Of a stretch of 54,656 nucleotides of DNA, positions 1 to 54,656 are shown one piece after another. This stretch comes from a virus. Lineage: Duplodnaviria; Caudoviricetes. The notes beneath the pieces are model-generated. The model did no database searches, was not told the origin of the DNA, and saw only the letters and a program-made list of their open reading frames with translations. The stretch is taken from the IMG/VR virus record IMGVR_UViG_3300037518_000672, positions 1 through 54,656 of that record. The stretch is one strand, 5' to 3'. Made by a program: the position numbers and the translations under genes. The first letter of the stretch is position 1. Each line of letters starts with the position of its first letter.

Positions 1-127
1 ATTTCAAAGAGATCGATTTGGGTGAGGCCGGCCGGGTGTTCGTCTCCACCTCGGAGCGGATCACCGTCTCGCCCGAGCTGGCCCTGGAAACGCTGGGGCC
101 AAAACTGGCCGCCAAAATCATCCAGAT
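1..127. repeat. Terminal direct repeat (circular assembly overlap), left copy
   Basis: Identical to 54530-54656. A length of 127 nt is typical of a k-mer overlap, and an ORF reads through the join. Confidence 0.95.
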
Positions 128-263
128 TAAAAAGAGCGTGCCCAATAATTTAATCAAGGCATTTTTTGAGGTTGGCGACATTTGCGAAGGCCAGCGGGAT
201 GACCTGCTGGCCAAGGCCGAGAAAACGTCGGTGACCAGCCTTTACGTGAGGCCGCTCAATTGA
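1..263 (+). CDS. 3' part of a hypothetical protein spanning the circular junction (starts at 54409)
   Basis: Frame is continuous with MARVTAKQLREK... from ATG 54409. Confidence 0.75.
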   Translation, partial: FKEIDLGEAGRVFVSTSERITVSPELALETLGPKLAAKIIQIKKSVPNNLIKAFFEVGDICEGQRDDLLAKAEKTSVTSLYVRPLN

Positions 264-541
264 CCGACAATCTCTGGAGCTACAACCAATACGCAGTCAT
301 GCAGGAACTGGCCAGGGCACCCGAAGAAATCGACGACGGGCTGCCCACCGGCCGGGAGGTGGGGCTAAGTTTGCTCTACTCCCGCAAGGCGTTACTAGCC
401 CTGGCCGGGGCAGCGATCACTATCGTGGCCCACTATCTCGGGCTGCCGGCAGCGGTATGGGCGGCCATCGATGCCCTCTTGATCACGGTCATCGCCGGGA
501 TCGCTTACGAGGATGGGGCGGAGAAATCCGCTTCGAGGTGA
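260..541 (+). CDS. Small membrane protein, two TM helices (holin-like candidate)
   Basis: Two hydrophobic segments; overlaps the upstream stop codon. Confidence 0.5.
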   Translation: MTDNLWSYNQYAVMQELARAPEEIDDGLPTGREVGLSLLYSRKALLALAGAAITIVAHYLGLPAAVWAAIDALLITVIAGIAYEDGAEKSASR

Positions 542-956
542 TGTGGTATCTCTGCAAGATCGGTTTCGGGCTGGCCAACGGCTCAGTCGCAGCGAGCAGG
601 TCGAGGTCCGATTAGATCTAATCGAGCTCCGGTTAACGGAGTTCGAGGTGGCAGTCTGGAAAAAACTCGAACTGAAAGACCAGCTCGACGAGATGCACGC
701 CAACGCCATCCAAAAGCAGCACACCGAACTGGCCGTGCTGCGGGAGATGATCGAGGAGATCATCTACTGGAGCGCCCAGCGCGAGGTCACCAGCCGGGAT
801 TTGATCCGCCAATATACGCAGAGCCTCAATATTTTAGAGCAGCAACGCGCCAAATTCGGCAGCCTGCACGTGCCGGTCCACATCGAGACCCAGATCATCG
901 AGATCAAGGACCGGTTAGCCGAGCTCCACCAGGAGCTTCTTAACGAGAAAAAATAG
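513..956 (+). CDS. Hypothetical coiled-coil protein
   Basis: Tightly packed ORF with helical heptad character. Confidence 0.6.
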   Translation: MGRRNPLRGDVVSLQDRFRAGQRLSRSEQVEVRLDLIELRLTEFEVAVWKKLELKDQLDEMHANAIQKQHTELAVLREMIEEIIYWSAQREVTSRDLIRQYTQSLNILEQQRAKFGSLHVPVHIETQIIEIKDRLAELHQELLNEKK

Positions 957-1241
957 ATGCACAACACCACCAAAATCCTGGACGTGATCATCAGCACCAT
1001 CTGCCTGGCCTGGTCGGCCGTCACCGCCTGGCGTTTGCTCAGGGGGAACAAGGCCAACGGGTTGACGATGGCTCTGGCGGCGCTGTTCACTACCATCGGC
1101 CTGGCCTGCGCCTGGTCGGTCTGGTTCATCTGGCGGATCAAAACACGTTACGAGTTACTGATCGTGCCCCACATTTTCGGCATGATCAGTCTGGCGATTG
1201 TCCTGGAGTGGCTAAATAGCGAGTGGGAGAAGAATGAATAA
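957..1241 (+). CDS. Small membrane protein, three TM helices
   Basis: Three hydrophobic stretches; abuts both neighbours. Confidence 0.6.
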   Translation: MHNTTKILDVIISTICLAWSAVTAWRLLRGNKANGLTMALAALFTTIGLACAWSVWFIWRIKTRYELLIVPHIFGMISLAIVLEWLNSEWEKNE

Positions 1242-1764
1242 AAAGGCGCTGACGGATCGATTTAGAGTCACGAGCAAACATATGTCCGCCATCTCAGCCG
1301 AGCTGGCCCGGGCCGACCGGAAGCTGGGCCAGGCGGGCAATGGTCTCGAATTCCTGTTTTCCAAGCTGATGAAGATCAGGGTCGAGGAGGCCGAACCGCT
1401 CCGGGAAAATTTCGACACATTGCGGGATCAATTGGCGGCGGCGCTGATTACCCAGACCGCCGTGCGCGACAAAATGGTCGCGCTGTTCGGCAAAGTCGAG
1501 GCGATGATCGGGCACGGTTTCGAGGCGTCCGAGTTGTTCGTCGAGGCCCGGCACCAGATCAGCCAGACTATGACGGACCTGGTCAAACTCCGGGGCGACC
1601 ACGACAGCACGGCCACGATCATGACCTCACTGCTAGAGGATGAGGCTTGCCAGAAGCTGCTGGCCTCGGATCCGGCTGCCAGCAGCCGCATCCTGGAGTT
1701 GATCGGCCCCGAGCGGGTGGCCGCCTGGCTAACGAAAACCAACGATGAACGCCCTCCGGCCTGA
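1234..1764 (+). CDS. Hypothetical helical protein
   Basis: Overlapping operon ORF with GGGAG RBS. Confidence 0.65.
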   Translation: MNKKALTDRFRVTSKHMSAISAELARADRKLGQAGNGLEFLFSKLMKIRVEEAEPLRENFDTLRDQLAAALITQTAVRDKMVALFGKVEAMIGHGFEASELFVEARHQISQTMTDLVKLRGDHDSTATIMTSLLEDEACQKLLASDPAASSRILELIGPERVAAWLTKTNDERPPA

Positions 1765-2404
1765 GCTGATCATCGGCGAGCGCCAACCACGCGAGAGCCA
1801 GAAGGCGGTTCAAGCCTGCAACGATTACTTGCGCCTCGGCCCAGGCCGCAGCCTGGCCAAGCTCCTCGACCGGTACCGGGCCGGGGCTGAAGCGCCACCA
1901 ACCAGACGCCTCAACACCCTAAAGGGCTGGTCGGGCCAATTCGAGTGGCAAATCCGGGCGGCAGCCTACGAGGCCGGCCTCGAACGCGAGAAAAACGAGC
2001 ACGTGACGGCCATCATGCAGTCAGGCCTGGCCCTGGTCCACGAGCGAGTGGTGGCTCTCAAGGAGCTGGTCCACCGGCTGGCCGGCCAGCTCTTCGAGAT
2101 CGACCCGGAGACGGGCGAGATAATTGATTTCAACCAGGATCATTTGTGGCTGCCGGATGTAAAAACGGTCGGGTTCGGGGAAGACGCCGAGCGGGTGAAT
2201 ATCGTCCGATTTAATAAGGCGATCCTCGAGCAGTACCGGCTCATCCTGGACGACCTGGCCAAGGAAACCGGCGGCCGGCGGCAGATGCGCGAAAACCTGA
2301 ACCTTGACCTGACCAAGCTGAGCGACGATCAACTCGAACGGATCGCGGCCGGAGAAGATCCATTGAATGTCATTTTATCAACAGCGGGCCGCGGCGGAAC
2401 GTGA
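1745..2404 (+). CDS. Terminase small subunit-like protein
   Basis: N-terminal HTH-like YLRLGPGRSLAKL...W..RAAAY; C-terminal DLTKLSDDQLERI; lies directly before terL. Confidence 0.65.
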   Translation: MNALRPELIIGERQPRESQKAVQACNDYLRLGPGRSLAKLLDRYRAGAEAPPTRRLNTLKGWSGQFEWQIRAAAYEAGLEREKNEHVTAIMQSGLALVHERVVALKELVHRLAGQLFEIDPETGEIIDFNQDHLWLPDVKTVGFGEDAERVNIVRFNKAILEQYRLILDDLAKETGGRRQMRENLNLDLTKLSDDQLERIAAGEDPLNVILSTAGRGGT

Positions 2405-3899
2405 GCGCCGCCGCCGGCAACAGACCAAAACCTCCCTCGCCGAACTCTACCGGGCTGACCCGGAGGGCTACGCCCGGGACGTTTTAGGGGTCACCTGGTG
2501 GGCCAAACAAATCGAGGTAGCCCGGCTACTCCTGACCCCGCCCTACCGGGTGCTAGTCAAGGCGAGCCACAAGATCGGCAAAACCCACCTCGGCGGCGGC
2601 CTGGTCAACTGGTGGTACGACGTTCACGATCCGGGGCTAACCCTGACCACGGCCCCCAACGTCAGGCAGGTCAAGGATCTACTCTGGAAAGAAGTCCGGG
2701 TTCAGCGCGGCGGTCGCGGTGGCTTTCCCGGCCCGAAGGCGGCCCGGCTAGAAAGCAGCCCGGATCATTTCGCCCACGGCTTCACGGCCCGCGACGGCGA
2801 AAGTTTTCAGGGCAATCACGGCCCGCACGTTTTTATCATCTTCGACGAGGCCGTGGGGGTCGACTCGATATTTTGGGAAACGGCCGAGTCGATGTTCAGC
2901 GGTGAGGGCCACGCCTGGCTGGCTATTTTCAACCCGACCGACACCAGCTCCCAGGCCTATGCCGAGGAGTTGAGCGGCGGTTGGCACTCGGTGACGATCT
3001 CGGCCCTGGAGCATCCCAACATCATCGCCGAGCTGAAGGGCGAGCCGCCGCCGTTCCCGGCCGCCATGCGGCTGGCCAGGGTCGAGTATCTGCTCGGCAA
3101 ATGGTGCCGGCCGGTCGAGGGCAAGCCCAAGGCCACCGACATCGAGTGGCCACCGGGCAGCGGCCAGTATTTGCGACCGGGGCCAATTGCGGAGGCCCGG
3201 CTGCTGGGCCGGTGGCCCTCGCAGGCCACCTACAACGTCTGGAGCGATGCGGTCTGGAGCGAGGCCGAGCTACTGCTCCTGCCGGAGCCGAAAGACAAGC
3301 CGTGCGAGATCGGCTGCGACGTGGCGAGATTTGGCGACGACTTCACCACGATCCACGTTCGGCGCGGCCCGGTCTCGCTGCACCACGAGAGCGTCAATGG
3401 CCGGTCCACCAGCGGGACCGCCGGCCGGCTAAAACAGGTGGCCGACCAGTGGGGCCGGCACTGCGGCCTCGACGGCAAGCGGCTCCTGGTCAAAGTGGAC
3501 GATGACGGCGTTGGCGGCGGGGTGACCGACCAGCGGGGCGATTACAATTTTGTGCCCGTCTCCGGAGCCGGCACCGCGATGGAGCCGGAGGATTATCCCA
3601 ATCGCCGCAGCGAGCTCTGGTTCGCCGTGGCCGAACGGGCCGAGGAGGGCCGCTTGAGCCTGGTCCGGCTGCCAGCAGAGGTACGGCGCGAATTGCGCCG
3701 GCAGGCGATGGCCCCGGTCTGGAAAGTCGATAGCGAGGGCCGGCGGGTGGTCGAGCCAAAAGAGGCCACCAAGAAACGCCTCAAGCGCTCGCCAGACGAC
3801 CTGGACGCCCTAAACCTGGCCTACGCGCCGCCTGGCCACGCGGTTCAAATCCTGGAACATTACCGGCGCAGAGCCGAAGGAACAAAAACCGATGCCTGA
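2367..3899 (+). CDS. terL: Terminase large subunit
   Basis: Walker A-like ASHKIGKT, Walker B IIFDEA, FNP coupling motif, RNase H-like IGCDVARFGDD and SPDDLDAL. Confidence 0.93.
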   Translation: MSFYQQRAAAERERRRRQQTKTSLAELYRADPEGYARDVLGVTWWAKQIEVARLLLTPPYRVLVKASHKIGKTHLGGGLVNWWYDVHDPGLTLTTAPNVRQVKDLLWKEVRVQRGGRGGFPGPKAARLESSPDHFAHGFTARDGESFQGNHGPHVFIIFDEAVGVDSIFWETAESMFSGEGHAWLAIFNPTDTSSQAYAEELSGGWHSVTISALEHPNIIAELKGEPPPFPAAMRLARVEYLLGKWCRPVEGKPKATDIEWPPGSGQYLRPGPIAEARLLGRWPSQATYNVWSDAVWSEAELLLLPEPKDKPCEIGCDVARFGDDFTTIHVRRGPVSLHHESVNGRSTSGTAGRLKQVADQWGRHCGLDGKRLLVKVDDDGVGGGVTDQRGDYNFVPVSGAGTAMEPEDYPNRRSELWFAVAERAEEGRLSLVRLPAEVRRELRRQAMAPVWKVDSEGRRVVEPKEATKKRLKRSPDDLDALNLAYAPPGHAVQILEHYRRRAEGTKTDA

Positions 3900-5811
3900 C
3901 ATTCCCCGAGGTACCACCGTCATAGATCTCCGCGAGGGAGCCAAACGCATCAGCGGGGCCTGGAACGCCCTGCTGGGCCGCCGCTTTGGCCCAGGCCTGC
4001 CCCTCTCGCCCACCACCGGCCAGGAGGAGCAGACCCAGGGACCCCGCCAGTATCAATACCCGGTCGGGGTCAACACCAACTTCATCCCTCGCCGAGACGG
4101 GACCGCCGGCACGCTGACCCCCTTTGAGCAGCTGCGCAACCTGGCCGCGCTCTACGACGTGGCCGCCATGTGCATCGCCACCCGGATCGAGGAGATGCAG
4201 GGCCTGGAGTGGGCGGTGGTGCCTAAAGACAAAAAACGCCAGGAGGAGTTGCAAGACGAGTGTGACGCGGCCACCGATTTTATGCAGCAGCCGGACAAGC
4301 TCAACAAATTCGATGCCTGGCTGGGCATGCTCTTGTACGACCTGTTCAGCATCGACGCCCCGAGCATCTACAAGCGGCTCGACCGGGCCGGTCGGCTGCA
4401 CGCCCTGGAGATCATCGATGGCTCGACGATCAAACCGCTCCTTGATGAGCGGGGCCGGGCGGTGGCCTACCAGCAAATCCTGTACGGCTCACCGGCCAGC
4501 CAATACCGGCGCGAGGGCACCGACGCCCCGGATGAGGAGCTGCCGATCTACGCTCCCCACGAGCTGATCTATCGACCTCGCTGGACCCGCACCTTTACCC
4601 CCTACGGTTTCCCGCCGACCGAGTGGATCATCCTCCGGGTCAACACCGCCTTGCGCAAGCAGGCGTTTGACCTGGCCTATTTCACCGACGGCAACATCCC
4701 CGATATGATCGCCACCCCGCCGGGCGACGCCAAAAACGGCGGCAACCTCAGCCCGGAGCAGGTCGAGCAATTCGAGGAATGGTTTAACGCCATGCTCGAA
4801 GGCAACGACGCGGCCCGGCGCAAGGTCCGGTTTTTGCCCTGGAACATGAACATGAAGGAGTTGCGGCCGTTTAACTATGAGACGATCCTAGACGAGTGGA
4901 TGCTACGGGTCACCTGCGCCGCCTACAGCGTACCGCCCCAGGAACTCGGCTTCACCAACGACGTCAACAAAGGGACCGCCGAGTTGCAGGAGGCCGTCAA
5001 CCAGCGCAAGGGCTTGAAGCCCTTGGCCAATTGGCTCAAGAAAAACTTCTTTAACGATTTTATCCAGCAAGACCTGGCCGCGGCCTGGGGGCCGGGCCGA
5101 CCCGACCAGGCCCTCAGCCTGCCCGGCCAACCGACCCGACCCCCGACCAACCCCTTCAAGCTGGTCGAGTGGGGCTGGCAATTCGGCGATGACGACGACA
5201 AACAAACCCAGGCGGCCACCGACCAGATCTACCACGCCATCGGGGCCGTCTCGGCCAACGAGATCCGGGTGATGCGCTTTGGCGATATCCTCGACGGCGA
5301 CGGACCAGGCGCGCTGGGCATAACCACAACCACGCCGGCCCCGGAGGAGCCAACCCCTCATCAGGTTCGGGATGCAACCCCTGAGCCGGCAGACGCGCCA
5401 CCGGCCGAAGACGCGGTTCAGCCCGCGCCGCCGGTCGCCGCTCGGCCGCCAGAGGTCGACTCCCGGCTGGCTCTCAACGGCGCTCAGGTGCAGGCCGCCC
5501 TGGACATTATGACCCAGGTGCAGGCCGGCCAGTTGGGCTATGAGGCGGCCCGAAATGCCCTCCAGATTTTCTTCAATCTCAGCCCGGAGCAGGCCGAGCG
5601 ATTATTAGCGGCGGGGGCCGACGGCCTGACGGTGACCGAGAAGCTGGCCAAGGCCAGCACTGCCAACGGGCTGGGAGACGACGATCCACTGATCGCGGTC
5701 AAAGGCGAGCAGGCCGAGGCCCTGAAGGGGAAGCTGCTGGAGTATTTCGGCGGGTTGCAGCAGCGGATCGAGAGCGATCCGCCCCGCTCAGGGGGCGACA
5801 ATGCCACCTGA
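3892..5811 (+). CDS. Portal protein with C-terminal extension
   Basis: Follows terL; portal-like motifs (IDGSTIKP, YGFPPTE, YFTDGNIP, AAYSVPPQELG). Confidence 0.88.
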   Translation: MPDIPRGTTVIDLREGAKRISGAWNALLGRRFGPGLPLSPTTGQEEQTQGPRQYQYPVGVNTNFIPRRDGTAGTLTPFEQLRNLAALYDVAAMCIATRIEEMQGLEWAVVPKDKKRQEELQDECDAATDFMQQPDKLNKFDAWLGMLLYDLFSIDAPSIYKRLDRAGRLHALEIIDGSTIKPLLDERGRAVAYQQILYGSPASQYRREGTDAPDEELPIYAPHELIYRPRWTRTFTPYGFPPTEWIILRVNTALRKQAFDLAYFTDGNIPDMIATPPGDAKNGGNLSPEQVEQFEEWFNAMLEGNDAARRKVRFLPWNMNMKELRPFNYETILDEWMLRVTCAAYSVPPQELGFTNDVNKGTAELQEAVNQRKGLKPLANWLKKNFFNDFIQQDLAAAWGPGRPDQALSLPGQPTRPPTNPFKLVEWGWQFGDDDDKQTQAATDQIYHAIGAVSANEIRVMRFGDILDGDGPGALGITTTTPAPEEPTPHQVRDATPEPADAPPAEDAVQPAPPVAARPPEVDSRLALNGAQVQAALDIMTQVQAGQLGYEAARNALQIFFNLSPEQAERLLAAGADGLTVTEKLAKASTANGLGDDDPLIAVKGEQAEALKGKLLEYFGGLQQRIESDPPRSGGDNAT

Positions 5812-6439
5812 TTTTTGGGAGCGAGAGCGAGAGCGACTGCTCGAATTACTGTTCCCGGAGTTGGCGGAGCTGGCCCGGGCCGGGGTCGAGGCCGCGGCCG
5901 AGAAGATCGAGGCGGTGGCCCAGGCGGCTGCGGCCGGCTTCAACCCTACTCTGAGCCACCGGGCCGCGGCCGCCTGGGCCAGAGGGCGGGCCACCGAGCT
6001 GGTCGAGCTGCTCGACGAGACTACTACCAAATCGGTCAACAGTCTCCTGGCTCGCTGGATCGAAACACCCGGCTCGCAACTGGGCGACCTGGTGGAGGAG
6101 CTGACCCCGATCCTGAGCGGCAACGTGGCCCGGGCCGAGCTGATCGCCACCACCGAAACGACCACCGCCTACGCCGAGGGGGAGGCCATCGTCTACCGCG
6201 AGGCCGGGATCCCGGAGCCGGTCTTCAAGCCGGCGGCGCACCCGCGCTGCCGCTGTTGGACCAGTGTACAGCGGGTTCAGGGAAAATTCGTGGTAGTCTG
6301 GCAAACCAACCGCGACGAGCTGGTCTGCGAGGAGCCGATCCAAACGCCCTGGGGCGTCGTCGAGGGCTGCAAAGAGTTGCACACGATGGTCATCTCCGAG
6401 GGGGAGTGGCTGGGCCGGAAGGTGGCCTCACTTGGCTGA
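5801..6439 (+). CDS. Minor head morphogenesis protein (MuF/SPP1 gp7-like)
   Basis: RAELIATTET and AHPRCRC motifs; follows the portal gene. Confidence 0.8.
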   Translation: MPPDFWERERERLLELLFPELAELARAGVEAAAEKIEAVAQAAAAGFNPTLSHRAAAAWARGRATELVELLDETTTKSVNSLLARWIETPGSQLGDLVEELTPILSGNVARAELIATTETTTAYAEGEAIVYREAGIPEPVFKPAAHPRCRCWTSVQRVQGKFVVVWQTNRDELVCEEPIQTPWGVVEGCKELHTMVISEGEWLGRKVASLG

Positions 6440-6935
6440 GATAGACATCAAGGGCCTCCAAGAGTTTGTTGCGGCCATCCAGCGATCGCCGGAGACGGCG
6501 GCGCCGGTCCTGAAAGAGGCCATCGAGCGGGCCCTGCTGCTGGTGGAGGGCGTAGTCAAACAGTACCCGCCGCAGCCGGCCCGGGACCGGGCCAAAACTT
6601 TCAACACCTACGTCCGGGGCCGGGGACATTACCCGCTCTCCGCGTTCAACAGAGGGGGAAAACTCAAACGCGGAGCCAAGCGAGACCCCACCATTCGGCT
6701 GACCTCGGAGCGACTGGGCACGAAATGGACCCACCAGGTCGATTTCGACCAGACCGGGGCTGTCGGCGAGATTGGCAACACGACCAGCTACGCCGACGAG
6801 GTGCAGGGGGAAGGCCAGGCCGATTTTCACGCCGAGACCGGCTGGCCCACCCTGCCGGCCGCGATGGACCAGCAGGAGCAGAATATTTATGACATTTTGG
6901 AGTTGGCCCTGAATGAGATCTTAAAAAAATTATAG
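6432..6935 (+). CDS. Virion morphogenesis protein (HK97 gp10-like)
   Basis: IDIKGLQEF N-terminus and IGNTTSYA motif. Confidence 0.55.
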   Translation: MAEIDIKGLQEFVAAIQRSPETAAPVLKEAIERALLLVEGVVKQYPPQPARDRAKTFNTYVRGRGHYPLSAFNRGGKLKRGAKRDPTIRLTSERLGTKWTHQVDFDQTGAVGEIGNTTSYADEVQGEGQADFHAETGWPTLPAAMDQQEQNIYDILELALNEILKKL

Positions 6936-6953
6936 ATTAGCCAGGAGGAAAAA

Positions 6954-7136
6954 ATGATTAACGAGTTACTGGAAAGTAAAAAGTTTTGGATGATGGTGGT
7001 CGGGCTGGTGATTATCGCCACCAATCGCTACGGGTTGGAGCTGGACGCCGACCAACTCTTCGGCGTAGCCCTGACCATCGTGGGCTACTTGACCGGCCAG
7101 GGCCTGGCCGATTTCAGCAAAGAGAAGCAGCCGTAG
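6954..7136 (+). CDS. Small two-TM protein (holin-like)
   Basis: SKKFW-hydrophobic...GQGLADF; strong AGGAGG RBS. Confidence 0.6.
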   Translation: MINELLESKKFWMMVVGLVIIATNRYGLELDADQLFGVALTIVGYLTGQGLADFSKEKQP

Positions 7137-7148
7137 CGGAGGCTAAAT

Positions 7149-7697
7149 ATGCAATCATACGAACCAATGAACGTACTCCCGAATGAATTTCAGCGGGACT
7201 GGCAAGCGGAGTTGCGGCCGGCGGAGGACCACCCGGCCGGGGTGTTTCGGCTGGTGGCGATCAGACGAACGGAGGGCGGAGGCTTCGAGGGGCAGCGGGT
7301 GACGGTGCTGCTGCTCGATGAGGATGGGCAGGCGCTGCCGAGCGTGCCGGTAGCCTTCAGCTATTCCACGGCCCGGCAGTATATTGTGGGGCCAGAGTTC
7401 ACCTGGCGGCCACCCACGCCCCGCCGGGCCGATGTGTTTGCAACCCAGGGCGGGGGACAGATCGACCACGTCCAAGGCAGCGTGGTCAAGGCCGGTCAAC
7501 CAGGTGGGATCACGGCGTATGTGTTATCGCCGCTGTACGCCAGCGATGTGGTTAGCGGGCTGGGCATGCTGGCCGACCACTCTGGCGTTCACCTGACCTT
7601 CCAGTTGCGGCGGGTGGGGGTGGTGCCGCTGGGGGAGCGCCTGGCCAGCATCGAGGCGCGGCTGGCGGCGCTGGAAGCGGGGGGCAACCCCGCGTAG
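7149..7697 (+). CDS. Hypothetical protein (beta-rich, C-terminal coiled coil)
   Basis: GGAGG RBS; follows the holin-like gene. Confidence 0.65.
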   Translation: MQSYEPMNVLPNEFQRDWQAELRPAEDHPAGVFRLVAIRRTEGGGFEGQRVTVLLLDEDGQALPSVPVAFSYSTARQYIVGPEFTWRPPTPRRADVFATQGGGQIDHVQGSVVKAGQPGGITAYVLSPLYASDVVSGLGMLADHSGVHLTFQLRRVGVVPLGERLASIEARLAALEAGGNPA

Positions 7698-7700
7698 ATT

Positions 7701-7892
7701 TTACCTTCGCCTTGGGTCCCTCGGCGCTCTTCCTTCGTTGCGGGATTTGTAGTCTTCCAGGCTGGCCGGGTCAATCATCCAGGCCGGGCCAAACTTCTCC
7801 GCCTTGATTGAGCCGCGCTTGATCAGGCGAATGATCGTGAATGAGTTAACGCCTAAAAAATCTGCGGCCTGCTGCCTTGTCATTGGTTTCAA
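7701..7892 (-). CDS. Excisionase-like HTH (HTH_17/MerR-like) DNA-binding protein
   Basis: MTRQQAADFLGVNSFTIIRLIKRGSIKAEKFG.W.I; GGAGG 7 nt before TTG 7892 (alternative ATG 7883). Confidence 0.8.
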   Translation of the reverse strand: MKPMTRQQAADFLGVNSFTIIRLIKRGSIKAEKFGPAWMIDPASLEDYKSRNEGRAPRDPRRR

Positions 7893-7904
7893 GATTACCC
7901 CTCC

Positions 7905-8072
7905 CTCCTGACCCACGCGCTCCCCTAACCCACGAGCGCGTGGGGTGAACGACTGCCCCGGCTTTTTAATTTTGAGGAAACCCCCCTGACCCACGCGCTT
8001 GTGGGGCGAACGCCAGGAGGAAAGAAATGGTAAACGAACTATTCCCCTGACCCACGCGCTTGTGGGGCGAAC
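7905..8072 (-). CRISPR. Mini CRISPR-like array: three 29-nt repeats, two 32-nt spacers and a truncated terminal repeat
   Basis: Identical repeats GTTCGCCCCACAAGCGCGTGGGTCAGGGG (- strand) at 8044-8072 and 7983-8011; degenerate copy at 7922-7950; 17-nt remnant at 7905-7921; spacers at 8012-8043 and 7951-7982. Confidence 0.88.
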
Positions 8073-8176
8073 CCCAAACCACGAAGTTCACATTTTCCTG
8101 CTTCATCGCCCCGCTAATGCTAAAGGCTCCACAGGCGTTTAGTTACTCTCCGCCCAGGTAGTACGGCGAGTTTTAT
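8073..8176 (-). ncRNA. TnpB omega-RNA (reRNA) scaffold, possibly acting as tracrRNA
   Basis: Directly 3' of the tnpB stop; contains GCCTGTGGAG (8136-8127) and GATGAAGCAGGAA (8107-8095), typical of tnpB-downstream RNAs; boundaries approximate. Confidence 0.7.
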
Positions 8177-9337
8177 TCATCCTTCCCCTAAAATCCTCAG
8201 CGCTTCATCCCGAATGTTGAGCGCCGCGTTGCCGTCTCTATGGTTGATTGTTCCGCAGCCTTCGCAGGGCCATTCGCGGTCGGATAGCTTCAAGTCGGCT
8301 TTAATCCAACCGCAAACGTTGCACGCTTTTGAAGAACAAAACCACTGGCCAACCGGAACAACTATGCCGCCATTCCAGGCCGCCTTGTACTCCAATTGTC
8401 TACGCTTCTCAAACATCGCCGCATCACTCACCGCTTTTGCCAGGTGGCGATTTTTCACCATCCCTTTAACATTCAAGGTTTCAACCCCGATAATCCCGTA
8501 ATCTCTGGCGATTTGGGTGGTCATTTGGTGACTGGCCTCATCGCGGATACAAGCTATTTTATAATGCAGCTTGGCTATTTTTTCCTTCATCTTGAGCCAG
8601 TTCTTTCCACCCTTCTCCATTCGGGCAAAAGAACGTTGTAGCCGTCTTAGCTTGCGCTTCATCTGCTCAGTAGCTTTTGGGTTCTCAAAAATTTGGCCGT
8701 CGCTGGTCACGGCGAGATACTTAACCCCAAGATCAACCCCTACCGCTTCGTCATTGTGGCCCGGTACCTCCTGCTTGACCTCGACCTGCACCGATAGCCA
8801 CCAATGCCCGGCCCGGTAGACGATACGCCCGCCCATCACCTTGCCGTCAAAGCGGAGCGGTTCGGCCATATTGACCCAACCAACGCGGGCCTTGTCAAAC
8901 CAAAATTGGCTATCACTGAAATGCATAATCGCATTGTGTATATAAAATGCCGGGGTTGATTTGTGGCGGCTCTTGAAACGAGGCCAGCCGAACGGCTTGC
9001 CGTCTTTTCGAGGCTTCCAACCGGCAGGCGGCTTTAGCAATCCCTTTTTGTGCTTGTTAAAGAAATTCCTAAATGATTTTTCCAGATCATCAAAAGCCCC
9101 CACCATTGCCCACGACGTAACCTCAGATGCCCAAGGGAATTGCTCCGCTTTGATCGCGTTAAACTCTTCTCTAAGCAGTCGCCCGCTTACCTTTTCTTTT
9201 GCCTCTAACCGGCGGTTATATTCGGCCAAGCCCCAGTTGAAGCAAAATCTAGCGACGCCAGCTGCCCGCCAAAAATAGGCGGCTTGTTCCGGCGTTGGGT
9301 TCAGCCTTATCTTATGAGCTTTAATCACTGTATCCAT
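8177..9337 (-). CDS. tnpB: RNA-guided nuclease TnpB (Cas12f-like), 386 aa, catalytically intact
   Basis: HKIRLNPTPEQ N-terminus; RuvC D (VGVDLG), E (GVETL), D (HRDGNAALNI); CxxC...CxxC Zn finger; ATG 9337 lies 7 nt after a -10 box. Confidence 0.93.
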   Translation of the reverse strand: MDTVIKAHKIRLNPTPEQAAYFWRAAGVARFCFNWGLAEYNRRLEAKEKVSGRLLREEFNAIKAEQFPWASEVTSWAMVGAFDDLEKSFRNFFNKHKKGLLKPPAGWKPRKDGKPFGWPRFKSRHKSTPAFYIHNAIMHFSDSQFWFDKARVGWVNMAEPLRFDGKVMGGRIVYRAGHWWLSVQVEVKQEVPGHNDEAVGVDLGVKYLAVTSDGQIFENPKATEQMKRKLRRLQRSFARMEKGGKNWLKMKEKIAKLHYKIACIRDEASHQMTTQIARDYGIIGVETLNVKGMVKNRHLAKAVSDAAMFEKRRQLEYKAAWNGGIVVPVGQWFCSSKACNVCGWIKADLKLSDREWPCEGCGTINHRDGNAALNIRDEALRILGEG

Positions 9338-9344
9338 AAATCGA

Positions 9345-9373
9345 ATTGTACTACAAAAAATAAGACTTGCCAA
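9345..9373 (-). promoter_or_regulatory. Sigma70-like promoter for a leaderless tnpB transcript
   Basis: TTGGCA-17 nt-TACAAT; ATG 7 nt downstream and no RBS. Confidence 0.7.
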
Positions 9374-9420
9374 ATACCCTTGACAAGCCGCGCGAGACGG
9401 CCCGGCAGCAGGTCTCAATT

Positions 9421-9465
9421 TTGCCTAAATTGACAATTGAGCGGCCACCGAAAAAATGATAGGAT
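9421..9465 (+). promoter_or_regulatory. Head-operon promoter with a conserved upstream motif
   Basis: TTGCCTAAATTGACAATTGA is identical to 53021-53040; TTGAGC-17-TAGGAT. Confidence 0.6.
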
Positions 9466-9505
9466 AGGATCGCGGGCCATGCGATCCTCGGCCCAACAGT
9501 TTTTA

Positions 9506-9557
9506 GCCCGACAGAGCGCGAGCCGGGGCAGTCTTTTTGAGACCGCCCCGGCTTTTT
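9506..9557 (+). terminator. Leader terminator with conserved upstream motif (putative antitermination switch 1)
   Basis: GCCCGACAGAG..CCGGGGCAGTC; hairpin 9521-9553 followed by a T-run. Confidence 0.6.
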
Positions 9558-9574
9558 GATTTTGAGGAAAACCG

Positions 9575-11209
9575 ATGCCAGACCAACTGACCCCAGGTGC
9601 GACCGCCTGGATTGGCTTTTTTCTACCACCCGAGGTGGCCCAGCCGTTGGCCCTGGCCGGCGGCGAGCCGGCCAGCGAGCTACATCTGACTCTGGCCTTC
9701 TTGGGAGATGCCGACAAATTAGATCTGGACCGGCTGAAGGAGGGCCTGGCCCTGTGGGGCAAGAACCAAATCCCCATCAGTGGTCGGATCAGCGGGGTGG
9801 GCCGTTTCAACGAAACCGGCGAGGAGGGCCAGCACGCCTTTTATGCCTCGGTCGATGCGCCCGGCCTGGCCCGTTTCCGACAAAATCTGGTCAACGAGCT
9901 AGACTGGCTCGACTGCCCGGCCGACCGAACTCACGGCTACACCCCCCACATTACCCTGCAATACCTCCCGGCCGGCGATCCCTCGCCGCTAACCAGCCTG
10001 GAGCGGATTTTCGAGGTCGAGCTCGACACAATGACCCTGGTCATCAGCGAGCCACCTGTCGCCGACAGCGACCGGCGCGAGCTGCGCCGGATCGAGTACC
10101 AACTGACCGGCGGCCCGGTCGAGAAAACGCAGGCGGCCGGCTTCGGCGTGAGCGCTCAGTCGAACGGCCAGTGGACCCGCTTTGCCAAGATCGACAGCCT
10201 CGACGCCGAAGAGCGAATGATCTACGGCGTCGCCGCGACCGAGGAACCCGACGATCAGGCGGGGGTCTGGGAAGGCCGGAAATACGAGGGCGATATCGTG
10301 ACCATCGAGGCCATCGAGGAGGCCCTGCCCGACTATCTGAAATGGGCCAACATCCGGGAGATGCACCAGCCCTCGGCTGTGGGCACGACCCTGGAGACCG
10401 AGATCAAGGACCGTAAGCTCCACATCGGGGTCAGGATCGTGGACGGGCCGGCCTGGGAAAAAGTGAAAGAAAAGGTCTACCGCGGCTTCTCGGTCGGCGG
10501 CCAGGTCCTCAAGGCCAAACTAGTGGAGATCGGCGGCAAAATCTACCGCAAGATCTTAAAACTCAAACTCTATGAAATTTCATTGGTGGATCGGCCCGCG
10601 AATGGCGGCTCCGAAATTTTACTATTCAAGCTCTCTACGGAGGAAACGATGGCAACAGACAACAAAGACAAAAAGCCCGCGGCGGCCAACTCGGACGGCG
10701 GGGCCGGCGACAAAGCGGCCCAGGCCCTCACCATGCTCCAGGAACTGCGCGACGAATGCGAGCGCAGCGGGGATATGGCCGGGGCCGGCAAGTACGGCCG
10801 GGCCATTGCCTTGATGATCGGCGAGGCCGAGGGGTCGATAGCGGCCGGCGAAGGCGTGGAAGACGACGAAGTGCAACTGAGCCAAAAGAGCGGCGACCTG
10901 CAAAAGGCCATCAAGCCCGCTTTGGACGGCCTGGCTAAGGCCATTCAAGACGGCCTGGCCGAGCAATTCAAGACGCTCGATGAGCGGCTGGCCAATATCG
11001 AGGCCCAACCGGCCGCCGGCGGCCCCAGCCTGCGCCAGGCCGAGAAGCCTGCGCCGGGCCAGCAAAAACCGGCCCGCCAGGATCCCGCCTTCACCAAAGG
11101 GCAACTGGGCGACCTCAAGCAAAAGGCATCGACGGAGCCGAACCCGGCCCTGCGGGCTCAGTACCAGCAGCAGTACATCCACATTCTGGAATCAGCGGTC
11201 GCCGCCTAA
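9575..11209 (+). CDS. 2H phosphoesterase domain fused to prohead protease and scaffold region
   Basis: HLTL and HITL motifs in the first ~160 aa; IREMH, YRGFSVGG, EISLVDRPAN protease motifs; acidic helical C-terminus; precedes the capsid gene. Confidence 0.85.
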   Translation: MPDQLTPGATAWIGFFLPPEVAQPLALAGGEPASELHLTLAFLGDADKLDLDRLKEGLALWGKNQIPISGRISGVGRFNETGEEGQHAFYASVDAPGLARFRQNLVNELDWLDCPADRTHGYTPHITLQYLPAGDPSPLTSLERIFEVELDTMTLVISEPPVADSDRRELRRIEYQLTGGPVEKTQAAGFGVSAQSNGQWTRFAKIDSLDAEERMIYGVAATEEPDDQAGVWEGRKYEGDIVTIEAIEEALPDYLKWANIREMHQPSAVGTTLETEIKDRKLHIGVRIVDGPAWEKVKEKVYRGFSVGGQVLKAKLVEIGGKIYRKILKLKLYEISLVDRPANGGSEILLFKLSTEETMATDNKDKKPAAANSDGGAGDKAAQALTMLQELRDECERSGDMAGAGKYGRAIALMIGEAEGSIAAGEGVEDDEVQLSQKSGDLQKAIKPALDGLAKAIQDGLAEQFKTLDERLANIEAQPAAGGPSLRQAEKPAPGQQKPARQDPAFTKGQLGDLKQKASTEPNPALRAQYQQQYIHILESAVAA

Positions 11210-11250
11210 GCCCAGCTTTCGGCTAACCGAGAAAGACAAGGAGACTCAAA

Positions 11251-12810
11251 ATGACTATTTTAGGATTTGTGAATGGTGGCATTCAGGACGTTTCGCTCGA
11301 AACCGTCCAGGCCATCAAAAAGATCATGGGGGGCGGCCTGAGCCGGGAAGACGTTGGTAGCGGCTACATTCAAAAGGCTGACCAAACAGTGACCCTGGCC
11401 AGCGGCCTGGTCGCCTATGACCTGCAAGCCCCGGCCAAAAACCTCTACCCGGTCCTGACGCCCATCCGCAACCGGCTGCCGCGCAAGGTGCGCGGCTCCG
11501 GGGCCGGTGATGCCGCCCACTGGAAAGAAGTTTCAGCCATCACCGGCTCCGGCGTGGCCTCGATGGGCTGGGTTCCTGAAGGCCAGCGATCCGGGCGGAT
11601 GACCATCACCTCTGCCGACAAGAGCGCGACGTACAAAACCCTGGGCGAAGAGACCGACGTCTCGTTCGAGGCCCAATCCGCCGGCGAGGGCTTCGAGGAC
11701 GTGCTGTCCACCTCCGGCATGCGCCTGCTCCAGCAGGTGATGATCAAAGAGGAGTATGCCTTGCTCGGCGGCAACGCCAGCGTCGATCTGGGCACGCCCA
11801 CCGCGCCGACGGTGGCAGCCGAGGCCACCGAGGGCACCATCGAAGCGGGCACCTACAACGTGGCCGTAGTCGCCCTGACCCAGGAGGGCTACCTGGTAGC
11901 CAGCATCGCCGATGGGGTCAAGCAACAGGTGACCGTCACCGGGCAGGACGGCAAGACCTTCACCATCAACGGCGGCTCATCCAACAAGTCGGCCACCACC
12001 TCCACCGGCGCAATAACCGGCGCAACCAACCTGATCGGGGCCAGCACTCCGGCGATCCGGGGCGCGGTGGCCTACGCCTGGTATGTCGGCGCCGCCGGCG
12101 AAGAGAAGCTCGAAGCCATCACCACCACCAACTCGGTCTTGCTGACCGCTCTGGCCGGCACCGGTCAGGACCTGGCCGATGTCACGGCCGACCGCAGCAA
12201 AAACGCCAACCTCGGTTTTGACGGCCTGCTCTACCACGTTTTCAAAACCGGCAGCCAGGGCTATCACCATGCTATGGCCACCGGGACCGAGGGCACCGGG
12301 ACGGGGTTGACCGCCACCGGTCGCGGCACCATCACCGAGATCGATGAGATGCTACTCAACATGTGGGACAACTACCGGATCAGCCCGGAAGAGATCTACG
12401 TCAGCGGCCAGGAGATGAAAAACATCATCGCCAAAACCTTCACCGATGGCTCCAACCCGTTGGTCCGATTTATGATCGACGCCAACAACATGAACCCGAC
12501 CTACGTGGCCGGCCAGGTGGTCGGCTGGTATTTCAACCCGTACACCATGAGCGGCGGGCAGGCCATCCCGATCCGGCTGCACCCGCAGTTGGCCAAAGGC
12601 ACTATCCTGGCCTGGGCCCAAAACCTGCCCGGTTTCTACCAATCGAACAACGTGCCGAATACGGCCGAGGTCCTGTCTCGCCGGGATTACCATCAAATCC
12701 CCTGGCCGCTGATCACCCGGGCCAACGAGACCGGCGTCTACGCCGAAGAGGTTCTGGCCTGCTATGCCCCGTTTGCCCTGGGCGTGATTACAAATATCGG
12801 CGATCAATGA
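11251..12810 (+). CDS. Major capsid protein (with central beta-rich insertion)
   Basis: Follows the protease; YDLQAPAKNLYPVLTPIRNRLPR and C-terminal GVITNI. Confidence 0.85.
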   Translation: MTILGFVNGGIQDVSLETVQAIKKIMGGGLSREDVGSGYIQKADQTVTLASGLVAYDLQAPAKNLYPVLTPIRNRLPRKVRGSGAGDAAHWKEVSAITGSGVASMGWVPEGQRSGRMTITSADKSATYKTLGEETDVSFEAQSAGEGFEDVLSTSGMRLLQQVMIKEEYALLGGNASVDLGTPTAPTVAAEATEGTIEAGTYNVAVVALTQEGYLVASIADGVKQQVTVTGQDGKTFTINGGSSNKSATTSTGAITGATNLIGASTPAIRGAVAYAWYVGAAGEEKLEAITTTNSVLLTALAGTGQDLADVTADRSKNANLGFDGLLYHVFKTGSQGYHHAMATGTEGTGTGLTATGRGTITEIDEMLLNMWDNYRISPEEIYVSGQEMKNIIAKTFTDGSNPLVRFMIDANNMNPTYVAGQVVGWYFNPYTMSGGQAIPIRLHPQLAKGTILAWAQNLPGFYQSNNVPNTAEVLSRRDYHQIPWPLITRANETGVYAEEVLACYAPFALGVITNIGDQ

Positions 12811-12877
12811 TTTTTTCGTACTCAGGGCTTCCGGTCGCCCGCGCTCCGGCGCGAAGCGTGAAAATTCGGAGTCCGAT

Positions 12878-12913
12878 GGCTTTAGCCATTGGAGGCTGGC
12901 AACAGCTAAAGCC
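12878..12913. repeat. REP-like palindrome after the capsid gene
   Basis: GGCTTTAGC...GCTAAAGCC inverted repeat. Confidence 0.4.
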
Positions 12914-12952
12914 GTTGCACTTCACAATTTATTTTTACAGGAGACAATCTCG

Positions 12953-13210
12953 ATGACAGACAAAAAAGAAGCAGCCAAAGAGCAAAAGACCGAGACCGCC
13001 GAGGAGCCGACCGAAAAGCGGACGGCCGCCAAAGCGGAAGAGAAAGAGCCAAAGGCCGGCCTGGTTCAGTTTCACGTGCCGGGCCACCAGACCCGCTTCG
13101 CGTTCGGCAAGAAGATCTATCCGGTCAAAAACCACAAGGTAGACTTGCCGGCGGGCGAGACCTGGTACGCTCCCCTGATCGAGAACGGGACGCTGACCCA
13201 GGAGGAGTAG
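12953..13210 (+). CDS. Small hypothetical head-associated protein
   Basis: AGGAG RBS; follows the capsid gene. Confidence 0.65.
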   Translation: MTDKKEAAKEQKTETAEEPTEKRTAAKAEEKEPKAGLVQFHVPGHQTRFAFGKKIYPVKNHKVDLPAGETWYAPLIENGTLTQEE

Positions 13211-13212
13211 GC

Positions 13213-13809
13213 GTGGACTACACCACCCTGGCCTACGCCAAGGCTGTCCTCGACAACGTCGAGGTGACGGACGATGATCTGCTGGCCAAGGCCATCGCCG
13301 CGGCCAGCCGCTTCATCGACCATCACTGCACCGGCGTCTTCCGGCCGGAGGCCGACAACTACTTCGAGTTGGCCGAGGTGACGGATGAGCAAATCCGGGG
13401 ACTGATCGACCGACAGGGCCGCCTCCTCTGCCACCCGCGCAAGTCGAACGTCAACAGCGTCGCGGCCCTGGCCTATCGCCCGTCTCCCCGGCACGATTGG
13501 GAAAATGTCGAGCCTGACCTGATCGAGCTTGATGGCGGTCGGGTTCTGGCCTGGACCCAGTTTTTTGGCCGGGGCCAGGTGCGGCTCAAAATCTCCTACA
13601 GTGGCGGCCTGGCTGCCACCCCGGATGATCTGCCGGCAGACCTGCGCGAGATCGCCAACGTGCTGGCCGTCCGATTTTACCGAGAGGACAAGGCCGGGCT
13701 GTCCGACGCTATCGGGGTGACCGAACTGGGGACCCTGTTTTACACCAAGGCGCTACCGCCGAGGGTGGTCAAAATGATGACTACCTACATGCGGGTCGTC
13801 CCCTGGTAA
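13213..13809 (+). CDS. Head-tail connector (gp6/gp15-like)
   Basis: YTTLAYAK...AASRFIDHHC...YSGG...PADL pattern. Confidence 0.75.
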   Translation: MDYTTLAYAKAVLDNVEVTDDDLLAKAIAAASRFIDHHCTGVFRPEADNYFELAEVTDEQIRGLIDRQGRLLCHPRKSNVNSVAALAYRPSPRHDWENVEPDLIELDGGRVLAWTQFFGRGQVRLKISYSGGLAATPDDLPADLREIANVLAVRFYREDKAGLSDAIGVTELGTLFYTKALPPRVVKMMTTYMRVVPW

Positions 13810-13845
13810 CTCATCAATCCAAAGATTTCACGAAAGGATTACACC

Positions 13846-14298
13846 ATGAAAAAGTTTTTGTCGATCACAGCGGCGATCCTGGTCGCCCTGGCTATCCTGG
13901 CCGGATCCCTGGGCCTCCTGCCCCAAGCCACGGCGACCGAGGCGCAAGCTGCGCCGCCGGCGGCAGTGACCCCGCTCACCTTTGTGGCCCGCAACACCGT
14001 CGTCACCCAGGGCTTTACGACCAACGCCTTCGAGGTGGCCGATTACACCACCCTCTTCCTTCAGCACGCCATCCAGCAGGCGGCCATTACGAACGCGACC
14101 ACTATTACATTTCAGCGCTCAGTGAACGGCTGGGAGTGGATCGATGGGCCGGTGCTGGCCGAGGCCAGCGCGACCGAGGAGGCCACAGTGTCGGCCATTA
14201 CGACCTACACCGTGGCCGAACGATATGGCCGCATTCAGGTCGGCCTGGCTAACACGACCCCGGTCACCCTGAACGTGGTCGGTGCCGCCAAACCGTGA
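13846..14298 (+). CDS. Protein with N-terminal signal peptide or membrane anchor
   Basis: MKK + hydrophobic stretch + AQA; beta-rich remainder. Confidence 0.65.
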   Translation: MKKFLSITAAILVALAILAGSLGLLPQATATEAQAAPPAAVTPLTFVARNTVVTQGFTTNAFEVADYTTLFLQHAIQQAAITNATTITFQRSVNGWEWIDGPVLAEASATEEATVSAITTYTVAERYGRIQVGLANTTPVTLNVVGAAKP

Positions 14299-14765
14299 CC
14301 GTCGCCACCATCAAGCCCCGCCTGGCCGTAATCCAGGCCGGTATCACCGGGGTCAAGCGAGCCTTCGCCCAGGCCCCGGGCAGCCTGCCGCCGGGCGACC
14401 TGCCTCTCTTCGCCAATTTCACCGGGGCCGCTCGCCACAACTGGCAGATCATCGGCCACGATCAGGACCTGGAGACGCGGAACTATCTCATGCGGCTCTA
14501 CGTGCGACCGGTAGGCCAGGGCATCGACGGCGAGGCGGAGCGATTGTGCGAGCCATTTTTTGTCAGCGTCCGGGACGCCTTTGCATCCCGGCCCGGCCTG
14601 GGGCTGGGTGTAGCCGGCAGCCATTTGGCCGGAGTGCAGCAGGCCGTTTTTTTGGGCGATAGCGGGGTCAGTGTCCTGCGCTACAGCGGCCAGGATTTTA
14701 TTGGGATCGAATTTCGGCTGGAGGTGAACGAGTATGTCGAGGTCAACTACGAAGCGTTCGAATAA
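14295..14765 (+). CDS. Tail terminator/completion-like protein
   Basis: Size, position before the major tail gene, beta-rich C-terminus. Confidence 0.55.
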   Translation: MTVATIKPRLAVIQAGITGVKRAFAQAPGSLPPGDLPLFANFTGAARHNWQIIGHDQDLETRNYLMRLYVRPVGQGIDGEAERLCEPFFVSVRDAFASRPGLGLGVAGSHLAGVQQAVFLGDSGVSVLRYSGQDFIGIEFRLEVNEYVEVNYEAFE

Positions 14766-14949
14766 GACGATAGCTTGTCCGGCCGGGTGCGGCCGGGAAC
14801 TACCGCTCGAAGCCCACCCGACCGGGCCGGGCCGGGTGATCGCTTACTGCGATTGCCAAACCAAATTCAGGCGGGCGGTCTACGAGGCCCCAGGGCCGGA
14901 TACGGGCAAGGCCGAACCGGCGGGCCCCGACCCGAAAGAGGCCGCCTGA
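14734..14949 (+). CDS. Possible small Cys-rich protein
   Basis: CPAGC...CDC; start uncertain. Confidence 0.3.
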   Translation: MSRSTTKRSNKTIACPAGCGRELPLEAHPTGPGRVIAYCDCQTKFRRAVYEAPGPDTGKAEPAGPDPKEAA

Positions 14950-14994
14950 GCGGCCCGCTTGGGGAAATTCCCCAGATAGCACCCCAGATCAAAC

Positions 14995-15045
14995 GCCTGA
15001 CAGAGATCAATTCCGGGGCAGACCTCGACTGAGGACTGCCTTTTT
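14995..15045 (+). terminator. Putative antitermination switch 2, before the tail genes
   Basis: GCCTGACAGAG..CCGGGGCAGAC; hairpin then TTTTT. Confidence 0.55.
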
Positions 15046-15063
15046 ATTTCTAGGAGAAACCCT

Positions 15064-15900
15064 ATGGCAGCACCAGCAAATACAAAATCCGGTGTCGGCT
15101 TTCGGCACTGCCAGATCTTTACCCTAACCACCAGCGGCCTGCTGGCCGCGGTCGACGATACCGCCTACGAGGGCCTGGAGATTTCGGGCGCACGCGGCCT
15201 GACCCTGCCCATCCCGGAGCCGCAGCAGATCAACCACTACGGCGACGACCGGATCTTTGCCGTGGACAGACTGCCGCCCAACGAGTCGATCAGCGGTACC
15301 CTGACCGTCGGCAAAAACAATTTCGACGTGGACGCCCTGATCACCGGCCAAAACGTGGTCACTATCGGCGAGACCAAGCTTTTCGGCCGAGCCACCGACA
15401 GGCAGGGCAGCGAGGCCCAGGTCTGCATGATAGCCTGGCGGCAAACGCTGGATACGACCCCCGGAGCCAGCCGGGTCCGGCGCTGGGACGTGCGGCTGAT
15501 GCCCGTCTGCCAGATCATCCCCATGAACCCGTCATTCGACGCCAGCAACCCCGAGGAAATGACCTACACCGTCCGGCCGCAGGTGGTCAGCGCCTACCCC
15601 TGGGGCATTTCCTTTGCCGAAGGCGTCGAGGGCTATACCGAGGGCCAGCTCATTGACGCCACGACCGAGTATAAGCCCAAGTTAGTCGCCTTCCTGGGAG
15701 ATGCCGCGGCCGTCGCCTTCAGCCTACCGGCCGCGGCTCCGGCGGTGTCCACCGCCAAAATGCAGGTCTGGCATACCGTGGCCGCGACCGGCGTGACCAC
15801 CGATGTGACCGGCACCGTCACCCTGGCCGTTGGCTCGGTCACGTTTGCGCTAGCCCCGGCCGCCGGAGACACGATCACGGTCTGGTACGAATACGCCTAG
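15064..15900 (+). CDS. Major tail tube protein
   Basis: Position and size; upstream of chaperone and tape measure genes. Confidence 0.65.
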   Translation: MAAPANTKSGVGFRHCQIFTLTTSGLLAAVDDTAYEGLEISGARGLTLPIPEPQQINHYGDDRIFAVDRLPPNESISGTLTVGKNNFDVDALITGQNVVTIGETKLFGRATDRQGSEAQVCMIAWRQTLDTTPGASRVRRWDVRLMPVCQIIPMNPSFDASNPEEMTYTVRPQVVSAYPWGISFAEGVEGYTEGQLIDATTEYKPKLVAFLGDAAAVAFSLPAAAPAVSTAKMQVWHTVAATGVTTDVTGTVTLAVGSVTFALAPAAGDTITVWYEYA

Positions 15901-15910
15901 AGCTGAACCC

Positions 15911-16489
15911 ATGCAAACCAAAACTGTTGCTTTCGGAACAACCTATCGAGTGACCGTGAGCGAGGCGACGGTGGCGATGGGGTTTCGGCGTTCGCAATTG
16001 AGAACAGCAGCGGCCAGGGAAGCCGTCGACTTCGAGGAGCGCATCCTGGGGGAACTCACTTACCCCGACCTGGTCGCGGCCACCCTCGCCGTCGAGGGCC
16101 TGCCTTGGCCGCTTGACTTTGCCTCGTTCCTGGCTTTGCCGGAGCAACTGCTCACCCCCTGGGAGGCAGCGGTCTACGACCTCAATCCGCACTGGCTGCC
16201 GACCGAACCTTCAACCGAGCAGGTGGACCGGCTGGCCTTGCGCCTGGCCGAAAAACACGAGCGGCTGAAGGCGGAAAAAGATCTACCCCCTGAACTGCCG
16301 GAGGCGATCCACCTCAACGAGCCGGAGACGGCCTACCAACTCTACCAACTGCTGGAGCTATCCGGCTGGCGCTGGCCACCGGATGTTTTGCTGCGCCAGC
16401 CGGAGGCCCTACTGACCGACATCCTGCAAATCGCATCGATAGACCAAAAGGTCGAAAAGATGGTGGGGAAAGGGGCTCCTAGTGGCTGA
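15911..16489 (+). CDS. Tail assembly chaperone
   Basis: Between the tail tube and tape measure genes. Confidence 0.55.
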   Translation: MQTKTVAFGTTYRVTVSEATVAMGFRRSQLRTAAAREAVDFEERILGELTYPDLVAATLAVEGLPWPLDFASFLALPEQLLTPWEAAVYDLNPHWLPTEPSTEQVDRLALRLAEKHERLKAEKDLPPELPEAIHLNEPETAYQLYQLLELSGWRWPPDVLLRQPEALLTDILQIASIDQKVEKMVGKGAPSG

Positions 16490-19466
16490 CGAGCGCGTGA
16501 TTCGGGCCCTGATCCGCTTTGGCCTGGATAAAGCCGCGGCGCAGGCGGCGGCCGAAGAGATCAAGAAATTCAAAAAACCCCTAAAGGACAGCGAGGAGGC
16601 GGCCAAAGAATTAGAGGAGGCCCTAAAACTTGTCGGGAAATCCGGCAAGCACAGCATCAAAGAGGTTGACGCAGAGACTGTCAAGCTCGAAAAGGCGCTG
16701 AAGCTGCTGGGTAAATCCGGGAAGTTCGAGATCAAGGAGGTTGACGGGCAAGCCAAAGGTTTCGGGGCGACGATGGGCAAGTTACAGGTGGCCGCGGCGG
16801 CCTTGACAGCCATCTTTGCGGCCGGGAAAATCGTCAGCTTCTTCAAGTCGATTGCGGCGGCGGCGGTCGGGGCCAATAAAGAATTTGAGGTCTACCGGGC
16901 TCAGTTCGAGACGCTGCTCGGCTCGACTACGGCTGCTCAACAACGCCTCGAGGAGCTGGCCCGGTTTGGGGTAGAGACCCCTTTCGAGCTACCGGAAATC
17001 GTCGAGGCCAGCCGGCAGCTTCAGGTCTTCGGCGGCACGGCCTTGGCCACCGGCGACAATCTGCGAATGGTCGGCGACATCGCGGCCGGGGTCAACCAGC
17101 CCTTCGCCGAGGTGGCCACCTGGGTTGGCCGGATGTACGATGCTGTCCAAAACGGCCAACCGTTTGGAGAGGCCGCCCAGCGCCTCCAGGAAATGGGGGC
17201 GCTCTCCGGTGACGCTCGACGCAAATTAGAGTCGATGCAGAAAGCCGGCGAGGACAGCAATAAGATCTTCGCCGTTTTTTCCGACGAGGTGGGCGGGCGT
17301 TTTGCCGGCAACATGGAGCGGCTGTCCGGCACGCTGCAAGGCATTATTTCCAACCTGATCGATTTTCAACAAAACCTGCTCCGGGTTGGCGGCGAACCGT
17401 ATTTCGAGCAAGTCAAAGGTGACGCTAAAGAATTATTAGACATCGTTTCCGATCCGGAGATGATGACCGCCCTCGAAAACCTGGCCGGGGCCCTGGCCGG
17501 GGCCGCGGCCCAAGCCCAGGCTCTGGCTACCTCCCCTCTGCTGGAGTCGTTGGCCGGGGTCGAGCCGGAGACCATCCAGGATCTGGCCGACGCGCTACAG
17601 GATGCGGCCGACGCCCTCTCTGAATTCCTGGGACAGGATTATGATGCCGATCTAAATAGCCTCATCAAATTACTGACCACCGTCGTCGATACTATCACGT
17701 TTTTCACCAACGCCGCCAACCGGCTCAAGAGTACCCTGGAGCCAATCGCTCCAATCATCGATGCCCTCAAGCGCGTCTTTTTGGGGATGGTCGCCCCGAT
17801 CACGACCGTCATCGAGGGCTTCAAGGCGCTCAATGATTTGGCTGAGCAACTGACCGGAAAAGGCCTGGTCGATTTTAGCCGGGCCGCAGCGGACGCCAGC
17901 CAGACCGAGGCCCAAGAGCAAAAGAAGCTGGCGGAGGCTCACCTGGAATTGGCCCAGGCCCGGCAGGACTCGGCCGCCGCGGCCGCCGCGGCGACGCAGG
18001 CGACCGAGGATAGCACTGAAGCGGTCGAGGACGCCATCGACGCCACCGAGGAGTACGAAGCGGCCCTGGGCAAGATCAACGACAAGATGGAGGATCTGGC
18101 CACCGACGTCGCCCGCAAGCGCGAAGACATCATGCAGGATCACGAGCGCGACCTGGCGGACCTGAGCGAGCAGGGCGAGGAAGAGCGGCTCGATATTATG
18201 ATCGAGGCCGAGCGCAAGCGGCTCGATGCGGCCGAGGAATTTGCCCGCAAGCGGGTCGATGCCGCCACCGAGAACCTGCGGCGCATCGAGGACATCGAGC
18301 GCAAGCACAACCAGGATCTGGCGGCGGCGGGCACCGAACTGAGCCGAACCGAGCAGGATATCGCCCGCAAATTTAGCCAGCAGCAAATCGACCTGGCCAA
18401 ACAATCGGCCCAGAAAAAGCAGGATATCGAAACCGAACACCTGCGCCGGATCCGGGATATTCGCACTCAATTTGAATACGCGGCAGAGGAGGCAGTCCGC
18501 AATCAAGACGCCATCGGTTTTCTGCGATCCCAGCGGGACCGGGACCGGCAGCTGCAGGCGGCCGGGCAAGATCGGCAGGACAAGCAGGCTGACGAGGCGA
18601 CCGAAATTCAGCGCAGCCAGGAGCAGCAGCGCGAGCAGCAGCAGCGCGAATTGGAAGAGGCCCGGCTGGCCAACCAGCGCAAGGTCGAGGATCTCAGGGC
18701 CCGGCTGGCTCAGGAGCTGGAAGAGAACCGGCTCAAGCTAGAGCGGGAGCTGGCCGACATCAGCCTGGCCGAGGATCGCAAGCGGGCCGACTCGCAGAAG
18801 GCCCTGGAGCGGGAACTGGAGGATCAGCGCAAATCCGAAGAGCGGAAGCGGGCTGATTTACAGAAGAACCTGGAGCAGCGTTTGCAAGACCTGGCCCAGG
18901 CCGAGGACCGGCGCAAGGCCGATCTGGGGAAATCGTTGGCCGCCGAGTTGGAGATCGTCAAAAAATACGAGGCTGACCGCACCAAAATCCAGGTGCAGGC
19001 GGCCCAGGATCGAGCCGCTCAGTTGGCCCAATATGAGCAGCAAAACGGCCCGGCCACGCCCGACAATCCCAACTATCCGGCCGGGCCGCGAGCCGGCCAA
19101 ACGCCCTACAGCGGCGGCAGCTCAGCGGGCGGTTCGTCCCGAACGGGGACCCGCTTCCGCCGGCGAGCCAGCGGCGGCTACGCCGATCCCGGCCTCTACA
19201 ATCTGGGCGAGGCCGGCCAGGAGTTCGTCCTGAACAACGCCACCACCCGGGCGGCCGAGACGGCCCTGGGCGGCGCTTTGAGCCAGGGCGGTTTATTGGC
19301 GAGCCTCCTGGGGGGCGGCGGCCTGGGCGGATCAACCAGCCAGGCCAGCACCCTCAACTACGGCCCGACCTACAATTTCAGCGAGCGGGATGATACCCAG
19401 CTCATCATGGATCAGATCGAGTCGCGGATCGATGAAAAATTACTGCGCCTGACCAGGGGGTACTAA
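16482..19466 (+). CDS. Tape measure protein
   Basis: FETLLGS...ETPFELPEI tape-measure domain, long coiled coil, GGY...GEAGQEFVL motif. Confidence 0.9.
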   Translation: MADERVIRALIRFGLDKAAAQAAAEEIKKFKKPLKDSEEAAKELEEALKLVGKSGKHSIKEVDAETVKLEKALKLLGKSGKFEIKEVDGQAKGFGATMGKLQVAAAALTAIFAAGKIVSFFKSIAAAAVGANKEFEVYRAQFETLLGSTTAAQQRLEELARFGVETPFELPEIVEASRQLQVFGGTALATGDNLRMVGDIAAGVNQPFAEVATWVGRMYDAVQNGQPFGEAAQRLQEMGALSGDARRKLESMQKAGEDSNKIFAVFSDEVGGRFAGNMERLSGTLQGIISNLIDFQQNLLRVGGEPYFEQVKGDAKELLDIVSDPEMMTALENLAGALAGAAAQAQALATSPLLESLAGVEPETIQDLADALQDAADALSEFLGQDYDADLNSLIKLLTTVVDTITFFTNAANRLKSTLEPIAPIIDALKRVFLGMVAPITTVIEGFKALNDLAEQLTGKGLVDFSRAAADASQTEAQEQKKLAEAHLELAQARQDSAAAAAAATQATEDSTEAVEDAIDATEEYEAALGKINDKMEDLATDVARKREDIMQDHERDLADLSEQGEEERLDIMIEAERKRLDAAEEFARKRVDAATENLRRIEDIERKHNQDLAAAGTELSRTEQDIARKFSQQQIDLAKQSAQKKQDIETEHLRRIRDIRTQFEYAAEEAVRNQDAIGFLRSQRDRDRQLQAAGQDRQDKQADEATEIQRSQEQQREQQQRELEEARLANQRKVEDLRARLAQELEENRLKLERELADISLAEDRKRADSQKALERELEDQRKSEERKRADLQKNLEQRLQDLAQAEDRRKADLGKSLAAELEIVKKYEADRTKIQVQAAQDRAAQLAQYEQQNGPATPDNPNYPAGPRAGQTPYSGGSSAGGSSRTGTRFRRRASGGYADPGLYNLGEAGQEFVLNNATTRAAETALGGALSQGGLLASLLGGGGLGGSTSQASTLNYGPTYNFSERDDTQLIMDQIESRIDEKLLRLTRGY

Positions 19467-19467
19467 C

Positions 19468-19863
19468 ATGGCTCGCTACAATTACGCCCTGGGCACAAGT
19501 AATCCCCCCACCAACGTCGAAATAGTCACGGCGACGGCGGAGTATCCGGCCGGACGCTCGCCGCGAGGCCGGTTTTACGAGGCTTCGGTTTTGATCGACC
19601 AACTTGACGGCCACGTGGCCGGCCACGGGGCGGCCGTCGCCGTCTGGATTTTTGATGTTTTAACCCAGGCGATGGTCAACCAGCTCCGGGCCATCTGCCC
19701 CGGCCGGAGCGCCAACGTCTACCTGACCACTCGCGTATCCGACGGCACCTTTCTCACCTGCCGCGCGATCATGGTCTGGCCGGTCGAGCAGATGGACCGC
19801 CGCAATTTCAACGGTCGCTACTTGGGTCTCGAATTTACATTCAGGAATTTGGAGGCGGTCTGA
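19468..19863 (+). CDS. Distal tail protein-like
   Basis: Small beta-rich ORF right after the tape measure gene. Confidence 0.5.
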   Translation: MARYNYALGTSNPPTNVEIVTATAEYPAGRSPRGRFYEASVLIDQLDGHVAGHGAAVAVWIFDVLTQAMVNQLRAICPGRSANVYLTTRVSDGTFLTCRAIMVWPVEQMDRRNFNGRYLGLEFTFRNLEAV

Positions 19864-22667
19864 TGCCGGTTATTTCCGCAGGCGACCTCAGCCTCATTCG
19901 CACCACCCAGAACCGGACCAAGCTCTGTTTGTCGGTGTCGCGGCCTCGAACGTTGCTGACAGCCCTGGTCGATAACGGAGCGATTGGCCGGGGAGCGACC
20001 AGCATCCCCTACGACGGCGGTGACGGGACCGGCTTCGCTGACATCGTGGCCGGCCAACTGCTAAAGGTCGAGACGGCGACCGGCACCAAACTGGTGCGGA
20101 TCAGGTCCATCACCGGCGACCAGGCCAGCGGCACCCTGGTGGTGGCCGCCAACAGCATCTTCTGGGCCGACAATCTGGCCCTGACCGCGCTGGATGATTT
20201 CCCGCTGTTCCCGCTGACCCCGCGCTTCGACAGCGGCGGCGCGTTTTACAAAGACTGGGACCTGGCCTACTCCGACCAAAACAGCCAGCCGCCGCCGGTG
20301 TGTATCGCCGGTCCTCATCGGGTTGGATTTTTGAGCAGCGGAGCGATCACCTTTCGAGTTGACCTGACCGACTCCTACCCGATGGCCGAGGGGGCCACGA
20401 TTGAGAGCTATGATTTGAGCGTGACCCCCAGCGCCGGGGTGACCATTACCCCGGTCGATACCGGCGTCTACGATGTCGAGTTGACCACAGCCACTCAGCA
20501 TTGGGCCGTGGCCGGCTGCACCGACAGCAACGGCAAATCGCAGACCACCCGCCGGCGACTGATCGGCCACGACCCGGATCCCGCCGACGCCGATTATCCC
20601 GATGCCGATCTGGGGATCACCACCCTCAGCGGCGACTGGAACCGGGCCGGCTGGAATATGAACATCACCGTCCACGGGGCGGCCTCACCGGCCGATTACC
20701 CGGAGGAGGCCCTGGTCATCCTGTGGGCGGAGGCGTGGTACGGCGCGACCAAAAAATACATCGGTGGGCCGGCCGGCGGGCAGAACATCCTGTTCGCCGG
20801 CTATATCCAGCGGGACACGGTAGTGGCCGATTGGGTGCAGGGCGCGGTCACCTTCGAGGCGACCACCATCGAGGGCCTGCTCCGCGAGATCCCGATGTAC
20901 AACATCAGCCTGGCCGCGGTGCGCTCGCCGGCAGCCTGGTACGAATACGCCCTGTGGCTGACCCCGGGCCGGGCCATCCACCATCTGTGGCGCTGGCACT
21001 CCACAGTGCTGGAGATCGCCGATGTCTTTGGCTTGACAGGCTCCAGTCTGCGCCGCAAGTATGCCGAGATCCAAAATAGTAATCTTTACAATATGGCCGA
21101 GGAGATGGCCGTCAGCCTAGCCGCCCATCTGGTCAGTAACAAGCAGGGCCAGATCCACCTAGTGCAGGATGCCCAGCTCCTCGATGACCTCGACCGGCCA
21201 GGCCTGGCCACGGTGGCCACCCTGGGCGAGACGGATTACCGGCAATTGACCATCGTCGAGCAGGACGACCGGGCCGGCACGGCCTTTCTGTCCGGCCTCT
21301 TCTTCGATGGCGGAGCGGTCTCGGCCTACTGCGCCAAAGCGCCCGGCGACGTGCTGGGCTTTCGCGGGCCGGGCCAGGTGACGGTTGAGCGCCAGGTGCT
21401 GGCCAGCCAGGTACATGCCAACAATCTGGTCGGGCGCCACCTGGCCGTCGCCAACAACCCCTACCCCGAAGTGCGGCTCGACGACCTGGCCGGCCTTTGG
21501 CTGGGGGCGCTGGATATCCTGGGCAACGAATGGTGGGCCATCGATGTGGCCGCGGCCGATACGACCCGCAGCGTCAACTGGAGCGGAAAGAAAATCATAC
21601 CGCGCAGTATCGACCTGCGGGCCACATCGTCGGGCGACTATCTGGCCACCAATCTCGGCTGCGAGCCCGAGGCCGAGGGACCGCCTGGCATCGAGACGGC
21701 CTGCCTGGAGGGACTGCCGGCAGACAGCGAGACCAGCAACGATCCACCGACCTGGCCGGATGAGGGCGGCGACGTGCTGGGGTCGCTGGTCGCCTTTATC
21801 GATGCCGACAGCGGCTGCTATTTTCGGGATGACAACGCCGTCGACTGGTCGGTGCGCAATGCCGACCTGGGCGGAGCCGACACCCAGGATCATCACGGCA
21901 ATTTTGACCCGTGGTGGTTTACCCCGCCCCCAGCCGGCAACGGCACGGCCAACCCGGAGGGGGCTATTCTGATCAAGGCCAACACCGGCAAATTATTTCG
22001 CTCCGATCTGGCCGGGAACAACTGGCGGGAGAACACTCCGACCATCGATCCCCCCAACGACTGGGGCGATAGCCCGGCTCCGACGGTGGCTGACCTGACC
22101 TTCGTCCACCTGAGCGGCGATTTTTTCAGCGCCTACACCTATTACGTCCTGGCCGAGTGGCAAAATGGCAGCAGCGCCTGGCGGGGCTGGCTGCTGGTGA
22201 CTGTCAACAACGGCTACTCCTGGCAATGGATCAGCCTCTACACCGCCAGCAACGTGGCCACCCGGCCGTTATGGTTGGCGGTGGCCGGGCTGGGGGGCTG
22301 GCTGTGGCTGACCGAGTGGCGGGACGGGGCGCTCTACCTGCTCAAATATTCATTGCCCGCTTTCGGCGCTCCAACGGCTATCGACCTGGGCAGCGCGAGC
22401 CTGGCCGAGGTCGATGACCGGACCTATTACGCCTTTCCGGTGACCGGGCTGGGCGATGACGAACTGGTGTTTGTGGCCGGCCGAATGACCGCGCCGGCGG
22501 GCCTGGCCGGGGTGCAGCATATCATCAAATCGGTCGATGGCGGCGCGGTCTTCGCCAGCGTCGAGAGCGGTTGGGACACCGACCACTGTGGCGCGTTCGA
22601 GGCCGGCCTGGCCAACGAGAGCGGCGACCGGCAATTTTATGCCGTGCGGCAATTTGGAGGAACTTAA
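19863..22667 (+). CDS. Large tail tip/hub protein with C-terminal propeller-like repeats
   Basis: Position; Asp-box-like SDLAGNNW, TVNNGYSW, SVDGGAVF. Confidence 0.65.
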   Translation: MPVISAGDLSLIRTTQNRTKLCLSVSRPRTLLTALVDNGAIGRGATSIPYDGGDGTGFADIVAGQLLKVETATGTKLVRIRSITGDQASGTLVVAANSIFWADNLALTALDDFPLFPLTPRFDSGGAFYKDWDLAYSDQNSQPPPVCIAGPHRVGFLSSGAITFRVDLTDSYPMAEGATIESYDLSVTPSAGVTITPVDTGVYDVELTTATQHWAVAGCTDSNGKSQTTRRRLIGHDPDPADADYPDADLGITTLSGDWNRAGWNMNITVHGAASPADYPEEALVILWAEAWYGATKKYIGGPAGGQNILFAGYIQRDTVVADWVQGAVTFEATTIEGLLREIPMYNISLAAVRSPAAWYEYALWLTPGRAIHHLWRWHSTVLEIADVFGLTGSSLRRKYAEIQNSNLYNMAEEMAVSLAAHLVSNKQGQIHLVQDAQLLDDLDRPGLATVATLGETDYRQLTIVEQDDRAGTAFLSGLFFDGGAVSAYCAKAPGDVLGFRGPGQVTVERQVLASQVHANNLVGRHLAVANNPYPEVRLDDLAGLWLGALDILGNEWWAIDVAAADTTRSVNWSGKKIIPRSIDLRATSSGDYLATNLGCEPEAEGPPGIETACLEGLPADSETSNDPPTWPDEGGDVLGSLVAFIDADSGCYFRDDNAVDWSVRNADLGGADTQDHHGNFDPWWFTPPPAGNGTANPEGAILIKANTGKLFRSDLAGNNWRENTPTIDPPNDWGDSPAPTVADLTFVHLSGDFFSAYTYYVLAEWQNGSSAWRGWLLVTVNNGYSWQWISLYTASNVATRPLWLAVAGLGGWLWLTEWRDGALYLLKYSLPAFGAPTAIDLGSASLAEVDDRTYYAFPVTGLGDDELVFVAGRMTAPAGLAGVQHIIKSVDGGAVFASVESGWDTDHCGAFEAGLANESGDRQFYAVRQFGGT

Positions 22668-22669
22668 TC

Positions 22670-24037
22670 ATGGCGACCTGGGTCGGAGCTCACACGAATT
22701 TGGCATTTGAATTAAATCTCGCCTGCGTCACCGACGGGACCAACATCTATGGCAACTCGTTGACCGAAGCGGCGATCAAAATGTACGCGCCGGCGGATGA
22801 TTCGTTGACCACGATCTCGGACGGCGTGGTGACTTCCGGCACGCTGAAATGGTTTCGGGGCCACCTGTACGCCCTCAGATCGGGTGAGGGAAATAGCTAC
22901 ATCTACCGCTGGAACGGCGGCCAGAATTGGAGCCTGGTCCACACCATCAGCCCGACGTTAATCGAGGCCGCCGGGGTTTTGGTCTACACCCCGGTCGAGC
23001 TTGGTTGGTCGGATTTTATGACGGACGGCAAGTATCTGGTTTTGGTCCAGGATTATTATGGCGATGACCCGGCCATCACCAGCGCCGACGAGCATGGGGT
23101 ATATGTCAGCTACACCGTCAATGGCACTAATTGGGGGCAAGGGTCGATAAACGCCACCAATCATTTTATTATTCCTTACAGCGAGGACCGCAGCCATTTT
23201 ATCGGTACGCCGTACCATCCGGCTGAGGTCGGCCTGGCCACGGTCATCAGAACGGCCAGCGAGACGGACAAGGTTTTCCAATTTGTTAACGGCCAATTAC
23301 AGGAGAAAGCAAGCGCGATATCGGGCACGCTCTACTACGCCTTTTCGGATCGAAAATATTTCTGGCGACGAGATACCCCTCTGTCACAAGGGGCTCCCGT
23401 CGAGGACAACGTGGCCTATTCCGTGGATCTGGCGAATTGGACGGCGACCACCCTCTACATTGTGCCGATCAGAAACAATTGCCTGGCCCCGCTGGGCTAC
23501 GGGGTGGATACCACTCTCAATCAGATCGATCTCTACTTGTGGGATGGCTCAGACTGGGTCCTGTCGCCGAGCGACACAAACGGGATATCTGGGACCGTCG
23601 TTGATTTTGGGGCTAATTACGTCGATAATTTTATCCGGCTCAAGGATGGGACATGCTACGCATTTGTAGGAGTCGACAGCGGCGGCTCGCCATTTTGGAA
23701 GGTGCGCTCGGATCCGCTAGGTGGCCCTGGCCGGCCGCCCGAAGAACAGCCTTATGCCGCGGCCCGTTTTTACTCCGGCGAAGAGAGCTTGACCGAGCGG
23801 AGCCAGTTGCCATTCAGCGAGGTGGGGCCGGGTGGCCTGGACGTGCGCGGCGACCGAATTGCGGCGGTGGGCAATCACCAGCCCGGCCAACCGGTGGTGG
23901 CCCTGGCCAGCGCCGAGACCGATTTCAGTGACTGGCTCGATCACAGCGGCAGTGTCCCGACTGACGGCCAGGTCACTTCGCTGAGGTGGGTCATCCCAGG
24001 CACCGTCACCGACACGATAGGTTTTGTTATTTACTAG
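22670..24037 (+). CDS. Tail protein, beta-propeller-like (possible receptor binding)
   Basis: GGAGG RBS before ATG 22670; W/Y-rich beta repeats. Confidence 0.6.
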   Translation: MATWVGAHTNLAFELNLACVTDGTNIYGNSLTEAAIKMYAPADDSLTTISDGVVTSGTLKWFRGHLYALRSGEGNSYIYRWNGGQNWSLVHTISPTLIEAAGVLVYTPVELGWSDFMTDGKYLVLVQDYYGDDPAITSADEHGVYVSYTVNGTNWGQGSINATNHFIIPYSEDRSHFIGTPYHPAEVGLATVIRTASETDKVFQFVNGQLQEKASAISGTLYYAFSDRKYFWRRDTPLSQGAPVEDNVAYSVDLANWTATTLYIVPIRNNCLAPLGYGVDTTLNQIDLYLWDGSDWVLSPSDTNGISGTVVDFGANYVDNFIRLKDGTCYAFVGVDSGGSPFWKVRSDPLGGPGRPPEEQPYAAARFYSGEESLTERSQLPFSEVGPGGLDVRGDRIAAVGNHQPGQPVVALASAETDFSDWLDHSGSVPTDGQVTSLRWVIPGTVTDTIGFVIY

Positions 24038-24044
24038 AGGACCC

Positions 24045-24842
24045 ATGAGCGTTGTTTTCGAGCGGGCCTTAGCCGCCAAAAAAGAAGCCGATAATCAATT
24101 CGAGCGGGATCAGCCCGCCTTCCAGGGGGTGCTGGTGGCCGTCGACTCGCCCAATGCGGCGGTGGCCAATCAGCCCGGCCGGGTCTGGGCCCGGCCATTT
24201 GGCCAGGACGACACCCCGCCGATCCCGGTCTTCAATCGCAAGGTGCCGCCGACCGTCGGCCTGCGGGTGATCGTCAAGCGGGCCCCGAAGGAGCCGTTCG
24301 ACTGGGAGGTTTTCGATTGGGACACCGGCCAGGCCTCCATTCGGGACAACTATAGCGAGACAGCCCTGATGCAGCGCCACGCCCACGAGCATCTGTTTGG
24401 GGGCCGTGACGCCTTATTTCTTTACCTGCGGGCAATGGTCCCCCTACGGACCTCGCCCCAGAGCGGGCTGACGGTGCAGATCGCCCCGCACACCTACCCC
24501 TTCCAGGGCCGGTCAAGAACTTTCATCGGCCAGAATAATTTTGATCTGAGCAGCTATGTCCCGGCCAGCGGTCTGGCCCGGGCGGTGCTGCTCTATCTCG
24601 ATCTAGCCAGCAATATCATTGGGGTGGTGGCCGGGGCGACCATCGTCGATGCCGGCCCGATCAGCCCGTTCCGCCCGGACCCGCCAACCGGTGGCCGGCC
24701 CAGCGCCTGGGTGCGCCTGGCCGGCGACCAGACTGTAGTTGTCGAGAGCGACATCACCGATGCCCGCTTTATTTTGAGCGGCGGCGAAGGCGAACGGCCC
24801 GACGTGGCCGCTCGCTTATATTTACACGGGAGTTACTCATGA
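24045..24842 (+). CDS. Tail/baseplate protein
   Basis: C-terminal ESDITDAR motif common in tail proteins; position. Confidence 0.55.
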   Translation: MSVVFERALAAKKEADNQFERDQPAFQGVLVAVDSPNAAVANQPGRVWARPFGQDDTPPIPVFNRKVPPTVGLRVIVKRAPKEPFDWEVFDWDTGQASIRDNYSETALMQRHAHEHLFGGRDALFLYLRAMVPLRTSPQSGLTVQIAPHTYPFQGRSRTFIGQNNFDLSSYVPASGLARAVLLYLDLASNIIGVVAGATIVDAGPISPFRPDPPTGGRPSAWVRLAGDQTVVVESDITDARFILSGGEGERPDVAARLYLHGSYS

Positions 24843-25240
24843 CCGCCAACACCTACCCTGTTTTTGCTTTGACGCCGCGCTGCGGCATGGCCCAGATTTT
24901 GACGGCCAACACCAACCGGGACGGCACCGGCACCATTGGCACGGTGCTGGCAGCCGGCAGCAACGGCACCCGGATAGATCTAATTACCATCAAGGCCATA
25001 GTGACCACCACCGCCGGCATGATCCGGCTGTTTATCCACGACGGCACCAATTACCGATTGTGGAAGGAGATCGCGGTCAGCGCCATCACCCCCTCGGGCA
25101 CGGTGGCCGCCTTTGCCAGCATTCTGACCCCGGACACGGACGGCGATCTGCCCCTGATCCTGCCGGCCAACTACTCTCTCCGGGCCAGCACCAACAATGC
25201 AGAGACGTTCAACGTCATCGCCCAGGGAGGCGATTTCTAA
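24839..25240 (+). CDS. Small tail-associated beta-sandwich protein
   Basis: ANTNRDGTGTI...GGDF pattern; ATGA overlap. Confidence 0.6.
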   Translation: MTANTYPVFALTPRCGMAQILTANTNRDGTGTIGTVLAAGSNGTRIDLITIKAIVTTTAGMIRLFIHDGTNYRLWKEIAVSAITPSGTVAAFASILTPDTDGDLPLILPANYSLRASTNNAETFNVIAQGGDF

Positions 25241-25241
25241 G

Positions 25242-26654
25242 ATGCGACACGGGGATTTGTTTCGGAGTTTTCCGCAGAGGTACCCATCGCCGGTCGAGGT
25301 CGAAGGCGGGAGCGGCTTCTGGCCTGGCCCTGGTCAGGTAATGATTGGCGGCGTCGTCTATGACACAGTGGCCGATGCCTTCGCCGCCGCCGTTTCGGGA
25401 GATGTAATTTTGATAGGCCCTGGTATATATCCTTGCGCCGATCTGGACATACCTGATGGGGTGCAGGTGATCGGCTCAGGGATGTACGCAACGGAGCTAA
25501 ACGGCGCTACCAGCACAACCTACGTGATAGGCTTTGCTGCTAGCACTACCGCCTCTCTCTCTGACCTAAAGGTCAATAACCCTCGAACTACCGGCGACAT
25601 ATTTGGAGTTAGGGGTTATTTTTCAGGAAGCGCAGGGGCTATACTAGGCAGACTGAAAAACATCCTGATCGAGTGCAAGGAGGGCCTAAGCGGTTCTCAC
25701 AACAGACAGGGCTTTACTGCCGTGAACGGCACGTACATCCTGACCAACGTCCACATAGACGTAACGTCTCTTATCCCGACCGGCACGGCCTACGCTTTGG
25801 CCGGATTCAATGCCAGTGGTGGTACGTGCCGCATAGAGATGGATGGAGGCCGCCTGCGCTCCGGTTGGGGCGAAGATGTTTATGGGCTTAACAGTTCTGT
25901 GACTATCGACCTTATTCAGCCTTATCTGGTCAACAACACGTTTGGCGGCAGTCCGACTTTGCACGGCACGTATCAAACATCGGTTTCCGGCTCAGAGAGA
26001 TTTGTATCTCTCGATGATTTGTTTCAGGGTGCCGGTGAGGATATTTACCCGAATGGGGCGGGGCATCCCCTGTCAGCTCGCTTCATCGAGAGCGGGCGCT
26101 CTCCGACTGACCATTTTCAGAGCGGGGTAATTCCGACCGGCTACACCTGGCAGGTGTCGTCTCCGTTCGTTGTACCGTCAAATTTACTGTATTCGCACAA
26201 AGGTGATTGGCTTAGATTTACACCGGGTAGCTCGGTTCGCTCGTTTTTGTCAAGGACCGGAGCGGTCAGAGGCACGCGATATTTCGCCCGGATTTCGATC
26301 TCTACCGCCTCCAACTGCGGGCGGCGGGTTGATGACGGCACGGATAACAATTATATGGATTGGAGGGTAGCTGCCGTTGGTGCGTCCTACGATCTCTGGC
26401 TAGTCCAACGCACCGGCGGCGGCACCGCCACAGTTACAAATTTTACAACTTACTCTAGCGATAAATCGGTAGTAATCTGCCTGTTTGACCAGGACTTGGG
26501 CAGCGGAAACCACCGGGCGCAGTGCTATCTCATCACCGAATTGGGCGAATTTATTTTAATAGCCACAGGCGCTACGGTGCCCTGGACACCTAGCCGAAGT
26601 GGTTTGATAGGTTTCGGAGTGGGCTTAAATTTCTTTGATTGGTTCGAGAATTAG
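25242..26654 (+). CDS. Tail fibre/spike with beta-helix (pectin lyase-like) domain
   Basis: YDTVADAFAAAVSGDVILIGPGIY start of a beta-helix; visibly lower GC. Confidence 0.7.
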   Translation: MRHGDLFRSFPQRYPSPVEVEGGSGFWPGPGQVMIGGVVYDTVADAFAAAVSGDVILIGPGIYPCADLDIPDGVQVIGSGMYATELNGATSTTYVIGFAASTTASLSDLKVNNPRTTGDIFGVRGYFSGSAGAILGRLKNILIECKEGLSGSHNRQGFTAVNGTYILTNVHIDVTSLIPTGTAYALAGFNASGGTCRIEMDGGRLRSGWGEDVYGLNSSVTIDLIQPYLVNNTFGGSPTLHGTYQTSVSGSERFVSLDDLFQGAGEDIYPNGAGHPLSARFIESGRSPTDHFQSGVIPTGYTWQVSSPFVVPSNLLYSHKGDWLRFTPGSSVRSFLSRTGAVRGTRYFARISISTASNCGRRVDDGTDNNYMDWRVAAVGASYDLWLVQRTGGGTATVTNFTTYSSDKSVVICLFDQDLGSGNHRAQCYLITELGEFILIATGATVPWTPSRSGLIGFGVGLNFFDWFEN

Positions 26655-26662
26655 GGAGAAAT

Positions 26663-27082
26663 ATGAGGCTGAAAAAGATTACCAAAACCTTCCGGGCCGG
26701 GGTCGAAGTTGGCGACCTTATAGAGGTCATTATTGTTGAGTTTGCCACGGCGGGTCAGTTGATTGCTCTGAGCCTGGACTTGCCTGACGGATTTGACGAA
26801 TGGAGCCGGGCTGAAAAAATAGTCTGGGGCAAAGCTGAAGTCACGCAACACCTGGCGAGTAATAGCTACGCCCCCAGCGGGACAGTGATCTATCCCGACT
26901 TATCTGCCGGGGAAGATGCCAGTGCAGCTATCGAGAGTACGCCGGGCTGGGCCGGGTGGACGGCGGCGGAAGCGGAAGGCTGGATAGAGCAGAATGTCTC
27001 GAATTTGGCGAGTGCTAAAACGGCGCTGAAGGCAATGGCTCGGCTGATTGTCCACCTGCGAGACATCACGGTGGAGAGGTGA
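26663..27082 (+). CDS. Hypothetical protein (possible fibre chaperone)
   Basis: GGGAG RBS; last gene of the + strand operon. Confidence 0.6.
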   Translation: MRLKKITKTFRAGVEVGDLIEVIIVEFATAGQLIALSLDLPDGFDEWSRAEKIVWGKAEVTQHLASNSYAPSGTVIYPDLSAGEDASAAIESTPGWAGWTAAEAEGWIEQNVSNLASAKTALKAMARLIVHLRDITVER

Positions 27083-27136
27083 GGCAATGGCCACGGCCGA
27101 GTGGCCGGTAGTGCCGGCCATTGGGTGAGCTGCGAC

Positions 27137-27409
27137 TTACCGCTTCTCTACCCCATCCTGGCCGCCATCGCTGGCCGGGAAGCGCATGACCACCAGCACT
27201 CCGGCCTCGGCCAGGCCCAGCACGATCTCCAGGTCGAGACTGACGTTTTTCGGCAGATCGGGGTCGATCTGCTCCGGATCGACCTGGTAGCGCAGCTCCG
27301 GCTCGACGGCTCCTCGAATGAGCCAGATACCCTCGGCCCCGAAACCGTTGGCCATGCTGATCAATGTTTTCAGTTGGCCGGCCAGGCTCGGATCGGCGTG
27401 ACGCGCCAT
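27137..27409 (-). CDS. Hypothetical protein
   Basis: Coupled to the upstream ORF by TGATG. Confidence 0.55.
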   Translation of the reverse strand: MARHADPSLAGQLKTLISMANGFGAEGIWLIRGAVEPELRYQVDPEQIDPDLPKNVSLDLEIVLGLAEAGVLVVMRFPASDGGQDGVEKR

Positions 27410-27600
27410 CAGCCAACCTCCGGCCGGATAACCTCGGGGATTATCCGGAACGAGCGCCTCACCTCATCGGGCCGCAGGGCGATCCGGCTATTTTTGGAGA
27501 CGTAGGTGACCACGAAGGCTTGGCCGATTTGGGCCGTGACGGTTTCGACCATGTCGGCCGGCCCTTCGAGGGTAAGCTTGATGGTTTTTTCGTTTTTCAA
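27409..27600 (-). CDS. Hypothetical protein
   Basis: GGAG RBS; operon packing. Confidence 0.55.
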   Translation of the reverse strand: MKNEKTIKLTLEGPADMVETVTAQIGQAFVVTYVSKNSRIALRPDEVRRSFRIIPEVIRPEVG

Positions 27601-27601
27601 A

Positions 27602-28432
27602 TTACGCTCCTCTCTCGATCTCGTAATCCTTAGTTGTGATTCCGGCGGTCAAATCCCCGGCGGTGTGGGTGGCCACCCAATACCGCCCCGTCCATTTGCC
27701 GAAAAGTTTTTTGTTGCCATTCATCCCATACTGGCGAAAATGGCCCCGAACAATGTGGAGACTCCGCCTTTGACCGCTCCTTGGGCCGGGCAAGGTTTCT
27801 CGTTTTTGCCCGACCGCCGATACACGGAGCCGGTGATAGCGGATGTCGAACGCCGGCTTCTTTCCCCGTCGGCGTTTCGGCGGATCAGGATAGGCCGGCA
27901 ATCGTTCGACGTTGCGGCAATTCAAAAAAGTCAGTCCCAAAAGCGAGATTTGGACAAACGTATTCGGGACGATCCCCACTCCTCGACTGGGCATTTCGAT
28001 CACCCAAAAGGCCGGCCCGGTGGCCGTCTGGGGGATTTGGCCGTACTCATCGGCGCACAGGAAGTAGGTGATAGGCGGCCGGGCCGTCTTGAGTGCCGAG
28101 CACAGGACAATCTCATATTGCCATTTGCCCACCCGTCGCGGGGGACCGGTGTTGATGTCGTCCCCGATCACCTGCAAATTTCCGTGGGGGGAACGAGGGA
28201 CGTAATCGACCAGCCGGAAGCTGGTCAGGATGTCCAGGCCGCGATACTCGGCCGGCATCGAGGCGGGCAGGGTGAATCGGGTGGCAAAATGGTCGAACGG
28301 CGGGGCGACAGTGAAGTCCTTCGAGGACCAGGCGTCTTCTTCGCGGGTAGCCAGGTAGTAATCACACACATTTTGGATGTCGAAAAACGTGGCCCGTTCG
28401 ATGTCGCGCACGTAGCGCAGCAGTCTATCCAT
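27602..28432 (-). CDS. Hypothetical phage protein with HIVRGHFR motif
   Basis: ATG 28432 overlaps the upstream stop; C-terminal HxxRGHxR motif. Confidence 0.65.
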   Translation of the reverse strand: MDRLLRYVRDIERATFFDIQNVCDYYLATREEDAWSSKDFTVAPPFDHFATRFTLPASMPAEYRGLDILTSFRLVDYVPRSPHGNLQVIGDDINTGPPRRVGKWQYEIVLCSALKTARPPITYFLCADEYGQIPQTATGPAFWVIEMPSRGVGIVPNTFVQISLLGLTFLNCRNVERLPAYPDPPKRRRGKKPAFDIRYHRLRVSAVGQKRETLPGPRSGQRRSLHIVRGHFRQYGMNGNKKLFGKWTGRYWVATHTAGDLTAGITTKDYEIERGA

Positions 28433-29019
28433 CACGGCACGTCCGGTTCGCACCCGACCGGGTTGACATTTCCCATCCAGCCGGGGCCTGGCCTTGGCTG
28501 GTCGGCCTTGGCCGCAATAAGCTCTGTCACCAGCGGCAGGCAATCCACGCAAAAACGCGCCTCCTGCCCATGCGGGTGGCCGGGATTTTGTTCCCGGTAC
28601 AAGCGCAAGCCAAACAGAGCGGGCTGCTCCTCCTCCTCGATCTCCGGGATTTGGTCGCCGCAAACCGAGCAGCGACAATCCGGGTGGCCGAAATCGGGAC
28701 TGTCGTCGAACCAGGTCAGGGCGTAGAACGCCTCGGGGTGGAACTCCAGGCGGTGCTTGAATTTTTCCTCGCTCAACTCGGCCAGCGGGGTCCGGCCTCC
28801 CTCTGCCGGATCAGCCGTACAGACAAAGCGGATTTCCGCGCCGGCATCCGGGCACGGATCGCACAGGACGGCCACAGCCCCGTTGGCCGGCAGGCCGCAT
28901 TCAAAACATTGCCAGCCCGCGCCCGGCGTTGGACTGAGCCGGTTCAGAAAGATGACATTTTGCACATCGTCTCGCCTCTGGCCGCAGGCGCAGCAGGGGC
29001 CAAACTCAAGGTTTGTCAT
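28432..29019 (-). CDS. Cys-rich (Zn-binding) hypothetical protein
   Basis: Multiple CxxC pairs; GAGGAG RBS. Confidence 0.65.
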   Translation of the reverse strand: MTNLEFGPCCACGQRRDDVQNVIFLNRLSPTPGAGWQCFECGLPANGAVAVLCDPCPDAGAEIRFVCTADPAEGGRTPLAELSEEKFKHRLEFHPEAFYALTWFDDSPDFGHPDCRCSVCGDQIPEIEEEEQPALFGLRLYREQNPGHPHGQEARFCVDCLPLVTELIAAKADQPRPGPGWMGNVNPVGCEPDVP

Positions 29020-29341
29020 GGACTGTCTCCTCTCTTGCGATGATTTGATAACCGCGTTTTAGGCGCAACCTTACCAGCCGCTCGGCCAGCTTGCGGGCTG
29101 AAGCCTGGTCCCGGCAATTGGTGACCATAATCCGCTGGCTGCCGCCGATCCGACCCCAAAAGCGAATGACCGCCACCTCCTCGAGGAGCGACGGGCCGAC
29201 CTGTACCAGGTAGAACCGCGCCACGTTTTGGGCAGGATCAACCCGTCGCAACATCACAAAGAGCTCGGGCGGACCCCAGGCCTGCCCCGGATCGCTACCC
29301 AGGGCCGAAGCCGACCCCGGGTCCGCAAGCTTCCCCCTCAT
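29006..29341 (-). CDS. WGR-domain protein
   Basis: NVARFY...FWGRIG...KRGY motifs. Confidence 0.8.
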   Translation of the reverse strand: MRGKLADPGSASALGSDPGQAWGPPELFVMLRRVDPAQNVARFYLVQVGPSLLEEVAVIRFWGRIGGSQRIMVTNCRDQASARKLAERLVRLRLKRGYQIIAREETVHDKP

Positions 29342-29806
29342 AGGCCCTCCCCCGAAAAATAACTACCTTGATCTTAGCACAGTTTTTTACTTAGCCAACA
29401 GCTCGCGGATTGGCCTCGTCCGTTTTCGGCGGCGGCAAATTTTTTAGGTCAACCGGCGCGGCGGCTTGACCGGGTGCGGCCCGCGCCGATTGCGACCACT
29501 GCCGCGTGGCTTGATGGGTATGAGCGGTCCCTGTTATTCAGCGGCTGGTGTTTCTCTTCTAAAAAAAGGGGATTAATTTTCTACATAAAGATCTTCTATA
29601 TTCTACTTCTACATGGGCCCCATTCTGACATCCTTTGGCAGTAAATCGGAGGGGTAAAAACATCCGTTAGCCCCGCCCAGGCTAAGGGTTTGGGGCTAGA
29701 TAACAGAACCAACCGTACAGGTTGGCAACAGGTGCGGCACAAAAAAAGAGGCTTTTAGGAGGATTTATCCTAAAAAACGCGGAAACATGGCAGCATTTTG
29801 AAAAGA

Positions 29807-30358
29807 TTATTGCGAAATAAAATCAGTCAGAAGGGGATTTTTAGGGGGGGAGCCATGTAGCTCCCGGTATTCGCGCCAGCCGGGGAGGTGTAACATCAGC
29901 GAGGCTGATTGCCAGCGTTGCCATTCGTTATATGCCAAACCAAATTTCTCCTCTCCCCAGGTCTCGAGCCAGAGCTTATGCTCCTCCTGGAGATGATCGT
30001 TGAGTTTGTCCACCTGGATCGGGGTGAGCAGGGGGAGATTGCGCCAAGCTTGAATTGTGGCTCTATTTGTATCAGAGATTTCGATTGCCAGCAAGTTGGC
30101 GTCGTACAGGCGATGGATCAGGCCCGTATTCCAATAGCGGCAGCGCCCGCCGGCATCAGCTGAGGGCTGCCAATCGCAGGGTGAATAACATTCGCAGCAG
30201 GCCGGAATCAACTGCCCCAAGATGCGATAGATCTCTGAGTTGTGGCACTCATAAAAGCCGCCGGCGAGAGTTTTGTGATTGTTGCCCCCCAGGGCCTGGA
30301 GCAGCTTCCGGTAGCTAATCTTGAGGGGAGGCGTCCAGTGATAAAAATATCCTTTCTT
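29807..30358 (-). pseudogene. 5'-truncated paralog of the initiator C-terminal domain
   Basis: Open frame extends beyond the listed TTG to a stop at 30361-30359; shares WTPP, GG..EC..S, CC, C.(H/Y)W..GL and IQ.WR.LP.LTP.QV..LN with 30663-31766. Confidence 0.6.
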
Positions 30359-30660
30359 TTAGTTTTTAAAGTCTAGTTTTTCTTATTTAAAAGGGGCCAA
30401 ATTTAAGCCGGTTCCGTATCAAATCGAAGGGCATTTGATACGGGTTCAATTCAACCCGGCCACTTATGTAGACGGCTCCGGCTACATATTAATACGGTTC
30501 CGACAGCGGCGGGCAAAAAAAAAGTGACTGTCGGGTTGACAGTCACTTGAGAGGAATTCTGTACGGTACCGTACAGAATTCCTCGAAATTTCCCCAGATA
30601 CGGGAAATTCTGTACGTTGACGTACAGAATTTTTTTAAAGTAACTACCGCATGGTAGTCA
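30341..30660. other. Candidate replication origin: AT-rich tract plus palindrome cluster
   Basis: Inverted repeat 30522-30548, perfect 34-bp palindrome 30551-30584, related palindrome 30605-30632, AT-rich 30341-30400; adjacent to the initiator gene. Confidence 0.6.
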
Positions 30661-30662
30661 CT

Positions 30663-31766
30663 CTAAAGGAATTCTTCATCCTTGAGGGCCTGGCTGGCCT
30701 GGTAGTGGGGGTTGCGATTGGCGTGCCGGAGGAAGGTTTGCCACCGTTCGCGCTGTGAAAAATTGTGCTTGACAACCGGCTGATCATGCGTTGGCAGGAG
30801 CGGCACAATATTCTCGACCGTGATCCCCTTGAAAAATCCCCAACTGGGAATGTTGAACTTGCGGCCATAGCCGGCGATCCATTCTTCGTAGCGACCCTGA
30901 ATGACCGGGTTGAGCAGCCTCACCTGGTGGGGGGTCAGCACCGGCAACATGCGCCAGGTCTGGATCGAGAAATTATAGGAACGGGCCGGGTCCTCGAACT
31001 CGATGGTGACCAATTGCCACCGATCCAAAATCTCCAGCAGGCCGATTCGCCAGTGCATGCATTTCAGGCCGCAGCCGACCAGTCGGTGCGCCTTGAAGCG
31101 CAGTAGCTCGTAGCGCGGGTTGCTACAGCAGTGGGCCGGGTCTGTAAGCGGCTCGCCGTCTGCACGCCGGTTTTTGGATTGGGTACACTCCTCCTCGTCG
31201 CCCCCGATGTAGCGGGGGTGGCTGCGATTCAACTTGCCGGTCAGGGCGGTCATGTTGTGCTTGGCCGGTGGGGTCCACCAGTGGGCCGGGTTGTCCAGGC
31301 TGCTGGTGTCTTCGCTGACCAGGTAGAGCCACAACGCAAAAGCCGGCCCCAGCAAGAATTGCCAAAATTGGCTGGTGTGGTGTGGGATACCAGTATACCC
31401 CGGATTGCCCCGGCCGTAAAATGCGGCGTACCAATCCACGCCGGCCACCACCTCATCGGCGGCGGATCGCTCCGGCTCATCCGGGCCGCGCTCTGTTGGC
31501 GCTTCCTGGGTGGTGGCTGGCCGGGCCACAAACTCCAGGGCGATCTCCCGCCCGGCGATGCTGTCCAGGGTGCGGGCGATGCCGGCCCGCAGCACTTCCC
31601 GGCCTTGCAGCCACTCGGCCGCGGCCGCGCCGGTGGCGATCCAGTAGGTATTTTCACCGACTTCCACGACCTGGCTGCCAGCCAGCATAAAGTCAAAGGT
31701 GGCCTGGGTTATCTGTAGCTTGTGTTGCTCTAGGGTTTTGGCCCACAGTATTTCAGCTTGCTGCAT
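30663..31766 (-). CDS. Putative replication initiator with DnaA N-terminal domain
   Basis: LWAKTLEQHKLQITQATFD...AAEWLQGR...LEFV resembles DnaA domain I; no AAA+ motifs. Confidence 0.65.
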   Translation of the reverse strand: MQQAEILWAKTLEQHKLQITQATFDFMLAGSQVVEVGENTYWIATGAAAAEWLQGREVLRAGIARTLDSIAGREIALEFVARPATTQEAPTERGPDEPERSAADEVVAGVDWYAAFYGRGNPGYTGIPHHTSQFWQFLLGPAFALWLYLVSEDTSSLDNPAHWWTPPAKHNMTALTGKLNRSHPRYIGGDEEECTQSKNRRADGEPLTDPAHCCSNPRYELLRFKAHRLVGCGLKCMHWRIGLLEILDRWQLVTIEFEDPARSYNFSIQTWRMLPVLTPHQVRLLNPVIQGRYEEWIAGYGRKFNIPSWGFFKGITVENIVPLLPTHDQPVVKHNFSQRERWQTFLRHANRNPHYQASQALKDEEFL

Positions 31767-31875
31767 TTTAGGCTCCTGCTGGTGGTCTTTTTCGAGACAG
31801 TGGGTAGCGTGCTTGCTATGCGAATGTCTCTATTTGCATAGTCTGCATCCAGAATAACCTGCACTTTTTGGTTGG

Positions 31876-32256
31876 TCAAGAGGGCCCGGCAGACGGGCCC
31901 TCTTGACTTTTGCCCCACAATTTGCCCTCAGCCCACAGTCGGTAGCTCTCATCCTCTCGTACCTGGTCGGCGTTGTAGCAGGCCACACAAATCGGTTCAT
32001 CCAAGTTCGGATGACCTTCGGGGGTGGTATCAAAAAACATGGTATCCGGCAAAAGCTCCTTCCCGCAGCGCCGGCAGAAAATCCCAGGGGGATGGTCGCG
32101 CTGCTGGGCTACAGCCAAGATTGCGCGTTTTGCGACCGGCGACAATTTGTTCCATTCCGCCAGTATTTTTAATCCTTGCTGGCGAGTAAGTTCAATGCCA
32201 AGCTCCGACTTTACTCTTTGTTGCCATTGTTCGATCTTCAACGGGTCGAGCATCAC
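31876..32256 (-). CDS. Hypothetical Zn-finger protein
   Basis: CRRC...CVAC; GGAGG RBS. Confidence 0.6.
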   Translation of the reverse strand: MMLDPLKIEQWQQRVKSELGIELTRQQGLKILAEWNKLSPVAKRAILAVAQQRDHPPGIFCRRCGKELLPDTMFFDTTPEGHPNLDEPICVACYNADQVREDESYRLWAEGKLWGKSQEGPSAGPS

Positions 32257-32633
32257 TCCACCTCCAGGGCCAGATCGAGGCCGGCCAGCAGCGCCTCGAT
32301 CTCCTCGCTGGTATCCACCGGGGCGGGCCTCCCGCCCGCCCCGATAGTCCGGCCATCGAGGGCGCTATCTACCGCGGCCTCGATGATCTGACGTAGTTGG
32401 CCCAGCGCCCCGGCCAGGCTGTCCTCGATCACACCGCGAATGGCCTCCGGGTCGATGGCCGGCTGGCCGCGCTCGGCCTCGATCTCCCGATAGATAGCCT
32501 GGCGAATGGCCCCCGAGTTACTTTTTTTCGACTTTAGCCACTCGATGATCTTCCGGTCATGTTCCCGGTCGATCAGGATGGTGGTTATCTGGGCTTTCTT
32601 GGCCCGTTCCTTGTAGCTCAATTTTTTTGGCAC
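32253..32633 (-). CDS. ParR/StbB-like DNA-binding adaptor (RHH-like)
   Basis: Directly downstream of the ParM-like gene; DRKIIEWL...SGAIRQAI; acidic C-terminal helix. Confidence 0.6.
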   Translation of the reverse strand: MPKKLSYKERAKKAQITTILIDREHDRKIIEWLKSKKSNSGAIRQAIYREIEAERGQPAIDPEAIRGVIEDSLAGALGQLRQIIEAAVDSALDGRTIGAGGRPAPVDTSEEIEALLAGLDLALEVE

Positions 32634-32662
32634 GTTGTCGCCTCCATGACTGCTTAAACGTC

Positions 32663-33730
32663 TCATGACTTTTTCTTGAACACGCGGTTCGCCCGCTTGA
32701 GGGCTCCCCAGGCGATGCTGGCCACCGGATCGCTCGGAATGTGGGCGGTGGGGTAGTGGCGCAGGATCGAGCCGCGATAGGCGGCGGACCCGCCCCCGGC
32801 AAAGATGATTTTGTAGAATTGGCGGCCGTTGCCCCAGTGACCGCTGAGGAACTCACTGGCGTCAGACCATAGCTCTTGCAGGGCCTGCTCGACGATGGCC
32901 GACAGGTCGACGTCGCCGGCAGCGCAGGCGTGAAACACTGCCCCGGTTTTGAGGTAGGCCCGCATCAGGCTGTCGGCCTCGTGCAGGCTGACCTCAACCT
33001 GGTGCGTCTGACGCAGGTGGGCCGAGATAGCCCGGGCCACCCGGTGCATGCCCAGATCGCGGCCGGCGGTGTAGCGCTCGGCGATCTCGCCGCCCTCGAT
33101 CCCAAACAGGTCGAGGGTCTTAAAGCCGATGTCGGCCACGGCCACCGGTTTGCGCAGGGCCTCGCGGTCGCGGATCCACTCGCCCTGCCAGTTCATCCCC
33201 CAGTCGAGGTAGGCACAAACCGGCTGCGAGACAGCCTTGATGCGGGCGATGTCGGTGGCCACCGGCCGGCCATCGATGCTGAACTGGTGCGGCCCGCCCA
33301 GCCAGCCGCTGAGGGTGCGCAGGGTGGAGCGGGCCAGCTCCGCGTTCTGGGTGATCTCCACCGGCAGGCAGACCATCAGGTCCGTCTGGGTGGAGCGGCC
33401 ATTGAGGCTGGTGCCCAGGGCGGCGTAGATCAGAGCCCGGTTAAACAGGCCCTCGCTGAGCCGGCTGAAACCCAGGTCCTCGATGGGCCGGGTGTGGCGG
33501 TAGACGTTCTCGCCGACCAGGTAGCTGTAGTCCTCCCAGGCCACCTGATAGGGCCGGGTTTTTCGCTGCCGGCGGCCCAGGCCCATCGCGCTCAGATCGC
33601 CCAGCCCGCCCAGCCCGGCCACGCTGGGGATGATTTGGGTTTGGGCCTGGCCCTGCTCGTTCAGCCAGGCTGTTTTCATGCTGCTGAAGGCCACGTCAAT
33701 GGCCCGTTTGACTCTAGTGGTGTCCATCAT
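32663..33730 (-). CDS. ParM/StbA-family actin-like ATPase
   Basis: AIDVAFSSMK, IIPSVAG, VADIGFKTLD and IFAGGGS actin-fold motifs. Confidence 0.85.
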   Translation of the reverse strand: MMDTTRVKRAIDVAFSSMKTAWLNEQGQAQTQIIPSVAGLGGLGDLSAMGLGRRQRKTRPYQVAWEDYSYLVGENVYRHTRPIEDLGFSRLSEGLFNRALIYAALGTSLNGRSTQTDLMVCLPVEITQNAELARSTLRTLSGWLGGPHQFSIDGRPVATDIARIKAVSQPVCAYLDWGMNWQGEWIRDREALRKPVAVADIGFKTLDLFGIEGGEIAERYTAGRDLGMHRVARAISAHLRQTHQVEVSLHEADSLMRAYLKTGAVFHACAAGDVDLSAIVEQALQELWSDASEFLSGHWGNGRQFYKIIFAGGGSAAYRGSILRHYPTAHIPSDPVASIAWGALKRANRVFKKKS

Positions 33731-33768
33731 TTTTTCCTTTCCAAGGTGTTTTTGAAATTTTCTTTTCG

Positions 33769-34605
33769 CTAGGAGGCACGCGGCTCCGGGAATACAGCGG
33801 GCTTCGCAATGGTGAAGCCGGCCGCGTTTCGATGGCCACCACCGCCGTACATTTTGGCGATTTCGGCCACGTCCACGCCCTCGCTGTTTGACCGCAAAGA
33901 AAAAACCCTCTTGCCGTCACCCGTATCAAAATACAGCGCGGCGAACGGATTTCCTTTGGCGAGCTCGTTGCCAAGCTCACTGATCAAATGAGTGCAATTG
34001 ACACAAGGAACGGTATAGCCGCCGATTTCTATCGTTTGTATCTCTTGCGCCAGGCTCATCTCGATTTGCCGTTGCTGATAACGCAGAATGGCAACCCCTT
34101 CGGCCTTGAGCTTTTCGAGGCCGAGGCCGGTCATAAACTCGTCCCATACCTCGAAAAACGGCTTGTACGACCGGAGTGCCGCGCTCACCTCCTGAGATTG
34201 CGGCAATTCCCAGCGCCACAAATCGCGGTCCTGGAGATAAAAAAACAGTTCCGGCGGAGGCGTTTGAGGAAAAAGGTACTCCCAAGTGAGGATACAACCC
34301 GCTTTGTCCTCATCGAAAATGCAAAAATCCAGGTCGGCTAATTGCGCCTGGCTGGTTTTATGATGGTCAACCACGATTAGAGATTTCGCTTTTTTGCGCA
34401 TCCTCAAAAGGACATTGCGAGGAAAACTAAAATCAACAATGTAGACATCCAGGTCAGTCACATCCGGGGCAGCATCGCCATACTGAACAGTCTGGAATTT
34501 AGCAGTATTCAATTTTCCTTGCTCTTTCAAGTACTCGCGAACAGCGTGAGCCGCACCAAGTCCATCCGTGCAATTACGATGGTATAAGCACAAAGCGCTC
34601 ATCAT
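33769..34605 (-). CDS. DHH/DHHA1 family phosphoesterase
   Basis: YHRNCTDG, VDFSF, VDHHKT, FSLRS, GGGGHRNAAGF. Confidence 0.9.
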   Translation of the reverse strand: MMSALCLYHRNCTDGLGAAHAVREYLKEQGKLNTAKFQTVQYGDAAPDVTDLDVYIVDFSFPRNVLLRMRKKAKSLIVVDHHKTSQAQLADLDFCIFDEDKAGCILTWEYLFPQTPPPELFFYLQDRDLWRWELPQSQEVSAALRSYKPFFEVWDEFMTGLGLEKLKAEGVAILRYQQRQIEMSLAQEIQTIEIGGYTVPCVNCTHLISELGNELAKGNPFAALYFDTGDGKRVFSLRSNSEGVDVAEIAKMYGGGGHRNAAGFTIAKPAVFPEPRAS

Positions 34606-34630
34606 TTTTTTCCTTTCAAATTTTTGATAG

Positions 34631-35047
34631 TCAATCGTTGTCGTCGTCGTCGTCGTAGAAGTCGTCGCCGTCGGCCCCCTCGAAGGGGATTAGCCCGATG
34701 TCTCCAACGAAGCTCATCAGCTCGGCCAAGTCCGTCGAGCTAACAGTTACGCCGTCGGCCAGGATGGGCAGCCCGGTCGCGTCCAGATCGGCCTCGACTT
34801 CGGCCGGCGGAAAATTAAATTTCTCGGCGATGGCCGAGACGAGCCTGGCCCGCTGCTCGGTGCTCAGCGCCTCCAGGTCGGCCATGTAGACCAGCGCCCC
34901 AGGGAGGCCGGGCAGGTTGACCGAGATCGGATGCATGCTTTGGATGGGGGCGGTATCGCCCCCGAAGACAGCATGCCACGCCGCGACCCGCTCCGGGTCA
35001 GTTGTCCGAGCTACGGTCTGCCAATTTCCAGGTGTATTGTTTCCCAT
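34631..35047 (-). CDS. Hypothetical protein with acidic tail
   Basis: AAGGAG RBS. Confidence 0.65.
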   Translation of the reverse strand: MGNNTPGNWQTVARTTDPERVAAWHAVFGGDTAPIQSMHPISVNLPGLPGALVYMADLEALSTEQRARLVSAIAEKFNFPPAEVEADLDATGLPILADGVTVSSTDLAELMSFVGDIGLIPFEGADGDDFYDDDDDND

Positions 35048-35081
35048 AAAAACTCCTTTCTTTGGGAACGTTCCAATTTTT

Positions 35082-35384
35082 CTAGGGCCAGCCGGCCGCC
35101 CGGGCGGCCTCGAACTCGGCCTCGGTCAGTTGGCGGGCGGCCTCGCAGATATTGAACAGGCCCAGCTCGCCCCACGCGCACCACCGCGAATGGGCCCGCA
35201 CCAGGAAAAAGCCGGGGCCAGGGACCGGCTGCAAAATGCAGCCGTAGACGTTGGGGCAGGTGAAGGTGTGGTCGCCCACCTGGCCTAGCGGGGCCTCGAT
35301 CAGATAGTAATCGCCGACCGCCAGGGCCTCTTGCCAGGGCTGCGGCTCCAGCCGTTCGCCGGTGATCAGGTTGACAAACTCCAT
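35082..35384 (-). CDS. Hypothetical protein
   Basis: GGGAGG RBS before ATG 35384. Confidence 0.6.
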   Translation of the reverse strand: MEFVNLITGERLEPQPWQEALAVGDYYLIEAPLGQVGDHTFTCPNVYGCILQPVPGPGFFLVRAHSRWCAWGELGLFNICEAARQLTEAEFEAARAAGWP

Positions 35385-35451
35385 AAAAACCTCCCTTTTT
35401 TCGAGAGCTGGTTGGCTGGGATCCCACCACCGCCCCAGCCCAGGGTTTTGG

Positions 35452-36201
35452 TTAAATATGCTCAAAGCGGGCGTTAAAATCCCCGGTGGGGGAGTCCGGC
35501 CGATACAGGACCGGCGGGCCGAAATCGGCCAGGAGGGCCAGGTCGACGGCGTTCAGATTGGGGTAATCGGCCAGATTGACCGTCCGGTCATCGACCAAAA
35601 TACCCGCCCGCAGCAGCCAGGGCTTGACGGCGTTAGCCACGTTGCTCTGCTCCCCCAGCGCCTTGCTCTCGTTGAGCAGCCGCAGCTCGCCAACCGAGCG
35701 GCGGCTCCAGGGCTCGGCCCGGGTTTGCAGGTTGCCCTGCTCATCGATGCTCTGATAAGCCCGGCTCATCGCCAATTTAACGGCCATGTAGAGCCGGCTC
35801 TGCTCGCGGGTCATCCGGGCGGCGGCCAGGGGCGAGATCTGTTGGGCCTGATTTTGGCGGGCCTGCTCCGCCTGTGTCCGCAACCGCTCGATCTCCACCC
35901 GGGCCTCCAGGACATCGCGCAGGAACGCCCGGGCGACCAGGGTGGCGATGGCCAGCACTACCAGCAGCCCGACGACAAAGATCAGCCCGTTGGCCAACTG
36001 TCGCTCCGGCTGGGCCAGGCCGGCCTGGGCCAGCAGGAACACCCCGCCGTACCAGCCGAAGACCACCGTCAGGCAGGCGATGCCGAACAGGACCAGGAAG
36101 ACCGGCGCATTCGAGCTAGAGTTGTGGTTGTGGATCACCGTCTCCCTCGGGATTGCCGGCGGCGGAACCGCCACCTGCCTCATTCTCCGGCGTCGAAACA
36201 T
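35452..36201 (-). CDS. Two-TM membrane protein
   Basis: GGAGG RBS; two hydrophobic helices followed by a soluble domain. Confidence 0.65.
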   Translation of the reverse strand: MFRRRRMRQVAVPPPAIPRETVIHNHNSSSNAPVFLVLFGIACLTVVFGWYGGVFLLAQAGLAQPERQLANGLIFVVGLLVVLAIATLVARAFLRDVLEARVEIERLRTQAEQARQNQAQQISPLAAARMTREQSRLYMAVKLAMSRAYQSIDEQGNLQTRAEPWSRRSVGELRLLNESKALGEQSNVANAVKPWLLRAGILVDDRTVNLADYPNLNAVDLALLADFGPPVLYRPDSPTGDFNARFEHI

Positions 36202-36470
36202 CGCCACACCTCCCCGGCCAGATCCACCGCCCCGGCCAAGCTCTCCTTGACCCAGCCCAGGCCGCCGACCAGCCCGCGCCACAGCCGGGCCAGGCTGGCA
36301 TCGAGAGCCAGCACCAGCACCTGCAGCCAGAAGGCCGCGAACGCCAGCCACCACAGCGCCTCGTCGCTAAAGTAGACCGAGGTCTGAAACATATTCTGCC
36401 CGATCAGCGCTCCGGACTGTTGACTGGTGACGGTGACGGTGTAGGTGACCGCCTGCATGCGGCGTTTCAT
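36180..36470 (-). CDS. Small membrane protein
   Basis: ATGA overlap; hydrophobic segment. Confidence 0.5.
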   Translation of the reverse strand: MKRRMQAVTYTVTVTSQQSGALIGQNMFQTSVYFSDEALWWLAFAAFWLQVLVLALDASLARLWRGLVGGLGWVKESLAGAVDLAGEVWRCFDAGE

Positions 36471-36676
36471 TTGGCCAGCCGCCGGCTTGGCTGCTCGACC
36501 AAAATGAAGGCACTCGACCGGCCCGCCATCTCGCGGGCGAAAGCGTGGCCCAGGCCGCAGGCGGTGGCCACCGCGCTCAGGGCCTCGCCATAGTCCGGCC
36601 GGGCCAGGGCCAGGGCCAGCAGCAGGTCCAATAGTTCCGGGTTGGTTTTCAGTCCGATCATGGTCTCGCTTCTCAT
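36467..36676 (-). CDS. Hypothetical protein
   Basis: ATGA overlaps at both ends. Confidence 0.5.
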   Translation of the reverse strand: MRSETMIGLKTNPELLDLLLALALARPDYGEALSAVATACGLGHAFAREMAGRSSAFILVEQPSRRLAK

Positions 36677-36882
36677 GGGATCCCCCTCGCCACGGCGGAA
36701 ATCTCCGCCGCGATTTCGTCGATGACTTTATCGGGCACGCCGCTCCAGTCTCGGTCGATGCGGTGCCGGTCCAAAATAGACTGCCAGAGTACCAGGCTCA
36801 TGCCCGGCGCCAGATGCGCCTGGCCGAGGCGGAGCAGCTTGGTCGCCCGGCTAATCGGTCGCTTGCGCTTGGCGGTACTCAA
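36673..36882 (-). CDS. Hypothetical protein
   Basis: Operon packing. Confidence 0.5.
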   Translation of the reverse strand: MSTAKRKRPISRATKLLRLGQAHLAPGMSLVLWQSILDRHRIDRDWSGVPDKVIDEIAAEISAVARGIP

Positions 36883-37384
36883 TCCATGCCTCTTTGCCTA
36901 ATGCGGTCAGATGCCAACGATCAACCCCACCGCTCTCGATGTAGCCGTTTTTCTCCAGGGACCGCAGCGTGGTCAGGCTGAACCCGTGTCGAGTATCGTG
37001 CGCCCCCCGGTGGAGGGCGCCACCGGTATTGGCCATAAACCTCAACACCTTGGCCCTGGCCGGGCTGATCCACTCCACTTTGTGCAGGCCGCGCCCGATG
37101 CGCAGGAGCAGGTTCAGCCCCTCGTCCGAAATAAAGATCGGGCGCGAGCCGATCCGCTCGTCTCGCGGCGGACCGATGAGCAGGCGGCGATCAATCAACT
37201 TATGCAACGAGACGGCGGGGTTGCCGGAGATTTTTTTGAGGGCCTGCTGGTGGGCAGGCTGCTGCCAAAAGAGAGACTTTGCATCCCGCACCAGGCACAG
37301 GGTCCGGTACGCGACCTCGTTGAGGCCGTACTCGTCCAGTAGGGCCTGGGTGGGTATCAGTTGCAGTTGCTGGAATTTAGGCAT
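36851..37384 (-). CDS. Tandem winged-helix-like DNA-binding protein
   Basis: Two wHTH-like endings (ISDEG; LEKNGYI...LTALG). Confidence 0.55.
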   Translation of the reverse strand: MPKFQQLQLIPTQALLDEYGLNEVAYRTLCLVRDAKSLFWQQPAHQQALKKISGNPAVSLHKLIDRRLLIGPPRDERIGSRPIFISDEGLNLLLRIGRGLHKVEWISPARAKVLRFMANTGGALHRGAHDTRHGFSLTTLRSLEKNGYIESGGVDRWHLTALGKEAWIEYRQAQATD

Positions 37385-39098
37385 GACCTTCTCCATTTCT
37401 GGCTATGGCCCAGGCCGGCGGCGCGGCAAAGGCCGTCTCGATTTCATCGAACCAGGCCTCGATCTCGTAGAGCCGATCCACCGGAGCCTGGGCGATAACC
37501 GAATACAACCCGAAGGCTCTCTCGCTGAGGGCCTTGCGGCGGGGCTTGGTTTCGATCTGGTGGTCATCGACCAACTTACCCCATAGCTCGAATTTCACGG
37601 CGCAGCCGTCGCAGCGCCCCTGATCGCGCTCCGCATCGACCACGATTTGGTAGCGATGGCAAGCTGGGCAGGGGGTGGGGGAGTAGTCCGGTTTCGGGGC
37701 CGCGAACCGACCGGTCGGCGGTGTCGTCGTCTCGACCAGCCACTGAGTGACGCTCTCGCGTGGCACGGGCGACCTGGACTGCTCGACCAGGGCTTCGTAA
37801 TTTTTAAATTTCTTTTTGCAGGCATCGCAAACGATGGAGCCGTCAGGCCGAGTGTCCTGGTCCGGGAAAATGGCCTGGTCGCATTTGGGGCAGAGGACGC
37901 TCTCGCGTGGCGGCGTGGGCCGAGGCTCGACCGGATCAATGGGGAACGGTATCTCTAGCAATTCCCGGACAGCATCACGGAGGGCGGCTCCCCGGAGGGT
38001 CGGCTTGCCACTCCCTGAAAGCGAGCCGTACCAGAACGCCGGATTTTTCCCGCCCCGGTGCCACTCCGCGCTCTGCCCCGGCCCACTGGTGCCCCCGCCG
38101 AGACCAAACTCGACGGCTATTGCCTCGACCAACGCGGCGTTGGACAGGCCGGTTTTTTGCCGGGCGGCCCAGCGGTCGCTTGAAGCGTCCAGGGCCCGGC
38201 GCAAGCATTGACCGAGATCGGCCTCTTCTCGCGCCGGCTCATCCGGCGGCTCGCGCAGCCAGGAAGCCACGGCGGACAGGGCGTCGCAGTGGGGGCAGGT
38301 CAGGCCACTCGAGGCACTGTAGACCGATTCGAGATCCTCGACTGAGAATTTTTTTACCTGGCCGCAAACCGGGCACCAGCGGACGCCGAAAGCGTCGGCC
38401 TCCTGTCTGCCCTTCCACTGCACAAAATCGTCGTATTCGATCCTCGTGCCCCACTTCTTCCCGCACTGGATACATTCCAGGCCCAGGGGCAGCAGGTGGA
38501 CCGTTTCGGCTCGACAAATGGGACAGAACAACGCGGTAGGAGCGACATCTTTCCGCGCCGCCGGCTGCGTGCCGATATTGCCGGTGTCCACCTCGAAGGT
38601 TTGGTCGCCCCGGATGACAGTCCGCGTGTCCACCTGGGGGATTTCCCCAGATGCCTCCAACTCCCGGCGGATGCGCCCGACGGTTTTGTGATCCACCCCC
38701 ACGTGCCGGGCGATCTCGCGGTTGGCGAGGGCCAGGCCGTTGGGGTGGAGCAGGGCGGCCCGGACAATGCGCTGCTTGTCTTTGGTGGTGCGGCGCAGGC
38801 CGTGCCTCTGGTTGGCGGTCAGGGCCAGCCACTCGGCCTCCGGGCGGCTGCCCGGCTCGACGGCTACCCACAGTTGCAGGCCGGCCTTGAGCGCGGCCTG
38901 GCCGCGGTGGTAGCCGTCCCACACGTAGATTTTCCCCGCCTCGGTGTCCATGAGGCCCTGGGCCGGCTCGAACTCGACCCCGTCCGTCATCTGAGCCGCG
39001 TATTCGTCGATAGCCGAGAAATCGACATCGGCCCGGCTCTGGATAAAGACGACCATCGGGTCGGTCGGGTCTCGACCGACCAGCATTGGCTCGCTCAT
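37377..39098 (-). CDS. ParB N-terminal-like domain + HTH + multiple Zn ribbons
   Basis: WDGYHRGQAA, ANQRHGLRRT, NREIARHVGVDHKTV, several CxxC pairs. Confidence 0.75.
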   Translation of the reverse strand: MSEPMLVGRDPTDPMVVFIQSRADVDFSAIDEYAAQMTDGVEFEPAQGLMDTEAGKIYVWDGYHRGQAALKAGLQLWVAVEPGSRPEAEWLALTANQRHGLRRTTKDKQRIVRAALLHPNGLALANREIARHVGVDHKTVGRIRRELEASGEIPQVDTRTVIRGDQTFEVDTGNIGTQPAARKDVAPTALFCPICRAETVHLLPLGLECIQCGKKWGTRIEYDDFVQWKGRQEADAFGVRWCPVCGQVKKFSVEDLESVYSASSGLTCPHCDALSAVASWLREPPDEPAREEADLGQCLRRALDASSDRWAARQKTGLSNAALVEAIAVEFGLGGGTSGPGQSAEWHRGGKNPAFWYGSLSGSGKPTLRGAALRDAVRELLEIPFPIDPVEPRPTPPRESVLCPKCDQAIFPDQDTRPDGSIVCDACKKKFKNYEALVEQSRSPVPRESVTQWLVETTTPPTGRFAAPKPDYSPTPCPACHRYQIVVDAERDQGRCDGCAVKFELWGKLVDDHQIETKPRRKALSERAFGLYSVIAQAPVDRLYEIEAWFDEIETAFAAPPAWAIARNGEGHA

Positions 39099-39099
39099 G

Positions 39100-39975
39100 T
39101 CAGGCTGCCTTTCTGAGTTGGCCCGCTTCGGCCAGCTCGACCATATGCTGAACGAACTCGTAGGGACCGGGGCAGCGCCAGCAGTGCTGACCCAGGCCGT
39201 CGAGCCGGCAGCCGTCACACAATGTTTTTTGGGCGATGTCGTGAATTTTATCGCGGGGCAGCTCGCCGCCGGCGTGGTGGCCGTTGCCGTTGACCACGGT
39301 CAGGGTAGGCCGGCGGCGCGGCTCAGGCGGGACCTCGGCCCCATCCAGGGCCGGCAGTTGCCTGGCTATGAAAGCGCATTGCCGGCAAATGCTCTTGAGC
39401 GAGGTGCTATTGCGGGCGAAGCGCTGGGCCAACTCCAGCCGTTTGGCCTGGTCGGGTACGCGCGACAAAGCCCGGGCCGCCCTGGGATCGGGCGAGAGCT
39501 TTCCCTCGCTGATCAGGTGCTGGATGTCCTCATCCAGCTCGAGCAGCCTCAGTACATTGTAGATCTTGCTGGGACTCTCCCCGGTGCGCTCGGCGATCAA
39601 CCCGACCGGCATGAGTTCCTCGTCTCTCAGGCGGCGGTAATGCAGGCCCCGCGAGATCGGGTCCTTGGGGTAATGGCGCTCGCTGGTGATGGCCATTATC
39701 AGCATTTGTTCGGCCTCGTCGGCTTTGAGGATCTCGCACTTGAGTGGGGGACACTCATCCCCCAGCCGACGACCGCCGGCCAGCCGCATGTTACCGTCAA
39801 CGACGTGGTAGTTGCCGGGCTGATCGGGGATGGCCACTACCAGCATGGCCTGGTAAACGCCGTTGTTAGCTTTGATCGAGGCGGCCATCTCGGCCACGTC
39901 CGCCTCGGGGTAGAAGCGGCGGATGTTCTCGGGATGGATCTTCAACTTGGTGTGCCGTAGATAAGTCAGTGACAT
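39100..39975 (-). CDS. ParB/RepB/Spo0J family protein
   Basis: HPENIRR, VVDGNMRL, HTH IAERTGESPSKI. Confidence 0.85.
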   Translation of the reverse strand: MSLTYLRHTKLKIHPENIRRFYPEADVAEMAASIKANNGVYQAMLVVAIPDQPGNYHVVDGNMRLAGGRRLGDECPPLKCEILKADEAEQMLIMAITSERHYPKDPISRGLHYRRLRDEELMPVGLIAERTGESPSKIYNVLRLLELDEDIQHLISEGKLSPDPRAARALSRVPDQAKRLELAQRFARNSTSLKSICRQCAFIARQLPALDGAEVPPEPRRRPTLTVVNGNGHHAGGELPRDKIHDIAQKTLCDGCRLDGLGQHCWRCPGPYEFVQHMVELAEAGQLRKAA

Positions 39976-39991
39976 TAGAGCCTCCTAAACT

Positions 39992-40071
39992 ATGTCACGC
40001 TGAGGCCGGAGGCGAAGCGTCTCCACCCGTAGGCCGCACGGAGATTCTTCGCCTGGCGGCTCAGAATGACG
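39992..40071. repeat. REP-like palindromic element
   Basis: GTCACGCTGAG...GAGATTCTTCGC...CTCAGAATGAC pattern. Confidence 0.5.
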
Positions 40072-40125
40072 GTTAATCGCCGGGCGCGGTCGGAGACCGG
40101 CCCGATCTCGGATATTAAGTTTTGG

Positions 40126-40737
40126 TTAATCTTCGTCGTCATCATCGCCGTCGTCCCGGTAGACCGCGACGACTGGGTCCTGATAGAAATCGTCTTCATC
40201 GTCGAGGGCCGGGTCTTCCTCGTCGTAGTCGTCCTGTTCAAAATCCAGTTTACTCAGGTCGATGCCGATCTCCTCGAGGGAGTCGACGTGGACGAAGGGG
40301 TTAAAAAAGGGATTGAGTATCCATGTGTAGGGGCTGCCGTCGGGGTGGATGGAGGGCTGGACCAGGATGTACCAACCCTGGCTGATCAGATCGAGATCGG
40401 GGGATTTAGCGTTGTGGCATTGATAGGGCAGCGTAAACAATACGTGATAGCCCTTGGGCGTGATTTGGGTGGGCGTATTGGCCAACCCAGGGTTGGCGGC
40501 CGCCCACGCCTCGTACCCAGGGACGGTGTCGAAGTCAAGGGCGTGGACGACCCGAACGTCGTCATTTTCGTCGAATGTTGGTTCGCCCAAAATCAAGCCG
40601 ATATTGCAGTCGGTGGTCAGGTTTATTTTTTGGCCAGCGTAGAGTCGCCCGACGCTGCCCGATTTTTGGCGGGGAGTGATGAGAGTGAGCGAGAAGCCGA
40701 GGTCTAAGTATTTTTGAATATATTCTGAGGGGGTCAT
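40126..40737 (-). CDS. Bifunctional DNA primase/polymerase N-terminal domain with acidic tail
   Basis: NIGLILG, ALDFD, TPKGYHVLF, QPSIHPDGSPYTW. Confidence 0.85.
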   Translation of the reverse strand: MTPSEYIQKYLDLGFSLTLITPRQKSGSVGRLYAGQKINLTTDCNIGLILGEPTFDENDDVRVVHALDFDTVPGYEAWAAANPGLANTPTQITPKGYHVLFTLPYQCHNAKSPDLDLISQGWYILVQPSIHPDGSPYTWILNPFFNPFVHVDSLEEIGIDLSKLDFEQDDYDEEDPALDDEDDFYQDPVVAVYRDDGDDDDED

Positions 40738-40751
40738 AAGTTTTAATCCTC

Positions 40752-41309
40752 CTAGGCTAATAAAAAATTGATGATCTTGAGCCGGGCATCGAACTCGCTG
40801 ACCAGCTCGCGGTAGTCGATCTCCAGCACCCGGAAACCGGCCCGCTCCAGCTTGCGCCGGCGGCGGGCATCGAGGATGCGCCGGTCCCGCTCCGGGTCGC
40901 GGCGAAAGTACGGATCGGTGTGTACCCGACCATTGACCTCGATCACCGCGTCGTTACATTCCGGCAGGTAGAAATCGACCAGAATGTACTCGGCCTCGAT
41001 GACCTGCACCTCCCGCTCGTAGGGGTAATTCAGATAATCGAGAATGGCGGCCACCTGCCGCTCCAGCCGGCTGGGGTTGGCTAGGCGAAATGCCCGCAGC
41101 CGGGCAAACAGAAAGGCGTACCCGTACCTACGGAGTGTAACCTGAGCCCCCTTGCGGCCGATCTCGGCCATGTCGCCGGCCTCGGCCCGGGCCTTGCCGG
41201 CTACCCGCTGGTGAGCCTTGAAGCTCGGCATGGCGGCCCGGGCCTGGCCGCCGCGCTTGCCGATCATGGAGAACCATTCGCTGGTGCCGTACTTTGGCAT
41301 GGCGCTCAT
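40752..41309 (-). CDS. DUF559/Vsr-like endonuclease with N-terminal KGG-like repeats
   Basis: PSRLE, VDFY, IEVNGRVH, GFRVL; IGKRGG and IGRKG. Confidence 0.75.
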   Translation of the reverse strand: MSAMPKYGTSEWFSMIGKRGGQARAAMPSFKAHQRVAGKARAEAGDMAEIGRKGAQVTLRRYGYAFLFARLRAFRLANPSRLERQVAAILDYLNYPYEREVQVIEAEYILVDFYLPECNDAVIEVNGRVHTDPYFRRDPERDRRILDARRRRKLERAGFRVLEIDYRELVSEFDARLKIINFLLA

Positions 41310-41593
41310 AGGGCCACCTCGTCGGCTATGGCCAGCGCCGCGCTGACCTCCTCGGCCACGGCCAGCGCCGCGCTGACTTTGTTGGCCGGGATGTTGAACG
41401 ACTCGACCAGCAGGCGCTGCTCGCCGATGACAAAACTGGCTGCCCCGAGGCGGTCTTGCGGGGTCACTACCTGGGACGGCCACAGCAGATCGACCAGGGC
41501 CTGCACGGTCACGGCGGCCATCAGCCGGCGGTAGGGATCAGGGGGGTCGGCGGGCATGCGCTTGCTGCGTCGCCTGCGGTCGGTGGCGATCAC
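41306..41593 (-). CDS. Hypothetical protein
   Basis: Overlapping start and stop with both neighbours. Confidence 0.55.
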   Translation of the reverse strand: MIATDRRRRSKRMPADPPDPYRRLMAAVTVQALVDLLWPSQVVTPQDRLGAASFVIGEQRLLVESFNIPANKVSAALAVAEEVSAALAIADEVAL

Positions 41594-42204
41594 GACAACA
41601 CCTCTCGCCAGGCCGCCCAGCCGGTCAGGGTTGGCAGGTTGACCAGGTGGCGGTTCCAGGGCAGGGCGAAGCGGATCGCACCCGGCCGGCCCCGGCGCTG
41701 CAGGTCGGCCAGCACCAGCGGCGAGTCGTCGAGGTGCAGGTCGAACTCGACCTCATATTTGTGGGGGGTGTGGATGATCTCATCGTAGGGGATGCGCCAG
41801 TAGTTGAGCCAGGGCCGGGTCAGGTCTGGGTGGTGGGTGCTGGTGGTGATGACGATCCGGTAGTCGCGGCCGAGGGAGCGCAGCGCCCCCGGCGCGTCTT
41901 CCATTGGCCGGGCCGTGGCAAAGATCAAGGGGTCGGTCCAGGCCCAGGCGGTGAACGCCTCATCGCTCAGGCCGACCAGGTGGCCCAGGGGCGGATCCCA
42001 GGAGTGGAACAAGTCCCGGCTGAGGCGGACACCGTGGCGCTGCCAGGTGGCCGTAATGATCGACCCGATTTGATCCCGGATGACGTTGTCCAGATCGACG
42101 CTGAGAACCGGCTTGGCCTGGCCCAGGCTGGGCACCGGCCGCGAGCTGCGGCCCGGTGAAAATTTGGTTGGGTAGTAAGGGGGAGGTATAATATTGAGTG
42201 TCAT
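41590..42204 (-). CDS. HAD-family 5'(3')-deoxyribonucleotidase
   Basis: VDLDNVI, ITTS, HLDDSP, PWN motifs. Confidence 0.8.
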   Translation of the reverse strand: MTLNIIPPPYYPTKFSPGRSSRPVPSLGQAKPVLSVDLDNVIRDQIGSIITATWQRHGVRLSRDLFHSWDPPLGHLVGLSDEAFTAWAWTDPLIFATARPMEDAPGALRSLGRDYRIVITTSTHHPDLTRPWLNYWRIPYDEIIHTPHKYEVEFDLHLDDSPLVLADLQRRGRPGAIRFALPWNRHLVNLPTLTGWAAWREVLS

Positions 42205-42290
42205 AAGTTACTCCTTTGGTGGGACTGATTTTTGACATTGAGATTGGGAGAGCCGGCGCTGTTGGGAGCAGCGGCGGCTCTTTGCTTTGT

Positions 42291-42935
42291 CTAGCAGGGA
42301 TAGACTCGCTCGATATAAGCGTAAGTTTTTCCATCGTTGCCGGGCTGCTCATACCACTCGACCAAAAATGGCTGGGGGGCGATGAACAACTCCTCGTAGT
42401 TCCCCTCGCTCCCTTTTTCCTGCCACTCCTTGTTGCGCTGGGTGAACAGTTCCGTCGAGAAATGGTCCGGGCTGATCTCCGGCCAGACCCCTCGGGCCCG
42501 CTGGATGAGTGAGGCAAATTCGCCGGCCCGGCGAGCGTAGGCCGAGGCGGGCCGGCCCTCGCCGTCTACGTAAAAGTTAATCTTCCACTTGCTGAGGCTG
42601 CGGGTTTTAGTGACCCCGATCTGGGCGCAGGTCGATTTAATGACCTGCTTCCGCCAGCCGTTTTGCTGCGGCTGACCATCGGGCACGATGGTGGCCACCG
42701 GCCCCCCGGCACCCCTCCCTTCGACAGGCCCAGGGAACGCCCCTTGAGCTGGCTGAAGGGGCTGCGGCCGGCCGTCGAACAGTTGCCGGTTCATCACCCG
42801 GATCTCGCCGCCCAGCTCCTGGAGCAGCTGGTTGGTCTGCCCGGCCGACTTTACCAAAACGGTCAGGGCCTCGTGGATGGGATCCGGTACGGCGGTGGCG
42901 ACCACGGAGCCGTTGGCTTGAATTTGAGTTGTCAT
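42291..42935 (-). CDS. Hypothetical protein (contains a REP-derived segment)
   Basis: AAGGAG RBS. Confidence 0.7.
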   Translation of the reverse strand: MTTQIQANGSVVATAVPDPIHEALTVLVKSAGQTNQLLQELGGEIRVMNRQLFDGRPQPLQPAQGAFPGPVEGRGAGGPVATIVPDGQPQQNGWRKQVIKSTCAQIGVTKTRSLSKWKINFYVDGEGRPASAYARRAGEFASLIQRARGVWPEISPDHFSTELFTQRNKEWQEKGSEGNYEELFIAPQPFLVEWYEQPGNDGKTYAYIERVYPC

Positions 42936-42973
42936 ACTAAAATCTCCTTTTACTAATTGTTAATTGTTAATTA

Positions 42974-43906
42974 CTAATTGATTTGTTCCAGCCCCGCCAA
43001 GAAGCGGAGCAGGCGAATTGTCGAGAGGTTATCCCCCCCGGCGGTGTGGGCCGGGCCGCCGCTGAGACCGCATTGCTCCAGCCGGGCCTGGAGACCACCC
43101 CGCCCGGCCCACGGCCCCAAAGCCCCGTCAGCGAGTTTTTTGGCGCAAATCCACTCTATGCCCCATTTCGGCGTGAATTTCCGCTCAAAGCCCGCGCTGT
43201 AGGCCACCACGAGGCGATTTGCCAGGGTCCTGCGGAGGGTAGGGGCGACCTCGACCCAGGTGGGGGCGGCGGCCACGGCCGCATCGGTCAGCCGGTGGAC
43301 CGCGGTGGCCGCCGGGGGGATGGACTGCTGGGGATTGACCAGTGTGGAAAACACGGCCCGGCCCTGGCCGTTGAGGATACCTATCTCGCACACCCGAGCG
43401 CCGTGCTTCAGGTGCAGGTGCGTGGTCTCGTAGTCGAGGAAGAGCGGATCGCGGGCCAGCAGCTCCCGGATTTTGCGGGCAACGCTGGCCGGGACGGTGA
43501 TCCCTTCGACAGGCTCAGGGAACGCTCGTTGAGCTTGTCGAAACGAGGCAGGCTCAGGGAACGCTCGTTGAGCTTGCCGAAACGAGGCAGGCTCAAGGAA
43601 CGCTCGTTGAGCTTGTCGAAACGAGGCGGCTTGCTGGGCCTGGCTCACCGCTGCGGCGGCCTGGGCGATGGCGTCGGCGGCCCGGGTTTGTTCGTCGAGC
43701 AGGTCGCGCAGGGCCAGCAGGGTGGGGTCGATGACGGTCTCGGCCACGGCCACGGCGGTGGCCTCATCGAGGGCGGGCTGCTCCCCTTCGGCGCTCCCTT
43801 CGACAAGCTCAGGGTACGGCCCCGCTGGGGGGGAAATGGAGGGGACCAGCAGGCCGGGCACGTCGAGTCGAATGCGACCGGTGGTCCGGTCGATCTTGAG
43901 GCGCAT
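42974..43906 (-). CDS. DEDDh 3'-5' exonuclease (DnaQ-like) with a repeat-containing N-terminus
   Basis: LDYETT, VHRLT, AYSAGFE, AHTAGGD. Confidence 0.85.
   Translation of the reverse strand: MRLKIDRTTGRIRLDVPGLLVPSISPPAGPYPELVEGSAEGEQPALDEATAVAVAETVIDPTLLALRDLLDEQTRAADAIAQAAAAVSQAQQAASFRQAQRAFLEPASFRQAQRAFPEPASFRQAQRAFPEPVEGITVPASVARKIRELLARDPLFLDYETTHLHLKHGARVCEIGILNGQGRAVFSTLVNPQQSIPPAATAVHRLTDAAVAAAPTWVEVAPTLRRTLANRLVVAYSAGFERKFTPKWGIEWICAKKLADGALGPWAGRGGLQARLEQCGLSGGPAHTAGGDNLSTIRLLRFLAGLEQIN
43502..43627. repeat. REP-derived 39-nt tandem repeat x3, in frame
   Basis: Units 43511-43549, 43550-43588, 43589-43627 encode ASFRQAQRAF(P/L)EP; start overlaps CCCTTCGACAGGCTCAGGG. Confidence 0.85.
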
Positions 43907-44268
43907 TAGGAGTTGCTCCGATAGGCGATCCGCATGGCCAGTTGGCTCAGACTAAAATTTTCCTGATCGAGAATTTGCAGCCCGGCCAGGCCGTCGGCCG
44001 GCAGCGGGTTGTCGGCGTTGAAGAGATGGAGGGCCAGGGCCAGCAGGAACTGCTCGCCGTGGGAGCAGTGGCGACTGTCGCGGCGGAGGAGATCGACCGC
44101 GATTTCCGATTTTTGAAAATCGATGTGGCGGATCAGGCCGCGCAGGGCCGGCACCTCGGTCAGGATGAGGAGCAGGGCCTGCCACTCCGAACTGTTGATG
44201 TGCTGGTCGGGTAAGCGGCTGAGGGCGGTGCGCCAGGCCCGGTGTTTGGAGGCGTTGTATTTGCTCAT
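43906..44268 (-). CDS. Hypothetical protein
   Basis: ATGA overlap; SHGEQFLLALALHLFN motif. Confidence 0.65.
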   Translation of the reverse strand: MSKYNASKHRAWRTALSRLPDQHINSSEWQALLLILTEVPALRGLIRHIDFQKSEIAVDLLRRDSRHCSHGEQFLLALALHLFNADNPLPADGLAGLQILDQENFSLSQLAMRIAYRSNS

Positions 44269-44609
44269 TCGTTGAAAATCTCCGGCGTGCAAAATTCTGA
44301 GTAGTCGGCGTGAACCGACTGGATGTGGTTAGTCAAAAAGGCCGTCTCTAGCATGACCCGCTGGTGGGCCAGGCGCTCGATCAGGTGGAAAGTGTAGGTG
44401 TAGACCGCGTCGCCGGTCTCGTGGACCACCACCGCCTGGGCAAAAGCCTCGGCCTCGATATCGGCCAGCAACTGCGGGTCGGCCCAGACGTCGCCGTGGG
44501 CCAGAGCCGGCAGGGGCACGGCCAGGATGGTGCCGCCGTCGGCGATGGCGCAGGCCAGGCTCAGTTCGTAGCGCGGTTTCGAGTCCTCCTCTGTTACGGC
44601 GACCAGCAT
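44265..44609 (-). CDS. Hypothetical protein, first gene of the leftward operon
   Basis: AAGGA RBS before ATG 44609. Confidence 0.6.
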   Translation of the reverse strand: MLVAVTEEDSKPRYELSLACAIADGGTILAVPLPALAHGDVWADPQLLADIEAEAFAQAVVVHETGDAVYTYTFHLIERLAHQRVMLETAFLTNHIQSVHADYSEFCTPEIFNE

Positions 44610-44670
44610 TGCAATCCTTGCTGGGGCCTCGCACCCCCTCGGCCGGTAGCAAGCCAGCTCTGTCCGTCTG

Positions 44671-44750
44671 TTGGCTCGGCGGGAGTTGAACCCACAACCA
44701 CCGTTTATGCTGCACAGCGACGGTAGCTCTGCCGTTGAGCTCACGAGCCA
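44671..44750 (-). tRNA. tRNA-like RNA with an expanded anticodon loop; identity undetermined
   Basis: Acceptor TGGCTCG/CGAGCCA, D arm GCTC-AACGGCA-GAGC, stem ACCGT/ACGGT with a 15-nt loop, T arm GTGGG-TTCAACT-CCCGC. Confidence 0.6.
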
Positions 44751-44753
44751 CTC

Positions 44754-44816
44754 TGGGGCGCGGGCCGGAGTTGAACCGGCTAGGCTGCGAAACCGTTGCC
44801 CCAGGCCATCCCCGCG
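44754..44816 (-). ncRNA. Second, truncated tRNA-like structure
   Basis: T arm GCCGG-TTCAACT-CCGGC, short acceptor CGCGG/CCGCG, ends CCCCA. Confidence 0.4.
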
Positions 44817-44842
44817 ACGTGTGTTTGCCGGGAACATGAAGC

Positions 44843-44886
44843 ATTGTATCATAGGTTCCCCAATGTGTCAATACCCAATGGGGAAC
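44843..44886 (-). promoter_or_regulatory. Promoter of the leftward operon with overlapping operator-like inverted repeat
   Basis: TTGACA(44871-44866)-17-TACAAT with extended TG; GTTCCCCA/TGGGGAAC arms flank the -35. Confidence 0.8.
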
Positions 44887-45150
44887 TTCGAGCAACGGAT
44901 TTTTAGGGCCGTGAAATTTCGGGCGGGAGGCTCTCTCGGGCGCCGCCTGGCGGGGAAAATTCTAGCGAGGAAAAACAAAAAAGCATCGGGATCGTGACCC
45001 GATGCTTTTGGAGGAACGTTAGGGGATTGCCCCCTGATTTCGTATGGGCATTCTAGCAGAAAAGCCCGGCGAGGCAATCTCGCGGGGCTTATTTTTGTTT
45101 GGTTTGTTGCGGAGCTGCGCTATAATTGAGAAAAATCGAGGAGGTGTTTT

Positions 45151-45306
45151 ATGAGCAAACCGGCCACCAGCGCGGAGCTGGCCCAGGCGGTAGAGAAAAT
45201 CAAACGGGAGATCGAGCGGGGCAGCAAGCGCGGCTATTCATTTTGGACCGGCATCCTGATCGGCGTAGCCCTGGGACTGCTGTGGCTCCAGCAGAGCGGG
45301 GCTTGA
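45151..45306 (+). CDS. Small membrane protein, 51 aa (below ORF-track cutoff)
   Basis: GAGGAGG RBS, TATAAT at 45121, C-terminal TM helix. Confidence 0.65.
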   Translation: MSKPATSAELAQAVEKIKREIERGSKRGYSFWTGILIGVALGLLWLQQSGA

Positions 45307-45352
45307 TAGAGGCCGGCAGTCGGGCTACAATGGCCGGAGAAAGGAGTTTTTT

Positions 45353-45616
45353 ATGGACGAAGAAACCCAACAACTGCTTCGGGAAATTCGAGATGAAGTG
45401 CGGGCGCTACGGGCGCAGGCTCCGCCGGAACGAATTGCGGCGCTACCCCTGCTGGCCCTGGTAGAAAAATGGCGCGGCTTTGCCCGGGGCAGTTGCCAAG
45501 CCGCCAAAAATGATCCCCAAAACAAAATGGCTGAGACAAAATGCCACGTCTACCATCAGGTGGCCGATGAGTTGGAGAAATGGGTCAAGGAAGGTACTTT
45601 GTCGCTTGGGCCTTGA
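45353..45616 (+). CDS. Hypothetical protein
   Basis: AAGGAG RBS. Confidence 0.6.
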   Translation: MDEETQQLLREIRDEVRALRAQAPPERIAALPLLALVEKWRGFARGSCQAAKNDPQNKMAETKCHVYHQVADELEKWVKEGTLSLGP

Positions 45617-45977
45617 CCAGTTCAACCAACACCTGTTGGGCAACCCCAACCACAAAACCGCCGGTGTGCCCCATCGCTTTCTTGACCAATCTCCACCGGT
45701 TCGCATCCCGAGCCGCATCTAAAAACTCATGGCCTTGCCAGGTGAGTCGAACGGGGATCCAATTATCCTGAAGCTGTTGATCCTCATCCGTCGTTTGCTC
45801 ATTGTGAGCGATAAGAAACCCGCCTTCGTCCAATATCAAGACGTGGTAAGAAACATGTTCCCACGAATAATTGCCGATCGGCGAACTAAACCAGTAATTA
45901 TAATCGGGACCAGATGCCTTAGGGTACGCTTCCACCTTGAGTAAAATTTCGCGGATCAAATCCGGCTCTCGTTTCAT
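45585..45977 (-). CDS. DUF2513-like winged-helix protein
   Basis: MKREPDLIREILL...YHVLIL...RLTWQGHEFLDAAR. Confidence 0.8.
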   Translation of the reverse strand: MKREPDLIREILLKVEAYPKASGPDYNYWFSSPIGNYSWEHVSYHVLILDEGGFLIAHNEQTTDEDQQLQDNWIPVRLTWQGHEFLDAARDANRWRLVKKAMGHTGGFVVGVAQQVLVELVKAQATKYLP

Positions 45978-45991
45978 CGAGAAACACTTAC

Positions 45992-46447
45992 TCAACCCTG
46001 CTGGGCCGCCCGCCGCCGGCGGCGGTAGGCGGCCAGGGCGGGGTGCTTGCGCCGGAGGATGGGCACGCCCCGCTCGTCGAAAAAAGGCACGCCAAAGATG
46101 CCGATGGCCTTGCGCTGGTGGTAGAGATCGGCCAGCAGTGCCACTTCGGCCTCGTCGATCAGCTGGGGGTAAGCCTCGGTGTCTACGACCCGAACGTAAT
46201 CCCGCTCTAGCCACTTTTCCGCAGTAGACCGGGGCACGCGGTACTTCCTGGCGGCCTCACTGAGGCTGATGCCCTGGCCGCTGAGGGCCGAATATTTCTC
46301 CTCGATGAGTTGCGCCTTGGTTTTTTCTTGAGACATAACAACCTCTCCTCCCGGAGTTTTAGATAACTCAATTTTATGTCCCGCCGGCAGGTTGGTCAAT
46401 AGTTCGATCAGGTAAGCGGGGGTGAGAGTTTGAGTTTTTTGGGTCAT
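45992..46447 (-). CDS. HTH DNA-binding protein (excisionase or regulator candidate)
   Basis: ISLSEAARKYRVPRSTAEKW; lies near attP. Confidence 0.65.
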   Translation of the reverse strand: MTQKTQTLTPAYLIELLTNLPAGHKIELSKTPGGEVVMSQEKTKAQLIEEKYSALSGQGISLSEAARKYRVPRSTAEKWLERDYVRVVDTEAYPQLIDEAEVALLADLYHQRKAIGIFGVPFFDERGVPILRRKHPALAAYRRRRRAAQQG

Positions 46448-46498
46448 GGGGTTTGCTCCTTTGGGGTTCATGTTATAATTGGGGGTAGGAGGTGATTT

Positions 46499-46693
46499 AT
46501 GGACACGTCAGAAAAAACATTGATCATTGATGATGCGGAAACTGAAACCGTCCCAACGCCGGACCCCCAAGACTTTCCTAAATCCTGGTTAAAGGCCCTG
46601 GCCTTCGCTAAAAAGGCCAGGGAAGAGTTACTCTTGGAAGGGGAGAGTTTTGATACGGTGGGTCTGCTTACCTTTTTGATCACACATTCCTGA
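46499..46693 (+). CDS. Small hypothetical protein
   Basis: TATAAT and AGGAGG upstream. Confidence 0.55.
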   Translation: MDTSEKTLIIDDAETETVPTPDPQDFPKSWLKALAFAKKAREELLLEGESFDTVGLLTFLITHS

Positions 46694-46886
46694 GCTCACC
46701 GAGCAGTTTTTCGATCTCCTCGGTCTTTTTACCTTCGGACAAAACTTTAGCGACCACCTCGTAGGCGGCCACAAACCGCCTCACTCTTATAGTCAGGTCT
46801 TGGGTGGGAGCGCCCGCCGAGAGTTGCAATGCGGCAGCAACTTTGGCGACTTCTAAATTTTCGGTATTTGGAATAATTTGAGTCAC
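46680..46886 (-). CDS. Small hypothetical protein
   Basis: AAGGAG RBS before GTG 46886. Confidence 0.5.
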   Translation of the reverse strand: MTQIIPNTENLEVAKVAAALQLSAGAPTQDLTIRVRRFVAAYEVVAKVLSEGKKTEEIEKLLGELRNV

Positions 46887-46906
46887 TTTTCTCCTTTCGG
46901 ATAAAC

Positions 46907-46938
46907 AAAAAGCCTCGCCATTAGGCGGGGCTTTTTTT
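46907..46938. terminator. Bidirectional intrinsic terminator downstream of the attP tRNA fragment
   Basis: A-run, GC hairpin, T-run. Confidence 0.7.
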
Positions 46939-46957
46939 GTGCCCCACCGGGCGAGAG

Positions 46958-46999
46958 AGGCGACGGCGGGATTCGAACCCGCGAATGGAGGTTTTGCAG
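46958..46999 (-). other. attP core: 3' half of tRNA-Cys(GCA)
   Basis: CTGCAAAACCTCCATTCGCGGGTTCGAATCCCGCCGTCGCCT gives anticodon loop, T arm and acceptor 3' strand; the 5' half is absent. Confidence 0.8.
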
Positions 47000-47003
47000 T
47001 TGT

Positions 47004-47049
47004 AAACCCAAAAGCCCCCACTCATCGACGAGTGGGGGCTTTTGGGTTT
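47004..47049. terminator. 20-bp-arm perfect hairpin next to attP
   Basis: AAACCCAAAAGCCCCCACTC / GAGTGGGGGCTTTTGGGTTT. Confidence 0.65.
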
Positions 47050-47120
47050 TGGGTTGGCCGAGGGGGGCCAAGGAGTTTGGAAGGCCCGCGTACTGGCTAA
47101 TCGTGTAGTTTTAAAAAAAC

Positions 47121-47172
47121 CACCTATTTAATTAAATTGTCTCTTGACAATTTAATTAAATAGGTGTATAGT
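47121..47172 (+). promoter_or_regulatory. Consensus promoter embedded in a perfect 21-bp inverted repeat
   Basis: TTGACA(47144)-17-TATAGT; arms 47121-47141 and 47146-47166. Confidence 0.8.
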
Positions 47173-47249
47173 ATTCTTAATTCAATTAAATTGATTTTGC
47201 CGGGTGGCAGGATCACAATAGCAGCCCCAGGTGGGGCAAGGAGATCAAA

Positions 47250-47588
47250 ATGCCAGAGCTAACGATTAACAACATCATCGATTGGAACGAGGTGCCGGGC
47301 AGCAACACTTACTTCCGCACCAGCGATGTAGCCCCCTTTATCACCGATGACAACACTCTCAATATTTACAACAGCCGTGGGCAGCGCCGAAGCTGGGGAA
47401 CCCCCTCGGTTGACTCCAAGGTCACCAAAATCACCGACGATGTGGTAATGGTGACGGTAGTTGGCTGGCACAAGCACACCGTTGGGCCGGTCGGCGGGAC
47501 TTTCTATTTTGTGAATGACGGTGGTCAGTGGGTTCGCCGCCGGGCCAACGCCAATGCGGTCAAGGCTGTTCTAGCGATGGCCAGCTAG
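47250..47588 (+). CDS. Hypothetical protein (early operon)
   Basis: AAGGAG RBS downstream of the promoter. Confidence 0.7.
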   Translation: MPELTINNIIDWNEVPGSNTYFRTSDVAPFITDDNTLNIYNSRGQRRSWGTPSVDSKVTKITDDVVMVTVVGWHKHTVGPVGGTFYFVNDGGQWVRRRANANAVKAVLAMAS

Positions 47589-47733
47589 TACAACCCCCCA
47601 GCCCGGCGGGGTCAAGCCGGGCAATCCCGCAAACGTCGCCAAGCTTGTGGCGCGGGGTAAGCCTCCAGGTGGAGGCAGGTGCGGCGACAAACAAATCAAT
47701 TTAGCGCCCCAGGTGGGGCAAAGGGGAATAGCT

Positions 47734-48741
47734 GTGAGTACGTTAGTGGTAAAGTACAAATTGTCGGAAGAAGCCCAAAAACGAATTTTTGTCGAAACCG
47801 GGCAGAAGCCCAACGAGGTTCAAGAGGTTGAAATTGATCTGGCCGAGTTGACTCCTGAGCAGCGAGCGCACGTGGTCGCTGTCGGGGAGTGGAAACTGAG
47901 CGGCGATAAAATTGGCGTAAATTTAGGTTATCAAGCCGCCCGCCTTTACGATGGCATCTCGTTTTTAAAAGATAGGGCCATAGCTGATAAGTGGATTAAG
48001 GCCGACAACATTTATTTCGATCACATTTTGTCGAATGATGAGATTTTGCTTGCAGTAGCGGCCTACGCCAAGCGCCGGCAGGCTCTTCTGGAAGAGGCCG
48101 CCCCGTTAGTGGCCGAGGCCCAGGTCGAAATCGAGCGGCTGGCCGCCGAGGAAGCCCGGCTACAAGCTGCTGCTGACCGGCTGCTTGAACAGGCCGAGGC
48201 TATCTCTGGCGATGAGGAGGCCCTAAAAGCCTTGCGCGACAACACTCCCAAGGAGGTGCTGGAATTTAATCCAAAAAACAGGGTACACACCTCGACCGGT
48301 GTCAAATTTTACGGTCTCTACTTGAGGCCTTTTGAAGAGGCCCGCAAAGAGGCCCGGAAACAGCAACTTGAAGCCGAGCGCAAGGCTTGGATTGAGCAGC
48401 ACGGCAGCGAGCGGTTGAAATTGGCCGTCAAGCATGGTCACCCGGTAGACCGCATTTTTGTCCTGGAGTATGCCAGAGCCGAATACCCCGGTTGGGTGGT
48501 AGACTTCTTCAACAATGCCGACTGGAGCGACCGAACAAACCCGCCGCTATCCGAGCTAAAGGCCCTGGAGTCTGCCGAAACCGAGACCAGTAAAACCGTT
48601 CACCTGGTATGGCTCGCCTCGCCGCCTCAAAGCCAACCATCTGATAACCGCTACTGGGACGGCGAGGAGGATTTCGAGAAAGGGCCGGCTCTGGTCATTC
48701 GCAAGTTTTTGGACAAGTACGACCTAGTTAAGATGATCTAA
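47734..48741 (+). CDS. Hypothetical protein
   Basis: AAGGGG RBS before GTG 47734; long ORF. Confidence 0.7.
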   Translation: MSTLVVKYKLSEEAQKRIFVETGQKPNEVQEVEIDLAELTPEQRAHVVAVGEWKLSGDKIGVNLGYQAARLYDGISFLKDRAIADKWIKADNIYFDHILSNDEILLAVAAYAKRRQALLEEAAPLVAEAQVEIERLAAEEARLQAAADRLLEQAEAISGDEEALKALRDNTPKEVLEFNPKNRVHTSTGVKFYGLYLRPFEEARKEARKQQLEAERKAWIEQHGSERLKLAVKHGHPVDRIFVLEYARAEYPGWVVDFFNNADWSDRTNPPLSELKALESAETETSKTVHLVWLASPPQSQPSDNRYWDGEEDFEKGPALVIRKFLDKYDLVKMI

Positions 48742-48791
48742 AATTATTAGCAGCCCTGCCCGGAGGCGTTGTATCCGGGCTTGGAGGAGCT

Positions 48792-48968
48792 ATGGATATT
48801 GAGTTTAAATTAGTTGTTTGTCCGGCGTGTGATGGCGATGGCAACTGCGCTCACTGTGGCGGTGATTATGTGGACCCAAACAATTACGATGAGGATTGTC
48901 CGGCTTGCGGCGGTGATGGCCGATGCGCCACTTGTGACGGTGCCGGAGAGGTGAATCAGGATGAGTGA
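48792..48968 (+). CDS. Small DnaJ-type Zn-finger protein, 58 aa (below ORF-track cutoff)
   Basis: CPACDGDG, CAHCGG, CPACGGDG, CATCDGAG; GGAGG RBS. Confidence 0.7.
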   Translation: MDIEFKLVVCPACDGDGNCAHCGGDYVDPNNYDEDCPACGGDGRCATCDGAGEVNQDE

Positions 48969-49527
48969 GCAACAGCTTCAGCAATATCACGAAATCACCA
49001 AAGCGTTTGTGCTAGAAATGATAAACGATACCACCCATCGCCTGGGGAACAATTTTTTAGTTCACCTGGATGGTCAGCAATTGGCCCAGATCAACTTGGC
49101 CTTCCAAAATCCGCTACAATCCCCCATCGGCCAGCAGCTTGACGAAATCGCCCGCGCTGCCTGCGGGCTAATGACCGATGACGAGGAGGGCATCAACCGG
49201 GGCACCGTCTACGAGGGCATCCAAGACTTGATGGAGCAGCTATTTGCCCCGCCTGGTTTAGGCGCGGTATACACAATCCCCAGCGAGTTTTGGCAAACCG
49301 ACCTGGGGGCGATGGTCAGCAAAGCCTGGTTGTGGGTCCGACAGGATAGATTGATTACTCAATCTGAGGCCGCCAAAATAGCGGGCGTCTCAGTGGCTGC
49401 TATCGGGATGGCTATTCGGGACGGCCGGCTTTCAAGCCACCACGATCCCGACGTACCCAACCCGCGCCAGGGTGGAACTAAGGTCAGCGAGTGGGAGGTC
49501 AAAAAAGCGTTTTTGGGGGGCAAGTGA
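48961..49527 (+). CDS. Protein with C-terminal HTH
   Basis: ITQSEAAKIAGVSVAAIGMAIRDGRL. Confidence 0.7.
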   Translation: MSEQQLQQYHEITKAFVLEMINDTTHRLGNNFLVHLDGQQLAQINLAFQNPLQSPIGQQLDEIARAACGLMTDDEEGINRGTVYEGIQDLMEQLFAPPGLGAVYTIPSEFWQTDLGAMVSKAWLWVRQDRLITQSEAAKIAGVSVAAIGMAIRDGRLSSHHDPDVPNPRQGGTKVSEWEVKKAFLGGK

Positions 49528-49810
49528 GACGCAACCTAAAAATCTTCCGTATTCAGGCCCAGAGGCCGGTGGCCCAAAAACAGCAGCCGCTCGGCACCTG
49601 TGACCACTGCCTGGGGCCAATCCCGGCCAACCTGGGGCCATACACCACAAAGGGCCGGCCCCGGCTCTACTGCGGGCGAGATTGCCAAAACACGGCCAAC
49701 AGCCGGGCCGGATCACCGGAGCCGTCAACTGAACCTGAATAGTTATCTATAATAACCCACAGTTAGCCACCTGCCTACGTTAAGAAAAGGACGCGCTACC
49801 CTGTAAGCAC

Positions 49811-49839
49811 TTGACATATACGCACCATTGATGTATAGT
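49811..49839 (+). promoter_or_regulatory. Promoter for a leaderless RHH-tnpB transcript
   Basis: TTGACA-17-TATAGT; ATG 6 nt downstream. Confidence 0.75.
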
Positions 49840-49845
49840 ATCTGT

Positions 49846-49983
49846 ATGGTCAGAATAAATATCTACATCCTCAAAGAGCAATACGAACAACTGAAAAAAT
49901 TAGCTACGAGTCGAATCAAGGTGTCCGAACATATTCGCCGGGCCATCGATGACTACCTGGAGAAATGTAAACCAAGTGAGTAA
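49846..49983 (+). CDS. CopG/RHH DNA-binding protein, 45 aa (below ORF-track cutoff)
   Basis: MVRINIYILKEQYEQLKKLA...VSEHIRRAIDDYL. Confidence 0.8.
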   Translation: MVRINIYILKEQYEQLKKLATSRIKVSEHIRRAIDDYLEKCKPSE

Positions 49984-51376
49984 AGTCACCCGAATTGCCT
50001 ATGGTGCAAATCTGAACCAGGGCAAGCACGACCAGTTAGCTGAGATAGCCGACCGTCTCGGCTTGCTCCGGTCTGAGGTATGGCAGCGATATGGGTCTAT
50101 CGCCGGGGTAGGTTTGACTGATCGCAAAATTCGGGATCAATGGTTAGCCGAAGGCAGGCGTTTTGATATTCCGGCCAGGCTATGGAAAGAAACCCTGCGG
50201 GTCACCATTGCAGACATTACCGCCTATCGAGAGGCGGCTAAGGTTGAGGTGAGGCAGGCTATCAGGCGACATACCAGCGACGAACAGGAACAAAAGCGAC
50301 TGTATACCTTACTCAAGTACGACCGATGGACAGAAGATAGTTACTTGCGCCGCCAGATGCGGGAACATTTCAAGCACGGACAAACCCAGGTGGACAATCA
50401 AATCGTGCTTGATTCCGACTGCTATACCACCTTTGAGTTGAACGGAAAGACTTGGCTCAAGGTGATGGGCCCGGTATCTGGTCAAAGAATAACTATCCCC
50501 CTAAATACCAATATCGAAATATCGGGTTCGATTCGGTTGATCCTGAGAGATGGACGAATCGAAGTTCACTATGCGGTCGAAGAAAGTTCCGTTTGCGTCA
50601 CCCGGCCTTGTGGGGACAAGACGCTTGGGATTGACAAGGGGTATACCGAAGTCTATGTCGATTCGGATGGGGACCGGCATGGCGAGGGGTTGGGAAAAAC
50701 CCTATCTACGGAATCAGATTATCTCAAGGTCAAATATCAGCGACGTAACAAGCTCAAGGCGATTGCTGATAAGAAGCCTCGTAAACGAGACAAGATACTC
50801 AAGAACAATCTTGGCCGAAAGAAGCTGGATCAACGCAAGAAACAACACCGGCAGAAAGTTCGGGACAAGATATACAAGGCCACCCATTCCGTAGTAGACA
50901 AAGCCAGACAGGTTGTATGTGAAGACCTGCCCGGCCTGATTGTCGGCAAGTCGTTTGGTAAAAATCAGAATCGACGGCTATCCGGTTGGGTCAAAGGGAT
51001 AATGGCCGAGTCTTTAGAAGCGGTAACCCGGCGCAGAGGTTCTGCGCCTTTAGCATTGGTCAACGCGGCCTACAGTTCGCAAACAGATTCGAGATACGGC
51101 GTCTTGCTTGGAGAGCGTCGTGGGGATCGGTTTTACTGTTTTGACGGGGTGCTGTTGGACGCTGACCACAATGCTGCTTTGAATTTGCTGGCAAGATTAG
51201 ATGATCCTGAGATTGGACGGTTTACGCCGTACAAACAGGTGAAGTCTATTTTGCTGGCACGAACAAAGCAATTCACGGTTGATACTGGATCAACCCAGGC
51301 TCTAGTTGCAGCGGCCCAAGATGCACCGTCGCTATCAACAGAGTGCGAATTACCTTTTTTGATTAACTTTGGCTAA
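49976..51376 (+). CDS. tnpB: TnpB-family RNA-guided nuclease (second, divergent copy)
   Basis: RuvC D (GIDKG), E (VCEDL), D (DADHNAALN); Zn finger degenerate; start GTG 49976 or ATG 49949. Confidence 0.85.
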   Translation: MSKVTRIAYGANLNQGKHDQLAEIADRLGLLRSEVWQRYGSIAGVGLTDRKIRDQWLAEGRRFDIPARLWKETLRVTIADITAYREAAKVEVRQAIRRHTSDEQEQKRLYTLLKYDRWTEDSYLRRQMREHFKHGQTQVDNQIVLDSDCYTTFELNGKTWLKVMGPVSGQRITIPLNTNIEISGSIRLILRDGRIEVHYAVEESSVCVTRPCGDKTLGIDKGYTEVYVDSDGDRHGEGLGKTLSTESDYLKVKYQRRNKLKAIADKKPRKRDKILKNNLGRKKLDQRKKQHRQKVRDKIYKATHSVVDKARQVVCEDLPGLIVGKSFGKNQNRRLSGWVKGIMAESLEAVTRRRGSAPLALVNAAYSSQTDSRYGVLLGERRGDRFYCFDGVLLDADHNAALNLLARLDDPEIGRFTPYKQVKSILLARTKQFTVDTGSTQALVAAAQDAPSLSTECELPFLINFG

Positions 51377-51503
51377 GAAAAAAGGAACAGCGCAGCCGCA
51401 AAGCCACGGATTGGTATCCCGGCGAGGACGAATGGGAAGCCGAGGAGCATTTGCAAAGTTAAAGCCCCCCGGCCCAATTTAGACCTATAAGGTTTGCGAA
51501 ACC

Positions 51504-52520
51504 TTATAGGTCTTTTAGATCCGGCCCATAGCGGCCGTGGGCCTCTTGCAGCTCGGCGGTGTTAAAGCGGGCGTAGATTTTGGTCACATCCGTGGTGCTG
51601 TGGCCCATCAAGTCGGAGAGCTGCACGGTGGGGATGCCCTTGAGGGTGGTGTCTCGCCCGAACGCATGCCGCCAGGCATGCGGGCTGAAGGCGTCTTCGT
51701 CCAGGCCGGCCCGCTCGGCTACTCGTCTGAAGACGAGATAAATGCCGTTATAGGTCAGCGGCCCCTGGTGGCCCTGAAAGACGGCGTCGCCGGGGCCGGC
51801 CCGTTTCAGGCTGGCCCGGTAGGCGGTCAGGGCCTGGGCCGTGGGCGCCCGAAAAAAAGCGGGTCGGTGTTTGCCCCCTTTGCCCACGAGGTGAGCCTTG
51901 TTTTCCTCAAGGAAAACATTTCCCCAGGTCAACCCCTCGGCCTCGATGGCCCGACAGCCGGTGTCGCGGAAAAATAGCAGCAGCGCCCGCTCGCGGTCAT
52001 CCTCGACGGCCTCGATCATCTGCTCGATGTGAGCCCGGGTAATCGCCTTGGGCGGTGCATCCTGGGGCAATTTGGGCGGGTGGATGCTGGTCATCGGATC
52101 TGAGCCCAGATAATTCTGCTCGAACAGCCAGCGGCCAAAGCGGGTCAAAATGTGATAGTGCCCCTTGAGGGTGTAGGGCGACCAGCCGCGCCCCTTCAGG
52201 CTGGCCCAGTAGGCCAGCCAGGTCTCGCCGGCTTCGAGGCCGGCGCCGGTTCGGACCAGCCACTCCCCGAATTGCCCCAGCCGATTACGGTAGCCCTTGA
52301 GCGTGACCGGCCGCAAATCCTCGTTGATATCCAGGTAGATCAAAAACTGAGCGATCAGGCCCGGCACATCCAGAGCCGGGCCGCCGGGATCGGGGCCGAG
52401 CGTGTATTCCAACTGCTGGCCGTTGGGCAGCGCCAGGATGATCGAGCGGCACCCCGGCGGCAGGCTGGACAGGTCGATCTTGAGATGGTGGCCATTGAAG
52501 ACAAAATTCACGTTGAACAT
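51504..52520 (-). CDS. Tyrosine integrase (core-binding + catalytic domains)
   Basis: DTGCR, GKGGK, HAWRH, MGH, IY. Confidence 0.9.
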   Translation of the reverse strand: MFNVNFVFNGHHLKIDLSSLPPGCRSIILALPNGQQLEYTLGPDPGGPALDVPGLIAQFLIYLDINEDLRPVTLKGYRNRLGQFGEWLVRTGAGLEAGETWLAYWASLKGRGWSPYTLKGHYHILTRFGRWLFEQNYLGSDPMTSIHPPKLPQDAPPKAITRAHIEQMIEAVEDDRERALLLFFRDTGCRAIEAEGLTWGNVFLEENKAHLVGKGGKHRPAFFRAPTAQALTAYRASLKRAGPGDAVFQGHQGPLTYNGIYLVFRRVAERAGLDEDAFSPHAWRHAFGRDTTLKGIPTVQLSDLMGHSTTDVTKIYARFNTAELQEAHGRYGPDLKDL

Positions 52521-52596
52521 GCGTTCCCCTTTTCTTGGTGGTTGATTTAGAAAAATGCCTCGACCGGGTATAATCACTAGAGCAAGGGGTGATTTG

Positions 52597-52920
52597 ATGG
52601 ATGGATTTGAGGCGGTCCTGGATCTCGTTCGACGGGCCGAACACCCGGATTATGGCTCCATTGGCTACGATGGGCAGAAGCGAGTGATCACCACCACTGT
52701 GCAATTTGACCTGGTCACCGGCCGACAGGAGGATCCTGAATTGATCCGGCAGCGAGCGGTACGTTACCTGGAGGGCTTAACTCCGGAAGAGCGTCAGTTG
52801 CTGGATGTGGAGGTGGTTTTTCGAGCCGGCGCGCCGGTGCGGGCCGTCCTCAAGGGATCGACCGAGGACTTGCCGCCGGCCCGACTGGTGGAACTGAGTC
52901 GAAAACTAACTCAATTGTAA
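52597..52920 (+). CDS. Hypothetical protein
   Basis: TATAAT and AAGGGG upstream. Confidence 0.6.
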   Translation: MDGFEAVLDLVRRAEHPDYGSIGYDGQKRVITTTVQFDLVTGRQEDPELIRQRAVRYLEGLTPEERQLLDVEVVFRAGAPVRAVLKGSTEDLPPARLVELSRKLTQL

Positions 52921-53020
52921 CAGAACAGCTATAACGGTTCTCAGCAAAATTCAATTTACCACATCAACCTCCAGAGCGAAGAACGCGCGGTGGCCGGGAT
53001 CGGCTTACCGCGTTTTTTTA

Positions 53021-53065
53021 TTGCCTAAATTGACAATTGAAGCTCAGTCACAAATTCACTAGAAT
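53021..53065 (+). promoter_or_regulatory. Promoter sharing a 20-nt motif with 9421-9440
   Basis: TTGCCTAAATTGACAATTGA; TTGAAG-17-TAGAAT; preceded by a terminator hairpin. Confidence 0.6.
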
Positions 53066-53076
53066 AGAGTCGAACC

Positions 53077-53310
53077 ATGAGAAACGATCCCGAACCCCCC
53101 ATCTCGATACGCCATCCACCGGCGAAAGGGTTGCGGATACTGACCTGGCAGCAGGTCGAAGAGTTGGACGCACGCATCAATTTGCTGTGCGCCTATGCCG
53201 AGCAAACCGGCGAGGAGTTGATGATGCCGATCTACGTCTCGCTCCGGGGCATGCCGGTCAAGATCGGCCGACCGGCGATTTTGGATAAATTCAAGCCGGG
53301 CCGGATTTGA
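53077..53310 (+). CDS. Small hypothetical protein
   Basis: First ORF after the promoter. Confidence 0.55.
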   Translation: MRNDPEPPISIRHPPAKGLRILTWQQVEELDARINLLCAYAEQTGEELMMPIYVSLRGMPVKIGRPAILDKFKPGRI

Positions 53311-53342
53311 TCGAATTGAGCAGTTTTTGAAAGGCGAATATT

Positions 53343-53660
53343 TTGCCCGTCAGAGTGGTAGTCACACCGGGGCAGTCTGCACTTTGCGCAGACTGCCCCT
53401 TTTTTTTATCCAACCGGCAGCGCCAGGTGCTGGCGTTCGCGGCCCAGGGCCTGACCGACCGGGCCACGGCCTGGCAACTGCAATTGTCGCCACGCACGGT
53501 CCGCGCCTATCTACAGCAGGCCCGCCGCGAACTCGGCGGGCGCAACACGACCCACGCGGTGGCCATCGCCCTCGGGCATGGCCTGATCGATCAGGCTGAA
53601 TTAAGGAGACCCGCAACCATGCAGATGGAGCACGAGCGCGGGGGGACGGACGGAGGGTGA
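53343..53660 (+). CDS. LuxR-type HTH regulator
   Basis: LSNRQRQVL...GLTD...LSPRTVRAYL...LG..NTTHAV; start uncertain. Confidence 0.8.
   Translation: MPVRVVVTPGQSALCADCPFFLSNRQRQVLAFAAQGLTDRATAWQLQLSPRTVRAYLQQARRELGGRNTTHAVAIALGHGLIDQAELRRPATMQMEHERGGTDGG
53345..53407 (+). terminator. Putative antitermination switch 3, in the 5' end of the luxR-like ORF
   Basis: GCCCGTCAGAG..CCGGGGCAGTC; 12-bp hairpin followed by T8. Confidence 0.6.
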
Positions 53661-53735
53661 TTCAGCCTGACTAACAGCTTGTGGTTAAGATGGCCGAAAA
53701 GCGTACTTTTCGGCCATCTTTGAGGGAACGCACGA

Positions 53736-54296
53736 ATGAAGCCAAGAGGCCAAGGGAAGAGTTCAGCCAGGCGGTTGCCGACCTGGTTGACCGAGGCGGA
53801 GCGCAAGCGCATGATGCTGCTGGAGCTATCCGCCCGAGACAAGGCGATCCTGGCGCTTTTCCTGTTCGCCGGCCTGCGCTGCAACGAGCTGCGGATGCTC
53901 GACGTGGGAGACATCGACTTCCAGGATTTGAGTATTTTTGTCCGCTTCGGCAAACGAGCCAAGCAGCGCATCCTGCCGTTGCATATCGAGGCGGCCACCG
54001 CCCTGGAGTCGTACCTGGCCGGACGTGCGGCCGGGCCGCTCTTCTTCAGCCAGCGCCGGCAGCGGATCAGCCTGCGGCGGCTGCGCTCGCTCATCAAGGA
54101 GCTGGGGCGGAAAGCTGAATTGCGGAAAGATATCCATCCGCACGCGCTGCGGCACACTTTTGCCGTGGCCCTGATGGATCGAGAGGTCAATTTAGAGACG
54201 ATCCGGGACATGCTCGGCCACGAGGACATCAGCACTACCTCGATTTATCTCCATTGCTCCACGGCCAGACGCCGGCGGGCCGTGGACAGGCTGTAG
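53736..54296 (+). CDS. Tyrosine recombinase, catalytic domain only
   Basis: AGLR, GKRAK, HALRH, LGH, IY; no N-terminal core-binding domain. Confidence 0.9.
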   Translation: MKPRGQGKSSARRLPTWLTEAERKRMMLLELSARDKAILALFLFAGLRCNELRMLDVGDIDFQDLSIFVRFGKRAKQRILPLHIEAATALESYLAGRAAGPLFFSQRRQRISLRRLRSLIKELGRKAELRKDIHPHALRHTFAVALMDREVNLETIRDMLGHEDISTTSIYLHCSTARRRRAVDRL

Positions 54297-54408
54297 AGGT
54301 TTTGCCCGGTTGCCGGCAGATGACCATCGAAGGTAACGGCGCGATCCCGGCTTGACCTGGTGCGCCTGGCCCTCAAAAGTTGGACAATATCTTGAACGGA
54401 GGTTGGCA

Positions 54409-54656
54409 ATGGCACGTGTGACAGCGAAGCAGCTCAGGGAGAAAGCAACTCAAATCATACTCCTGAAGGCCGCTTACGATCAGTACAAAGCCCTGGAGGA
54501 CGAACTCAAAACGGGCATGCTCGAGATCAATTTCAAAGAGATCGATTTGGGTGAGGCCGGCCGGGTGTTCGTCTCCACCTCGGAGCGGATCACCGTCTCG
54601 CCCGAGCTGGCCCTGGAAACGCTGGGGCCAAAACTGGCCGCCAAAATCATCCAGAT
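54409..54656 (+). CDS. 5' part of the junction-spanning hypothetical protein (continues to 263)
   Basis: GGAGG RBS, ATG 54409, open through the overlap. Confidence 0.75.
   Translation, partial: MARVTAKQLREKATQIILLKAAYDQYKALEDELKTGMLEINFKEIDLGEAGRVFVSTSERITVSPELALETLGPKLAAKIIQ
54530..54656. repeat. Terminal direct repeat, right copy
   Basis: Identical to 1-127. Confidence 0.95.

Follow-up and report, generated by a model that had tools for sequence, protein, structure and literature searches.

A phage TnpB gene whose putative guide-RNA scaffold continues into a small CRISPR-like array with near-self spacers

In the genome of a tailed phage (IMG/VR record IMGVR_UViG_3300037518_000672; the window analysed here is positions 1 to 54,656), the gene for an RNA-guided nuclease of the TnpB type is followed on its own strand by a putative guide-RNA scaffold to which a small CRISPR-like array is fused. 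It is this fusion, overlooked in the initial annotation, that says most about the locus. It quite possibly, though a little short of probably, marks a phage TnpB module in which an array has been added to the right-end guide RNA, a TranC-like transposon-CRISPR intermediate that would be aimed at related phages. Both spacers resemble sequences in the phage's own genome that flank the cassette and look as if copied from those of a close relative, which would suit a means of attack on rival phages.

The nuclease gene, tnpB (8177–9337, minus strand), encodes a protein of 386 aa with matches in Pfam, NCBIfam and PDB. The protein contains the domains OrfB_IS605 (PF01385), Cas12f1-like_TNB (PF07282) and HTH_OrfB_IS605 (PF12323), scores 280.7 bits against NCBIfam guided_TnpB (cut-off 100), and matches PDB entries 8H1J/8BF8 (E 1e-56) and 8IAZ (E 2e-43) over its full length with the catalytic residues aligned. 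In the alignment with ISDra2 TnpB the RuvC D-E-D residues coincide with its catalytic residues, and a CxxC...CxxC zinc finger is present; the C-terminal tail of ISDra2 TnpB is missing. Judged from its sequence, this is a canonical and catalytically intact TnpB. A TldR-like, TnpB-derived repressor was considered and rejected, since triad and zinc finger are intact and the protein is neither inactivated nor truncated. The protein scores higher against ISDra2 TnpB (195.8 bits) than against ISFba1 TnpB (152.2 bits), and a 58% identical protein carries the NCBI name IS607-family transposase. Just 5′ of the tnpB ATG lies a sigma-70-like promoter (9345–9373, minus strand; TTGGCA-17-TACAAT, 10/12, a consensus match only), and the tnpB mRNA may be leaderless. 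No tnpA and no recognisable transposon ends were found at the tnpB locus, and between 7700 and 9520 there is no transposase ORF, the sole neighbour being an excisionase-type HTH_17 protein of 60 aa (7701–7883, minus strand; Pfam HTH_17, E 2.4e-8; NCBIfam excisionase domain). The gene for this protein, of which the start codon was checked, is located 3′ of the array on the same strand.

The array (7922–8072, minus strand) consists of three 29-nt repeats and two 32-nt spacers with a period of 61 nt, and shares the strand of tnpB, starting 104 nt past the stop codon of that gene. Along the minus strand the order is R3 (8072–8044), spacer 2 (8043–8012), R2 (8011–7983), spacer 1 (7982–7951) and R1 (7950–7922). 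Each full repeat is predicted to form a 5-bp hairpin followed by 7 nt. The terminal repeat R1 is degenerate (79% identity over a 33-nt register) and is abutted by a half repeat (7903–7921, minus strand), equivalent to the repeat's 3′ half, that overlaps the RBS of the HTH_17 gene. Logan contigs from the phage's own sample break at 8011|8012 and 8043|8044, and the 92-nt contig that bridges them has a depth of 6.0 compared with 11.7 and 12.6 for the flanking contigs; together the breaks and the lower depth hint that spacer 2 is carried by only part of the population.

A 29-nt repeat with a stem-loop and a 32-nt spacer constitute the geometry of type I-E arrays, and the lengths and stem-loop found here fit it, so that the spacers could serve a host Cascade instead of TnpB. 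The locus would then be a viral mini-array borrowing the host's type I-E system, with Cas6e and Cascade-Cas3 processing and using both spacers against related phages, and with TnpB just upstream either giving transcription or having landed there as an insertion sequence. We consider this somewhat unlikely. It would account for the repeat and spacer lengths, the stem-loop with its 7-nt tail and the degenerate leader-distal repeat, and it suits a phage that encodes no Cas1, Cas2 or Cas6e, for which adaptation would need host enzymes. Viral mini-arrays with one or two spacers against related viruses are also established, according to the available text of PMC11656645. However, the repeat matches no Rfam CRISPR-DR family at E up to 10, and a pattern of its 18 specified bases has 10 single matches in 185,579 species genomes, none in an array and none beside a TnpB, as judged with an exact-match pattern and a genome set from which the hosts are possibly missing.

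The putative scaffold extends from about 8190 to 8044 on the minus strand and contains a kink-turn stem resembling RAGATH-18, an element of the TnpB right-end (omega) RNA (8095–8135, minus strand); the match to Rfam RF03064 has 29.8 bits (E 0.0026) and so does not reach the gathering score of 44.9. The same compact form occurs in L100 (34.8 bits), where the two RAGATH-18-type copies remain similar for about 51–55 nt. From the end of the element at 8095 to the start of spacer 2 at 8043 there is a gap of 51 nt; in ISFba1 TnpB the RAGATH-18 element is placed at −51 to −122 from the guide, which starts 50 nt after it (available text of PMC11061315). ISFba1 TnpB (IS607-family, PDB 8IAZ), as far as that source describes it, is also alike in its full-length homology (387 aa against 386), its kink-turn stem and its intact RuvC triad. 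For the stretch that opens with the kink-turn stem and closes with R3, RNAfold predicts the stem, hairpin 1, hairpin 2 and a short linker, and does the same for both L100 copies. Hairpin 1 (8067–8091, minus strand; 10 bp) spans the junction: its 5′ strand (8091–8082) is inside the scaffold and its 3′ strand (8076–8067) is composed of the scaffold's last 4 nt and the first 6 nt of R3. The stability of this hairpin is equalled by 27 of 2000 shuffled tails. Its 5′ strand can pair at 10/10 positions in cis with R3, and in trans at 9/10 in the context of R2 and 7/10 in that of R1, and in the predicted fold it is the anti-repeat for the 5′ end of the repeat. This short strand of 6–10 bp is the only anti-repeat in the locus; in duplex energy against the upstream scaffold, shuffled repeats were as good as the real one in 91/200 and 334/500 cases.

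If TnpB reads the array, one minus-strand transcript would comprise tnpB, scaffold, R3, spacer 2, R2, spacer 1 and R1. R3 would complete the scaffold by supplying, in this order, the 3′ strand of hairpin 1, the whole of hairpin 2 and the 7-nt linker, so that spacer 2 would occupy the guide slot and be usable in cis. Use of spacer 1 would require pairing of the scaffold in trans via a 6–9-bp anti-repeat, or loss of the R3-spacer 2 unit. In ISDra2-like relatives the guide-RNA tail is 32 nt with one hairpin, and as the phage TnpB is nearer to ISDra2, a guide modelled on that tail would begin within R3 and not at spacer 2.

A same-strand array directly behind a guide-RNA scaffold is also present at 6 loci from two lineages among 80 listed of 128 viral TnpB loci, and counting the present phage the arrangement is found in three phage lineages. 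At L037 the array is preceded by a free-standing, non-coding scaffold copy with a 7-bp anti-repeat (15/500 shuffles pair equally) and with apparent compensatory changes, judged by eye from the alignment and uncounted; the anti-repeat pairing at L031 is equalled in 19/500 shuffles. Use of the array by a host type I-E system would leave unexplained both the adjacency of scaffold and array in three lineages and the free-standing scaffold and anti-repeat of L037. Near-identical phage variants have two and four spacers that are entirely different, and arrays in such phage TnpB loci turn over. None of the 8 spacers in the other array-bearing phages matches its own genome outside the arrays, and the near-self spacer pattern is so far unique to the present phage.

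Spacer 1 (7951–7982) matches 9541–9572 (plus strand) at 29/32 positions with three mismatches. Apart from the spacer itself, the window contains no further site with 3 or fewer mismatches, and two matches were obtained in 0 of 100 shuffles. Spacer 2 (8012–8043) has no ungapped match with 3 or fewer mismatches; a gapped alignment places it against 6940–6970 (plus strand) with 5 substitutions and a 1-nt indel. Local alignment scores are 26 for spacer 1 and 19 for spacer 2, and the maxima of 30 shuffles each are 15 and 15, so both near-self matches reported in the initial annotation are confirmed, far above shuffled controls. Homology ends at the spacer borders, which fits true spacers and disfavours a recombination scar. 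The site resembling spacer 2 covers the RBS and first 5–6 codons of gene 6954–7136 (plus strand), which encodes a small membrane protein of 60 aa, holin-like by a weak PHROG match (E 6.5e-5); neither Pfam nor NCBIfam has a match for it, and a search of 5.8 billion proteins recovered only the protein itself. The site resembling spacer 1 covers the T-tract, the RBS of gene 9575–11209 and the 3′ arm of a terminator-like hairpin (9521–9553, plus strand; an inverted repeat with 14-nt arms, 93% complementary) that precedes this gene, and a promoter scan placed a promoter-like site at 9430–9457, 5′ of the hairpin. The earlier description of this site as terminator arm and RBS stands, but the gene is a fused LigT-like/prohead-protease/scaffold gene and not a prohead protease alone. 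The coding part of spacer 2 reads MVNEL where the phage has MINEL, a single conservative change. The terminator arm as found in spacer 1 is fully complementary to the phage's 5′ arm, while pairing within the phage's own hairpin is interrupted by an A-C mismatch. The differences between spacers and self thus look like divergence between orthologues, as had been proposed.

Read as minus-strand guides, spacer 1 mismatches its self site at positions 2, 15 and 29, and spacer 2 at positions 2, 5, 6, 12 and 14 in addition to the indel. The guide-strand 5′ flanks of the self sites (GCATCG and CTTTCC) have only TC at −3 and −2 in common. The E. coli type I-E motif is of the AAG type, from which the self flanks TCG and TCC differ, which speaks against a host type I-E system; in its favour, the spacer 1 self site has the G at −1 that the repeat's last base predicts for I-E-style capture. 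Single mismatches at positions 1–13 abolish cleavage by a related TnpB (available text of PMC11061315), and because seed positions are mismatched here the guides would not cut self whether TnpB or Cascade were the effector. The ISFba1 residues K80 and K83, which read the AGGAG target-adjacent motif according to the same text, align with W and V in the phage TnpB, so that its motif is probably a different one.

The self matches could also be relics of self capture, with spacers taken from the phage's own lineage, survivors bearing escape mutations and a locus that is now functionless. Both sites do belong to this phage's genome and lie near the array, the spacer 1 site in its self version bears a base that weakens its own terminator stem in an escape-like manner, and escape within a coding region would also look like synonymous change. 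Even so, we find this reading very doubtful: one seed change suffices for escape and spacer 2 differs at six places, the scaffold-proximal array position seems variable in the population, related systems show array turnover, and tnpB and scaffold are intact. Self-regulation, in which the array transcript or partly paired guide complexes would act on the phage's own late genes, appears highly improbable as well, although the minus-strand spacers are antisense to plus-strand mRNAs over their RBSs, and in the case of spacer 1 also over the terminator 3′ arm. Spacer 1 is predicted to pair with the phage's own mRNA at −51.9 kcal/mol and spacer 2 at −31.5 kcal/mol (shuffled spacers have medians of −13.0 for both and minima of −22.3 and −24.0, respectively), and TnpB-derived, phage-encoded RNA-guided repressors are known. 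Unlike those derivatives, the nuclease here is intact. Read as transcribed, the spacers have mismatches to self within the flank-proximal seed, the six differences of spacer 2, indel included, argue against selection for self pairing, and an antisense RNA needs no precise 29/32 framing of repeats and spacers. Repression of the phage's own late genes had been raised in the initial annotation; an intact RuvC triad and mismatched seeds make its DNA-level form unlikely, while the antisense form retains strong predicted pairing.

For a TnpB module aimed at related phages, the spacers would stem from a close relative, where they were taken up from both flanks of this accessory locus, probably by host Cas1-Cas2 with type I-E geometry. 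They would direct cutting of that relative in co-infection, and the seed mismatches would spare the resident phage. Searches for perfect protospacers, on which the initial annotation had relied for support, returned none in IMG/VR for either spacer and none in JGI metagenome contigs for spacer 1, the core of which has two unrelated low-G+C matches in metagenome contigs; the targeted phage is thus hypothetical. A relative does exist in a soil metagenome, with 20 differing letters over 199 nt at 9406–9604 (about 90% identity). The proposed targeting of related phages is in this way partly supported, by genuine, bounded spacers, their orthologue-like divergence and the existence of a relative, but not by a perfect target.

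From the relative's contigs and a drop in G+C, the cassette borders are placed at about 7680 (left) and 9406 (right). The target at 9541–9572 is about 136 nt outside the apparent right border and that at 6940–6970 about 710 nt outside the left, with an ORF of 182 aa and unassigned function (7149–7697, plus strand; no Pfam, NCBIfam or PHROG match) between left target and cassette; the two targets do bracket the cassette, but unevenly. Such bracketing invites the idea of a programmable RNA-guided homing element, or gene drive, in which the array would direct cuts to either side of the homologous locus in co-infecting relatives, and repair from the resident genome would give the competitor a copy of the TnpB-array cassette along with the genes that the cuts enclose. 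The mismatches of the self alleles would then amount to immunity, and spacers near the cassette would be favoured for maximising co-conversion. As described in the available text of Meers et al. 2023, TnpB transposon homing is similar in that a cut at the element-less site is followed by recombinational repair that spreads or retains the element. In that canonical form the guide is the DNA flanking the right end and insertion splits motif from target to protect self, whereas here captured spacers lie 136 nt and 710 nt from the borders and mismatches would give the protection. With no perfect protospacer and no cassette-free syntenic site shown, homing is still a hypothesis, and we judge it distinctly improbable.

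Transposon-CRISPR intermediates, or TranC, were reportedly described by Jin et al. in 2025. A TnpB-sized TranC of clade 9 (CauTranC9), with spacers against phages, is described from a Caudoviricetes genome in the available text of bioRxiv 10.64898/2026.03.27.714800. As that text presents clade 9, the present locus is similar in its TnpB-sized effector (386 aa; clade 9 mean 414 aa) without the ISDra2 C-terminal tail, in a short CRISPR array beside the effector in a phage, in a guide RNA that apparently derives from the transposon right-end RNA, and in a proposed role in phage-phage conflict. It differs, when compared by description, in repeats of 29 nt as against 38 bp in clade 9 and 32–36 bp in other clades, in having two spacers only, and in a first repeat that is covalently part of the scaffold, such that the RNA looks half split. 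Compared with IS607-family TnpB as far as its available description goes, tnpA and recognisable ends are lacking and a repeat-spacer array replaces the single flank-derived guide. Viral mini-arrays (Medvedeva 2019 and Faure 2019, in the available text of PMC11656645) likewise have one or two spacers in a viral genome without adaptation genes, and those spacers are related to sequences of closely related viruses, as the present ones appear to be. Their repeats, however, are identical to host arrays and they rely on host Cas proteins, whereas the present array is joined to a TnpB scaffold, no host array with its repeat was found, and the only matches are diverged and in the carrier's own genome.

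Should host Cascade use the array, this would be an ordinary viral mini-array with an unusual neighbour. If TnpB reads it, the locus captures a step from the transposon's fixed guide to a CRISPR array, with the signs of an intermediate in an unmodified 386-aa nuclease, a first repeat that is still in the scaffold and new guides that seem to have been acquired in the type I-E format. A natural system would then exist in which to test directly how type V arrays are proposed to have arisen, and a multi-guide nuclease of very small size would be on offer. The near-self spacers raise the idea that phages may use RNA-guided nucleases as T4-like phages use protein homing endonucleases.

The window, 54,656 bp long, is a complete viral contig from IMG/VR and carries direct terminal repeats; the locus sits within its head-gene module. 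Genes for the portal (3892-5811) and a head-morphogenesis protein (5801-6439) are followed by a 167-aa ORF, by a 60-aa holin-like membrane protein (6954-7136) that has no relative on record, and by a 182-aa ORF (7149-7697) directly before the cassette, which consists of tnpB, its RNA scaffold, a repeat-spacer array and an HTH_17 gene. Across 7700-9500 the G+C content drops from about 65% to 47-57%, and beyond the cassette lies a plus-strand LigT-like/prohead-protease/scaffold gene (9575-11209). In its product a 2H phosphoesterase (LigT / 2′-5′ RNA ligase-like) domain at residues 28-139 precedes the S78 prohead-protease domain, a combination that is an unusual fusion. Directly ahead of the head genes, 9430-9574 of the plus strand holds a promoter-like TTGACA-16-AAAAAT, a small hairpin and a terminator hairpin with a T-tract, a layout resembling that of a late operon under antitermination control; RNA of spacer 1 (7951-7982) would be antisense to the 3′ arm of this terminator. 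Elsewhere, minus-strand genes for an actin-like ParM/ALP protein (32663-33730), a ParB-HTH protein (39100-39975) and a tyrosine integrase (51504-52577) suggest a temperate or plasmid-like lifestyle. Positions 6400-10400 of the window had no blastn match in 50,697 phage records, and the phage relatives found through the head protease reach at most 52% identity in the best segment, which is too distant for synteny to be compared.

The tnpB gene (8177-9337, minus strand) encodes a protein of 386 aa with Pfam OrfB_IS605, Cas12f1-like TNB and HTH_OrfB domains that scores 280.7 bits against the NCBIfam model guided_TnpB (cut-off 100). It aligns over its full length with the TnpBs of ISDra2 (8H1J/8BF8; E 1e-56) and ISFba1 (8IAZ; E 2e-43); the RuvC D-E-D residues and both CxxC pairs are conserved in the alignment, which ends short of the ISDra2 C-terminal tail. 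The closest relatives in a large protein collection are 75-50% identical and stem from metagenome contigs, and 6773 of the 8000 scored candidates from that collection match at E ≤1e-20; one relative with 58% identity, from an Anaerolineae MAG, carries the NCBI name IS607-family transposase. No transposase gene lies beside tnpB, the sole neighbour being a 60-aa excisionase-type HTH_17 protein encoded downstream of the array. The -10 hexamer of a promoter-like site at 9345-9373 (minus strand) ends 8 nt ahead of the tnpB ATG at 9337, so that the mRNA may be leaderless. A second, very divergent TnpB-family ORF of 475 aa (49949-51376, plus strand; Pfam Cas12f1-like TNB, E 2.7e-6) scores 81 bits against guided_TnpB, under the cut-off of 100, and has no sequence match in the PDB; no array lies near it, and downstream are a perfect 15-nt palindrome (51481-51513) and the convergent tyrosine integrase gene (51504-52577).

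Three 29-nt repeats recur with a period of 61 nt at 7922-7950 (R1, degenerate), 7983-8011 (R2) and 8044-8072 (R3), and a half repeat occupies 7903-7921. Along the minus strand, tnpB is followed after 104 nt by R3, spacer 2 (8012-8043), R2, spacer 1, degenerate R1, the half repeat and the HTH gene. Two features fit transcription of the minus strand: R1, the degenerate copy, lies at the end away from tnpB, and a promoter-like site closely precedes that gene. A RAGATH-18-like element was recognized with Rfam at 8135-8095 (29.8 bits, E 0.0026), below the gathering score of 44.9. RAGATH-18 RNAs form the core of right-end guide RNAs in IS607 TnpBs, and in ISFba1, whose TnpB has 387 aa, the element occupies positions -51 to -122 relative to the guide, and the 21 nt immediately ahead of the guide can be dispensed with (PMC11061315). 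Here the gap between the element and spacer 2 is 51 nt, made up of a 22-nt tail and the 29 nt of R3. RNAfold predicts a kink-turn stem, hairpin 1, hairpin 2 and a 7-nt linker; hairpin 1 (10 bp, 5-nt loop) would draw its 3′ strand from the last 4 nt of the tail and the first 6 nt of R3, and hairpin 2 would be the R3 stem-loop. Shuffled tails folded as well with R3 in 27 of 2000 cases. The same two-hairpin, 51-nt architecture is also predicted for both copies of a RAGATH-18-type element (34.8 bits) in another locus, L100, which remain alike for about 51-55 nt beyond the element. From the predicted fold and the 51-nt spacing, spacer 2 would thus occupy the guide position.

ISDra2-like relatives at three further loci (L039, L058 and, for its TnpB, L037) have a single 10-bp hairpin followed by a 7-nt linker. 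The window TnpB has a higher score against ISDra2 than against ISFba1, and under such a one-hairpin scaffold model the guide would start inside R3. A TnpB guided by the repeat against host arrays was considered and rejected, since R2 and R3 share context and the phage would therefore cut itself. In trans, the contexts of R2 (9/10) and R1 (7/10) offer further potential partners for the 5′ strand of hairpin 1, and short anti-repeats of this kind have been used to define the tracrRNAs of compact type V systems (bioRxiv 10.64898/2026.03.27.714800). For the duplex of the whole repeat with the upstream RNA, shuffled repeats gave energies as good in 91/200 and 334/500 cases. A search of IMG/VR yielded no exact copy of the repeat core, and a genome scan with the repeat pattern returned 10 single matches, with no array and none near a TnpB.

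The initial annotation had read the two spacers as diverged matches to the flanks of the cassette, and this was borne out. Spacer 1 matches 9541-9572 at 29/32, with no other such site in the window, and spacer 2 differs from its counterpart at 6940-6970 by 5 substitutions and a 1-nt indel; the alignment scores are 26 and 19, respectively, and the maxima over 30 shuffled versions of each spacer are 15 and 15. Similarity stops at the spacer borders, so that the two are genuine spacers rather than a scar left by recombination. As had been pointed out, spacer 2 does encode MVNEL against MINEL in the phage; in the holin-like frame of its coding part, four of the five substitutions either are silent or, like I to V, exchange similar residues, and the fifth, in the cut sixth codon, is not classable. 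Spacer 1 has the base that pairs perfectly with the 5′ terminator arm of the phage, where the phage’s own copy forms an A-C mismatch. Two further ideas were rejected. If the spacers had once been flanks of an insertion, an element next to 9572 would part the ribosome-binding site from the start codon; integration by a single crossover within the spacer matches would call for homology in the adjoining flanks, and these are not homologous.

Logan contigs from a soil run of a different study fit the flanks at 5218-6404, 7418-7639, 9406-9604 and 9840-10971 with 12-35 other letters each (20/199 for 9406-9604), a divergence of the same order as that between spacers and self sites. One 409-nt contig of this run fits 9406-9604 and continues with 210 nt unlike the window; this relative is not taken as a cassette-free allele because 8042-9211 is uncovered and the listed joints have sides under 30. 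A second sediment run holds pieces identical to the window, tnpB included, and among the listed sequencing runs with window sequence there is no RNA dataset.

The evidence best supports an interpretation in which the guide RNA of TnpB has grown into a TranC-like mini-array aimed at close relatives of the carrier; spacer 1 may be used by TnpB or by another effector, and homing of the cassette is a further possibility. The earlier proposal of inter-phage targeting stands in so far as relatives are the probable targets, but the perfect protospacers that it anticipated did not appear in the collections scanned: the spacer cores were not found in IMG/VR, and none was found for the spacer 1 core in metagenome contigs, where two low-G+C contigs share with it only a terminator-like 23-30 nt. 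Mismatches to self on the guide strand fall at positions 2, 15 and 29 of spacer 1 and at 2, 5, 6, 12 and 14, plus the indel, of spacer 2, and the resident genome should consequently be immune to a TnpB or Cascade effector. For ISFba1, cleavage is lost when any one of guide positions 1-13 is mismatched (PMC11061315). The guide-strand 5′ flanks of the self sites, GCATCG and CTTTCC, have in common only TC at -3/-2, and an AGGAG-type target-adjacent motif is absent 5′ of both. The spacer RNAs may have a regulatory effect on the phage’s own mRNAs, to which they would be antisense at two sites that both cover ribosome-binding sites, with predicted pairing energies of -51.9 (spacer 1) and -31.5 kcal/mol (spacer 2); the accumulated differences, however, argue against selection for self pairing.

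The chance that two random sites both lie within 1.6 kb of the array is about 0.003. In type I-E systems a first spacer can prime the acquisition of a second, and had this happened here, a single coincidence, at about 0.06, would suffice. For the mini-array reading, adaptation would probably have proceeded via a host integrase with type I-E geometry; the phage genome is without Cas1, Cas2 and Cas6e. The array also seems to vary within the source sample. Contigs of the source run stop at 8011 and resume at 8044, exactly at repeat-spacer borders, and a 92-nt contig (7982-8073) carrying spacer 2 bridges the gap through 30-nt overlaps at a depth of 6.0, half that of its neighbours (11.7 and 12.6). 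Logan words are 31 letters long, so 29-nt repeats in a single genome would not be expected to cause branching at these points. It would be reasonable to suppose that a second variant, with a difference at the spacer nearest the scaffold, co-exists in the sample, some of the phages perhaps lacking spacer 2 or having another in its place.

Arrays adjoining TnpB were found at six loci among the best 80 of 128 viral TnpB loci, which were all scanned with exact words and, for 23, with mismatches tolerated; at six other flagged loci that were inspected, the larger repeat clusters listed (four loci) read as simple or tandem repeats and not as arrays. Five of the array loci (L030-L033 and L099) belong to one phage group. 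The TnpB of L030-L033 is 37% identical to the window TnpB over most of its length, that of L099 matches in the C-terminal part only (46%), and the array, with 29-nt repeats and 32-34-nt spacers, begins 59 nt past the stop codon of tnpB and shares its strand. Within this group, near-identical variants carry two and four wholly different spacers. The 143,142-bp IMG/VR record G001, which holds L030 and L032, contains two variant copies of one phage of about 70 kb, with nearly identical TnpBs and arrays of two and four spacers of which none is shared; the record probably arose by concatenation of two strains during assembly.

At L037 (IMG/VR record G005), whose TnpB of 399 aa is 36% identical to that of the window, a non-coding scaffold copy (2705-2793) is followed by the array and then by tnpB. 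The copy is about 70% identical to the right-end RNA of its own TnpB at 4091-4179, on visual inspection of the alignment its stem changes look compensatory, no coding similarity was found in it with tblastn, and a 7-nt stretch at its end is complementary to the 3′ end of the repeat (equalled in 15/500 shuffles). The interval 2705-2975, with this free-standing scaffold copy and anti-repeat, then a 3-repeat array, then tnpB, looks like a natural tracrRNA-array-effector locus built from TnpB. Apart from the arrays themselves, G001 (143 kb), G005 (85 kb) and the window contain no match to the eight spacers of L030, L031 and L037, other matches being ≤19 nt. In a quick tree of 71 rows, from which nine identical duplicates and one short row had been dropped, L037 groups with L030-L033 (SH-aLRT 89, long branches) and the window protein falls elsewhere, so that the tree needs at least two label changes; it is also compatible with a single origin of the TnpB-array association. 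Given this recurrence, a scaffold followed by an array is a repeated design, which chance insertion beside a host-type array explains poorly.

Phage mini-arrays directed against relatives (PMC11656645) and a TnpB-sized TranC in a phage (bioRxiv 10.64898/2026.03.27.714800) are already on record, and the locus therefore adds features to known systems. It differs from those mini-arrays and from TranC in that its 29-nt repeats are type I-E-like, in that the first repeat of the array is still embedded in the scaffold, and in that its near-self spacers match sites on both sides of the cassette.

Follow-up and report, generated by a model that had tools for sequence, protein, structure and literature searches.

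A phage-encoded TnpB with an omegaRNA-type scaffold and a mini-array, a candidate TnpB-CRISPR hybrid of the TranC kind

Introduction

In Cell in 2025, Jin et al. reportedly described TranC systems as intermediates between transposons and CRISPR. According to a recent preprint, TranC nucleases are the size of TnpB and use CRISPR arrays, with repeats of 38 bp in clade 9 and of 32-36 bp in clades 3 and 11, and one of them, CauTranC9, is encoded by a phage and has a native array that targets phage sequences (bioRxiv 10.64898/2026.03.27.714800; 10.1101/2025.09.28.678669 is a further source on TranC). Altae-Tran et al. (2023, PMC10691335) use V-U* for V-U6 to V-U45, a set of candidate variants of type V; they name as one possible origin that tnpB inserted close to an array already in place, and they excluded loci with arrays linked to other CRISPR types. 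Mini-arrays described from viruses carry repeats identical to those of host CRISPR (PMC11656645). For ISDra2 TnpB, the structural work describes a pseudoknot between the last bases before the guide and the 5' part of the scaffold, and a guide requirement of only about 16 nt (PMC10097598).

Here we analyze the viral record IMGVR_UViG_3300037518_000672 over its whole length of 54,656 nucleotides (the window), in which a preliminary description had seen a candidate intermediate between TnpB and Cas12. That idea fits the TranC kind but is not new, since such systems, including the phage-encoded CauTranC9, have already been published. What is new here is an arrangement of scaffold and then array that recurs across phage lineages.

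As TranC systems are described in the preprint, the locus is like them, and nearest to CauTranC9, in having a TnpB-sized RuvC nuclease by a short co-oriented array without further cas genes, a putative scaffold RNA descended from omegaRNA and, as for CauTranC9, a tailed-phage genome and an array thought to be aimed at other phages (bioRxiv 10.64898/2026.03.27.714800). It is unlike them, the clades being compared by description only, in its type I-E-like repeats of 29 nt, in retaining a full omegaRNA scaffold and linker ahead of every array studied here, and in that an anti-repeat was not found at these loci. With V-U*, likewise compared by description (40 branches; PMC10691335), it shares a TnpB-like protein, a downstream array and no Cas1, Cas2 or Cas4. 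It resembles virus-borne mini-arrays and single repeat units as described (PMC11656645) in its small number of spacers (one to a few), which may stem from kin of the carrier virus, in its lack of cas genes and, in contig L164, in a single repeat unit; it differs from them in that a host array was not found and in that each array linked to a TnpB here comes after an omegaRNA scaffold. In domain order, catalytic residues, zinc finger and a putative scaffold 3' of the gene it is like ISDra2 TnpB as reported (PDB 8H1J; PMC10097598), unlike which it has no TnpA or recognizable transposon ends, and an array takes the place of the guide continuing into flanking DNA.

Results and Discussion

The order of parts in the preliminary description (promoter, intact TnpB, scaffold, two repeats and spacers, degenerate repeat, remnant and HTH gene) was borne out by the sequence positions (Table 1). 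The claimed promoter corresponds to a promoter-like site, and a leaderless start of tnpB is plausible because the ATG at 9337 stands just 7 nt past the -10 element. The stop codon of tnpB and repeat 1 are 104 nt apart. The identical 29-mer repeats gave two matches, against none in 100 shuffles, and the linker between scaffold and repeat 1, whose sequence is unique within the window, occupies the position where an ordinary omegaRNA would hold its guide. The ribosome-binding site of the HTH_17 ORF lies inside the array trailer.

Table 1. Features of the cassette and its look-alike sites, numbered from the first nucleotide of the window
Feature	Position	Strand	Basis or remark
Own-genome look-alike of spacer 1	6940..6970		26/32, one gap; edit distance 6 vs at least 8 in 150 shuffles
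HTH_17 (excisionase/MerR-like) ORF, 60 aa	7701..7883	-	Pfam; directly 3' of array
Mini-array	7903..8072	-	Repeat 1, spacer 1, repeat 2, spacer 2, degenerate repeat 3, repeat remnant
Partial repeat remnant	about 7921..7903	-	3' of degenerate repeat 3
Degenerate repeat 3	7950..7922	-	24/29 matching
Spacer 2 (32 nt)	7982..7951	-	Between repeats 2 and 3
Repeat 2 (29-mer)	8011..7983	-	Identical to repeat 1
Spacer 1 (32 nt)	8043..8012	-	Between repeats 1 and 2
Repeat 1 (29-mer)	8072..8044	-	Identical to repeat 2
Linker, 22 nt ("guide-0")	8073..8094	-	Between scaffold end and repeat 1
OmegaRNA-type scaffold	8095..8176	-	SL1 and RAGATH-18-like element; sub-threshold Rfam match, homology to L181 copies
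RAGATH-18-like element	8135..8095	-	Sub-threshold Rfam match within scaffold
Stem-loop SL1	8170..8146	-	Loop GUACUACCUG; part of scaffold
TnpB ORF	8177..9337	-	386 aa, ISDra2-like; Pfam, PDB 8H1J match, alignment
Sigma-70-like promoter	9345..9373	-	-35 TTGGCA from 9373, 17 nt, -10 TACAAT ending 9345; 10/12 matches
Own-genome copy of spacer 2	9541..9572		29/32 identical; edit distance 3 vs at least 8 in 150 shuffles

TnpB matches the Pfam families HTH_OrfB_IS605, OrfB_IS605 and Cas12f1-like_TNB, each above its cut-off, and aligns with ISDra2 TnpB over its full length (PDB 8H1J, E 1.3e-56), whereas the match to LaTranC is confined to the C-terminal RuvC part (E 7e-27). The RuvC residues D202/E286/D368 and the zinc-finger cysteines C339/C342/C358/C361 are intact, and both sets are invariant in all five TnpBs aligned (four array-linked proteins and that of L083, which has no array). 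The HTH/WED-REC, RuvC and zinc-ribbon TNB domains and the catalytic D, E and D are those that define the IS200/IS605 family; judged from its sequence, the protein is a catalytically intact, ISDra2-like TnpB, and the earlier claim of an intact enzyme stands.

The scaffold downstream of tnpB is recognized by the Rfam RAGATH-18 model below its gathering score (29.8 bits vs 44.9, E 0.007) and is homologous to both scaffold copies in L181 (nhmmer E 1e-15 to 1e-18), the phage that carries the closest TnpB relative. Across the window scaffold and both L181 copies, compensatory changes were found in 5 of 18 predicted pairs, and all three share the SL1 loop GTACTACCTGGG. A profile of the window-type scaffold matched just these three copies, with no match in L163 or L164, two phage contigs that share the repeat family. 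The RAGATH-18-like motifs in L007, L166, L004 and L083 were recognized by eye only and were unlisted by cmscan at E up to 5. The two scaffold copies of L166 differ compensatorily from each other, with GGCTG/CAGCC vs CCGTG/CACGG in one stem and CCTGG/CCAGG vs CCTAG/CTAGG in P1. The fold of the whole region was uninformative (z = -0.51).

In six units, which represent four or five lineages of phages, a co-oriented array begins 20-85 nt past a scaffold; these units are the window, L181 downstream, L181 upstream, the L003/L004/L015 group, L007 upstream and L165/L166 upstream. The linkers in L166, L004 and L181 (20-34 nt) are comparable to that of the window. In three units (L181, L007 and L166 upstream) the scaffold copy stands just before the array without a TnpB ORF, and a promoter-like -10 lies in front of each of the orphan scaffolds of L181 and L166. 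The 12-nt string AAACCGAATATG is common to the linker of one L181 unit and a 20-nt spacer of the other. The preliminary description had made co-occurrence of TnpB homologs with the repeat a test of its proposal, and they do co-occur: the layout from scaffold to array is present twice in L181 and in three further phage lineages, which argues for a functional link between scaffold and array. As in type V and TranC systems, an effector gene adjoins a co-oriented array, and the association is kept in relatives. The arrays, moreover, are not inert relics, since the near-identical phages L003 and L004 carry two and four spacers, respectively, with none in common.

We therefore put forward, at a probability of roughly 0.5, that this cassette of the phage combines TnpB and CRISPR in a hybrid of the TranC kind, used against related phages. 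A single transcript from the tnpB promoter would cover tnpB, scaffold, linker and array. The scaffold would be used in cis by TnpB for the guide held in the linker, and may also serve in trans, in the manner of a tracrRNA, with the repeat-spacer units. TnpB could thereby cut the DNA of close phage relatives that have exact protospacers, and the look-alikes of the spacers in the phage's own genome would escape through their mismatches, one of which affects position 2 of spacer 2, at the end that adjoins the TAM/PAM. The 29/32-nt geometry suggests an array that was taken over from a type I-E adaptation machine or is still being lengthened by one. The system would serve to keep out related phages that co-infect the cell, and the cassette might also home. 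Were TnpB to read the arrays, an unexpanded 386-aa ISDra2-like protein would be coupled to a pre-existing array of type I-E style rather than one of its own growth, as in the route to type V by insertion near a pre-existing array that Altae-Tran et al., by their own account, could not rule out (PMC10691335). It would be a nuclease borrowing the adaptation machinery of another system and a very small multi-guide nuclease, and the orphan arrays led by scaffolds would show in nature the split of the RNA that has been proposed for TranC.

The closest relative of the window TnpB, that of L181 (55% identity), also has arrays, and in a tree of 191 TnpBs the two group with a support of 0.999; the array-bearing members as a whole, however, are scattered (polyphyletic), and their nearest relatives have no arrays. 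Pairwise identity among the array-linked TnpBs of the recurring units is 33-55%, and in a viral scan that took the L181 TnpB as seed, the next best sequence reached 39% identity and no other close relative came up. The claim of a domesticated multi-guide TnpB is partly supported, helped by the recurrence of the layout and weakened by type I-E-like repeats, TnpB-free arrays and the failure to find a consistent anti-repeat; the scattered TnpBs and the lack of a protospacer also count against a TnpB-CRISPR hybrid.

The repeats bring in the most serious alternative, a classical viral mini-array whose repeat was copied from a host type I-E system, so that host Cas6e and Cascade-Cas3 destroy related phages. 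Here TnpB and its omegaRNA would be mere neighbors that supply a promoter or move with the array, and TnpB would not read the spacers. We consider this possible, though on the whole unlikely. A hairpin of 5-6 bp with a tetraloop in a 29-nt repeat, together with 32-33-nt spacers, is typical of type I-E, and the window array has this geometry; the arrays of L004 and L003 combine 29-nt repeats with 31-34-nt spacers. Phage contigs in which no TnpB lies close by contain the repeat family as well, as a five-repeat array in L163, where 2 kb of upstream and about 0.3 kb of downstream sequence are free of TnpB, and as the single unit of L164. Both the polyphyly of the array-linked TnpBs and the spacers' likeness to the phage's own genome, as in viral mini-arrays described as aimed at relatives (PMC11656645), are consistent with an array read by the host.

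Against host Cascade, no host array with a matching repeat was found, which in turn favors the TnpB-CRISPR hybrid. Exact and degenerate repeat patterns gave no loci in bacterial genome contigs in three specific scans and nothing in viral contigs, and exact patterns found no repeat beside host type I-E cas genes with one genome per species. The loose pattern CCCCACN6GTGGNNCAGGGG matched at least 120 loci in genome contigs, where each of the 80 among the matches listed was a lone hit within ordinary sequence. The 401 Chloroflexota genomes sampled around the metagenome-assembled genome with the best cellular TnpB match, which include the unpublished G354, G048 and G237, had at most three hits each, similar to controls. 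A metagenome scan for the repeat family returned four loci only, all phage-like and all with at most five repeats, and at E up to 1 the CRISPR-DR families of Rfam gave no match. The would-be Cascade 5' handle is, moreover, the most variable part of the repeat, the last six nucleotides of near-identical repeats being CAGGGG in the window, GACTGG in L166, AAGGGG in L163 and AGATTG in L164. Type I-E integration uses leader features, and a scaffold in the place of the leader would be without them. The reading by host Cascade leaves unexplained why six arrays start 20-85 nt past a co-oriented omegaRNA scaffold and why orphan scaffolds are kept as RNA structures ahead of arrays, so that the repeated pairing would still want explanation.

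A means by which a scaffold could recognize the repeat was sought as an anti-repeat. In a 7 x 7 matrix of duplex energies between repeat ends and scaffolds, the last 10 nt of the repeat paired with their own scaffold at a mean of -9.4 kcal/mol and with non-cognate scaffolds at -9.1, and this absence of a general anti-repeat is in keeping with host Cascade. Two loci hint at a mimicry between the 3' ends of scaffold and repeat, as far as sequence can suggest it. In the window, the scaffold end ...GAAG-CAGG-AA precedes the linker as the repeat end ...GGGT-CAGG-GG precedes the spacer. In L004, the SL1 loop reads CGAATC, the complement of the repeat end GATTCG, and ATTCG is also located 24 nt ahead of repeat 1; its sibling L003 has no ATTCG ahead of the linker. 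The idea that the repeat end is a copy of the RAGATH-18 3' strand was rejected, as it fails in L181, where the stem is now CCGTC/GACGG and the repeat is still CAGGGG.

Both window spacers resemble DNA of the phage itself that flanks the cassette, better than any of 150 shuffles (Table 1), and so seem to come from sites homologous to its genome; this likeness counts for the TnpB-CRISPR hybrid as well. The spacer-2 site, on the right-hand border of the low-GC cassette, comprises the 3' arm of a plus-strand terminator, its T-run and the ribosome-binding site of a LigT/prohead-protease gene; the spacer-1 site, about 730 nt beyond the other edge, takes in the ribosome-binding site of a 60-aa ORF and its first codons. 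When 23-nt cores of the two window spacers were searched against IMG/VR, there were no hits and no exact protospacer came up, and the spacers of L003, L004, L181 and L007 had no protospacer in six phage records or the window. With no true protospacer found, the TAM is not readable.

The position of these sites allows the cassette to be seen as an RNA-guided homing drive, an inter-type hybrid in which TnpB reads, through the scaffold, a type I-E array that host Cas1-Cas2 can extend because it keeps type I-E geometry. The two spacers would be aimed at the cassette-flanking sites in relatives that lack the cassette, and a co-infecting relative, once cut, would be repaired from the cassette-bearing genome. 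We regard this elaboration as quite unlikely.

The cassette is a 1.8-kb GC island (47-57% GC vs 64-69% in the flanks), the GC3 of tnpB is 0.56 vs about 0.8 in neighbor genes, and 33-nt direct repeats (91% identical) bracket a stretch of 1.59 kb with tnpB, its scaffold and repeats 1 and 2. These features, the degenerate third repeat with a remnant after it, and the single repeat unit of L164 would suit the least probable reading, co-mobility only, in which homing by TnpB-stimulated recombination drags the array along between phages or TnpB elements land beside arrays. Array and TnpB would then act each on its own, or the array would be no more than a relic or a decoy, like RNA anti-CRISPRs with a single repeat. 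This reading is at odds, however, with the wholly different spacers of L003 and L004, with the TnpB ORFs that begin 8 nt (L166) or 19 nt (L007) past the last repeat and so leave no space for a transposon left end, and with the failure to find TnpA in the window.

Scans of 81 greedy ORFs of the window found in none of them a Cas family, TnpA, Y1 or serine transposase, and the TnpB element is present in a single copy without recognizable transposon ends, its scaffold likewise occurring once in the window. The statement that the genome has no transposase and no cas genes is upheld to that extent, but it overlooked a tyrosine integrase gene (51504-52577) as well as another TnpB-like ORF (49949-51376), which is very divergent, has no PDB match and is not usefully similar to the TnpB of the cassette. 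Similarly, the genome was called complete, and IMG/VR does class the record by direct terminal repeats, but CheckV estimates its completeness at 64%.

The GenBank phage collection had no match to window positions 7000-10500. Among the contig pieces listed from four DNA runs labeled sediment metagenome, those of X1 and X3 over the array carry the same array sequence, those of X2 and X4 stop short of it, and none has a variant array; no contig in the four runs joins across the cassette, and no RNA run was among those listed. Run X1 also contains contigs about 90% identical to the phage (records 3 and 4), none of which spans the protospacer site. The product of the HTH_17 ORF is 38% identical over 47 aa to that of the HTH gene adjoining the L163 array.

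Recurrence of scaffold-array units in phages

Searches with the TnpB protein and with an alignment returned 80, 78 and 80 viral loci and 80 genome loci, at which arrays were sought with a simple repeat finder and the sequences then read. Besides the window, four phage groups carry I-E-like arrays in direct connection with a TnpB scaffold, the omegaRNA-type RNA 3' of tnpB; the scaffold-array observation is real and non-random, and its recurrence in other phages is the main new result of the analysis. The preliminary description had named arrays at close homologs as a check on its proposal, and the closest relative (locus L181, 55% identity, paired with the window at support 0.999) indeed has two scaffold-array units, one led by an orphan scaffold, i.e. 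a scaffold copy without a TnpB ORF (Table). The repeats of L165 and L166 are almost identical to the window repeat, and near-identical phages of the L003/L004 group have wholly different spacers (2 versus 4, zero in common). Among the 80 bacterial or archaeal loci the finder detected no CRISPR-like array adjoining TnpB; its flags at those loci fell on simple tandem repeats or on repeats distant from the gene. The tree comprised 191 sequences, leaving out proteins outside 330-520 aa, with X, or running off the locus and exact duplicates; in it TnpBs with arrays are dispersed and have array-less next relatives, a pattern that fits repeated, independent coupling.

The 143-kb IMG/VR record containing L003 and L005 (at ~63.7 kb and 137.5 kb) resembles two ~74-kb phage variants joined head to tail, with a 2-spacer array in one variant and a 4-spacer array in the other.

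Table. Features of the window and organization of related loci
Feature	Position	Strand	Description
Portal gene	3892-5811	+	head module
LigT/prohead-protease fusion	9575-11209	+	head module; large structural ORFs downstream
Promoter-like site	9373..9345	-	TTGGCA-17-TACAAT; 7 nt upstream of tnpB ATG
TnpB, 386 aa	9337..8177	-	Pfam
SL1 stem-loop	8170..8146	-	precedes RAGATH-18-like element
Scaffold + linker, 104 nt		-	between tnpB and array; sequence reading
Array		-	2 identical 29-nt repeats, 2 32-nt spacers, degenerate repeat 3 (24/29), partial repeat; repeat search
HTH_17 ORF, 60 aa	7883..7701	-	Pfam
Ribbon-helix-helix gene	49828-49983		precedes second TnpB-like ORF
Second TnpB-like ORF, 475 aa	49949-51376		very divergent; Pfam TNB domain only, E 2.7e-6; GC3 0.53
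Tyrosine integrase	51504-52577	opposite to second TnpB-like ORF	follows that ORF
L181 unit 1			downstream of TnpB: scaffold, 34 nt, 3 repeats
L181 unit 2		other strand	-10-like box, orphan scaffold, 28 nt, 6 repeats
L003, L004, L005, L006, L015			one phage group: TnpB, scaffold, 3-5 repeats; different 29-nt repeat sequence
L007			orphan scaffold, 43 nt, 3 repeats, 19 nt, TnpB ATG, TnpB's own scaffold
L165, L166			metagenomes: -10-like box, orphan scaffold, 20 nt, 4 repeats, 8 nt, TnpB ATG, own scaffold
L163			five repeats; TnpB absent within 2 kb upstream and ~0.3 kb downstream
L164			single repeat unit, flanked by terminase-like and portal-like genes

Genome setting, TnpB and scaffold RNA

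The 54,656-bp IMG/VR virus record has direct terminal repeats, and its minus-strand cassette (~7700-9540) is embedded within a plus-strand head module, with a G+C content of 47-57% against 64-69% on either flank and a tnpB GC3 of 0.56 against ~0.8 in neighbouring genes. The cassette layout stands as first described, as does the claim that the genome has no recognisable cas gene, no Cas family being found among the 81 window ORFs scanned; a tyrosine integrase and a second TnpB-like ORF, the latter with no PDB match, had been overlooked. The ORF following the cassette (9575-11209) is a fusion of two domains, a LigT/2'-5' RNA ligase-like phosphoesterase and a prohead protease (S78). A small gene immediately upstream of the L181 TnpB looks ribbon-helix-helix-like by eye.

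All three Pfam TnpB families are present in the window TnpB, ISDra2 TnpB (8H1J) aligns with it across its full length (E 1.3e-56), and its residues D202, E286 and D368 and four zinc-finger cysteines are shared without exception by the four relatives aligned with it, all of which points to an ordinary-looking, presumably active TnpB rather than an enlarged Cas12. Similarity to LaTranC is confined to the C-terminal RuvC part (E 7e-27).

The scaffold contains a RAGATH-18 match (8135..8095) below threshold (Rfam; 29.8 bits versus a gathering score of 44.9, E 0.007), whose end lies only 22 nt from repeat 1. Because the conserved right end of Psychrobacter and Faucicola multi-copy relatives extends 45-62 nt beyond the RAGATH-18 element, ending sharply at a variable flank, the 3' end of the scaffold varies between lineages of this TnpB group. 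Compensatory changes in two stems of the two L166 scaffold copies and in 5 of 18 predicted pairs across the window and two L181 scaffolds, together with an SL1 loop identical in these last three, suggest that scaffolds preceding arrays are maintained as RNA.

Reading of the array

TnpB-CRISPR hybrids as a kind are already published: TranC systems, including the phage-encoded CauTranC9, provide the precedent (bioRxiv 10.64898/2026.03.27.714800). A phage hybrid of this kind, directed against related phages, is the most likely reading here, with a probability of about one half. That TnpB reads the array is favoured by the recurrent layout, the orphan scaffolds, an intact nuclease, the lack of host arrays among the matches listed and the TranC precedent; it is disfavoured by the type I-E geometry, by arrays without TnpB and by repeat-end hints that are not general. 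Distinctive here are the type I-E-style arrays, the scaffold-led arrays without their own TnpB and the spacers apparently derived from the cassette's own flanks.

The hints are that CAGG precedes the linker and likewise the spacers in the window, and that the L004 repeat end is complementary to the SL1 loop. This likeness recalls ISDra2, in which, according to PMC10097598, the final scaffold bases make a pseudoknot. Imitation of the scaffold 3' end by the repeat 3' end may hold in local cases; the hints were not upheld in L003, L181 or a general duplex-energy comparison. At L181, a linker and a 20-nt spacer have a 12-nt string in common.

A doubtful but weightier alternative than the one that follows is a mini-array dependent on host Cascade that lies next to TnpB. 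The array has the repeat and spacer lengths and the hairpin of type I-E, and scanning metagenomes with the conserved 23-nt repeat core recovered four loci, all phage-like (L163-L166), including the TnpB-less L163, whose neighbouring HTH_17 gene is 38% identical to that of the window. Against host Cascade, the last six bases vary among near-identical repeats, and these presumably correspond to the normally conserved Cascade handle; exact-pattern scans of bacterial genomes gave no bacterial array of this repeat family among the matches listed. Co-mobility alone, or a decoy array, we regard as improbable.

At L163 (2151-2244), spacers 3 and 4 are partly reverse-complementary to each other and appear to derive from the same target on opposite strands.

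Spacers and self-matches

Both window spacers resemble the phage's own sequence better than all 150 shuffles. Spacer 2 is identical at 29 of 32 positions to 9541-9572, at the cassette's right edge, comprising a terminator arm, T-run and the ribosome-binding site of the protease gene, with one of its three mismatches at position 2, beside the expected 5' PAM or TAM location; spacer 1 resembles 6940-6970 (26/32, one gap), where a small ORF has its ribosome-binding site and initial codons. Exact protospacers were not found in IMG/VR with 23-nt spacer cores. A relative co-occurs with the phage in run X1, labelled sediment metagenome, since contigs there are ~90% identical to it at 6756-6923 and 7080-7214.

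As minus-strand RNA, the spacers (8012-8043 and 7951-7982) run antisense to the start regions of genes on the plus strand and to their ribosome-binding sites; the genes are the small ORF (6954) and the protease (9575), or homologues in a relative. This may reflect chance, a preference for conserved sites, or regulation. Direct repeats of 33 nt (7951-7983 and 9541-9573, 91% identical) surround a 1.59-kb stretch with tnpB, its scaffold and array repeats 1 and 2. Spacer 2 forms one copy, while the protease gene's terminator and ribosome-binding site form the other; the pair could be a scar of cassette entry or simply reflect a spacer acquired from a relative.

Two other viral TnpB loci (L226:1297-1410 and L253:691-862) have arrays of 35-40-nt repeats with a period of 73-76 just upstream of TnpB, possibly TranC-like systems of another clade. 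Just 3' of further viral TnpB genes lie 60-86-nt tandem duplications with a period of 62-75 (L467:2968-3442; L428/L429:3468-3546; L453/L454:3239-3301), which may be arrays of omegaRNA segments.

Follow-up and report, generated by a model that had tools for sequence, protein, structure and literature searches.

The 54,656-nt phage genome analysed here (the window; coordinates refer to its full length and features are read on the minus strand, in the sense of tnpB) carries a tnpB gene whose guide-RNA scaffold runs into a short CRISPR-like array of three 29-nt repeats, one part-repeat and two 32-nt spacers. The joint between the scaffold and this mini-array lies at 8044-8176 on the minus strand (Table 1). 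We posit, with moderate confidence and from sequence comparison, that the module is a hybrid: a TnpB with a type I-E-like mini-array welded to its scaffold, in which a single guide would be formed, the repeats would have been captured, the host would provide adaptation and the whole would serve competition between phages.

According to this model, tnpB, scaffold and mini-array are probably co-transcribed from tnpB's own promoter; nothing resembling a terminator was detected on the minus strand from tnpB to the HTH gene. The linker sequence GUGAAC(UUCG) would fold onto the start of repeat 1, followed by the repeat hairpin and a G-rich tail, and scaffold, repeat 1 and spacer 1 would constitute a natural single guide for TnpB. 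Later units would be usable only via linker pairing in trans, or after recombination between repeats has removed units. The repeats would most likely stem from a type I-E-type array, and host I-E Cas1-Cas2 would probably add new spacers. The two spacers present would be aimed at close phage relatives, on both sides of the module, the phage's own copies of the sites carrying mismatches, and the likely role would be competition between related phages.

Architecture of the module and its nuclease

The TnpB protein combines OrfB_IS605, Cas12f1-like_TNB and HTH_OrfB_IS605 domains (Pfam). Guided_TnpB was the sole NCBIfam model above its cut-off (280.7 vs 100), and the named Cas12 subtype models stayed below theirs, with C2c8 at 83.5 (cut-off 350) and Cas12f2 at 37.9 (cut-off 450). 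The RuvC triad (D203/E287/D369) is intact, as are two CxxC pairs. Alignment to 8bf8/8h1j places the three catalytic residues opposite D191, E278 and D361 of ISDra2, and the protein aligns over its full length with ISDra2 TnpB (8h1j/8exa; E 1e-56). The protein shows the features of a TnpB/OMEGA nuclease, namely a D-E-D triad, a zinc-finger insertion, a length of about 350-450 aa and OrfB_IS605 domains. The locus does not have the make-up of a mobile IS200/IS605/IS607 element: neither a Y1 nor a serine TnpA was found in the phage, tnpB is present in a single copy and only positions 22-88 of a 142-position omegaRNA model are matched.

Two observations identify the module as an insertion. Its GC content of 47-56% contrasts with ~65% around it, and in none of 24 distant relatives is the interval from portal to protease occupied by a TnpB or HTH gene. 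A protease-based search brought up no close phage relative, the 24 loci having amino-acid identities of at most 52%. The HTH gene directly 3' of the array is not conserved beside arrays in the relatives whose contexts were compared. The earlier note had observed that degeneration grows with distance from tnpB, and this holds true: repeats 1 and 2 are identical, repeat 3 differs from them, and a part-repeat, probably a deletion scar, comes last. Contigs from four sediment DNA runs contain the same module; among them, neither spacer variants nor a contig across an empty site were found, the uncovered parts being uninformative. Minor contigs of ~90% identity, located elsewhere in the stretch, occurred in the probable source run only.

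Table 1. Features of the TnpB-array module and of the sites resembling its spacers.
Feature	Coordinates	Strand	Description
Spacer 1 look-alike	6940..6972	-	covers RBS and start codon of a small + strand gene, 6954-7136
HTH_17 gene (excisionase/MerR-like)	7701..7883	-	60 aa; directly 3' of array; Pfam, PHROG 66
Part-repeat	7921..7903	-	abuts repeat 3; 15 nt identical to repeat 1 positions 13-27
Repeat 3	7950..7922	-	degenerate; 5/29 positions differ
Spacer 2	7951..7982	-	32 nt
Repeat 2	8011..7983	-	identical to repeat 1
Spacer 1	8012..8043	-	32 nt
Repeat 1	8072..8044	-	29 nt, type I-E-like; GTTCGCCCCACAAGCGCGTGGGTCAGGGG
Linker	8073..8094	-	22 nt, AAUGUGAACUUCGUGGUUUGGG; candidate anti-repeat; contains GTGAAC
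RAGATH-18-like core of omegaRNA/reRNA scaffold	8095..8135	-	CCUGUGGAG...GAUGAAGCAGGAA; Rfam RF03064 and own model
Scaffold 5' flank	8136..8215	-	overlaps tnpB stop codon; hairpin CGCC...GCGG (alignment, fold)
tnpB	8177..9340	-	387 aa; single copy in phage
Sigma-70-like promoter	9345..9373	-	TTGGCA-17-TACAAT; directly upstream of tnpB start; 10/12 consensus positions, by consensus match alone
Spacer 2 look-alike	9541..9572	-	half of terminator and RBS before + strand LigT-prohead protease gene, 9575-11209

Guide-RNA scaffold and its junction with the array

The Rfam model RF03064 (RAGATH-18) matched the tnpB strand with 29.8 bits (E 0.007), with agreement in the outer stem and the conserved loops and a shortened inner part. 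As this score lies below the gathering threshold of 44.9, we call the core RAGATH-18-like and do not count it as a member. Our own omegaRNA model, which was built from 12 array-less omegaRNAs, gave 9.5 bits for the window, and a search with the model of the array-less relatives left the 5' flank unmatched. Judged by these matches, the scaffold of the window keeps a RAGATH-18-like core and its usual 3' module is gone. A fold of the whole region was like that of shuffled sequences (z-score 0.17).

The earlier note had let repeat 1 follow the scaffold directly; the core in fact ends at 8095, and the linker intervenes at 8094..8073. Linker and repeat 1 together measure 51 nt, and the canonical 3' module measures 50-62 nt in 15 array-less relatives. 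The two would therefore fill the place of the 3' module and put spacer 1 at the guide position. For comparison, the reRNA of ISFba1 is described as having a 3' flanking motif of 64 nt ahead of its guide (PMC11061315). The proposal that scaffold, repeat 1 and spacer 1 are a natural single guide is plausible in this light, the 3' module being replaced at a fitting length. For L187, which at 51% identity is the closest relative, the 3' end of the model aligns weakly to the end of repeat 1 (10.2 bits). The larger clades possess a complete canonical scaffold, and repeat 1 begins 9-68 nt after it; the single-guide geometry would thus apply to the window and weakly to L187, and not to the family as a whole. 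We rejected the explanation that the repeat itself would serve as the omegaRNA guide, with insertion sequences aimed at I-E arrays, given the same variation of 9-68 nt between scaffold end and repeat 1.

Two pairings between scaffold and repeat had been proposed, GTGAAC with GTTCGC and GGGGCGA with TCGCCCC. The scaffold sequences are indeed present on the minus strand, at 8091..8086 and 8112..8106, respectively, so that the earlier observation stands apart from the adjacency corrected above and the strand of the wobble pair. RNAfold places the first pairing within a longer hairpin of 10 bp (GUGAACUUCG / UGGGGUUCGC, loop UGGUU), in which the linker GUGAACUUCG pairs with UGGG and the first 6 nt of repeat 1. 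In the window alone, both pairings are within chance. Comparison of the 143-nt scaffold with the repeat gave 11 complementary 6-mers with G-U allowed (9.7 +/- 3.9 in shuffles, 40% of 300 shuffles reaching 11), the one Watson-Crick 7-mer compares with 0.22 expected (16% of shuffles reach 1), and the 6 pairs across the repeat 1 junction compare with 5.2 in shuffles (49% reach 6).

Across the family the first pairing fares better. In 15 related loci the linker is complementary to the beginning of its own repeat (10-12 nt), with a linker:cognate repeat energy, computed for nt 1-12, of -10.09 kcal/mol vs -8.38 +/- 0.51 in permutations (16 of 20000 as low; 25 of 20000 in the same test with 13 loci). 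A control with the reversed repeat reached 801/20000, so base composition makes up part of this signal. The pairing of GTGAAC with GTTCGC is thus supported by family comparison, if not by the window on its own. That of GGGGCGA with TCGCCCC is not supported: the upstream scaffold showed no cognate complementarity across the 15 loci, and GGGGC is occupied by the inner stem of the RAGATH-18 core. Only 6 bp would be available to hold repeat 2 in trans. A strand-swapped GAAC/GUUC pseudoknot, in array-less vs array-bearing scaffolds, was looked at by eye and dropped.

The wobble had been assigned to the wrong strand: GUGAAC:GUUCGC contains a U-G pair in minus-sense RNA and a C-A mismatch in plus-sense RNA. 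This pair, the minus-strand RAGATH-18 match and the finding that gene and array share a strand in all array-bearing relatives examined favour the tnpB (minus) orientation for the predicted array RNA.

Repeats, spacers and competing explanations

The array has the form of type I-E arrays (28-29-nt repeat, stem-loop near the 3' end, 32-33-nt spacers), with a period of 61 nt and a CCCAC/GTGGG hairpin in the repeat. The type I-E resemblance pointed out earlier extends beyond the window: internal spacers were 30-34 nt long in 30 of 32 cases (14 arrays measured), and the core of the window repeat agrees in 17 of 18 positions with a 16-repeat array (spacers of 31-34 nt) in an Anaerolineae genome that encodes Cse1. 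Further, the first 11 nt of the L187 repeat are shared with the last repeat of this Anaerolineae array. The 15 Anaerolineae spacers had nothing beyond chance words in common with the window. The last 7-8 nt of a type I-E repeat form the 5' handle in Cascade, and here the 3' end reads UCAGGGG vs UGAACUG in the nearest true I-E repeat found. A type I-E array would further be marked by I-E cas genes in its genome or by sharing its repeat with the host; the phage is without Cas1, and a search for the exact repeat with the loop left free yielded no match in 185,579 species genomes or in IMG/VR contigs. When the repeat was compared with the 3' modules of 15 array-less homologs and the 3' regions of L003 and L188, the closest sisters without an array, 1 of 17 comparisons reached p<0.05 against shuffled repeats. 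As far as sequence goes, this is the outcome that the earlier note had named as refuting its duplication model. Because the repeat shows no likeness to these array-less right ends and resembles true I-E repeats, it was most likely captured from a type I-E-type array, and not duplicated from omegaRNA as the earlier note had supposed.

An array within ~200 nt downstream and on the same strand was detected at 24 of 241 TnpB loci, and visual inspection added two further cases (L228, whose repeats are degenerate, and L220, which is cut off after the first repeat). A conserved effector followed by a same-strand array, as in type V and TranC-like systems, is thereby found across the relatives. TnpBs with I-E-like arrays are carried by phages and mobile elements and occupy at least four places on a tree of 177 TnpBs (the window with L187, a clade of ~10, the L085 group and L247), the number of independent origins being unsure because the tree is a FastTree reconstruction with long branches. 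Order and strand of the gene-array unit are kept in five neighbourhoods: among head genes, adjoining an integrase, near terminase and endonuclease V, between an integrase/excisionase pair and dCTP deaminase, and before DnaB. With a clade-2 TnpB as query against the 185,579 species genomes, an I-E-like array followed the gene in 0 of the 80 matches listed. Variants of related phages bear differing spacer sets, and with no Cas1 in the phage, host Cas1-Cas2 is a plausible source of spacers, in line with the earlier suggestion.

Both spacers resemble the phage's own genome. The best match of spacer 1 (6940-6964, minus strand) scored 19 vs 12.1 +/- 1.0 in shuffles (maximum 16), and over 6940..6972 about 26 of 32 positions agree with one gap (hand count). 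Spacer 2 matches 9541-9572 (minus strand) with 3 mismatches and a score of 26 vs 12.5 +/- 1.0 in shuffles; this site adjoins the upstream edge of the module and overlaps a terminator hairpin at 9521-9556. The spacer 1 site lies ~0.7 kb beyond the downstream edge. Both best matches are hence on the same strand, on opposite sides and within ~0.8 kb of the module edges in a 54.7-kb genome, for which a rough, post hoc estimate gives odds of ~5 in 10,000. No exact protospacers of spacer 1, spacer 2 or a relaxed spacer 2 core were found in viral contigs, and blastn of the arrays of the window and three relatives against GenBank phages gave no match; for this reason a TAM/PAM could not be derived. 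The 5' flanks of the two own-genome sites have no motif in common. Outside the arrays, the records of the L085 and L086 phage variants contain no match to each other's spacers.

A more conventional explanation, which we consider rather unlikely, is an ordinary viral mini-array used by a host type I-E Cascade, with TnpB as an unrelated insertion or merely a source of transcription. Repeat length, hairpin and spacer size are those of type I-E, both spacers resemble the phage itself, and viruses are well known to carry mini-arrays that have host-type repeats and are directed at relatives (reviewed in PMC11656645). Also in its favour, TnpB would not need the array in the larger clades, where the canonical omegaRNA is complete and repeat 1 comes 9-68 nt later. 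In primed type I-E adaptation, spacers map near each other on one strand, and the two closely placed, same-strand spacers of the window would fit this. A host-used array would nevertheless leave unexplained why the gene-array pair is kept in order and strand across at least four TnpB lineages and five neighbourhoods, and why linkers are complementary to their own repeats across the family. Moreover, the window would have no complete TnpB guide RNA without repeat 1, the Cascade-handle end of the repeat departs from that of the nearest true I-E repeat, and the exact repeat is present in none of the species genomes searched. We regard it as improbable that the repeat arose by duplication of the omegaRNA 3' end, the array having formed de novo in TranC style with a convergent I-E look. 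Against it stand the 29-nt repeat with 32-nt spacer as the I-E pattern, the agreement of the core with a genuine long array in a Cse1 genome, the 11 nt that L187 shares with the Anaerolineae array and the missing likeness to array-less 3' modules. Such an identity of repeat and omegaRNA 3' end is nonetheless visible for the 36-nt repeat of Bacteroidales/Prevotella relatives (L036, L038, L227, L229-231); repeats finish with a G-rich tail behind a hairpin, which is loosely like the GAACGG tail of canonical omegaRNAs, and a linker hairpin of L085 (CCACAGCGCGTGGG) is much like the window repeat.

The position of the spacer matches admits two further explanations. Both look-alike sites span RBS/start regions of plus-strand genes to which the spacers are antisense, and the crRNAs might regulate the phage itself, timing late genes (the genes at 6954 and 9575) by imperfect pairing, through a non-cutting TnpB or plain antisense action. 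This is very improbable in view of the intact RuvC triad, the gapped match at the spacer 1 site (~26/32 positions) and the varied spacers of relatives, which have no look-alike in the flanks examined or in their own records. Alternatively, the module could be an RNA-guided homing cassette, a phage 'gene drive', with spacers that target both sides of the insertion site in module-less relatives; we think this unlikely. Mismatches would protect the carrier's own sites, and cutting of a co-infecting relative on both sides would be followed by repair from the carrier, copying TnpB, array and the genes between. Adaptation that is primed, or stimulated by cutting nearby, would explain the flanking pattern just as well.

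Relation to known systems

If TnpB loads these guides, it would be, at 387 aa, among the smallest natural CRISPR-type effectors and come with a ready-made single-guide RNA, and a transposon guide RNA would have been caught at the point of its fusion with a repeat taken from a different CRISPR type. That such units recur in several TnpB lineages points to a general way for phages to arrive at type V systems, combining a host-type array fed by host Cas1-Cas2 with the phage's own nuclease. Altae-Tran et al. (2023; PMC10691335) left open, in their discussion of the subject, whether arrays originate by omegaRNA duplication or by landing beside an existing array; the loci described here argue that the latter route occurs. 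The family may further be a source of compact nucleases, whose PAMs may be non-T-rich. Should the homing explanation be true, the known homing role of TnpB in transposon retention would be extended to a programmable, host-adapted form.

The kind of system is already known from TranC and from a preprint on Cas12r. Cas12r of Thermus Lalka phages is a TnpB-derived nuclease that interferes with targets, its array has 29-bp repeats with elements common to the host I-E repeat, and its authors propose the host I-E system for adaptation, as stated in the preprint (Trofimova et al., bioRxiv 10.64898/2026.04.20.719267). By that description, the two systems have in common a phage TnpB-derived nuclease, a short array on the same strand, partly degenerate 29-bp repeats, spacers of similar size (31-33 nt in Cas12r) and the absence of adaptation genes from the phage; the Cas12r spacers are aimed at other mobile elements. 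Unlike the window, Cas12r has 564 aa and 15 bp between gene and first repeat, and its crRNA alone is described as sufficient. The window protein has 387 aa and a full-length ISDra2 TnpB match, and ~104 nt of omegaRNA-type scaffold precede repeat 1.

TranC systems are transposon-CRISPR intermediates (Jin et al., Cell 2025, via bioRxiv 10.64898/2026.03.27.714800). As summarised in that preprint, they share with the window a TnpB-sized effector, a downstream array and a guide that corresponds to omegaRNA/reRNA split into tracr-like and cr-like parts, and one member, CauTranC9, is phage-borne. TranC repeats are described as 32-38 nt long, whereas those of the window have 29 nt and are I-E-like, and LaTranC matches only the C-terminal RuvC part of the window TnpB (E 7e-27). 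Also unlike TranC by its description, in the window it is the 5' end of the repeat that takes part in the complementarity, and scaffold and repeat 1 are covalently joined.

With TnpBs of IS607/IS605 elements, as described for ISFba1 (PMC11061315) and ISDra2 (8EXA/8H1J), the window shares protein size, domains, motifs and a RAGATH-18-like core 3' of the gene. It differs from them in having a single copy, no TnpA and no recognised transposon ends, and in that the 3' flanking module of the reRNA is replaced by a linker and a CRISPR repeat, followed by the array.

Virus-borne mini-CRISPR arrays were reportedly described by Medvedeva et al. in 2019. Mini-arrays of viruses with host-type repeats that target relatives are by now well known, according to the review cited above (PMC11656645), and like those that use host Cas proteins the window has a two-spacer viral array, a repeat of host-type form and spacers resembling relatives of the carrier. 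In contrast to such arrays, the ends of the window repeat depart from those of the closest bona fide I-E repeat found, and the array of the window is tied, physically and evolutionarily, to its own nuclease gene.

A minus-strand TnpB and mini-array block among head genes

The phage sequence, 54,656 bp long and bearing direct terminal repeats, is an entire IMG/VR virus record, in which tnpB and its array lie in a minus-strand block set among plus-strand head genes. The GC content of the block (47-56%, compared with about 65% in its surroundings) and the absence, in all 24 distantly related phage loci, of any TnpB or HTH gene from the portal-protease interval indicate that it is an insertion. 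The phage contains one tnpB copy, and neither a Y1 or serine TnpA nor Cas1 was found in the whole record.

Features of the block, its flanks and its spacer look-alike sites
Feature	Position	Strand	Remark
Portal	3892-5811	+	
Head-morphogenesis-like gene	5801-6439	+	
Best match of spacer 1	6940-6964	-	
Terminator-like site	7677-7693		
HTH_17 gene	7883..7701	-	60 aa; last element of block
Part-repeat	7921..7903	-	
Three repeats	8072..8044, 8011..7983, 7950..7922	-	29 nt each; two 32-nt spacers between
Linker	8094..8073	-	22 nt
RAGATH-18-like core	8135..8095	-	
Non-coding stretch		-	~104 nt, between tnpB and repeat 1
tnpB	9340..8177	-	
Promoter-like site	9373..9345	-	first element of block
Hairpin, then T-run	9521-9556	+	
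Match of spacer 2	9541-9572	-	
LigT-prohead protease gene	9575-11209	+	Pfam

Spacer 2 matches the phage's own sequence with three mismatches, and spacer 1 reaches a top local-match score of 19 across the genome, compared with 12.1 ± 1.0 in shuffles; the linker had no comparable own-genome match. Both look-alike sites are RBS/start regions of plus-strand genes, one on each side of the module. No exact target of either spacer was found in viral contigs or GenBank phages. Viral mini-arrays aimed at relatives have been described (PMC11656645), and the two spacers follow the pattern reported there. Low-depth contigs in the probable source run (2.3-4.1 compared with about 12) at 6428-6583, 6756-6923, 7080-7214 and 10839-10978 differ from the phage at about 5-12% of positions, and therefore a related phage variant lives in the same sample; neither look-alike site is covered by any of the diverged contigs among those listed.

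The strong hairpin just ahead of the protease gene is 1.8 kb from the preceding plus-strand gene, and may be the old terminator of that gene, split off by the insertion; the gene also has the terminator-like site as one of its own. The protease gene is one 544-aa ORF with an N-terminal 2'-5' RNA ligase/LigT-like domain and a prohead serine protease domain (Pfam), and its nearest relatives match only from residue ~190-210 on, that is, in the protease part.

Array-bearing relatives and the origin of the repeat

The nearest TnpBs share 34-51% identity with that of the window. Arrays lie about 200 nt or less past tnpB on the same strand in 24 of 241 numbered TnpB loci, and two further array loci (L228, L220) were picked out by eye. 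In the Bacteroidales/Prevotella loci L036, L038, L227, L229, L230 and L231, which probably belong to an already described TranC-type clade, the 36-nt repeats are visibly the omegaRNA 3' end; their arrays follow tnpB immediately with a period of 65-66 nt, a clear case of an array made from a guide-RNA end. The remaining loci (L187, L194, L197, L223, L238, L249, L255, L247, L236 and L085-088/154/224) carry repeats of 28-30 nt that contain a CCCCAC...GTGGG-type hairpin and recur at a 60-63-nt period. They include the closest relative of the window TnpB (L187, 51%), and L238, whose repeat equals the window repeat at 22 of 29 positions, among them the hairpin and all of the first 12.

In a FastTree phylogeny of 177 TnpBs, the array-bearing members require at least seven state changes, and the window TnpB and L187 (support 97) are sister to array-less Caldilineales copies; the count of array origins is unsure because the branches are long. 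The gene-array unit occurs in varied phage and mobile-element neighbourhoods (integrase, terminase, DnaB, head genes), and spacer sets differ between two related phage variants. When the window TnpB and a TnpB of clade 2, one of the other array-bearing groups, were each compared with 185,579 species genomes, no I-E-like array followed tnpB in the best 80 loci of either search.

Some loci are unusual in their arrangement. L085 and L087 are two TnpB-array modules with unlike spacer sets in one 143,142-bp IMG/VR record, near 63.7 kb and 137.5 kb and thus ~73.8 kb apart; the record looks like two related phage genomes in one contig, a concatemer or chimeric assembly. In two members of the array-bearing clade, the I-E-like repeats enclose spacers of just 23 nt (L190:1522-1602, period 52) and 22 nt (L252:1643-1720, period 50), which does not fit an I-E integrase ruler. 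In a Methylobacillus MAG (L271:3565-3960), the tnpB tail and scaffold are tandemly duplicated, ~200 nt apart.

The earlier note had proposed that the window repeat is a duplicated omegaRNA 3' end. Its likeness to the 3' regions of array-less homologs was no better than that of shuffled repeats, with one of 17 comparisons (3' modules of 15 array-less relatives and 3' regions of sisters L003 and L188) at p<0.05. An 18-nt core of the repeat matches a 16-repeat Anaerolineae array at 17 of 18 positions; this array has 31-34-nt spacers, the type I-E marker Cse1 is encoded elsewhere in the genome, and the last repeat of the array shares the first 11 nt of the L187 repeat. The ends of the window repeat are unlike those of this nearest true I-E repeat. 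Because omegaRNA 3' likeness is lacking and the core matches an array in a Cse1-encoding genome, capture from an I-E-type array appears, from sequence comparison, more likely than duplication.

The scaffold-repeat junction

All motifs named in the earlier note were found at their positions, and its account of the junction was right overall, with corrections to linker, wobble strand and hairpin extent. The scaffold core scores 29.8 bits, below the RAGATH-18 gathering score of 44.9, and repeat 1 does not follow it directly as had been stated, the linker lying between. The G-U pair assigned to the plus strand, with A-C on the minus strand, is reversed: GUGAAC:GUUCGC has U-G in tnpB-sense RNA and C-A on the other strand, which favours the tnpB orientation. 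According to RNAfold, this pairing grows to a 10-bp hairpin across the junction.

Within the window alone, neither proposed pairing exceeded chance in a shuffle test (11 complementary 6-mers compared with 9.7 ± 3.9; one Watson-Crick 7-mer compared with 0.22 expected, 16% of shuffles reaching one). The pairing of GTGAAC (8091-8086) with GTTCGC nevertheless stands as one case of family-wide linker-repeat complementarity. Across 15 loci, linkers are predicted to pair with the first 12 nt of their own repeat at a mean of -10.09 kcal/mol, compared with -8.38 ± 0.51 with other loci's repeats; 16 of 20000 permutations were equally low, and 25 of 20000 when two close relatives were left out (13 loci). 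No cognate signal was seen for the 3' part of the repeat (2787/20000) or the upstream scaffold (18520/20000), and the reversed repeat gave 801/20000, so composition accounts for part of the effect. Windows at the repeat 1 junction also fold more stably than those at internal repeats (-10.1 vs -6.8 kcal/mol; Mann-Whitney p 0.005; 14 vs 32 junctions, some not independent). The second pairing, GGGGCGA (8112-8106) with TCGCCCC, is unsupported, since the segment belongs to the inner stem of the RAGATH-like core itself, in the upstream scaffold.

An alignment of array-less relatives shows a canonical guide RNA consisting of a first hairpin, a RAGATH-like core and a 50-62-nt 3' module (a stem around a hairpin, GAACGG at its end), past which similarity ends at the expected guide start. 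This agrees with the layout described for the ISFba1 reRNA: 37-nt 5' flank, 73-nt RAGATH-18 motif, 64-nt 3' flank, then guide (PMC11061315). A covariance model made from 12 array-less omegaRNAs aligns end to end in 12 loci that bear arrays and belong to the larger clades; repeat 1 there begins 9-68 nt past the canonical scaffold end. The window matches positions 22-88 only; the 3' module is missing, and linker plus repeat 1 (51 nt) stand in its place. For L187, the model aligns weakly (10.2 bits) and terminates where repeat 1 does. We posit that scaffold, repeat 1 and spacer could plausibly act as a single guide at the window locus.

In clade 2 (L238, L194, L249, L197, L220 and others), GGAUUG occurs after the first scaffold hairpin, right before CCUGUGGAG, and the repeats likewise close with a hairpin plus GGAUUG or GGUUUG, a motif they share with the scaffold 5' element.

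TnpB and comparison with known systems

The window TnpB is of ordinary size, with OrfB_IS605, TNB and HTH_OrfB domains (Pfam). Among NCBIfam models guided_TnpB alone exceeds its cut-off, Cas12 models staying far under theirs. ISDra2 TnpB aligns over its full length (E 1e-56), the match to LaTranC is confined to the C-terminal part, and D203, E287, D369 and both CxxC pairs are present. The TnpB and mini-array module is real and, judged by its sequence, probably functional; its crRNAs may serve TnpB or a host Cascade.

Type V effectors are reported to have emerged from TnpB roughly 50 times, their arrays lying downstream, and omegaRNA duplication and insertion beside an existing array have both been put forward as origins (PMC10691335). 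TranC systems, with repeats of 32-38 nt and a single phage-borne member, are described as transposon-CRISPR intermediates (10.64898/2026.03.27.714800). Thermus phages encode Cas12r, described as a 564-aa TnpB-derived nuclease for which crRNA alone suffices, with an ARG PAM, 29-bp repeats sharing elements with the host I-E repeat, and a proposed reliance on host I-E for adaptation (bioRxiv 10.64898/2026.04.20.719267), and likeness to the host I-E repeat is reported for a Cas12m array of a myxophage (10.64898/2026.09.14.751636). Our literature search, exclusive of supplements and covering TranC via citing work, returned no paper with the combination seen here or its recurrence in TnpB lineages. 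The module belongs to a known kind, and differs from these systems in its unenlarged TnpB, its retained RAGATH-like scaffold and a repeat 1 welded into that scaffold.
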